Below, piece by piece: positions 1 to 33,172 of a DNA stretch of 33,172 nt; position 1 is the stretch's first letter; every line of letters starts with the position of its first letter. Source of the DNA: Octopus sinensis (Eukaryota); assembly GCF_006345805.1 (NCBI RefSeq), contig NW_021832103.1:1-33172 (forward strand). The letters run 5' to 3'. Below the pieces are notes generated by a model, which had not been told where the DNA came from, did no database searches, and was given only the letters and a program-made list of their open reading frames with translations. Both the position numbers and the translations under genes were made by a program.

Positions 1-144
1 TATTCAATGTTCTACAAAAGAAAACACAGCTGTTGCTCTCAGAGCACGTGTGACACGTTAAACTGCGTGTGTGTGGCCTTACGTTGGCTTAAATTTTTCT
101 ATACGAATATCTGTAGTCAAAACTTCAGTGAGAATTGCTGAATA

Positions 145-189
145 TGTATGTGCGTGCGTGAGAGTGTGAGTGTGTGTGTGTGTGTGCGA

Positions 190-238
<49 letters not shown>
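145..238. repeat. (TG)n microsatellite
   Basis: Direct read of the TG dinucleotide run; it explains ORF 148-345. Confidence 0.95.
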
Positions 239-241
<3 letters not shown>

Positions 242-436
242 ATAGTGGTCTTTACCAATATGAAGTAAGAGAAAACTCAACATGTAACCATATTGCATAT
301 ACGAATAATGGAGGATGGAAACTGTGTTTTATGTCAAAGCTTTGAAGGTGAACTGCATAGTAATATCCAGCTCATATTACAAATTTTGAGTATCATCGGG
401 CACAACTTACAATTTCAAATTTCACTCGACGTACCA

Positions 437-602
<166 letters not shown>

Positions 603-821
603 ACAGGTTCGGAATCAGGGTGCACAAGCGCACGCCTTAGAATTTTTGTGGAGCAATGAAAATGTTTTGAACATCCTCCTGAGAAACTTCATTGCCAAAA
701 CGAACAAGCGAAGAAATATTTTTGACCTGATATGAAACATTACTTCCCCATTATTGGATTTTTCTGATTTGATTAACGTCCAAATGTCATAAAAATTATC
801 GTTATTATACCTGTGTTAAAA

Positions 822-1219
822 GGCGGTGAGCTGGCAGAATCGTTAGCACACCGGGCGAAATGCTTAGCGGTATTTCGTCTGCCGCTACGTTCTGAGTTCA
901 AATTCCGCCGAGGTCGACTTTGTCTTTCATCCTTTCGGGGGTCGATAAATTAAGTAACAGTTACGCACTGGGATCGATATAATCGACTTAATCCGTTTGT
1001 CTGTCCTTGTTTGTCCCCTCTGTGTTTAGCCCCTTGTGGGTAGTAAAGAAATAGGTATTTCGCCCGTCGCTACGTTCTGAGTTCAAATTCCGCCGAGGCC
1101 GACTTTGCTTGTCATCCTTTCGGGGTCGATAAACTCAGTACCAGTGAAACATTTCGGTCGATTTAATCGGCTAGGCCCCTCCCCTCATATCACAGATATT
1201 GTGCCTTTTATAGAAAGGA
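822..1219 (+). mobile_element. tRNA-derived SINE, family A (two internal units)
   Basis: A-box-like TGGCAGAATCGTTAG and B-box-like GAGTTCAAATT. The body repeats from about 1054. Near-identical to copies at 8910-9308, 19553-19950 and 27658-28655. Probable TSD ttattatac(c/a)tgtgt at 802-816 and 1220-1234 (14/15). Confidence 0.92.
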
Positions 1220-1535
1220 TTATTATACATGTGTATGTTTTAATATTAAGATAGAAAAAGAAATCGACCTTGTTTGTAAAAAAAATTGAACCCGGGTTTG
1301 CACCTCCTGAAGAAGGAAGGAAGGAATTTTATATATTGAGTTAATTCCTTATAGCAATGCATGGTTTCGTAGCTCACAAATTTCCAAAATCTACGCTACC
1401 GGATTTTAATCTTATGTTATAATTCCCATCATATTTAGCAATATTATATTATGTATCTTATCATATCGTATATCAAATATCATATCATATCATACATACG
1501 TACTATATAAATATATTAACTTTTAGGAGGAAAAG

Positions 1536-1580
1536 ACTGACAGTGGTTTCGAGTTTCGGTTTGCTCATCTTCTTCAGAAT
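1536..1580 (-). ncRNA. Degenerate hammerhead-ribozyme-like motif (Penelope-like element terminus remnant)
   Basis: Minus strand: att-CTGAAGA-[agat]-GAG caaaccgaaa CTC-GAAAC cact GTC-agt. Core, stem II, stem III and a GUC triplet are present. There is a 4-nt insertion after the core and only a 3-bp stem I. Confidence 0.35.
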
Positions 1581-1675
1581 GTAAAAGTTATTAAATATAT
1601 TCTCAACTAAAAGGTATCCTTCAGTTTCATGTTAAATTGATTTTTATATATAGCTTGACACAAAAAGAAACATTA

Positions 1676-1678
<3 letters not shown>

Positions 1679-1722
<44 letters not shown>
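1679..1722. repeat. (TG)n microsatellite
   Basis: Direct read. Confidence 0.95.
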
Positions 1723-1723
<1 letters not shown>

Positions 1724-1825
1724 AAACAGCAGCGAATACAGTCTTTGTACGAATCAGATATGTATCAAACATATTTGAACTGAATCTAATGTTTTTTTCC
1801 TCACTCCGCTCCACACTGCTTTCCA

Positions 1826-1990
1826 TATATATATATATATATATCTATTCTATATATATATATATATATATCTGTGTTGTGTGTTGTGTGTGTGTATCTG
1901 TGTATATGATATATGCATATACACAGGCTCATACATACATACATACATACATATCTACATACATACATATCTACATACATACATACATAC
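1826..1990. repeat. (TA)n/(TG)n/(CATA)n compound microsatellite
   Basis: Direct read. Confidence 0.9.
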
Positions 1991-1994
1991 ATTG

Positions 1995-2327
1995 GAATTG
2001 GAGACCCCCTTCGGTCAAAAATGACCATGGGTTTACACCTAGAAAGTTACCCTCCCAGACACAAGTCCGGGCAAGGTTGTTTATGGAAGACCAGCAGTCG
2101 CCCATGCATGCCGGCCTCCCCTCTCCATGCCACCGCTGTTATCCAAGCGAAATGCAAAGGCCGATACAGCTTGGCACCAGTGATGTCGCAACTCATTTCC
2201 ACAGCTGAATGAACTGGAAATAAAGTGTCTTGCTCAAGAACACAACACGCAGCCCGGTCCGGGATTCGAACTCACGACCTCACGGTCGTAAGATCGACGC
2301 TCTAACCACTGAGCCATGCGCCTTCAC
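1995..2327 (-). mobile_element. tRNA-derived SINE, family C head with CORE-like block, tail type 1
   Basis: Minus strand begins gtgaaggcgcatggctcagtggttagagcg (A box), then gagttcgaatccc (B box), then gtgttcttgagcaagacacttta, which resembles the MIR/CORE motif CCTTGGGCAAGTCACTT. Confidence 0.88.
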
Positions 2328-2578
2328 ATACATTCATGTACATATACATACATATTTTTTAATATGGACATTCTGACTGAACGAACGTGAATCATTCCGA
2401 TTGCACGAGTCCATTTGAATGGAAGAAACGATTTGAATATTCCTATAAAAACGAGACTAAGCTCAGTTGAATTCGTGATGCTTCGGTTGTTAGATAAGTA
2501 TATTCTTCCCAAAGTTAAAATAAGATTAGATATACACTCCTTTTGTAGAGCTAGTCTATATTTTCTATATATAATAAA

Positions 2579-2818
2579 TAAATGCGCCCTTTTAAAACCT
2601 AGCCAGGCTCATGGGCCCGGTTTCCCGGTTTCAATGGCGTATGTGTTCCCAAGCCTGCCCATCGCAGCGTTACACAATTTTGCCAGTTGAGTGGACTGGA
2701 GCAACGTGCAATGAAGTGTTTTGCTCAAGAACACAACTCGTCGCCCGGTCCAGGAATCGAAACCACAATCTTGCGATCATGATGTTGACACCCTAACCAC
2801 TAAGCCACGCGCTTCCAC
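2579..2818 (-). mobile_element. tRNA-derived SINE, family C head, tail type 2
   Basis: Same head and CORE-like block as 1995-2327 (ggcttagtggttagggtg...gtttcgattcctggaccgggc...gttcttgagcaaaacacttca) but a different 3' tail. Confidence 0.85.
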
Positions 2819-2849
2819 TATATTTTCTATATAGTTTTATGCATTCCTC

Positions 2850-4200
2850 TGCTTAATTAGTTTCCAGTATAATGAGGATTAATAGATAGTGTAATTAACC
2901 TATAGGTTATTAAGCTAATTACTGTTATTCTAGGACCAAAGTGTCATTATTGATCAATTTGATAATGTGCTAATATAACGAACGATGTGTTGATAGTTTT
3001 AATCACATGACTCGTACCGTTGGCAATGGATCACCAAATCATTGAAGATATGCCTACACAGTCTGTTGACCTACATGAAATAGTGGTCAAATTTTCTACA
3101 AAACCAATTGTAGTAATAAAAAATTATTCAACCTGATCGGGTAGATTAGGTCGGATAATTAGTTATCTCGGCAGGCAAGATAATCCAGATTATAATCACG
3201 CTGGGTTAATTAATAATAAACAGAATTACGCTATAAGTTAACTGCCACTTCTAAATTACCCGTGGAAGCATGTAATTTGAATCATACGCGCAGTAATTAG
3301 ATCGAATAGTCTATAATCTATTAATTAGTTAGGGTAAATATCCGATAAGATAACATAACCAGATAAATTATTTCAGCTAATTATATGGTAGAATTATGTC
3401 ATTGCCTAATTATTCAAGGCAATTAGCCGTAATCTGAATCTTAGGTCGACTAGTGAAAACTGTTAATTATTTTCAGTAAATAGCAATAGCGAGCTGGAAT
3501 AGCGCTGCCGATGTTATGAACAGATTAAAAACAAACGGGGCCTGCAGCTATGAGATACTTTTTTTAAGCAGGCTGGCTAATAATTAACACATGATCCTAT
3601 TATACTTTCACAGACATTCCTGTTCACGAATTCCTCTTTTACCACAATCACTGCAATCAGGTTTTTCTGTGCTGTATCTACTTATCTTCACTGCTTCTGT
3701 TAAATTTAACCAATTCGTCTTTGGTGAAATTTAAGCCGTGCTAAACTATGAACTCACGTTCCTTTCTATTCAGGAAAAAAAAACAACAAAAAAAAAAACA
3801 TTCGTAGTGATGGCGATAGAGGCAGCTGTGTAGAAGGTGACGACAAATTTCTATTTTTCCAATTAACCAATTGAGAATCAAGCACGTGTAATTAAGGTGG
3901 GATTAAATAATAATCACAAATAACTTAAGGATTAAATAATTATTGAGGATTAAGTTAGTCACATAATTATAGTGTGTTTTAATCCAAGTACTTTTTGCTC
4001 ATGAGTCACGTAATTAGCTTCTGGTATAATGAGGATTAATAGATCAACTAATTAATTGATCACTAAGCTATTAGTGTAATATACCGAGAGATTATTAGGC
4101 TAATTAGTGTTATTCTCGGATTAAAGATTCGTTATTCGTATATATTGGTAATATGCCAACATGGCGACTGGTGAGTCGATAGTTCTTATCTCATAATTAC
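2850..4200. promoter_or_regulatory. Candidate homeodomain-site cluster / enhancer (K50 Otx-type plus TAATTA sites)
   Basis: 18 TAATTA and 8 GGATTA/TAATCC counted by eye, 6 of the latter in 3900-4123. Also CACGTG (3883-3888) and TGAGTCA (4002-4008). No SINE or microsatellite interrupts the island. Confidence 0.5.
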
Positions 4201-4239
4201 TACATTTGGCAACGGATCACCGGGCCATGGAAGGAATGC

Positions 4240-4465
4240 TCTTTACTCTCTTTTACTCTTTTACTTGTTTCAGTCATTTGTCTGTGGCCATGCTGGAGCA
4301 CCGCCTTCAGTCGAGCACGTCGACCTCAGGACTTATTCTTTGTAAGCCTAGTACTTATTCTATCGGTCTCTTTTGCCGAACTGCTAAGTTACGGGGACGT
4401 AAACACACCAGCATCGGTCGTCAAGTGATGCTGGGGGGGGGACAAACACAGACATACAAACATAT

Positions 4466-4516
<51 letters not shown>

Positions 4517-4675
4517 TACGACGGGCTTCTTTCAGTTTCCGTCTACCAAATCCACTCACAAGGCTTTGGTCGGCCCGAGGCTATAGTAGAAGACACTTGC
4601 CCAAGGTGCCACGCAGTGGGACTGAACCCGGAACCATGTGGTTGGTAAACAAACTACTTACCACACAGCCACTCT
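4240..4675 (-). mobile_element. tRNA-derived SINE, family B, full length
   Basis: Minus strand: gagtggctgtgtggtaag (A box), gggttcagtccc (B box), ccttgggcaagtgtctt (CORE-like), internal (TA/TG)n, and a (GAGTAAAA)n-like tail. Confidence 0.93.
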
Positions 4676-4984
4676 CTACACAGCTTCTTGAACTATTAGA
4701 AATATCAACCAAATCTCCCTTAAATGTCATCATAACTTATAAAAAAGGACCCACATTGGAATAATGTGGTCTTGGATAAACTAAATCTGAAAATACAAAC
4801 AAATCTTAGAAGGACACGATAGGATATTTTATTAAATATTTGCCCTATCAAGATTTACCAAAGATTAAACAACAGCAATAACAGTAACAACAACTGCAAC
4901 AAGACTACTACTTTTACAAATAACCCTCAAAGGTTTCTGTCCACTAATTCTTCACTGAGAACCTCTAACATCCAAAAATGCTCC

Positions 4985-5095
4985 GCTGCTTTCAGAGTAG
5001 GGTTTGGCTTAAGAGAGATTAGCACTTTAGGCTAATCAAGACCGAGCATACCTATGATCAAAGACTACACAGCTATAACAATCCTGTCTTTATAA
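4985..5095 (+). mobile_element. Fragment of unclassified interspersed repeat (family F)
   Basis: ccgagcatacctatgatcaaagac matches 10393-10425 and 15909-15940. Confidence 0.5.
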
Positions 5096-5122
5096 GGATA
5101 TCAAGAAAACAATCTAACAATC

Positions 5123-5124
<2 letters not shown>

Positions 5125-5157
<33 letters not shown>

Positions 5158-5400
5158 GTTTAACTTCCGTTTCCCGTGCTAGCACGGGTTGGACGGTTCG
5201 ACCGGGATCTAGGAAGCCAGGAGGCTGCAACAGGCTCTAGTCTGATCTGGCACTGTTTCTACAGCTGGATGCCCTTCCTAACGCCAACCACTCTGTGAGT
5301 GTAGTGGGTGCTTTTTTACGTGCCAGGGAAGGCTGGCAGCGCCCACGATCGGTTGGTGCTTTTTACGTGCCACCGGCACAGAAGCCAGTCAAGGCGGCTT
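5125..5400 (-). mobile_element. 3' end of a non-LTR retroelement (RTE-like LINE or SINE) with (TGA)n tail
   Basis: (ATC)n run at 5125-5157 followed by a GC-richer body containing ggatgcccttcctaacgcc. A related decayed tail lies at 13680-13782. The family assignment is recalled, not verified. Confidence 0.6.
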
Positions 5401-5826
5401 CTATGTGACCCGTTTTTCTTTTAAACGGCAAGGTATGATTTGAACAAGATTTAGCTTCTATTTCCGTTTCAGGTGTCCTTCCATTTTGCTAAACGATGGA
5501 CAACATCTAATACGATTTGCATCATTTTTGCTTTTAGTCTATTTGCCTTTTCTTCTCTTCTTGAGTAGTAGAAAGAGCGCTTTCTTTTTTTTTTTTTTTT
5601 TTTTTTTGGTGAAATTCTATTCTTTCTAACAAGTTTTTCCACATGTCATAGGTTGGCTGATTGGCTGTGATACAAGTTTATATGTATAAAAAGAAAAAGG
5701 CAGAAAGAAAAAAAAATTGGGGCAAACATGGTTATGTGGTTACGAAGTTTGTATCGCAACTACGAGATTCCGGTTTAGATTTCACTGTAATACACTTATG
5801 ACAACAATTTTCTACCTTCCCTCGTC

Positions 5827-5827
<1 letters not shown>

Positions 5828-5857
<30 letters not shown>

Positions 5858-5881
5858 TGTATGTATGTATGTATGTATGAA

Positions 5882-5912
<31 letters not shown>
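5828..5912. repeat. (TATG)n and (TA)n microsatellites
   Basis: Direct read. Confidence 0.95.
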
Positions 5913-5913
<1 letters not shown>

Positions 5914-6049
5914 GATGAGTGTATTTTTCCCTTGTTAACAATTAACACGAAAAAATAGATAATATATTTGCTACCAAGGTAGTAAAAAATCGCACAAGTA
6001 AATGTGTCGGAAGTAAAAGTATTTGAATTATGCCTACGTTAAACGCCAT

Positions 6050-6050
6050 T

Positions 6051-6116
<66 letters not shown>

Positions 6117-6137
6117 AAGATATATATATATATATAA
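6050..6137. repeat. (TA)n microsatellite
   Basis: Direct read. Confidence 0.95.
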
Positions 6138-6207
6138 TATTCTCGAACTGGATAGGCATATAAGAAGCCAGCCTACACTAAAATCTCTAGTGAGACTTCT
6201 TTATCAA

Positions 6208-6254
6208 TGCACATGAAGAGACCCAGACTGGTGGGTTGAAACATGTGTTGTACC
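6208..6254 (+). ncRNA. Degenerate hammerhead-ribozyme-like motif
   Basis: tgcac-aTGAAGA-G accca gactgg tgggt T-GAAAC atgt GTT-gtac. Stems II and III are plausible, C3 is replaced by A, and stem I has a mismatch. AATAAA follows. Confidence 0.4.
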
Positions 6255-6526
6255 TAATAAAAATCTAATTCGAAAACTGAAGTGTATCACAACTTCGGAT
6301 GACAACAGATAGCCCCTGCAATATACCGTTTGTCAGGGGCAAGCAGGAGTTTCTGAATGGCACACCCAACGAAAAATTCCCATGAATTTTTTTAGTAGTG
6401 CAGCCCATCTGATGTTGAGCCATGTCTCATGCGGCCCCGATTCTCGAAAAGGGTTGTTCGATGCCTTCCTAACATGATTGAGCGATGTAATAGACACAGC
6501 AATAGAACAGCGATAGATCTCCCTTA

Positions 6527-6840
6527 GTGAGGGTGCGTGGTTTAGTGGCTAGGGTAATCGGCTACCGATCGTAAGACCTTGAGTTCGATTCTCGGCGGCG
6601 CGTTGTCTCCTTGAGCAAGTCACTTAATTTCACGTTGCTCTAGTACACTCAGCTGCCAAAAATGAGTAGTAACTGTATTTCAAAAGGCCAGCCTTGTCCC
6701 AATCTGTGTCACGCTGAATCTCTCTGAGAACGAACGCGTGTCTGTGGAATGCTCAGCCACTCACACGTTAATTTCACGAGCAGGTTAATCGGTTGATCGG
6801 ATCAACTGGAACCCACGCCGTCGTAAGCGACAGACAGCCA
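6527..6840 (+). mobile_element. tRNA-derived SINE, family C head, tail type 3
   Basis: gtggtttagtggctaggg (A box), gagttcgattc (B box), tccttgagcaagtcacttaa (CORE-like). The tail matches those of 26778-27104 and 30087-30432. Confidence 0.88.
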
Positions 6841-6914
6841 GATCTTCCCCAAATCGTACAAAACCATTTTCAATTAAAAACGAACACATTTGCTAGATTA
6901 AATATAACGTGGTA

Positions 6915-7085
6915 GGCGCAGGAGTGGCTGTGTGGTAATTAGCTTGCTAACTAACCACATGGTTCCAGGTTCAGTCCCACTGCGTGGCATCTTGGGCAAG
7001 TGTCTTCTGCTATAGCCCTGGGCCGACCAATGCCTTGTGAGTGGATTTCGTAGACGGAAACTGAAAGAAGCCTGTCGTATATATG

Positions 7086-7118
<33 letters not shown>

Positions 7119-8113
7119 TTGTCCCCCTAACATTGCTTGACAAGCGATGCTGGTGTGTTTACGTCCCCGTAACTTAGCGGTTCGGCAAAAGAGACCGATA
7201 GGATAAGTACTGGGCTTACAAAGAATAAGTCTTGGGGGGTCGATTTTCTCGACTAAAATGCGGTGCTCCAGCATGGCCGCAGTCAAATGACTGAAACAAG
7301 TAAAAGAGTAAAAAGTGTAAAAGAGAGTAGCTTGCTAACCAACCACATGGTTCCTGGTTCAGTCCCACTGCGTGGCATCTTGGGCAAGTGTCTTCTGCTA
7401 TAGCCCTGGGCCGACCAATGCCTTGTGAGTGGATTTGGTAGACGGAAACTGAAAGAAGCCTGTCGTATATATGTATATATATATGTGTGTGTGTTTGTGT
7501 GTCTGTGTTTGTCCCCCTAACATTGCTTGACAAGCGATGCTGGTGTGTTTACGCCCCCGTCACTTAGCGGTTCGGCAAAAGAGACCGATAGAATAAGTAC
7601 TGGGCTTACAAAAGAATAAGTCCCGGGGTCGATTTGCTCGACTAAAGGCGGTGCTCCAGCATGGCCGCAGTCAAATGACTGAAACAAGTAAAAGAGTAAA
7701 AAGTGTAAAAGAGAGTAGCTTGCTAACCAACCACATGGTTCCTGGTTCAGTCCCACTGCGTGGCATCTTGGGCAAGCGTCTTCTGCTATAGCCCTGGGCC
7801 GACCAATGCCTTGTGAGTTGATTTGGTAGACGGAAACTGAAAGAAGCCTGTCGTATATATGTATATATATTTATGTATGTGTGTTTGTGTGTCTGTGTTT
7901 GTCCCCCTAGCATTGCTTGACAACCGATGCTGGTGTGTTTACGTCCCCGTAACTTAGCGGTTCGGCAAAAGAGACCGATAGAATAAGTACTGGGCTTATA
8001 AAAGAATAAGTCTTGGGGGGTCGATTTGCTCGACTAAAATGCGGTGCTCCAGCATGGTCGCAGTCAAATGACTGAAAACAAGTAAAAGAGTAAAAGAGAG
8101 TAAAAAAGAGAGT
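6915..8113 (+). mobile_element. Head-to-tail trimer of family B SINE (units at 6915, 7326, 7714)
   Basis: Three units of about 390-410 bp. Units 2 and 3 lack the first ~25 nt and begin at the identical junction gagtaaaaagtgtaaaagag|agtagcttgctaacc. Confidence 0.93.
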
Positions 8114-8454
8114 AAGTCTTACTCCAATCCCTAAAAAATACAGGATGCTTTTGTATATTGACGGGTCTGTTCCATGGCGACCGATTTGCAATAAGCAGCA
8201 ACTATCGCTACTGCTGTTGCTGCTGGTGTCGCATAAATTGCACCTCCTGCTGCTGTTGCTGTTGTCGCTTGGATTGCTGGTGCTTCTGCTGCTAAAGTTG
8301 TCTCTGTAGCTGCTGCTGCCTTTGGCTCGGTTCCCCCACACAAAAAAAAAAAAAAAAAAAAACACAGCGCACAATTTCGTACCCAGTGACCACAAAGATT
8401 TCCATGGCATCTGCATTCACTTAGTAATCAGTTTTTAACGTTTACATCATCTCT

Positions 8455-8870
8455 CACCACCGCTCCACCATCACCACCACCACCACCACCACCGCTACAA
8501 CCGCTTCCACCATCTTCACCACCATCATCATCATCATCATGAGTTCATAATGTCTATTGTAGAATTGTGTACTTGGCATACACACACACACACACACATA
8601 CAAACACCCACCCACACATACACACACACACACTCACATGTATATGTATACATACATCGTTTCCATATTGACGTTCTTACATACGGTTAATTGTGTCTTT
8701 AAGCATTTCAATGCATCTACCACATGCGTGAATGTGTGAGTGTTTGTGTGCGTGTGTGTCTGTATGTGTGTGTGTGTGTGTGTGTGTATGTACATATGTA
8801 TAGATATGTATACTACATGTGTGTATGTAATAAATATATAAGTAACACATACTGTGTTATACTATATTAT
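8455..8870. repeat. (CAC)n/(CAT)n, (CA)n and (TG)n/(TA)n low-complexity tract
   Basis: Direct read. Confidence 0.85.
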
Positions 8871-8909
8871 ATATACTAAGTATGCACATGTATACGTAAA
8901 ATGTTTGGG

Positions 8910-9308
8910 TTCTTTTCTACTCTAGGCACAAGGCCCGAAAAATTTGGGAAGGGAGCCAGTCGATTAAATCCACACAAGTACGTAACTGGTACTTAATTTA
9001 TCGACCACGAAAGGATGAAAGGCAAAGTCGATCTCGACGGAATTTGAACTCAGGACGCAAAGACAGACGAAATACCTATTTCTTTACTACCAACAAGGGG
9101 CTAAACACAGAGAGGACAAACAAGGACAGACAAACGGATTAAGACAATTATATCGACCCCAGTGCGTAACTGGTACTTATTTAATCGACCCCGGAAGGAT
9201 GAAAGGCAAAGTCGACCTCGGTGGAATTTGAACTTAGAACGTAGCGACAGACGAAATACCGCTAAGCATTTCACCCGGCGTGCTAACGTTTCTGCCAGCT
9301 CGCCGCCT
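8910..9308 (-). mobile_element. Family A SINE (two internal units)
   Basis: Reverse complement of the 822-1219 type; tail gggccttgtgcctagagtagaaaagaa. Confidence 0.92.
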
Positions 9309-9462
9309 TTGAGCTAGGCTAGAACTAAGCAAGCCGAAACTTCGAAGTCACTGTCAGCACTTCATGTAAAAAAAAAAAAACCGTTCTCTACAAAATGTAT
9401 TGAGTCTTCTTTCTTTCATTTTAATGTAAAATCATTATTATTTTATTACCAGACTTAAAAAC

Positions 9463-9663
9463 TGTATATATATATATATATATATATATTAATATATATA
9501 ATATATATATGTGTGTATGTGTATATATATATTTATACATGTATATATATATAATATATATATATATATTATATATAAATATATATATATTAATATATAT
9601 AAAAAATATATAAATACATATATATATAAAACACACACACATATATATTTCTATATATATCTC

Positions 9664-9716
<53 letters not shown>

Positions 9717-9871
9717 ATCTATCTGTCTGTCTATCTGTCTATCTATCTGTCTATATGTAGGCATGTATGTATACATATTTGTTCATATATACCTATCAGT
9801 GAGCAGGGAGTAGACAGGAGAGAGAGAGAGAGAGAGAGAGAGGAGCGAGAGCGAGAAAGAGAGAGAGAGAG

Positions 9872-9933
<62 letters not shown>
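9463..9933. repeat. Compound (TA)n-(TATC)n-(GA)n microsatellite
   Basis: Direct read. Confidence 0.93.
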
Positions 9934-9938
<5 letters not shown>

Positions 9939-10374
9939 GTAAAGATCTGGTGGATCGCCTCTGGCCTATAAATCAATCCATGACGGTATAATTATCTGTA
10001 ATAAAACTATTCCAATTTATATTTATTAATGAATCTTTGTGACTTCACACTTTTCTTTTCTCTCTTTCTCTCTGTTTCGACTTCTCTATATTTATCTCTC
10101 TCTCTGTTTCGTCTTTTCTCTTCCTCTCTCTTCTCTCTCTCACTCTCTCTTTCCTTTGCTGTATTTCCTCTACTACTTCTACACTGTCACTGGAATTATT
10201 GTTTATCTTTCTTTTTTCTTGGTAATTCATCCCTTTTAGAAGTTAAATAAATTATTACATATTTTTTCTAGGCTGAGGTATTTAATCGCAGCATTAGGCA
10301 AAGAGTAACACATTTACTCGCATTGTCCTAGTCACCCTCGTGTAGAAATAAAGGTTACCACGATGCCACTGACG

Positions 10375-10560
10375 TTGTTTAGACCCAGTTTAGCCCTGAT
10401 CGAGCAGACATAATAATCAAAGACATTTCAGCCGTGCCCATCCCATTTTATCGACTGTATCTAGGCCTATATATCTACTTCTAAGAATGTACAGTATGCT
10501 TTAAGAGAGATTTGGCTAAAATTTTCAGCAGATCGATCGACAGTATAGAAAACTACTTCG
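10375..10560 (+). mobile_element. Unclassified interspersed repeat (family F)
   Basis: gccctgatcgagcag...atcaaag is shared exactly with 15909-15923; gagagatttggct block is present. A more decayed copy follows at about 10590-10715. Confidence 0.55.
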
Positions 10561-10999
10561 TTGGTCTGTGTTGTTGACGGTGACTTTGTTCAGCTCTGAT
10601 CATGTAGGGCTTATGACTAAAAATGTAATCAGCCATGTTTAGCCCGTATTCTATTCACATGTAGTATATTTAGTTCAGTCTTATCCAATGTGTAACTCCA
10701 ATTTTATAGGCTCCCAAGTCACACTGTTTTGGGATCTTGAATTTTTTTTTTGCTATGTTTATCTGGTCTTTTATTTTAATAAAAAATGTATCCAGGAATG
10801 CATTAACAATGGTAGAGTTCTGGTAAGATAGAATACTTGGCAAAATAGTTTGCCCGCCAAAATGGCGGCTACTCTGATAAAATACGTACTCCATGTGATT
10901 GTATATAGTCTAACACGTGTAAAGATGGAACCAAACGGTAGAACAAAGATAAGCTGCTCGCGTTAGGTGACGTCCATTTTAGTATAGAGTGGGAATGAA

Positions 11000-11065
11000 T
11001 ATACATGTGTATGTCTGTGTGTGAGCGTATGTGTGTGTGTGTGTGTGTGTGTACATGTATGTATG

Positions 11066-11121
<56 letters not shown>

Positions 11122-11254
11122 AGAGATAAATACATATAGTCGGACGTACGCATAACATTGTATACAAATATGAAAAAGTCAAAAACAAAATTAAGAAACA
11201 TAGCACCATCCATCCATCCATCTATTTATCTATTTATCTATATATCTATCTAAC

Positions 11255-11295
<41 letters not shown>

Positions 11296-11339
11296 GCCTA
11301 CCTACCTACCTACCTACCTACCTATATACCTACCTATCC

Positions 11340-11393
<54 letters not shown>

Positions 11394-11400
11394 ATATCTT

Positions 11401-11471
<71 letters not shown>

Positions 11472-11500
11472 GTCTGTCTATCTATCTATCTATATTTATA
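11000..11500. repeat. (TG)n, (GA)n and compound (CATC/TATC/TGTC/CTAC)n microsatellites
   Basis: Direct read; short unique spacer at about 11130-11210. Confidence 0.9.
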
Positions 11501-11959
11501 TTATGTATATACATATTCACGTGTATATAGCTTATATAGCTATATAAGTACACACACATACACACACACGTATACACACGCGCGCACACATACAGACACA
11601 CACACGAACACAAGCACATAGCTACGTTCGCTTATTTTCCCTTCCTTCCACATCTAACACAACATAGTTCATTCCAATATTAACTGTGTCACTACTGAGA
11701 CAAGCGCTTTAAGTATTGGCAAATCCTTTTATTTATGGGCCAGTTCTTTGTTTTAGCAGAAAAAAAATACGTTCAACAGCGGAAAAGACCTAATTGACAT
11801 TATTAAAACGAAATGGAGTTGGTAACCAGTTGGAAGTGAATGAGAAATGAAGCTGAAATAGCGAAATACTGCAAAAGTTATCTGGTGCTTTCGTATTAGC
11901 ATATGTTGCGGCGACAGTGAAATTACTATATTTGATGTCACACAATAGTGTTATGTTAT

Positions 11960-12162
11960 AACGTGTGTATATCTGTTTGTACGTGTGTGTGTGTGTGTGT
12001 AAGTGTATGTGTGTGTATGTGTGTGTATGTGTGTATGTGTGTGTATGTGTGTGTGTGTGTGATTGTTTGATGCCGTAATTTATATATATATATATATAAA
12101 TATCATATATATATATATTATCATACCTATACATACATACATACATACATATATATATATAT

Positions 12163-12205
<43 letters not shown>

Positions 12206-12339
12206 TATATTATACAATATATATATGTATATAGTAGCTTTTAATTTATGCAGGCGTTTAGGCACAAAAGCTGCGTACTATGTATATACGTTATTACGTG
12301 TATATATAATATATATATACATATATATATATATATTAT

Positions 12340-12413
<74 letters not shown>

Positions 12414-12585
12414 TACATACATACATATACATATATATACCATACATACACACATATATGTATATACATACATATACATATACATACATATAATATATAT
12501 ATATGTATGTGTGTGTATGAATACATATAAGGTTGTAGAGATTATATATATATATATCTATATATTCTATATATATAGATATATT

Positions 12586-12618
<33 letters not shown>

Positions 12619-12620
12619 AC
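11960..12620. repeat. (TG)n/(TA)n/(CATA)n low-complexity tract
   Basis: Direct read. Confidence 0.9.
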
Positions 12621-12879
12621 ATACAACACATAAGTATGCGTTATGTGATATGTTATAGGGGTGCGTGTATATAGTTGTGTGAGTATGTATGCGAGCTGGT
12701 GTTCCAGTTGTAGGATGTGTTTGTGTGTATGTATATGAGCATGTATTTGTGAGTGCCGTTGTTGTGTATAGATATGTGGGTATTTAATGCTGACCCATAG
12801 GGAAAATGTTACAATATGTGTGTGAAGGTCATTGCGTCTTTGTGCGTGCATGCGTGTGTGTTTGTGAGTGCCTAGCTAT

Positions 12880-13183
12880 ACGTACGTATGTATGTATGTA
12901 TGTATGTATGTATGTATGTATGTATGTATGTTATGTATGTATGTATGTATGTATGTTTGTATGTATGTATATATGTTTGTATGTATGTATGTATATATGT
13001 ATGTATGTATTTCTGTATGTAAGTATGTATGTATGTATGTATGTATGTATGTGTATGTATGTATGTATGTATGTATGTGTGTATATATGTTTGTATGTAT
13101 GTATGTATATATGTATGTATGTATTTCTGTATGTAAGTATGTATGTATGTATGTATGTATGTATGTGTATGTATGTATGTATG

Positions 13184-13216
<33 letters not shown>

Positions 13217-13489
13217 GTGTGTGTATGTATGTATGTATGTATGTATGTATGTATGTATGTATGTGTGTGTGTATGTATGTATGTATGTATGTGTGTATAT
13301 ATGTTTGTATGTATGTATGTATGTATGTATGTATTTCTGTATGTAAGTATGTATGTATGTATGTATGTATGTGTATGTATGTATGTATGTATATATGTAT
13401 GTATGTATGTTTGTATGTGTGTGTGTATGTATGTATGTATGTATGTATGTATGTATGTATGTATGTATGTATGTATGTTTGTATGTATG

Positions 13490-13523
<34 letters not shown>

Positions 13524-13560
13524 TGTATGTATGTATGTATGTATGTATGTATGTATATGT
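12880..13560. repeat. ~680 bp (TATG)n microsatellite with higher-order variant repeats
   Basis: Direct read; it explains ORFs 12806-13573, 12868-13587 and 12872-13564. Confidence 0.96.
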
Positions 13561-13909
13561 ACAAGTTGTGTAGTTCAGTTCCTATGATAGGGGTGCAGAA
13601 ATTATTGCTCTATGTATGTTTCTTTTGGTATATCTGCGCATGTGTGTGTACGTGATAACGTGACAGCATGACTTTGTGTAAATCATCATCATCATCATCA
13701 TCATCATCTTCGTTGTTGTCGTCATCATTGTCATCGTTTTTCCCGTCCGCTTTTCCATGCTGCTATGGGTTGGATGGGACTTTTCTATTTGAAACAGTGT
13801 TTTAGGACCGGATATCCTACTTAAAAACCCACTCTTTTAGGTTCCCTTTCACATCAAGCAGGCAGGAACACTAAGTATCTCTTTGAAATATAATATATAT
13901 AATAAATAC

Positions 13910-14035
13910 ATAATAATAATAATACTACTAATCTACTAACTACTAACTACTACTAACTACTACTACTACCTACTACTACTACTAACTACTACTACTACTA
14001 CTCTACTCACTACTAATAATAATAATGATAATAAT
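13910..14035. repeat. (TAA)n/(TAC)n trinucleotide tract
   Basis: Direct read. Confidence 0.9.
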
Positions 14036-14582
14036 AAGAGAATCGGGATACGCACTTTGTGCATGTGTGTGTATATGAATGCATACATCCTAGATGTCAA
14101 AAAAACCCAAAACAACCAGACAAGAAAGGAAACGCGTGATAATCATATGTAGAACATCTCTTTGATTATCCGTTTGCTCGATCGAAGTCGACCGAGGGCT
14201 ACAAAACAACAACAACAAAATACCAACAACAGCAACATCAACAACAACCATAACCACAACAACAACAATAGACATAACTACTAGTACCGTTGCTGCAACA
14301 AATTGAAATAATGCATAGATCTAAAGAAAAGTTTATTGTTCAATCGATTCGTCGCTCTGTCAGCGTTTAGGGCCATCAACCAATCGTTATTAGCCGGGTC
14401 CTGAACGAATCTTTTCCCTGCAGTAAGCGGTTGGGTGAGAGCAAGTAGTATTTGAACTCAGTACGCAAAGAGTGAGAACAGAAAGCGCAAAGCATTATGT
14501 GTATGATGTTCGAGACACTAACAGTTTTGTTAATCCATGGGACTGGATTGTTATTTATCAAGAGAGCCTCTACATCAGGGGT

Positions 14583-14814
14583 TACTCTTTTACTCTTTTA
14601 GTTGTTTCAGTCATTTGACTGTGGCCATGCTGAAGCACCGCCTTTAGTCGAGCAAATCGACCCCAGGACTTATTCTTTGTAAGCCTAGTACTTATTTTAT
14701 CGGTGTCTTTTGCCGAACCGCTAAGTTACTGGGACGTAAAGACACCAGCATCGGTTTTCAAGCGATGTTGGGGGGACAAACACAGACACACAAACGTACA
14801 CACACACACACACA

Positions 14815-14861
<47 letters not shown>

Positions 14862-15023
14862 CGACGGGCTTCTTTCAGTTTCCGTCTACCAAATCCACTC
14901 ACAAGGCTTTGGTCGGCCCGAGGCTATAGTAGAAGACACTTGCCCAAGGTGCCACACAGTTGGACTGAACTCGAAACCATGTGGTTGGTAAGCAAGCTAC
15001 TTACCACACAACCACTCCTACGC
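14583..15023 (-). mobile_element. Family B SINE, full length
   Basis: Same head, CORE-like block, internal microsatellite and tail as 4240-4675. Confidence 0.93.
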
Positions 15024-15879
15024 TTAAAGCAATTTTTTTCAGAGCCTCTTAAAATACCATTGTTGACCTACAGTTTACTATTTTGTTACGTCCCCCACAC
15101 CTCCAAATCTTATTTGGACCCTCAGGGGCCATATGGACTTCGGATGAGAGCCACTGCTCCACATGATCGAGAATCTGCTAGATATAGCAACGCTAGATCT
15201 CCCTCAAGTCTTACCATTTTCATTAAAGAATAAGCACATTGCTTGCTGAAGATGATGTAGCCCTACTTAATCCCCTAAAAATACGGGATGCTTTTCGTTT
15301 TGGTAGGTCTGTTTGATAATTTAGATACTTTAACGGTTGTTGCTAATTGAAATGATAATGTATTCAAAACCTGCATGGATCTAATTTGTCTTTTATCTCA
15401 GAAGATCTTTACTACAACAAATACTAATTTAATAATATCAAGTTAGATTCAATTGCCTGTTCTTCTTCCTACAAAACTGCATGGCCCGGTGCCAAAAATC
15501 AAAATTTACCATTGTTGTGGTTCCTTCACAGGAATTTATTTGTTATATATTCTTATTTAAATTCTATCTTTTACTGGTTTCGCTCATTGGACTACGGCTT
15601 CTTGGCTTCTTGAAAATGTAGAAATAGCAGCCAAACCCACTATCGGTCATAAAAAGGAATGTTACTATGGATAATATTGTACTCAATACAGAGAAATAGT
15701 GGTTAGCCATGGCTAGCCAAGTTCCAAATAAATTCAGATAAATTGGCCCTGATCAATCAAACATCATTTCAGTTACTGTTTCAATTTATCTGCTATTTCT
15801 AGCCGGTCGAAGATCCACATTGAATATCTCCTCTCAGTAAACTGTAGTTGTGTTATGCTGTGAATTATTCTCTTTAGAA

Positions 15880-15970
15880 TGCTGCTGTAGCTGTGTATCC
15901 CCCGATCAGCCCTGATCGAGCAGGATTAATATCAAAGGCGTTCCAGCAGTGACTATCACGTCGTTTTATT
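15880..15970 (+). mobile_element. Fragment of family F repeat
   Basis: gccctgatcgagcagg...atcaaaggcgttccagc matches 10393-10435. Confidence 0.5.
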
Positions 15971-16202
15971 TCCTATATGCAGGGAACTTAGGAGATCGAG
16001 GACATCATCCAGTGGCACTTTAAGCTCGTTGGTTAGGGACTTGCATATTTTTTGGTTGAACTTATGAAAAATGCTATACACATTAGTATGCACAATAGTA
16101 AACCGATGTATAACACGTAAATATATTGCGCGCACACATACATACAGTCAAACATTAACACCCACATATACACATAAATGTATGTATACATATATTCATT
16201 TA

Positions 16203-16553
16203 CGAGGGGTGTTGAAAAGTTCCTGGCTTTGGGTAAAACAATATACAGGAGGATGAGTTAATTATGATTTCATCCAACATATTCCCCTTTCAGATTCACA
16301 CACTTATTGCAACGGTCCTTCAGTTTTTCTAAGCCCTATAAAAGAACTCGGAAGGTAGGGCCTCCAACCAGACCTTTCACGATACCCTTAAAGCCCAAAC
16401 CCTTTAGTCACCCTCTCGTATATCACGTTTGTTAAATTTTTTTCTCTTGATCCTTCAGATTTTCTAAGCCATGTAAAAGAACACGGAAGGTTGGGTCCCT
16501 AACTAGGCCTTTCGCGATGCCCTTAAAGCCAGGAACTTTTCAGCACCCCCTCG
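16203..16553. mobile_element. Tc1/mariner-type MITE with TA target duplication
   Basis: Left TIR cgaggggtgttgaaaagttcctggcttt (16203-16230). Right TIR aaagccaggaacttttcagcaccccctcg (16525-16553). TA on both sides (16201-2, 16554-5). No transposase. Confidence 0.9.
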
Positions 16554-16794
16554 TACATATGTGGATGTTAGTTTGTGTGCGTATGCGTGTACATATATGC
16601 AAGATACAGCAGAAAAGTCTCCAACGTTTTACAGGATTGTTTTTATGGTGCTAGTGAAATTAGGCAGATGGTAGAGACGTGTTCGTGTAGCTAACGATTT
16701 ATCTTTATTTTTTCGGTTACTCTCGTGATTTGAACCGTTGCACATCGCACGTTTGAAGAGGGATCGTATATCGAGAATGCCTCACCCTTCATTG

Positions 16795-16835
<41 letters not shown>

Positions 16836-17454
16836 TGTAATATACAAACACGTACATGTATGCATCTGTAGTTATATACATATACATTCGTACAAATGTA
16901 CGTCTGTAAATAAATTCTGAGAATTAGGGAAGGAAGCTGTCTATGTGCGTGTTTATGTGTGTGTGTGTGCGTGTGCGAGAGTGTGTGTGTGTGTGTGTAC
17001 GATTAATGTGTGTCAGTAGATTCTGCTAATCAGAGAATGAACATATGCTGAGCAGGAAGTTATGACTTTTCAGTTATCGTCAAGTAACAGTTACATCCAC
17101 TGGAAATATTTCGTCGTCAAATCATTTCATGCACACACACATGGACACACAAACATATATAAATATATACAAGCACGCATACACACACACAGACACACAC
17201 ACACTCACACACACAGACACACACACACTCACACACACACACTCTGTCTACCCTCTTCATTCTCACACATACATTGATATACATATATATATAGACTGTG
17301 TGAGTATAGACGTTTCTGCAATAATTTCATGACGAAATGTCTTTAGTTCACTTTGTACGTGGCTAGTATTTTCATTATTTTTATAGTCAGCTTCCAACAG
17401 ATATACAATACATACATACATATATGTATATAGTACATACGTACATACATATAA

Positions 17455-17524
<70 letters not shown>

Positions 17525-17617
17525 AATGTATATAATATGTAAATGTATTAAAGTCCAGTTACATATGTCCAGTTATAACAAAAAGATTTTTACATTCGAC
17601 AAAGATTTCTCAATACA

Positions 17618-17681
17618 TTACTCTTTTACTCTTTTACTTGTTTCAGTCATTTGACTGCGGCCATGCTGGAGCACCGCCTTT
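17618..17681 (-). mobile_element. Family B SINE 3' fragment
   Basis: ttactcttttactcttttacttgtttcagtcatttgactgcggccatgctggagcaccgcctt is the family B tail. Confidence 0.88.
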
Positions 17682-17827
17682 ACATTGTATATACTTGTAT
17701 ATACATTGTATATACTTTTACAAGAAAAGTTGTGCTAGAGACTTCAAAGGAAAAGAACAGTCTGAGTAAAGTCCAGTTATGTGAGAATGGATTAATGGAT
17801 CCTAAATAACTGGGTTTTTCTTCGACC

Positions 17828-17870
17828 TTTTTCTTCTGAAGATGAGCACTTGCACCCGAAATATAAAAGT
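17828..17870 (+). ncRNA. Highly degenerate hammerhead-like motif
   Basis: tt-CTGAAGA-t gagc actt gcacc c-GAAA-ta-TA-aaag. Core and GAAA are present but stems I and II are mismatched. (TA)n follows about 70 nt downstream. Confidence 0.25.
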
Positions 17871-18206
17871 TTTATTAAACTTTCCGCATTGTCAGAAGCG
17901 CACTCTTTTCTCTCCTTTTACATTCTTCGATATATATATACATAAGGATATTATTGTTTTTACTTTTCAATAATATCAGAGGTTAGCATGCGTAAAAACC
18001 ATAAAGGCAAAAATTATTAATTAATAATGAAGGGTACTACTAGTAGTACACAGTATGCTAAAAATAGCAGTCAAAACGACTCAAACTTTTGGCCGATACA
18101 AAGTTCAAAATCTATGTGATACGGATATGTTTGATTTTCATTTTCGATTCTTTTCATCAATGGTACGGGGTCTTAGAATTATTTTGCTCGTTACCTCGAT
18201 TTCATA

Positions 18207-18352
18207 AAGGCTCCCACACAGTTTCCGCTTACCAAATCCCCTCACAAAGCATTGGCGAGCACGGTGTAATAGTAAATAACACTTGCCTAAGGTGCCGTGC
18301 AGTGGAACTGAACCAGAAAACACGCAGTTGCAAAGCGAGATTCTTAAACACA
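18207..18352 (-). mobile_element. Diverged family B SINE 5' half
   Basis: cagtttccg..accaaatccc.tcacaaagc...acacttgcctaaggtgcc.tgcagtggaactgaacc aligns to the B head. Confidence 0.7.
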
Positions 18353-19552
18353 CTGAGATTTCGCAGTTATTTCTAGCATGCCAACCGACCACATAAAAAC
18401 TCAATCGTTAACTTGAGAAATAAAAACGTTTGTCATTAAGTCACTATTCTCAATAGTATACAGCTATGAAAGGCAGACTAATTGAATTTCAGACGCGACT
18501 CAATCGGCATATCTGATTAGATTTGCAATGATTTCAAAATTTGATACTTGCTGGAATGAATACGTATATAATATTCCTTAAACAGTCTCAACCAAGAAAC
18601 TTGATTTAGACTCCTGCCGAAGAATCACATTTTGATTGCTTCTCAAAACGTACTCGATGTACTAACAGCACATTTCACCTTGTTTAAAAGTGCAAACCTT
18701 TTAAACTTCGTACACACACACACACACATACACACGCACATGCACACACACACACACGTAATTTCGCTGGTTTCAGCCAGAGGCTGTGGTCATACTGGGG
18801 CAACACCTTTAGTGTCATTATTTTCTTTTTTTTTTTGATTTCACACCCACTTCCCGGAATTACTTCTGATAAAATAGAAAGTTGGGCAGTGCTACACTTC
18901 TTTGTGTTTCCAATATGTGTGTGTTTATATGTACACACACACACCACACACACACACATACACAAACACGCTCACACACACACAGGTACACACATTTGCT
19001 TTGCTTTATCTAAAAGTGCAAATAATGCAACTACACACGCATGCCCCTGGGGGCGACAACGAAACTGCTTTGTATATAAGTCTGCTGGTAGTGAACGACA
19101 TATACTGCTAATATAAAAATTGTATTTGTGTTCGTTTGAGAAGCAGGATTATTTCCATATTGTCAATTTCAGAAACGAACGTTATCCCTAACAGAGTGAA
19201 AAGAAAAAATGGCGTTAAGTTTCAAAAACGATTGTTATCCCTAACGGAGCGAAAACAAGGCGTTATGTAATGAAACAAAAGGATAGGGCGAAATATGCAG
19301 AATTAAATTGTAATAATATGAAAAAGGAGTGTTGTATTAAAAGTGATAACTTTACCTTTGAAATTTATTTAACTCTTCAAATAAATCGTTCACTTACCTG
19401 CAATAAAAAGAGAAACAAAATTAATATTATGAATGACAAAATTAATATTGCGAATAACAAAACTGGAATAGAAATACAGAAATGCATACAAACATATCGT
19501 GGGACGGAGTATTTTCAATTTTTTTTTTGAAATTCCTCAATATTCTATTCTA

Positions 19553-19950
19553 CTTTTCTACTCTAGGCACAAGGCCCGGAATTTTTTGTAGAGGGTGGGC
19601 AGTCGATTAGATCGACCTCAGTACACAACAGGTATTTAATTTATCGGCCCCGAAAGTATGAAAGGTAAAGTCGATCTGGGCGGAATTTGAACTCAGAACG
19701 TAAAGGCAGACGAAATACCTATTTCTTTACTACCCACAAGGAGCTAAACATAGAGGGGACAAACAAGGACAGACATAGGTATTAAGTCGCTTGTATCGAT
19801 CCCAGTGCGTAACTGGTACTTATTTAATCGACCCCGAAAGGATGAAAGGCAAAGTCGACCTCGGCGGAATTTGAACTCAGAACGTAGCGGCAGACGAAAT
19901 ACCGGTAAGCATTTCGCCCAGCATGCTAACGTTTCTGCCAACTCACCGCC
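19553..19950 (-). mobile_element. Family A SINE (two internal units) with TSD
   Basis: Full head to tail. Probable TSD aaattcctc(a/t)atatt at 19530-19544 and 19954-19968 (14/15). Confidence 0.93.
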
Positions 19951-20064
19951 CTAAAATTCCTCTATATTAAACACGTTGTTGGTTATCTCTATAAAAATGA
20001 TGAATTTTGAGAACCTTGTTACAAGTTATGTAAGAGAGCAATGGTATCGCTGTTTTATTATGTC

Positions 20065-20430
20065 TTAAAATTCCAACGAGGTCGACTTTGGCTTTCCTTC
20101 TTTCGGAATCGATAAAACTAGCACCTGTTGAGCACTGGAGTCGATGTAATCGTCTTATACACTCCCCCAAATCTCAAATTTCAGGTTTTGTGCCTAATCA
20201 TAGAAAGGGTTATAAATTTTAAAGTTTTCAGAATCGTTAGCGCAACGGAAAATCTCCTAGAAGCACTTGTTTCAGTTCTTTACGTTCAGAATTTAAATCC
20301 CGCCTTGGTCGATTATGCCTTTCATCATTTTGGAGTCGATAATATATGCATTATTTGAGCACTGGAGGTCAAAGTAGTCGATTTGTCCTCGCTCGCAACT
20401 GCTGGTCTTGTGCCAAAATTTGGAATCCTT
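20065..20430 (+). mobile_element. Two old, diverged family A SINE copies
   Basis: gaggtcgactttggctttcc..ctttcgg.atcgataaa (20080-20115) and agaatcgttagc...gcctttcatcattttggagtcgata (20230-20340), each ending in a ttgtgcc-type tail. Confidence 0.7.
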
Positions 20431-20441
20431 ATATATATATA

Positions 20442-20847
20442 TCTATAAACGGTAAAATGTCTGTGTATCTGTATGCCTGTGTCTGTGTGTCCTTTATACA
20501 AATCCACAGGTTTTCACGTAAAAGGCATTTTCTAAGGGCTTTCAAAACTGTCTGAGGGTGGTCGTGAAGATCTTTTCATTTTCGCAGTCACCCCAGAAAG
20601 CCATTAAAAAATTCGATAAACCGACCCCTTATGCCCATCAGTTATGGGCATATTGGCATTGCCGAAGTCCAATGAATATTAATTATTCTCATAAAAAGCT
20701 CCAACTAGCTCATAAACAACGAAACTGGTCCGGGCTGAAATGCGATAAGAAACTTAGCTCTTGATATAATGAGAAATTTTTACTGCGACCCGGCAACGAA
20801 CAACAAGCACTAGCACTAGATCCGGCAACGCCGGGTCATAGAGCTAG
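20442..20847 (+). mobile_element. Non-autonomous Helitron
   Basis: 5' A|TCtataaacgg...tgtctgtg. 3' hairpin ccggc-aac-gccgg (20822-20834) followed by CTAG (20844-20847). Both termini resemble those of 24573-24955. The 3' flank is G, not the canonical T. Confidence 0.75.
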
Positions 20848-20899
20848 GAAGACTTAAAATCCTAGACCAAACGAATATTATAATATAAAAATGAAGGTA

Positions 20900-21310
20900 T
20901 GCTCAACTGATTAGCATCCTGTCACTACATCTGATTCACACCGTGCTCTCGGTATCTTCTCTAGCTACTACTAAGCATATTATTGCTCGGAGTTAACTGG
21001 TCTCGTATTTCTCCTACTCAGGCGCCATTTAGTCACTCGCATTTCCACCTGTCGTCACCCTCGTGGTTTCTACCCCCTATCCCTCACTAACCATTATGCT
21101 CGATCGATCCTTCCTCTTCATGATATGGCCCCGTCAACCCCACGGAATTCTCTCCCTGATCATGTAGCTGGTGCAAGTATTGAGCCGCAAATATTTCAAC
21201 ACAACATCAACGTTATCAAGCTCACGGACCTCGGAGGTTCTGCAGGCAAATTATTCGTCAAAACTCAGCAAAATATATAAATAAATGAATGAATGAATGA
21301 ATAAACAAAT
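20900..21310 (+). pseudogene. Decayed C-terminus of a CR1/Jockey-group LINE ORF2 with (TGAA)n-like tail
   Basis: Frame 20975-21277 reads YYCSELTGLV...TRISTCRHP...NHYARSILP...RNSLPDHV...QIFQHNIN. This matches the LINE ORF2 C-terminal pattern YY..CS.EL..LV...TR.ST..HP...SF.P....WNSLP..V...FK. It is followed by aataaatgaatgaatgaatgaa. Confidence 0.65.
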
Positions 21311-21399
21311 TAATTAATTAATTAATTATTCAATATTTGCAATGTAGCAACTACTATAGAAAAATACGCGCACGCACATATGTAACAGAAAAAATATGA

Positions 21400-21608
21400 A
21401 TTTGTGTGTGTGTACAGATAGATAAATATATAAGTGTGTGTGTGTATATATATATATATAAATCTAAATGTGTTTATATATATATATATGCATACACACA
21501 TACACACACACATATATATGCATACATAATATATACGTCTGTGCACACATGTACAAACATATTAGACAGCTAATGATGGATATTTTAATAACTGGGTTTT
21601 CAGAGAGA

Positions 21609-21686
<78 letters not shown>

Positions 21687-21820
21687 GAATGCATATGTAT
21701 TGTGTTTATATATATGCATATGTATATATATATATATATATTATATATTATATATATATATTATATAATATATATATAAACATGAACACACACACACACA
21801 ACATACACACACAACACACA
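21400..21820. repeat. (TA)n/(CA)n low-complexity tract
   Basis: Direct read. Confidence 0.9.
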
Positions 21821-22299
21821 GTTACCTTATATTGACTTTGGCTTCATAACGGTAATCTGACCATGCTATACTATAATTATTTACAGACTATATGTATCAA
21901 AATTGCGTCTAACCTTACAACTAACTCCGCTTAGGATCAGAAATGACTATGTATCTATATAATCCCCTGCAAAGGACACCACAGCAAAAATAAAACAACA
22001 CGAAAACAAAATACTACCCATAAACAAAATGAATAGACATAACTAGAGAAAGAAATCTAATTTAACATAACTAAGGAATTACCTTCGTCAGCTGCCAAAC
22101 GTATAGGATAGTGATTTCGATAAACAACGTGGGTATATATAAATATACAGAAAATTTATATAATTGTATAGACACAGCATGCGCCTTAAAGGTGTCATGT
22201 TTCTTAAATTATGTACGTGATAAATATAGAACATAAAGTCAGGGAAATTTTAGACAACAGCCTGTATTCTTGGTCCCAATTCATTAGGACGCGCATAGA

Positions 22300-22462
22300 G
22301 ACACACACACAACACACACACACACACACACACATTAATATATACAGGAAGAGAAAGATATACATCTATACATATAATCTATACAAATATACGTATACAT
22401 CTGTACATGTATGTATATATACATGTGTAATATATATGTTGATAACTATGTATGTATACGTG

Positions 22463-22495
<33 letters not shown>

Positions 22496-22998
22496 GTATA
22501 TATAGAAAGAGAGAGGGAGAGAGAGAGAAATACGCACACACCTATACACACTGACACAACACACACATATATATGTATACACACATACACATATATATAC
22601 ATAAATATATATAGAGATATACATATATAAATATATGTATATATATATATCTATATCTATCTATCTATCTATATATATATGAATGTGTATATATAGATAT
22701 ATACACGTATATGTATATATATATGTATATATATATGTATATATGTATATATATACACACATATATACATATATATATATAATATAGACATTGATAAATA
22801 TATGCATAGGTATATATAGAGGCACACACACACACACACACACACACACTCTCTCTCTCTCTCGCACTCACACACGCACACAGGCATATATACACGCACA
22901 TTCTTAGATAAAAACCATCCATCATTTTTAACCATGCAAATATGAAGACTCCTAAGCATCTATATTCAGGAATAAAATATACTCACGCATACATATAG

Positions 22999-23032
<34 letters not shown>

Positions 23033-23792
23033 GTATATATATACATAGAACATACGTACATATGTATAAAGCACGACTGTGTTAAGGATTAAACTGGAAG
23101 AAAATCGTGTCTTTAGTATAGAGTATGGTTGAAAAGAAAAAGTTGTTCCTTTTCTCAGAAACATACACCCATATATACACATGTTGCGTACACACACACA
23201 CACTGTCACACACATACACGTATACATAGTCGTACAAATATGTCGTGAGAGTACGTGTGTAGGTGTGTAGGTGTGTGTGTGTAGGTGTGTATGTGTGTGT
23301 GTGTATGTGTGTGTGTGTGTTGAGTTCATGCCGGGAATTCAGTTCATAGAAATTACTGTCAGATATCTTGTTAAATATATGTATGTATTGAAGTATGTAT
23401 GTGCTTAGGTATGCATGCGTGCATGTTCTTATATATGTATTTATGTATGTATGTATGTATGTATATATGTATGTGTCTATACATAGACGCTTGAACACAC
23501 ATATACAATACAATACATATATGTATACGTGTATGTATGATATTATATATATGTATCTATATATATATTTGAGTAGTAAGTACTATATAATAGTGTGTGT
23601 ATATAAATATATTTGAGTAAATATATGTATAATATATATATATATATGCATAATGTGTATATAATTAACTATATATAGATATTATATAGATATATAATAT
23701 TATATGTATATATATATATATATGATATATATATATTTAGTATAATATGTATATGTATACATATATATATAATATATAATATATATATATAG

Positions 23793-23826
<34 letters not shown>

Positions 23827-23892
23827 GCACACAAACATACGTACACATATACTTACAGAAATTGTAAATATATTGTAAACTATAGATAACTA

Positions 23893-23940
<48 letters not shown>

Positions 23941-23990
23941 TATAATATTATTGTGTGTGTGTGTGTAAGTGTTCGCGTGCGTGCGTATAT
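22300..23990. repeat. ~1.7 kb compound (CA)n/(TA)n/(TATG)n/(GA)n low-complexity region
   Basis: Direct read; short unique spacers only. Confidence 0.88.
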
Positions 23991-24369
23991 ACATATACAA
24001 AATACTTCAGTTACTACACTTCCATTATCTATGACAAGATGGCGAGATTTAGTGAGATTTAATGTCTCAGACTTGACACATTTATAACTCAAAAGTTATG
24101 GCATCAGATCCAAGTCTGATAATGACCCCCTGTACCCACGGCAACCGTACATTTTGACCCTGCTAATTCCTTCAAGTATCAACATGTAATTTGTTACAGA
24201 TTTGTTTCGTTTTGTCGAAAATCTAAAAAATTTCATAATCTCAATTTGTTGGTTCCATGTCCTCCTCTTCCAGCCCAGTCTGTCTCACACTGTGTCTCTC
24301 CCTCTCCTAGTCACTGTCACTCACATTTGAGCTTCAGAGCCTGTCTCATATATTCTTATCTATCGTTTA

Positions 24370-24393
24370 TATATATACATATGTGTGTGTAAG

Positions 24394-24454
<61 letters not shown>

Positions 24455-24489
24455 ATACACACACAATATATATATATATATATGTAAGC

Positions 24490-24556
<67 letters not shown>

Positions 24557-24572
24557 AATATATATATATATA
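24370..24572. repeat. (CA)n-(TA)n-(TATC)n microsatellite
   Basis: Direct read. Confidence 0.93.
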
Positions 24573-24955
24573 CTAGCAGTATCGCCCGGCGTTGCTCAGG
24601 TTTGTAAGGGAAATAACTATAAAGCATTTTTAGAGAGTTACAGCCAAAAAATAGCAAAAAATGGGAAAAAAATGATGGTAAATTTTTTTTTTAATTAAAA
24701 AAGGTGGAGTTACGTCCCCTAGACAGTTTGTGGTTTGTGTTTCTGATTCTCGACCCCATGTCGAATTTATCGATTTTGTTCAGAACTGGGGGAACTTTTC
24801 AAAATTTTCGCTGCGTTAGTTTTGAATTATGACATTGGGGTATGTGTGTGTCAAGTTTCATCAGAATCGGTTGAAAGCCGTGGTCAGGGTGAGGGTACAA
24901 GCAAACAGACACACAGAAACACGCACAGACAAACTGCCGTTTATATAGAGAGAGA
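24573..24955 (-). mobile_element. Non-autonomous Helitron
   Basis: The minus strand starts A|TCtctctctatataaacggcagtttgtctgtg and ends cctgagcaacgccgggcgatactg CTAG|T. This gives the canonical TC...CTAG termini, an A/T insertion site, no TSD and an imperfect subterminal hairpin. Confidence 0.85.
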
Positions 24956-24974
24956 TGTATTTATATATATATAT

Positions 24975-25340
24975 TTTCGCTGTGGCAGGGACTGTCTAAC
25001 ACAGTTCTTACACCACATTGAAGATATACTTAAAGCCTTAGGAACAGGTTCGAACTCTGATGTCATATATCTTAGCTTCAGTAAAGTACTCTCAAAATTG
25101 GCAAATGTTGGAATCCGTGGAAAACTTCTACACTGGATTAAGTATTTCCTGGCGAATAGAACACAACATGTTGTGGTCGATGGAATCCACTCAAGCCCAG
25201 CAAAAGTCCCAAGTGGTGTCCCTCAGGGGACTGTCTTGGGTCCGCTCCTCTATATAATTTACATAAATGACCTTTCCAGCGTCGTAAATCACTGCAAAGT
25301 GAATATATTTGCTGATGACACTAAGCTCCAGCAAATCATC
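24975..25340 (+). pseudogene. Reverse transcriptase fragment of a CR1/L2-group LINE
   Basis: FRCGRDCLTQ...DVIYLSFSK...GIRGKLLHWIKYFLANRTQHVVVDG..SS...V.SGVPQGTVLGPLLYIIYINDL...FADDTKL: classic non-LTR RT motifs. The AFDKV.H segment is deleted. Confidence 0.93.
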
Positions 25341-25387
25341 AAAAAAAAAAAAAAAGAATCTCAGTTAGGCGCAGGATGGGGTTGTGT

Positions 25388-25778
25388 GTAAGTAGCTTAC
25401 TAACCAACCACATGGTTCCGGGTTCAGTCCCACTGCGTGGCATCTTGGGTCAAGTGTCCTTCTTATGCTATAGCCCCGGGCCGACCAATGCCTTGTGAGT
25501 GGATTTGGTAGACGGAAACTGAAAGAAGCCTGTCGTATATATGTATATATATTAAGTTGTGTGTATATGTTTGTGTGTCTGTGTTTGTCCCCCTAAAATT
25601 GCTTGACAACCGATGCTGGTGTGTTTACGTCCCCGTCACTTAGTGGTTCGGCAAAAGAGACCGATAAAATAAGTACTGGGCTTACAAAGAATAAGTCCCG
25701 GGGTTCGATTTGCTCGACTAAAGGCGGTGCTCCAGCATGGCTGCAGTCAAATGACTGAAACAAGTAAAAGAGAGAGAG
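25388..25778 (+). mobile_element. Family B SINE, full length
   Basis: Head ggcgcagga..., CORE-like block and tail aagtaaaagagagagag. Shares diagnostic variants with unit 2 of the 6915-8113 trimer. Confidence 0.92.
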
Positions 25779-25815
25779 TTGGAATGCCCACATGAAGTTG
25801 GAGTGGATTTCCCAC

Positions 25816-25860
25816 GTGGTTCGTAAGCAAGCTACTTACCACACAGCCACTCCTACGCCT
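25816..25860 (-). mobile_element. Family B SINE head fragment
   Basis: gtggttcgtaagcaagctacttaccacacagccactcctacgcct is the reverse complement of the B 5' end. Confidence 0.8.
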
Positions 25861-26253
25861 ATTCACTTTGCCAAAGATACGCAGCAAGTCGCACCAGAAA
25901 CACCATTATGCACACCGTGTTTCCCAGTCTCTTGATATGATCGTGTCGAGAACCTGTTCATTGTCCATTGTGCTGACAGCAAGACGTGGGCATATTTATA
26001 TGCCTCTATGCTTTTGCTAACAATGGTTACATTATTATGTCGGAGTTGTCAACTTTTAACTGAAATTCTGTTTCTCTATCGAAGCCGGTTTCCTTCGTTA
26101 TTTCCTTTCAGTGAACTAGTTCTGTCTGGAGGAAGAAACAGTTTCAATGGCCTTTGACCTTGCTTTTGCAAGCCCTTATAGACCAACGGCATTAATGTCT
26201 CTATTGTAAGTTCGAATACGCAGGAAGCATTCTCTTACATTTCTGAAGAGCAT

Positions 26254-26415
26254 GAGTGGCTGTGTGGTAAATAGCTTGCATACCAACCACATGGTTCCAG
26301 GTTCAGTCCCACTGTGTGGCACCTTGGCCAAGTGTCTTCTACTATTGCCCCGGGCCGACCAAAGCCTTGTGAGTGGATTTGGTAGGCGGAAACTGAAAGA
26401 AGCTCGTTGTATATA
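26254..26415 (+). mobile_element. Family B SINE 5' half (left arm of fold-back)
   Basis: Head through gaaactgaaagaagc.cg, stopping at the internal microsatellite. Confidence 0.9.
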
Positions 26416-26441
26416 TGTATACACACACACACACAACACAC

Positions 26442-26611
26442 ATATATACGACGGGCTTCTTTCAGTTACCGTCGACCAATTCCACTCACAAGGCTTTGGT
26501 CGGCCCGAGGCTATAGTAGAAGACACTTTTCCCAGGTGTAACGCAGTGGGACTGAACCCAGAACCATGTGGTTGGTAAGCAAGCTACTTACCACACAGCC
26601 CCTCCTGCGTC
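26442..26611 (-). mobile_element. Family B SINE 5' half (right arm of fold-back)
   Basis: Reverse complement of the same segment. Confidence 0.9.
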
Positions 26612-26777
26612 TATACACACACACACACACACACACAACCACACATATATATATATATATATACATGTACATATATATATATATACATGTGTGTGTGTGC
26701 GTGTGTATGTGTGAGTATGTTTATATACATGTATGCATGTATATATTTATATAGGACTATGCATACGCACATACAGG

Positions 26778-27104
26778 AGCACTGTGTCGGATACGTCAAC
26801 GAGTGTTCCAGTCGATCCGATCTACGGAACAGCCCCCGCTCGTGAAATTAACGTGCAAGTGGTTGAGCACTCCACAGACACGCGTGCCCTTAACGTAGTT
26901 CTCAGGGAGATTCAGCATGACACACAATGTGACAAGACTGGCCCTTTGAAATACAGGTGCAACACATATTTTTGACAGGTGAATGGACTGGAGCAAAATG
27001 AAATAAAGAATCTTGGTCGAGGACATAACGCGCTGCCGAGGATCGAACTCACAACATTACGATCGCGAGCCGAGCATCCTAACCACTAAGCCACGCACCT
27101 TCAC
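26778..27104 (-). mobile_element. Family C SINE, tail type 3
   Basis: Reverse-strand homolog of 6527-6840 from head to tail. Confidence 0.88.
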
Positions 27105-27160
27105 TAACACATACACAAAAATATGTTAATACACACACACACACGCATACACACAAACGC

Positions 27161-27215
<55 letters not shown>

Positions 27216-27657
27216 TCTACCTCAGCCATCAAAACCAAAGCTAACATGGGAATACAAAGAACTCTCATTCCCTTCCATTCTCCACTCCATCAACACCAAT
27301 ATGACTTCTTCACCTCGACCCGGCTACGGCGGAGTGGGGGAAGAAGCTGATTTTAAAAGTACATTTATATTAATATATTTAGTGATAACACTTTGTTGGA
27401 GTGTGATAAGACAAAGTGGGTTGAGTGGGATCAGGGAAAAGAATTAAGCGGGGTAAAGAAAGGTGGTGAAGGAGAAAATTTGTGACTGACTGCACCCCAC
27501 CTTTTTCCCCATATTTTTATGACAGCATTTATAGGGTGAGCATTTGAACCCGTTTCCTCTCTTTAAAAAACACCCTGTGATGAATACAATCATGGCTTAT
27601 GTCCAAGTTTGGTGTATGTTTCTTTATGAGTTTTTTTGTATATTTTATACTAGTTAA

Positions 27658-28655
27658 GGCGGCGAGCTGGCAGAATCGTTAGCACTCCGGGCGAAATGCG
27701 TAGCCGTATTTCGTATGTCTTTACGTTCTGAGTTCAAATTCCGCCGAGGTCGACTTTGCCTTTCATCCTTTCGGGGTCGATTAAATAAGTACCAGTTACG
27801 CACTGGGGTCGATGTAATCGATGTAATCGACTTAATCCGTTTGTCTGTCCTTGTTTGTCCCCTCTGTGTTTAGCCCCTTGTGGGGAGTAAAGAAATAGGT
27901 ATTTCGTCTGCTGCTACGTTCTGAGTTCAAATTCCGCCGAGGTCGACTTTGCCTTTCATCCTATCGGGGTCGATAAATTAAGTACCATTTACGCACTGGG
28001 GTTGATGTAATCGACTTAATCCCTTTGTCTGTCCTTGTTTGTCCCCTCTGTGTTTAGCCCCTTGTGGGTAGTAAAGAAATAGGTATTTTGTATGTCTTTA
28101 CGTTCTGAGTTCAAATTCCGCCGAGGTCGACTTTGCCTTTCATCCTTTCGGGGTCGATTAAATAAGTACAGTACGCACTGGGGTCGATATAATCGACTTT
28201 AATCCATTTGTATGTCCTTGTTTGGTCCTCTCTGTGTTTAGCCCCTTGTGGGTAGTAAAGAAATAGGTAGTCGTCTGTTTTACGTTAGAGTTCAAATTCC
28301 GCCAAGGTCGACTTTGCCTTTCCTCTTTCGAGGTTGATAAATTAAGTACCAGTTACGCACTGGGGTCGATGTAATCGATGTAATCGACTTAATCCCTTTG
28401 TCTGTCCTTGTTTGTCCCCTCTGTGTTTAGCCCCTTGTGGGAAATAAAGAAATAAGAAACGTTTGCACGCTGGGCGAAATGCTAAGCGGTATTTCGTCTG
28501 CCGTTACGTTCTGAGTTCAAATTCCGCCGAGGTCGACTTTGCCTCTCATCCTTTCCGGGTCGATAAATTAAGTACCAGTTGCGTACTGGGGTCGATCTAA
28601 TCGTCTGGCCCTCTCCCACCAAATTTCGCGCCTTGTGCCTAAAGTAGAAAAGAAT
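27658..28655 (+). mobile_element. Family A SINE with five internal tandem units
   Basis: One head and one terminal tail. The unit marker tacgtt.tgagttcaaattccgcc occurs at 27722, 27915, 28099, 28281 and 28505. Probable TSD atatt(t/c)tatact at 27640-27651 and 28654-28665. Confidence 0.93.
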
Positions 28656-28774
28656 ATTCTATACTCGTTGAGATATGTATTGTTCTGTTTACAATGTTTT
28701 GTTATACATAACCCTGACATCGTTATCAGCAATGTAACCTGTCTGTATCCTTATCTTATTTTATTCTATTTTAT

Positions 28775-29098
28775 TTTATTTGTTTTTCTTTGTGATTGTA
28801 CTGTGATCATGCTGGGGCAACGCCTTGAAGGGTTTACGCGAACAAATCGATCCTAGTACTTATTAAGCCTGTCGAATCTCTTTCGTGAAAATGTAATACC
28901 GGCTGTCAAGCAAACACAAAGACACGCACACAAAAACACATATGAGCCGGGCTTCCAGTTTTTATCAACCAAATCCACTCACAAAGCATTGGTCGACCCG
29001 GATTATACTAAAAGACACTTGCCCAAGGTGCCACATAATATGCCTGAACTCGAGAAACTTTTGGTTGCATAGCGAACTCCTTAACCACACAGTCATCC
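28775..29098 (-). mobile_element. Old diverged family B SINE
   Basis: catgctggggcaacgcctt...accaaatccactcacaaagc...aagacacttgcccaaggtgccac...ttaaccacacag. Confidence 0.78.
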
Positions 29099-29199
29099 CT
29101 TATCAAACTGATATCAACTTTTGTTGACTTTAAACTCTCAATACATCTGTCCCATTTGATGAGAACAGCTGGCTATTTGGTTTCACCTACAGGGAATAG

Positions 29200-29344
29200 A
29201 AATTATGCCATTAGTCGAACAGATCGACCCCAGGACTTGTTCTTCGTAAGCCTAGTACTTATTCTATCGGTCTGTTCTTTTAAACCGCTATGTTACTCGG
29301 ACGTAAACACATCTGGGCAAACACAGACAGACAAACACACACAC

Positions 29345-29390
<46 letters not shown>

Positions 29391-29406
29391 AGGGCTTCTT
29401 TCAGTT
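29200..29406 (-). mobile_element. Family B SINE 3' half
   Basis: ttagtcgaacagatcgaccccaggactt...gtaagcctagtacttattctatcggtc...gggcttctttcagttt. Confidence 0.8.
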
Positions 29407-29459
29407 TATTTTATATTTTATCCCAGTGTCACTTTGATGGCATGCACTGCTCTCTCACT

Positions 29460-29494
29460 CAATAATAACAATAACAGCAACAACAACAACGATG

Positions 29495-29558
<64 letters not shown>

Positions 29559-29590
29559 GATAATAAAAATAATAATAATAATGATAATAA
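29460..29590. repeat. (AAT)n/(AAC)n trinucleotide microsatellite
   Basis: Direct read. Confidence 0.95.
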
Positions 29591-29910
29591 TAAGTGCCCT
29601 GATGCTGTACCAGGCAGTGGCTCTCATGGCTTCTGATCTTAACTGATTGGAAGTGTTATCATGTACATTGTTTTGTCTTGGTATAAAAGATGGACTACGG
29701 CAAATATTCTGCTCAATACCACAGATTTGCTTGTCAGTTGTTTGACCTTAACCAGTTGAGCATGTCCCTTAGTGGCTGACGATATGTGCATCTCTGATCA
29801 CTAGTAGAAGTAGTGGGGGAGCATCATAGCCGTGTGTTGAAAGGAATTCTTGGAGGTTTGGATAATTAACCTCTGAAAACATGGGTGGTTCGTTCAACAT
29901 CCTTATACAA
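29590..29910. mobile_element. Probable unclassified interspersed repeat
   Basis: Single copy in this window and GC-richer than its flanks. It resembles an abundant octopus repeat as I recall it; not verifiable here. Confidence 0.35.
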
Positions 29911-29915
29911 TGCAT

Positions 29916-30050
29916 GACGGGCTTCTTTCAGTTTCCGTTTTCCAAATCTACTTACAAGGCTTTGGTCAGCCCGAGGCTATAGTAGAAGACACTTGCCCAG
30001 AACCATGTAGTTGGAAAGCAAGTTTCTTACCACCCAGCCACTCCTGCGCC
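29916..30050 (-). mobile_element. Family B SINE 5' half with internal deletion
   Basis: B head with the segment between gccca and gaaccatg (containing the B box) removed. Confidence 0.87.
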
Positions 30051-30086
30051 TATGCCTATATATATATATATAATATATATATATAT

Positions 30087-30432
30087 GGAGGCGCAATGGC
30101 CAATGGTTAGGTCAGCGGACTCGTTTCGATTCCCAGACCGGAGGTTGTGAGTGTTTATTGAGCGAAAAACACTAAAGCTCCACGTGGCTACGGCAGGGTA
30201 TGGTGACGAACCCTGCTGTACTCTTTCACCACATCTTTTCCCCACTCTTACTTTCTGTTTCTGTTGTGCCTGTAACTCAAAGGGCCAGTCTTGTCACACT
30301 CCATGTCACGCTGAATATCTCCGAGAACTACGTTAAGGTAAGTGCTCAGACACTTGCACGTTAATTTCACTAGCAGGCTGTTCCGTTAATCGGATCAACT
30401 GGAACCCTCGTCGTCGTAGGCGACGGAGTGCC
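30087..30432 (+). mobile_element. tRNA-derived SINE with a different head/body but tail type 3
   Basis: Head ggaggcgcaatggccaatggttagg...gtttcgattcc. From about 30270 the tail matches 6680-6835 (aaagg.ccag.cttgtc...cacgttaatttcac.agcagg...cggatcaactggaacc). Confidence 0.82.
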
Positions 30433-30434
30433 TT

Positions 30435-30474
<40 letters not shown>

Positions 30475-30479
<5 letters not shown>

Positions 30480-30712
30480 AAACAAGTCAAGATAGAAAAT
30501 GCTAAAATAATTTTATAAAGAACATTTCAGTACCGGTTTCAGTCATTGAGACCTTTTCAACTGTAACAATAAATAATTAAATTTAGAAAAATTAAAAGAA
30601 AGTTTTTAAAAGAATATTGTATAGGTTTCAAATGTAAGTGACATTTTCTTGTTTCTGCCTCTCTCGTCTCTCTTGTTTACTTTTGTGGGTTCGAGGTCGT
30701 TATATATACCAT
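30475..30712 (-). mobile_element. Probable Penelope-like element terminal (pLTR) fragment embedded in (TA)n
   Basis: A 238-bp block bracketed by (TA)n on both sides that carries the hammerhead at 30524-30567. The Penelope-like assignment is inferred from the ribozyme type. Confidence 0.5.
30524..30567 (-). ncRNA. Minimal type I hammerhead ribozyme, U3:A8 core variant
   Basis: Minus strand: gttacag-TTGAAAA-ggtc tcaat gact-GAAA-C cg G-TA-ctgaaat. Stem I 6 of 7 pairs, stem II 4 bp, palindromic ACCGGT stem III, GUA cleavage triplet. Confidence 0.7.
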
Positions 30713-30739
30713 ATAATATAACATAGATAACATATACAT

Positions 30740-30796
<57 letters not shown>

Positions 30797-30876
30797 CAAT
30801 TGCAGCGGAAGGTGTTTATAAGCCATTTAAGAAACACAAAACCGAACCTTAGATTCACTTCAACATTCAAATTTAA

Positions 30877-30927
30877 TTTGTCAAAAATATTTTCGTCGCT
30901 TTAAGACCGCGACTGTTCACTGACAAA
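30877..30927 (-). ncRNA. Minimal type I hammerhead ribozyme, G3:C8 core variant
   Basis: Minus strand: tttgtca-GTGAACA-gtcgc ggtcttaaa gcgac-GAAA-atattt-T-tgacaaa. Perfect 7-bp stem I and 5-bp stem II, near-palindromic AATATT stem III with one extra U. Confidence 0.7.
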
Positions 30928-31551
30928 CTCCGTGATGCAATGCTTTCGTTCCAGCACACGATCTCAGATCAAGTCACTCGCTATGCAAGTGAACTCGGGC
31001 TATGTCGAACACCTTGCTGTCGCATTCGAGAAGAGTACAACTGTCGAGCGAATCTGTAATTTAGAAGGTTCCGCCGACCTCCTGAATAGGAGGAGCGAGC
31101 CTGTGTTTCTCTCGGTAGTTGCTATGGCGAAAGAAGTAGTTGGAAGACGAGAGTGAAAGGAATTGCAACAGGCATGTTCATCTCAGTCTCGAGCTATTTG
31201 ATTTTTCGTTTTCCACATGAAACGGAAAATAAGGCTGAGAAGAAAATGCCTGTCGCAAGTGTGTTTCGTAAAAGATGAAGTCTATAGCAAGTATGTTGCG
31301 AGTGAAAGAAAACCTGTTTAAACGAGAATGTAAAAAGGGAGAAGCAAAGTCTTCAGTGTGAGTATGTGGTTTGTGGGGTCGATCGGTCCTCCGCTTCAGT
31401 TTGTGGTAATCACTCATTCTCATTTAATTGTATATATTAATTGTTTGTTTATTCATACGTTTCGTCTCATTCGATACCCTGACCCCAAACGTTTGTTTTG
31501 TCCCCCTCTTTTTCTCAACCTTATGGTGAATAAAGAAATACTCTCTCCCCC

Positions 31552-31552
<1 letters not shown>

Positions 31553-31615
<63 letters not shown>

Positions 31616-31641
31616 CCTACCTACCTACCTACCTATCTATC

Positions 31642-31691
<50 letters not shown>

Positions 31692-31773
31692 ATATATATA
31701 TATTATATACACTCTCTCTCTCTCTCTATCTATTTGTATATATATGAATTGTGCGTGTATTTATATATATATT

Positions 31774-31807
<34 letters not shown>

Positions 31808-31854
31808 ATATATATCTATTTGTATATATATGAATATGTGCGTGTATTTATATA

Positions 31855-31895
<41 letters not shown>

Positions 31896-31940
31896 CACAC
31901 ATTTCATATATATAAAATAGATAGAGAGAGAGAGAGAGGG
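31553..31940. repeat. (TATC)n/(CTAC)n/(TA)n/(GA)n compound microsatellite
   Basis: Direct read. Confidence 0.93.
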
Positions 31941-32329
31941 TGTATATATATATATGAGCAGCATTGTGTGTTCCCGTGTGTGCATATTGGTGCATACGCA
32001 CTAAATATGAAATAATATATTAATCCTTATTTCTATTATAAAAACAATTAAGCAAATCGCATGAAGTCAGCTTAATAATTGCTTGCAGCAGATCATCATA
32101 ATTATTGCAGTTGTTATTATTATTGTATTTTTTGTTTACGTACGTGTTTGTTTGTTTGCCTTGTATATTTAGATTTAAATTCATATGCCCTGTCATAATT
32201 GGCGCCGTATGTTCCTTGTGCGCGTTGTGTGTGTGTATGTGTTGTGTTGTGTCATGCATATGCTTCTGTGTACCATATGTGTATGTGTTTACGTGTGAGT
32301 ACTTGTGTACCTACGTAAATGTATCATCG

Positions 32330-32437
32330 TTTGTATGTATGTATGTATGTATGTATGTATGTATGTATGTATGTATGTATGTATGTTTATATGTTTGTAT
32401 GTATGTACATATCTACCTATCTATATATCTATCTATT

Positions 32438-32527
<90 letters not shown>

Positions 32528-32760
32528 ACACTTTGCGTGGTTCTGTCTTTCCTCTCTCTCTCTCTATATATATATATATGTATATATGTGTGTGTGTTAT
32601 GTATGTATACCTATATATTTATGCATGTATGTAAATACACACACACATATATATATATATACATATATAAATACGTATATATATATGTATGTATATGTGT
32701 GTGTGCTGTGTTTGCATGCGTTCATATGCGTTCATATGCATGCATTCATATGCATGTATT
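32330..32760. repeat. (TATG)n-(TGTC)n-(TATC)n-(TA)n compound microsatellite
   Basis: Direct read; it explains ORFs 32105-32782 and neighbours. Confidence 0.93.
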
Positions 32761-32924
32761 TATATTGTTGTATACGTGGTGAGCGTGTGTACGTATTATC
32801 TGTTTACTTCCGTTGAATCTTTCAAATATGGTTTCGTTTAACGAGGGCGGTTTCACATTGGCACTGCTTAGACGAATAATTTCATTAATGAATTTTCATT
32901 AAAAAGGTAAATAACCTGTGGAAA

Positions 32925-33005
32925 TATCATCATCGCCGCCGCCGCCGCCGTCGTCGTCATCATCATCATCATCAGCATCATCATCATCACAACCATCACC
33001 ATCAC
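32925..33005. repeat. (CAT)n-(CGC)n-(CGT)n-(CAT)n trinucleotide tract
   Basis: Direct read. Confidence 0.88.
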
Positions 33006-33172
33006 GTAGTGAATGCTGCTTATGAATATGGGCGATATGACCGAGGGAAATACCTCATTTTTTTAAATATCTGCTTGTTAAATCTAAATGCATGAGTTAT
33101 CTCGCATATATAACTGCGATCAAGTGACATTAGCCACTCAATTATTAGGTAAAATCTCCCTCTAAAGGTGTT

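What the first reader, a model, noticed from the sequence alone, without database searches (positions are those of the whole stretch)
2850..4200. Dense homeodomain-site island: candidate Otx/K50-type enhancer
Seen: 18 TAATTA sites (2854, 2892, 2916, 3156, 3207, 3294, 3322, 3378, 3407, 3464, 3581, 3889, 3937, 3964, 4011, 4049, 4101, 4194). Rough expectation at about 67% AT is ~2. Seen: 8 perfect GGATTA/TAATCC (2876, 3181, 3900, 3929, 3947, 3980, 4033, 4118), six of them in 224 bp where ~0.15 is expected. An E-box CACGTG (3883) and an AP-1/Maf-like TGAGTCA (4002) sit in that core. The 1.35 kb island has no SINE or microsatellite insertion, unlike its surroundings. Established: TAATCC is the K50 homeodomain motif (Otx/Crx/Pitx/Gsc), and homotypic clusters with a bZIP site typify photoreceptor enhancers in other animals. 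Inference: a cephalopod eye or neural cis-regulatory module.
Basis: partly seen in the sequence, partly recalled or inferred. Interest (0 to 1): 0.7.

Follow-up and report, generated by a model that had tools for sequence, protein, structure and literature searches.

The report
Dense homeodomain-site cluster in octopus DNA
A 1.4-kb stretch of non-coding octopus DNA holds about eight times more exact homeodomain-protein binding motifs than chance allows and is not a simple repeat, so it is a credible candidate gene switch, but whether it is unique, conserved or active could not be tested here.

Summary
All 18 TAATTA and 8 GGATTA/TAATCC sites are at the stated coordinates. Dinucleotide shuffles of the island give 2.2±1.5 and 1.1±1.0. 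No other 1.4-kb stretch of the window, or of 20 kb of Octopus bimaculoides DNA, has more than 6 TAATTA.

The enrichment is at the level of the motif. Site flanks are no more alike than random positions, there is no tandem periodicity in the sequence, and one-mismatch variants show little excess.

New anatomy:
- The island is bounded by a ~230-bp direct repeat (2854-3082 and 4011-4241 plus 4677-4703, about 75% identical). A SINE interrupts the second copy.
- A 290-bp stretch without TAAT cores (3590-3880) splits a TAATTA-rich left block from a mixed TAATCC/TAATTA right core.
- There are no terminal inverted repeats, no LTR hallmarks, no long ORF and no Rfam match.

My best reading is an array of homeodomain-type protein-binding sites, most likely a host cis-regulatory module (about 0.4). 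A mobile or duplicated element carrying such an array is the main rival (about 0.3).

The specific Otx/photoreceptor reading is not supported. TAATTA outnumbers TAATCC, the E-box and AP-1 sites are single chance-level hits, and no gene was found nearby. Copy number, conservation and chromatin state could not be tested with these tools.

The parts
2854..4241 (.). TAAT-dense island. It continues for about 27 bp at 4677-4703, beyond the SINE insertion. It holds 18 TAATTA, 8 GGATTA/TAATCC and 81 TAAT cores.
   Evidence: TAAT cores run at 6-12 per 100 bp inside and 0-2 per 100 bp in flanks of similar AT content.
2854..3082 (+). Direct repeat copy A, at the left edge of the island. It carries TAATTA at 2854, 2892 and 2916, and GGATTA at 2876.
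   Evidence: It is about 75% identical to copy B overall, and the first 34 bp are 91% identical.
4011..4241 (+). Direct repeat copy B, at the right edge of the island. It has a 28-bp insertion relative to A. A SINE interrupts it at 4242, and homology resumes at about 4677-4703.
3140..3590 (.). Left block: 8 TAATTA, 1 TAATCC and many TAATCT/TAATAG variants. The TAATTA positions fall near a lattice of about 28.5 bp.
   Evidence: Rayleigh R 0.91, p 0.013 with the period search included, but the block limits were chosen after seeing the data.
3590..3880 (.). Spacer with no TAAT core. It is T/C-rich, has an A-run at 3774-3800, and is open in several reading frames only because it lacks stop triplets.
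   Evidence: Its translations had no protein homologues.
3883..4125 (.). Right core: 6 GGATTA/TAATCC (5 in one orientation) interleaved with 6 TAATTA, plus a single CACGTG (3883) and a single TGAGTCA (4002).
   Evidence: GGATTAA occurs 7 times against 0.35 expected, and GAGGATTA 3 times against 0.05.
2572..2817 (-). tRNA-derived SINE inserted 20 bp left of the island. It has a perfect 16-bp target-site duplication, CTATATTTTCTATATA, at 2556-2571 and 2818-2833.
   Evidence: family D6; partial copies elsewhere in the window. A reverse-complement tRNA-like A and B box is visible in the sequence.
4242..4676 (+). SINE with an internal (AT)n microsatellite, inserted into repeat copy B.
   Evidence: at least 5 copies of 83-88% identity in the window; related copies in O. 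bimaculoides.

Best explanation
The island is an array of independent, exact homeodomain-type binding sites. A Q50-type TAATTA(G) set runs throughout, and a K50-type TTAATCC set is concentrated in the right 250 bp.

The array was shaped by selection on the hexamers themselves, not by copying of a longer unit. An internal duplication of about 230 bp enlarged it. Most likely it is a host cis-regulatory module, either an enhancer or a silencer, that recruits several homeodomain proteins at once. In that model the high site density gives cooperative or threshold-type occupancy.

Shown: the motif excess, its independence from repeats, and the anatomy of the island. Inferred: that proteins bind these sites, which proteins they are, and that binding regulates a gene.
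For: - Motif excess against shuffles and against real octopus DNA. A Poisson tail at the measured background density of 0.5 per kb gives about 1e-19 per 1.4-kb window.
- Flanks of the 18 sites are no more alike than random island positions: 7.81 against 7.92+-0.24 matches out of 24.
- There is no sequence autocorrelation at any lag from 1 to 120. The sites are therefore not copies of a longer unit or a decayed minisatellite.
- Only the exact hexamers are strongly enriched. One-mismatch variants are at or near background: 29 against 24.8+-4.4, and 22 against 14.6+-3.3 with a motif-removed null. This is less decay than the 25% divergence of the internal repeat would predict for a neutral fossil.
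- Flank preference matches known homeodomain preferences: TAATTAG/CTAATTA at 10 of 18 sites (p 0.024), and RGGATTAA at 5 of 8 K50 sites.
- No ORF, RNA family, terminal inverted repeat or second copy in 33 kb plus 20 kb.
- Homeodomain-motif-rich elements of about 1 kb with regulatory effect are reported in cephalopods (PMC13652810).
Against: - There is no conservation, chromatin or expression evidence, and no target gene. No exon was detected within the window.
- The island's edges coincide with a pair of direct repeats, as in an inserted element.
- Motif columns are not significantly better conserved than other columns between the two repeat copies: 80.6% against 74.1%, p 0.52.
- The shortfall of one-mismatch relics is only about 2 sigma from neutral decay.
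- Eighteen perfect palindromic sites per 1.4 kb is denser than typical characterised enhancers.
Confidence: 0.4

Rival explanations
1. The island is a non-autonomous mobile or duplicated element of about 1.4 kb with ~230-bp terminal direct repeats (LTR-like, TRIM/LARD-like, or a 1.2-mer of a ~1157-bp unit). Its family consensus carries the TAAT-site array. The sites would be a property of a repeat family, serving the element or host factors that it exploits, and not of this locus.
For: - Direct repeats sit exactly at the two ends of the TAAT-dense region.
- TAAT density drops sharply at both edges.
- The window is about 46% self-similar repeats, so the prior for a mobile-element origin is high.
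- SINEs have inserted into and next to the island, so the sequence is old.
Against: - No TG...CA termini, primer-binding site, polypurine tract or target-site duplication (inspection).
- No terminal inverted repeats, no ORF and no hammerhead or other RNA family.
- No second copy in the 33-kb window or in 20 kb of O. bimaculoides. This excludes only very high copy numbers, roughly above 1e4-1e5.
- No protein-database trace of its reading frames.
Confidence: 0.3
2. One reading: an Otx/Crx/Pitx-type (K50) photoreceptor or neural enhancer with a bZIP co-factor site.
For: - Six TTAATCC-type sites in 224 bp against 0.18 expected.
- The extended form RGGATTAA matches K50 consensus sequences (background knowledge of K50 specificity, e.g. 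PMC6177261 and PMC10645426).
Against: - TAATTA, a Q50-type site, is the dominant motif over the whole island.
- Three of the K50 sites share extended flanks, GGATTAAATAAT or TGAGGATTAA, so they partly reflect micro-duplication.
- CACGTG and TGAGTCA are single, chance-level hits.
- No eye or neural gene, or any gene, was found in the window.
Confidence: 0.1
3. The island is a structural AT-rich element, such as a scaffold/matrix attachment region or an array for AT-hook, ARID or SATB/Dve-type proteins, which also recognise ATTA/TAAT-rich DNA. It would act on chromatin architecture and not as a classical enhancer.
For: - ATTA/TAAT richness.
- Several near-matches (2 mismatches) to the SATB1 consensus TATTAGTAATAA (consensus from PMC2367706).
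- Homeobox-type motifs are reported as enriched at cephalopod loop anchors (PMC13652810).
Against: - ATC-context (G-free or C-free) runs are not significantly enriched: 408 against 305+-70 bases.
- AT content (66.6%) equals that of the flanks.
- The enrichment is specific to exact hexamers, not to general AT-richness.
Confidence: 0.1
4. The island is a neutral by-product: a decayed ~29-bp minisatellite, or cryptic simplicity from micro-duplications.
For: - TAATTA positions 3156-3581 fall near a lattice of about 28.5 bp.
- Small 15-16-bp two-copy repeats and a duplicated GGATTAAATAAT are present.
Against: - No sequence autocorrelation at lag 28-29 or its multiples.
- Flanks are at background similarity.
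- A decay level that leaves 18 perfect hexamers would leave unit flanks still clearly alike, and about as many one-mismatch relics as perfect sites. Neither is seen.
Confidence: 0.05

Closest known systems
Homotypic clusters of transcription-factor binding sites in developmental enhancers (for example the Bicoid K50 site clusters of Drosophila gap-gene enhancers)
   Same: Many copies of one short motif within about 0.2-1.5 kb, heterogeneous flanks, both orientations, and strong and variant sites mixed. The right core has 6 K50 sites in 224 bp.
   Different: - Density and exactness are unusually high: 18 perfect palindromic TAATTA.
- Two motif classes, Q50 and K50, are combined.
- No partner-factor motifs are enriched.
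- No target gene, conservation or activity data.
- The cluster is bounded by direct repeats.
CRX/OTX2-bound photoreceptor cis-regulatory modules
   Same: TAATCC-type sites are present alongside Q50-type (RAX/VSX-like TAATTAG/TAATTAGC) sites.
   Different: - Those modules usually have 1-3 K50 sites in about 100-300 bp, with NRL/MAF and other partner sites.
- Here partner sites are at chance level and Q50 sites dominate.
- No link to an eye gene.
Terminal-repeat non-autonomous retroelements (TRIM/LARD type)
   Same: About 1.4 kb, non-coding, with ~230-bp terminal direct repeats in the same orientation.
   Different: No TG...CA ends, primer-binding site, polypurine tract or target-site duplication, and no other copy seen. 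The repeats are 25% diverged.
The ~1-kb intronic Hox-motif-enriched element deleted in Euprymna berryi (PMC13652810)
   Same: A cephalopod non-coding element of about 1 kb, enriched for homeodomain-type motifs and proposed as regulatory.
   Different: It is in a different species and locus. That element has Hi-C, CRISPR and conservation support, and this one has none.

Membership tests
Homotypic TF-site cluster / candidate homeodomain-responsive CRM | Significant over-representation of one binding motif within about 1-2 kb | tested here: met
   TAATTA 18 against 2.24+-1.46; GGATTA 8 against 1.06. Real-DNA background maximum is 6.
Homotypic TF-site cluster / candidate homeodomain-responsive CRM | Sites are independent instances, not copies of a longer repeat | tested here: met
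   Flank similarity is at background and there is no autocorrelation. Exceptions are 3 TAATTA and 1 GGATTA shared by the two copies of the direct repeat, and 2-3 K50 sites with shared extended flanks.
Homotypic TF-site cluster / candidate homeodomain-responsive CRM | Evolutionary conservation of the block or its sites at the orthologous locus | not testable with these tools
   No cephalopod genome collection is searchable. Indirect routes failed. The paralogue comparison within the island was inconclusive.
Homotypic TF-site cluster / candidate homeodomain-responsive CRM | Open chromatin, TF occupancy or reporter activity | not testable with these tools
K50 (Otx/Crx/Pitx/Gsc/Bcd) target enhancer | Cluster of TAATCC sites | tested here: met
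   Six in 224 bp against 0.18 expected. GGATTAA occurs 7 times against 0.35 expected.
K50 (Otx/Crx/Pitx/Gsc/Bcd) target enhancer | K50 sites are the predominant homeodomain site class | tested here: not met
   18 TAATTA against 8 TAATCC overall. In the core the two classes are equal, 6 and 6.
K50 (Otx/Crx/Pitx/Gsc/Bcd) target enhancer | Enriched partner sites (bZIP/MARE, E-box) | tested here: not met
   There is one CACGTG and one TGAGTCA. Shuffles reach these counts in 8% and 12.5% of trials.
K50 (Otx/Crx/Pitx/Gsc/Bcd) target enhancer | Linked photoreceptor or neural target gene | tested here: inconclusive
   No exon or domain was found in the 33 kb apart from an RVT_1 fragment. Genes beyond the window are unknown.
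LTR retrotransposon / TRIM | Terminal direct repeats | tested here: met
   2854-3082 matches 4011-4241 plus 4677-4703 at about 75% identity.
LTR retrotransposon / TRIM | TG...CA repeat termini, primer-binding site, polypurine tract, 4-6-bp target-site duplication | tested here: not met
   The repeats start TAATTAG and end GAAATAG/GAAATAT. The sequence after copy A is TGGTCAAATTTTC, which does not resemble a tRNA 3' end. There is no purine tract before copy B and no flanking duplication.
LTR retrotransposon / TRIM | Multiple dispersed copies in the genome | not testable with these tools
   No copy in 33 kb plus 20 kb of octopus DNA. That sample can only exclude very high copy numbers.
DNA transposon / MITE | Terminal inverted repeats | tested here: not met
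   No terminal inverted repeat. The best inverted pairs are 13-25 nt and internal.
Minisatellite / tandem repeat | Head-to-tail sequence periodicity | tested here: not met
   TRF finds only 2-copy 15-16-bp repeats. Autocorrelation z is below 2.7 in the left block and shows no peak at 28-29.
S/MAR base-unpairing region | Clustered ATC-context (G-free or C-free) runs | tested here: inconclusive
   408 bases in runs of 20 or more, against 305+-70 in shuffles.

The most novel reading that the evidence does not exclude
The island is a self-contained 'homeodomain-site cassette'. It is a non-coding unit bounded by direct repeats that carries exact Q50 sites on a lattice of about 29 bp plus a K50 core. 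Such a unit has been duplicated or mobilised in octopod genomes, spreading homeodomain-responsive regulation. This would be a cephalopod example of binding-site arrays distributed by a new, non-canonical repeat type.
Probability: 0.12. Interest if true: 0.7.

Novelty: new member of a known kind. Interest (0 to 1): 0.4.

Why it matters
Very few cis-regulatory elements have been characterised in cephalopods. This is a compact, sharply bounded block whose only obvious information content is about 26 exact homeodomain sites. That makes it easy to test: binding assays with octopus Otx, Pitx or Gsc and with Q50 factors, ATAC or Hi-C overlap, and a CRISPR deletion like the one already done in Euprymna. 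If it is single-copy and conserved, it would be one of the clearest sequence-defined candidate enhancers in an octopus genome. If it is a repeat family, it would show how homeodomain-site arrays spread in a SINE-rich genome.

Tried and rejected
- **Metagenome scan.** I searched for the 20-mer conserved in both repeat copies. It gave one hit with unrelated flanks, which is chance.
- **Island reading frames as protein queries.** I searched the 5.8-billion-protein set with concatenated translations of every open stretch of the island and its left flank, hoping to catch ORFs called on related cephalopod contigs. There were no hits.
- **Exon hunt.** The aim was to reach orthologous loci through a neighbouring gene.
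  - Pfam on repeat-masked six-frame segments of the whole window found only an RVT_1 fragment at about 24.8-25.4 kb.
  - The protein database with segments from 1-12 kb found no hits.
- **RT-fragment search.** It located one O. bimaculoides locus. That confirmed the octopod origin of the SINEs but held no island copy. ENA contigs carrying related RT fragments are not octopus.
- **Other scans.** Rfam at the gathering and E-value thresholds, tRNA scan, inverted repeats and ORFs found nothing in the island.
- **Site architecture.** There are no paired-type P3 palindromes (TAATNNNATTA).
- **Hypotheses tested.**
  - Decayed minisatellite: rejected.
  - S/MAR ATC-run test: not significant.
  - Motif-specific constraint between the two repeat copies: not significant.
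- **Literature.** No paper combines octopus with TAATTA.

Full report
**Observation**

The sequence is as described. Every one of the 18 TAATTA and 8 GGATTA/TAATCC coordinates is exact. CACGTG at 3883 and TGAGTCA at 4002 are also present.

I took the SINE-free island as 2834-4241 (1408 bp, 33.4% GC) and ran 1000 dinucleotide-preserving shuffles of it:

| Motif | Observed | Shuffles |
|---|---|---|
| TAATTA | 18 | 2.24±1.46 (max 7) |
| GGATTA/TAATCC | 8 | 1.06±1.00 (max 5) |
| TAAT cores | 81 | 38±5.5 |
| GGATTA in the 246-bp core 3880-4125 | 6 | 0.18 |

The two single 'partner' motifs are not significant. One CACGTG or one TGAGTCA appears in 8% and 12.5% of shuffles.

Real DNA gives the same answer.
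- The rest of the window has 15 TAATTA in 31.8 kb.
- No other 1408-bp stretch has more than 6, and that stretch includes a (TAAT)n microsatellite.
- A 20-kb piece of Octopus bimaculoides has at most 4.
- At the measured background of 0.5 sites per kb, the Poisson tail for 18 or more is about 1e-19 per window.

**Source organism**

The window is about 46% self-similar repeats. These are SINEs and microsatellites.

The best named homologue of a LINE reverse-transcriptase fragment at 24.8-25.4 kb is an O. bimaculoides protein. The chromosome segment encoding that protein (L002, CM046601.1) carries the window's SINE families at 78-92% identity. The cephalopod (octopod) assignment is therefore supported.

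**Anatomy**

1. A tRNA-derived SINE (2572-2817) lies 20 bp left of the first TAATTA. It has a perfect 16-bp target-site duplication.
2. The island begins exactly where a ~230-bp direct repeat begins.
   - Copy A is 2854-3082. Copy B is 4011-4241.
   - They are about 75% identical. The first 34 bp are 91% identical, and copy B has a 28-bp insertion.
   - Copy B is interrupted at 4242 by a 435-bp SINE. Homology to copy A resumes for about 27 bp at 4677-4703.
3. TAAT-core density is 6-12 per 100 bp inside the island and 0-2 per 100 bp in flanks of similar AT content. There are two holes, at 2990-3110 and at 3590-3880.
4. The left block (3140-3590) is dominated by TAATTA. The right core (3883-4125) interleaves 6 K50-type and 6 TAATTA sites.
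5. The island has:
   - no terminal inverted repeats;
   - no ORF longer than 48 aa;
   - no tRNA or Rfam family;
   - no second copy in the window.

**What kind of enrichment it is**

The most over-represented words are:
- TAATTA;
- TAATTAG/CTAATTA (11 against 0.69 expected);
- GGATTAA (7 against 0.35 expected).

The ±12-bp flanks of the 18 TAATTA sites are no more similar to one another than random island positions are: 7.81 against 7.92±0.24 matches out of 24. The only outlier is the pair that belongs to the direct repeat. The sequence shows no autocorrelation at any lag up to 120.

Only the exact hexamers are strongly enriched.

| Null model | Motif | One-mismatch variants observed | Expected |
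|---|---|---|---|
| Shuffles of the island | TAATTA | 29 | 24.8±4.4 |
| Shuffles of the island | K50 | 18 | 18.4±4.1 |
| Motif-removed null | TAATTA | 22 | 14.6±3.3 |
| Motif-removed null | K50 | 16 | 12.9±3.2 |

A decayed minisatellite, or a neutral fossil as old as the 25%-diverged internal repeat, should behave differently. It should show about as many one-mismatch relics as perfect sites, and its unit flanks should still be recognisable. Neither is seen, so I reject that model.

The flank preferences agree with published homeodomain specificities. TAATTAG occurs at 10 of 18 sites (p 0.024), and RGGATTAA at 5 of 8. Taken together, this is what an array of protein-binding sites maintained or assembled by selection looks like.

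**Limits of the evidence**

- Between the two repeat copies, motif columns are 80.6% identical and other columns 74.1% (p 0.52). The only internal evolutionary comparison available is therefore inconclusive.
- Three TAATTA and one GGATTA are shared by descent between the two copies. Two or three K50 sites share extended flanks (GGATTAAATAAT, TGAGGATTAA). The number of independent sites is nearer 15 plus 5 than 18 plus 8. That is still far above chance.
- The TAATTA positions 3156-3581 fall near a lattice of about 28.5 bp (R 0.91, p 0.013 with the period search included). For all 18 sites p is 0.12, and I chose the block limits after seeing the data. I record this as unexplained and not as established.

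**Interpretation**

Best explanation, confidence about 0.4: a host cis-regulatory module built from a homotypic or bitypic cluster of homeodomain sites. It would be read by Q50-class factors across the island and by K50-class factors in the right core.

Main rival, about 0.3: a non-autonomous mobile or duplicated element. The TAAT-dense region is bounded by direct repeats, and the genome is repeat-rich. The canonical hallmarks that I could test are absent:
- no TG...CA termini;
- no primer-binding site or polypurine tract;
- no target-site duplication;
- no terminal inverted repeats.

Copy number could not be measured. The 53 kb of octopus DNA at hand can exclude only SINE-like abundance.

A structural reading (S/MAR or SATB/ARID-type) gets about 0.1. 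ATC-context runs are not significantly enriched.

It is a special case of the best explanation.
- The K50 sub-cluster is real.
- TAATTA dominates.
- The bZIP and E-box sites are at chance level.
- No gene of any kind was found in the window.

**Comparison with known systems**

It works like the homotypic site clusters of developmental enhancers, such as the Bicoid K50 clusters. It contains the site types seen in CRX/OTX modules. Membership of the photoreceptor class fails two tested features: K50 predominance and partner sites.

It resembles a TRIM/LARD-type element in having terminal direct repeats but fails the other tested hallmarks.

A cephalopod precedent for a ~1-kb homeodomain-motif-rich regulatory element exists in Euprymna (PMC13652810).

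**Verdict**

This is a real and statistically extreme feature of a known general kind: a homeodomain-site cluster and candidate cis-regulatory module. The anatomy found here, with bounding direct repeats and two blocks, leaves a repeat-family origin open.

Genome-wide copy number, synteny-based conservation and chromatin data would decide the matter.

Interest is 0.4.

Noticed in passing
window 3156-3581: Eight TAATTA sites fall near a lattice of about 28.4-28.7 bp, with gaps of 51, 87, 28, 56, 29, 57 and 117 bp. The underlying sequence has no 29-bp periodicity. Rayleigh p is 0.013 with the period search included, but the block limits were chosen after seeing the data, and p is 0.12 for all 18 sites.
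   Followed up: partly
window 2556-2833: A reverse-oriented tRNA-derived SINE (2572-2817) has a perfect 16-bp target-site duplication, CTATATTTTCTATATA. This shows a clean retroposition 20 bp from the island edge.
   Followed up: yes
window 6940-8110: Three head-to-tail copies of a 388-bp SINE unit (94% matches). This is the same family as the SINE inserted into the island's right repeat, so SINEs here also occur as tandem arrays.
   Followed up: no
window 27706-28454: Four tandem copies of a 184-bp unit (87% matches). Related single copies (85-92% identical) occur in O. bimaculoides locus L002 at 8171-8283, 11585-11698 and 11839-11898.
   Followed up: partly
window 24822-25391: A LINE reverse-transcriptase fragment (Pfam RVT_1, E 8e-08). 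The best named relative is O. bimaculoides LOC106868779 at 62% identity. It is the only protein-domain signal in the 33 kb.
   Followed up: yes
window 12081-13556: Very long microsatellites lie back to back: (TA)~270 at 12081-12610 and (GTAT)~170 at 12882-13556. They produce a strong local GC skew.
   Followed up: no
window 3020-3136 and 4206-4241: The two direct-repeat copies both start a short open frame at the same homologous point (MAMDHQIIEDM... and MATDHRAMEGM...). It is probably chance, because neither frame had a protein homologue.
   Followed up: partly
L003-L007 (ENA assemblies ERZ25073835, ERZ25073769, ERZ25073293, ERZ25069865, ERZ25073280): Long-read 'metagenome' assemblies in ENA contain large eukaryotic contigs, up to 2.3 Mb, with LINE, DDE-transposase and GPCR ORFs. 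They are not octopus, because they hold none of the octopus SINEs.
   Followed up: partly
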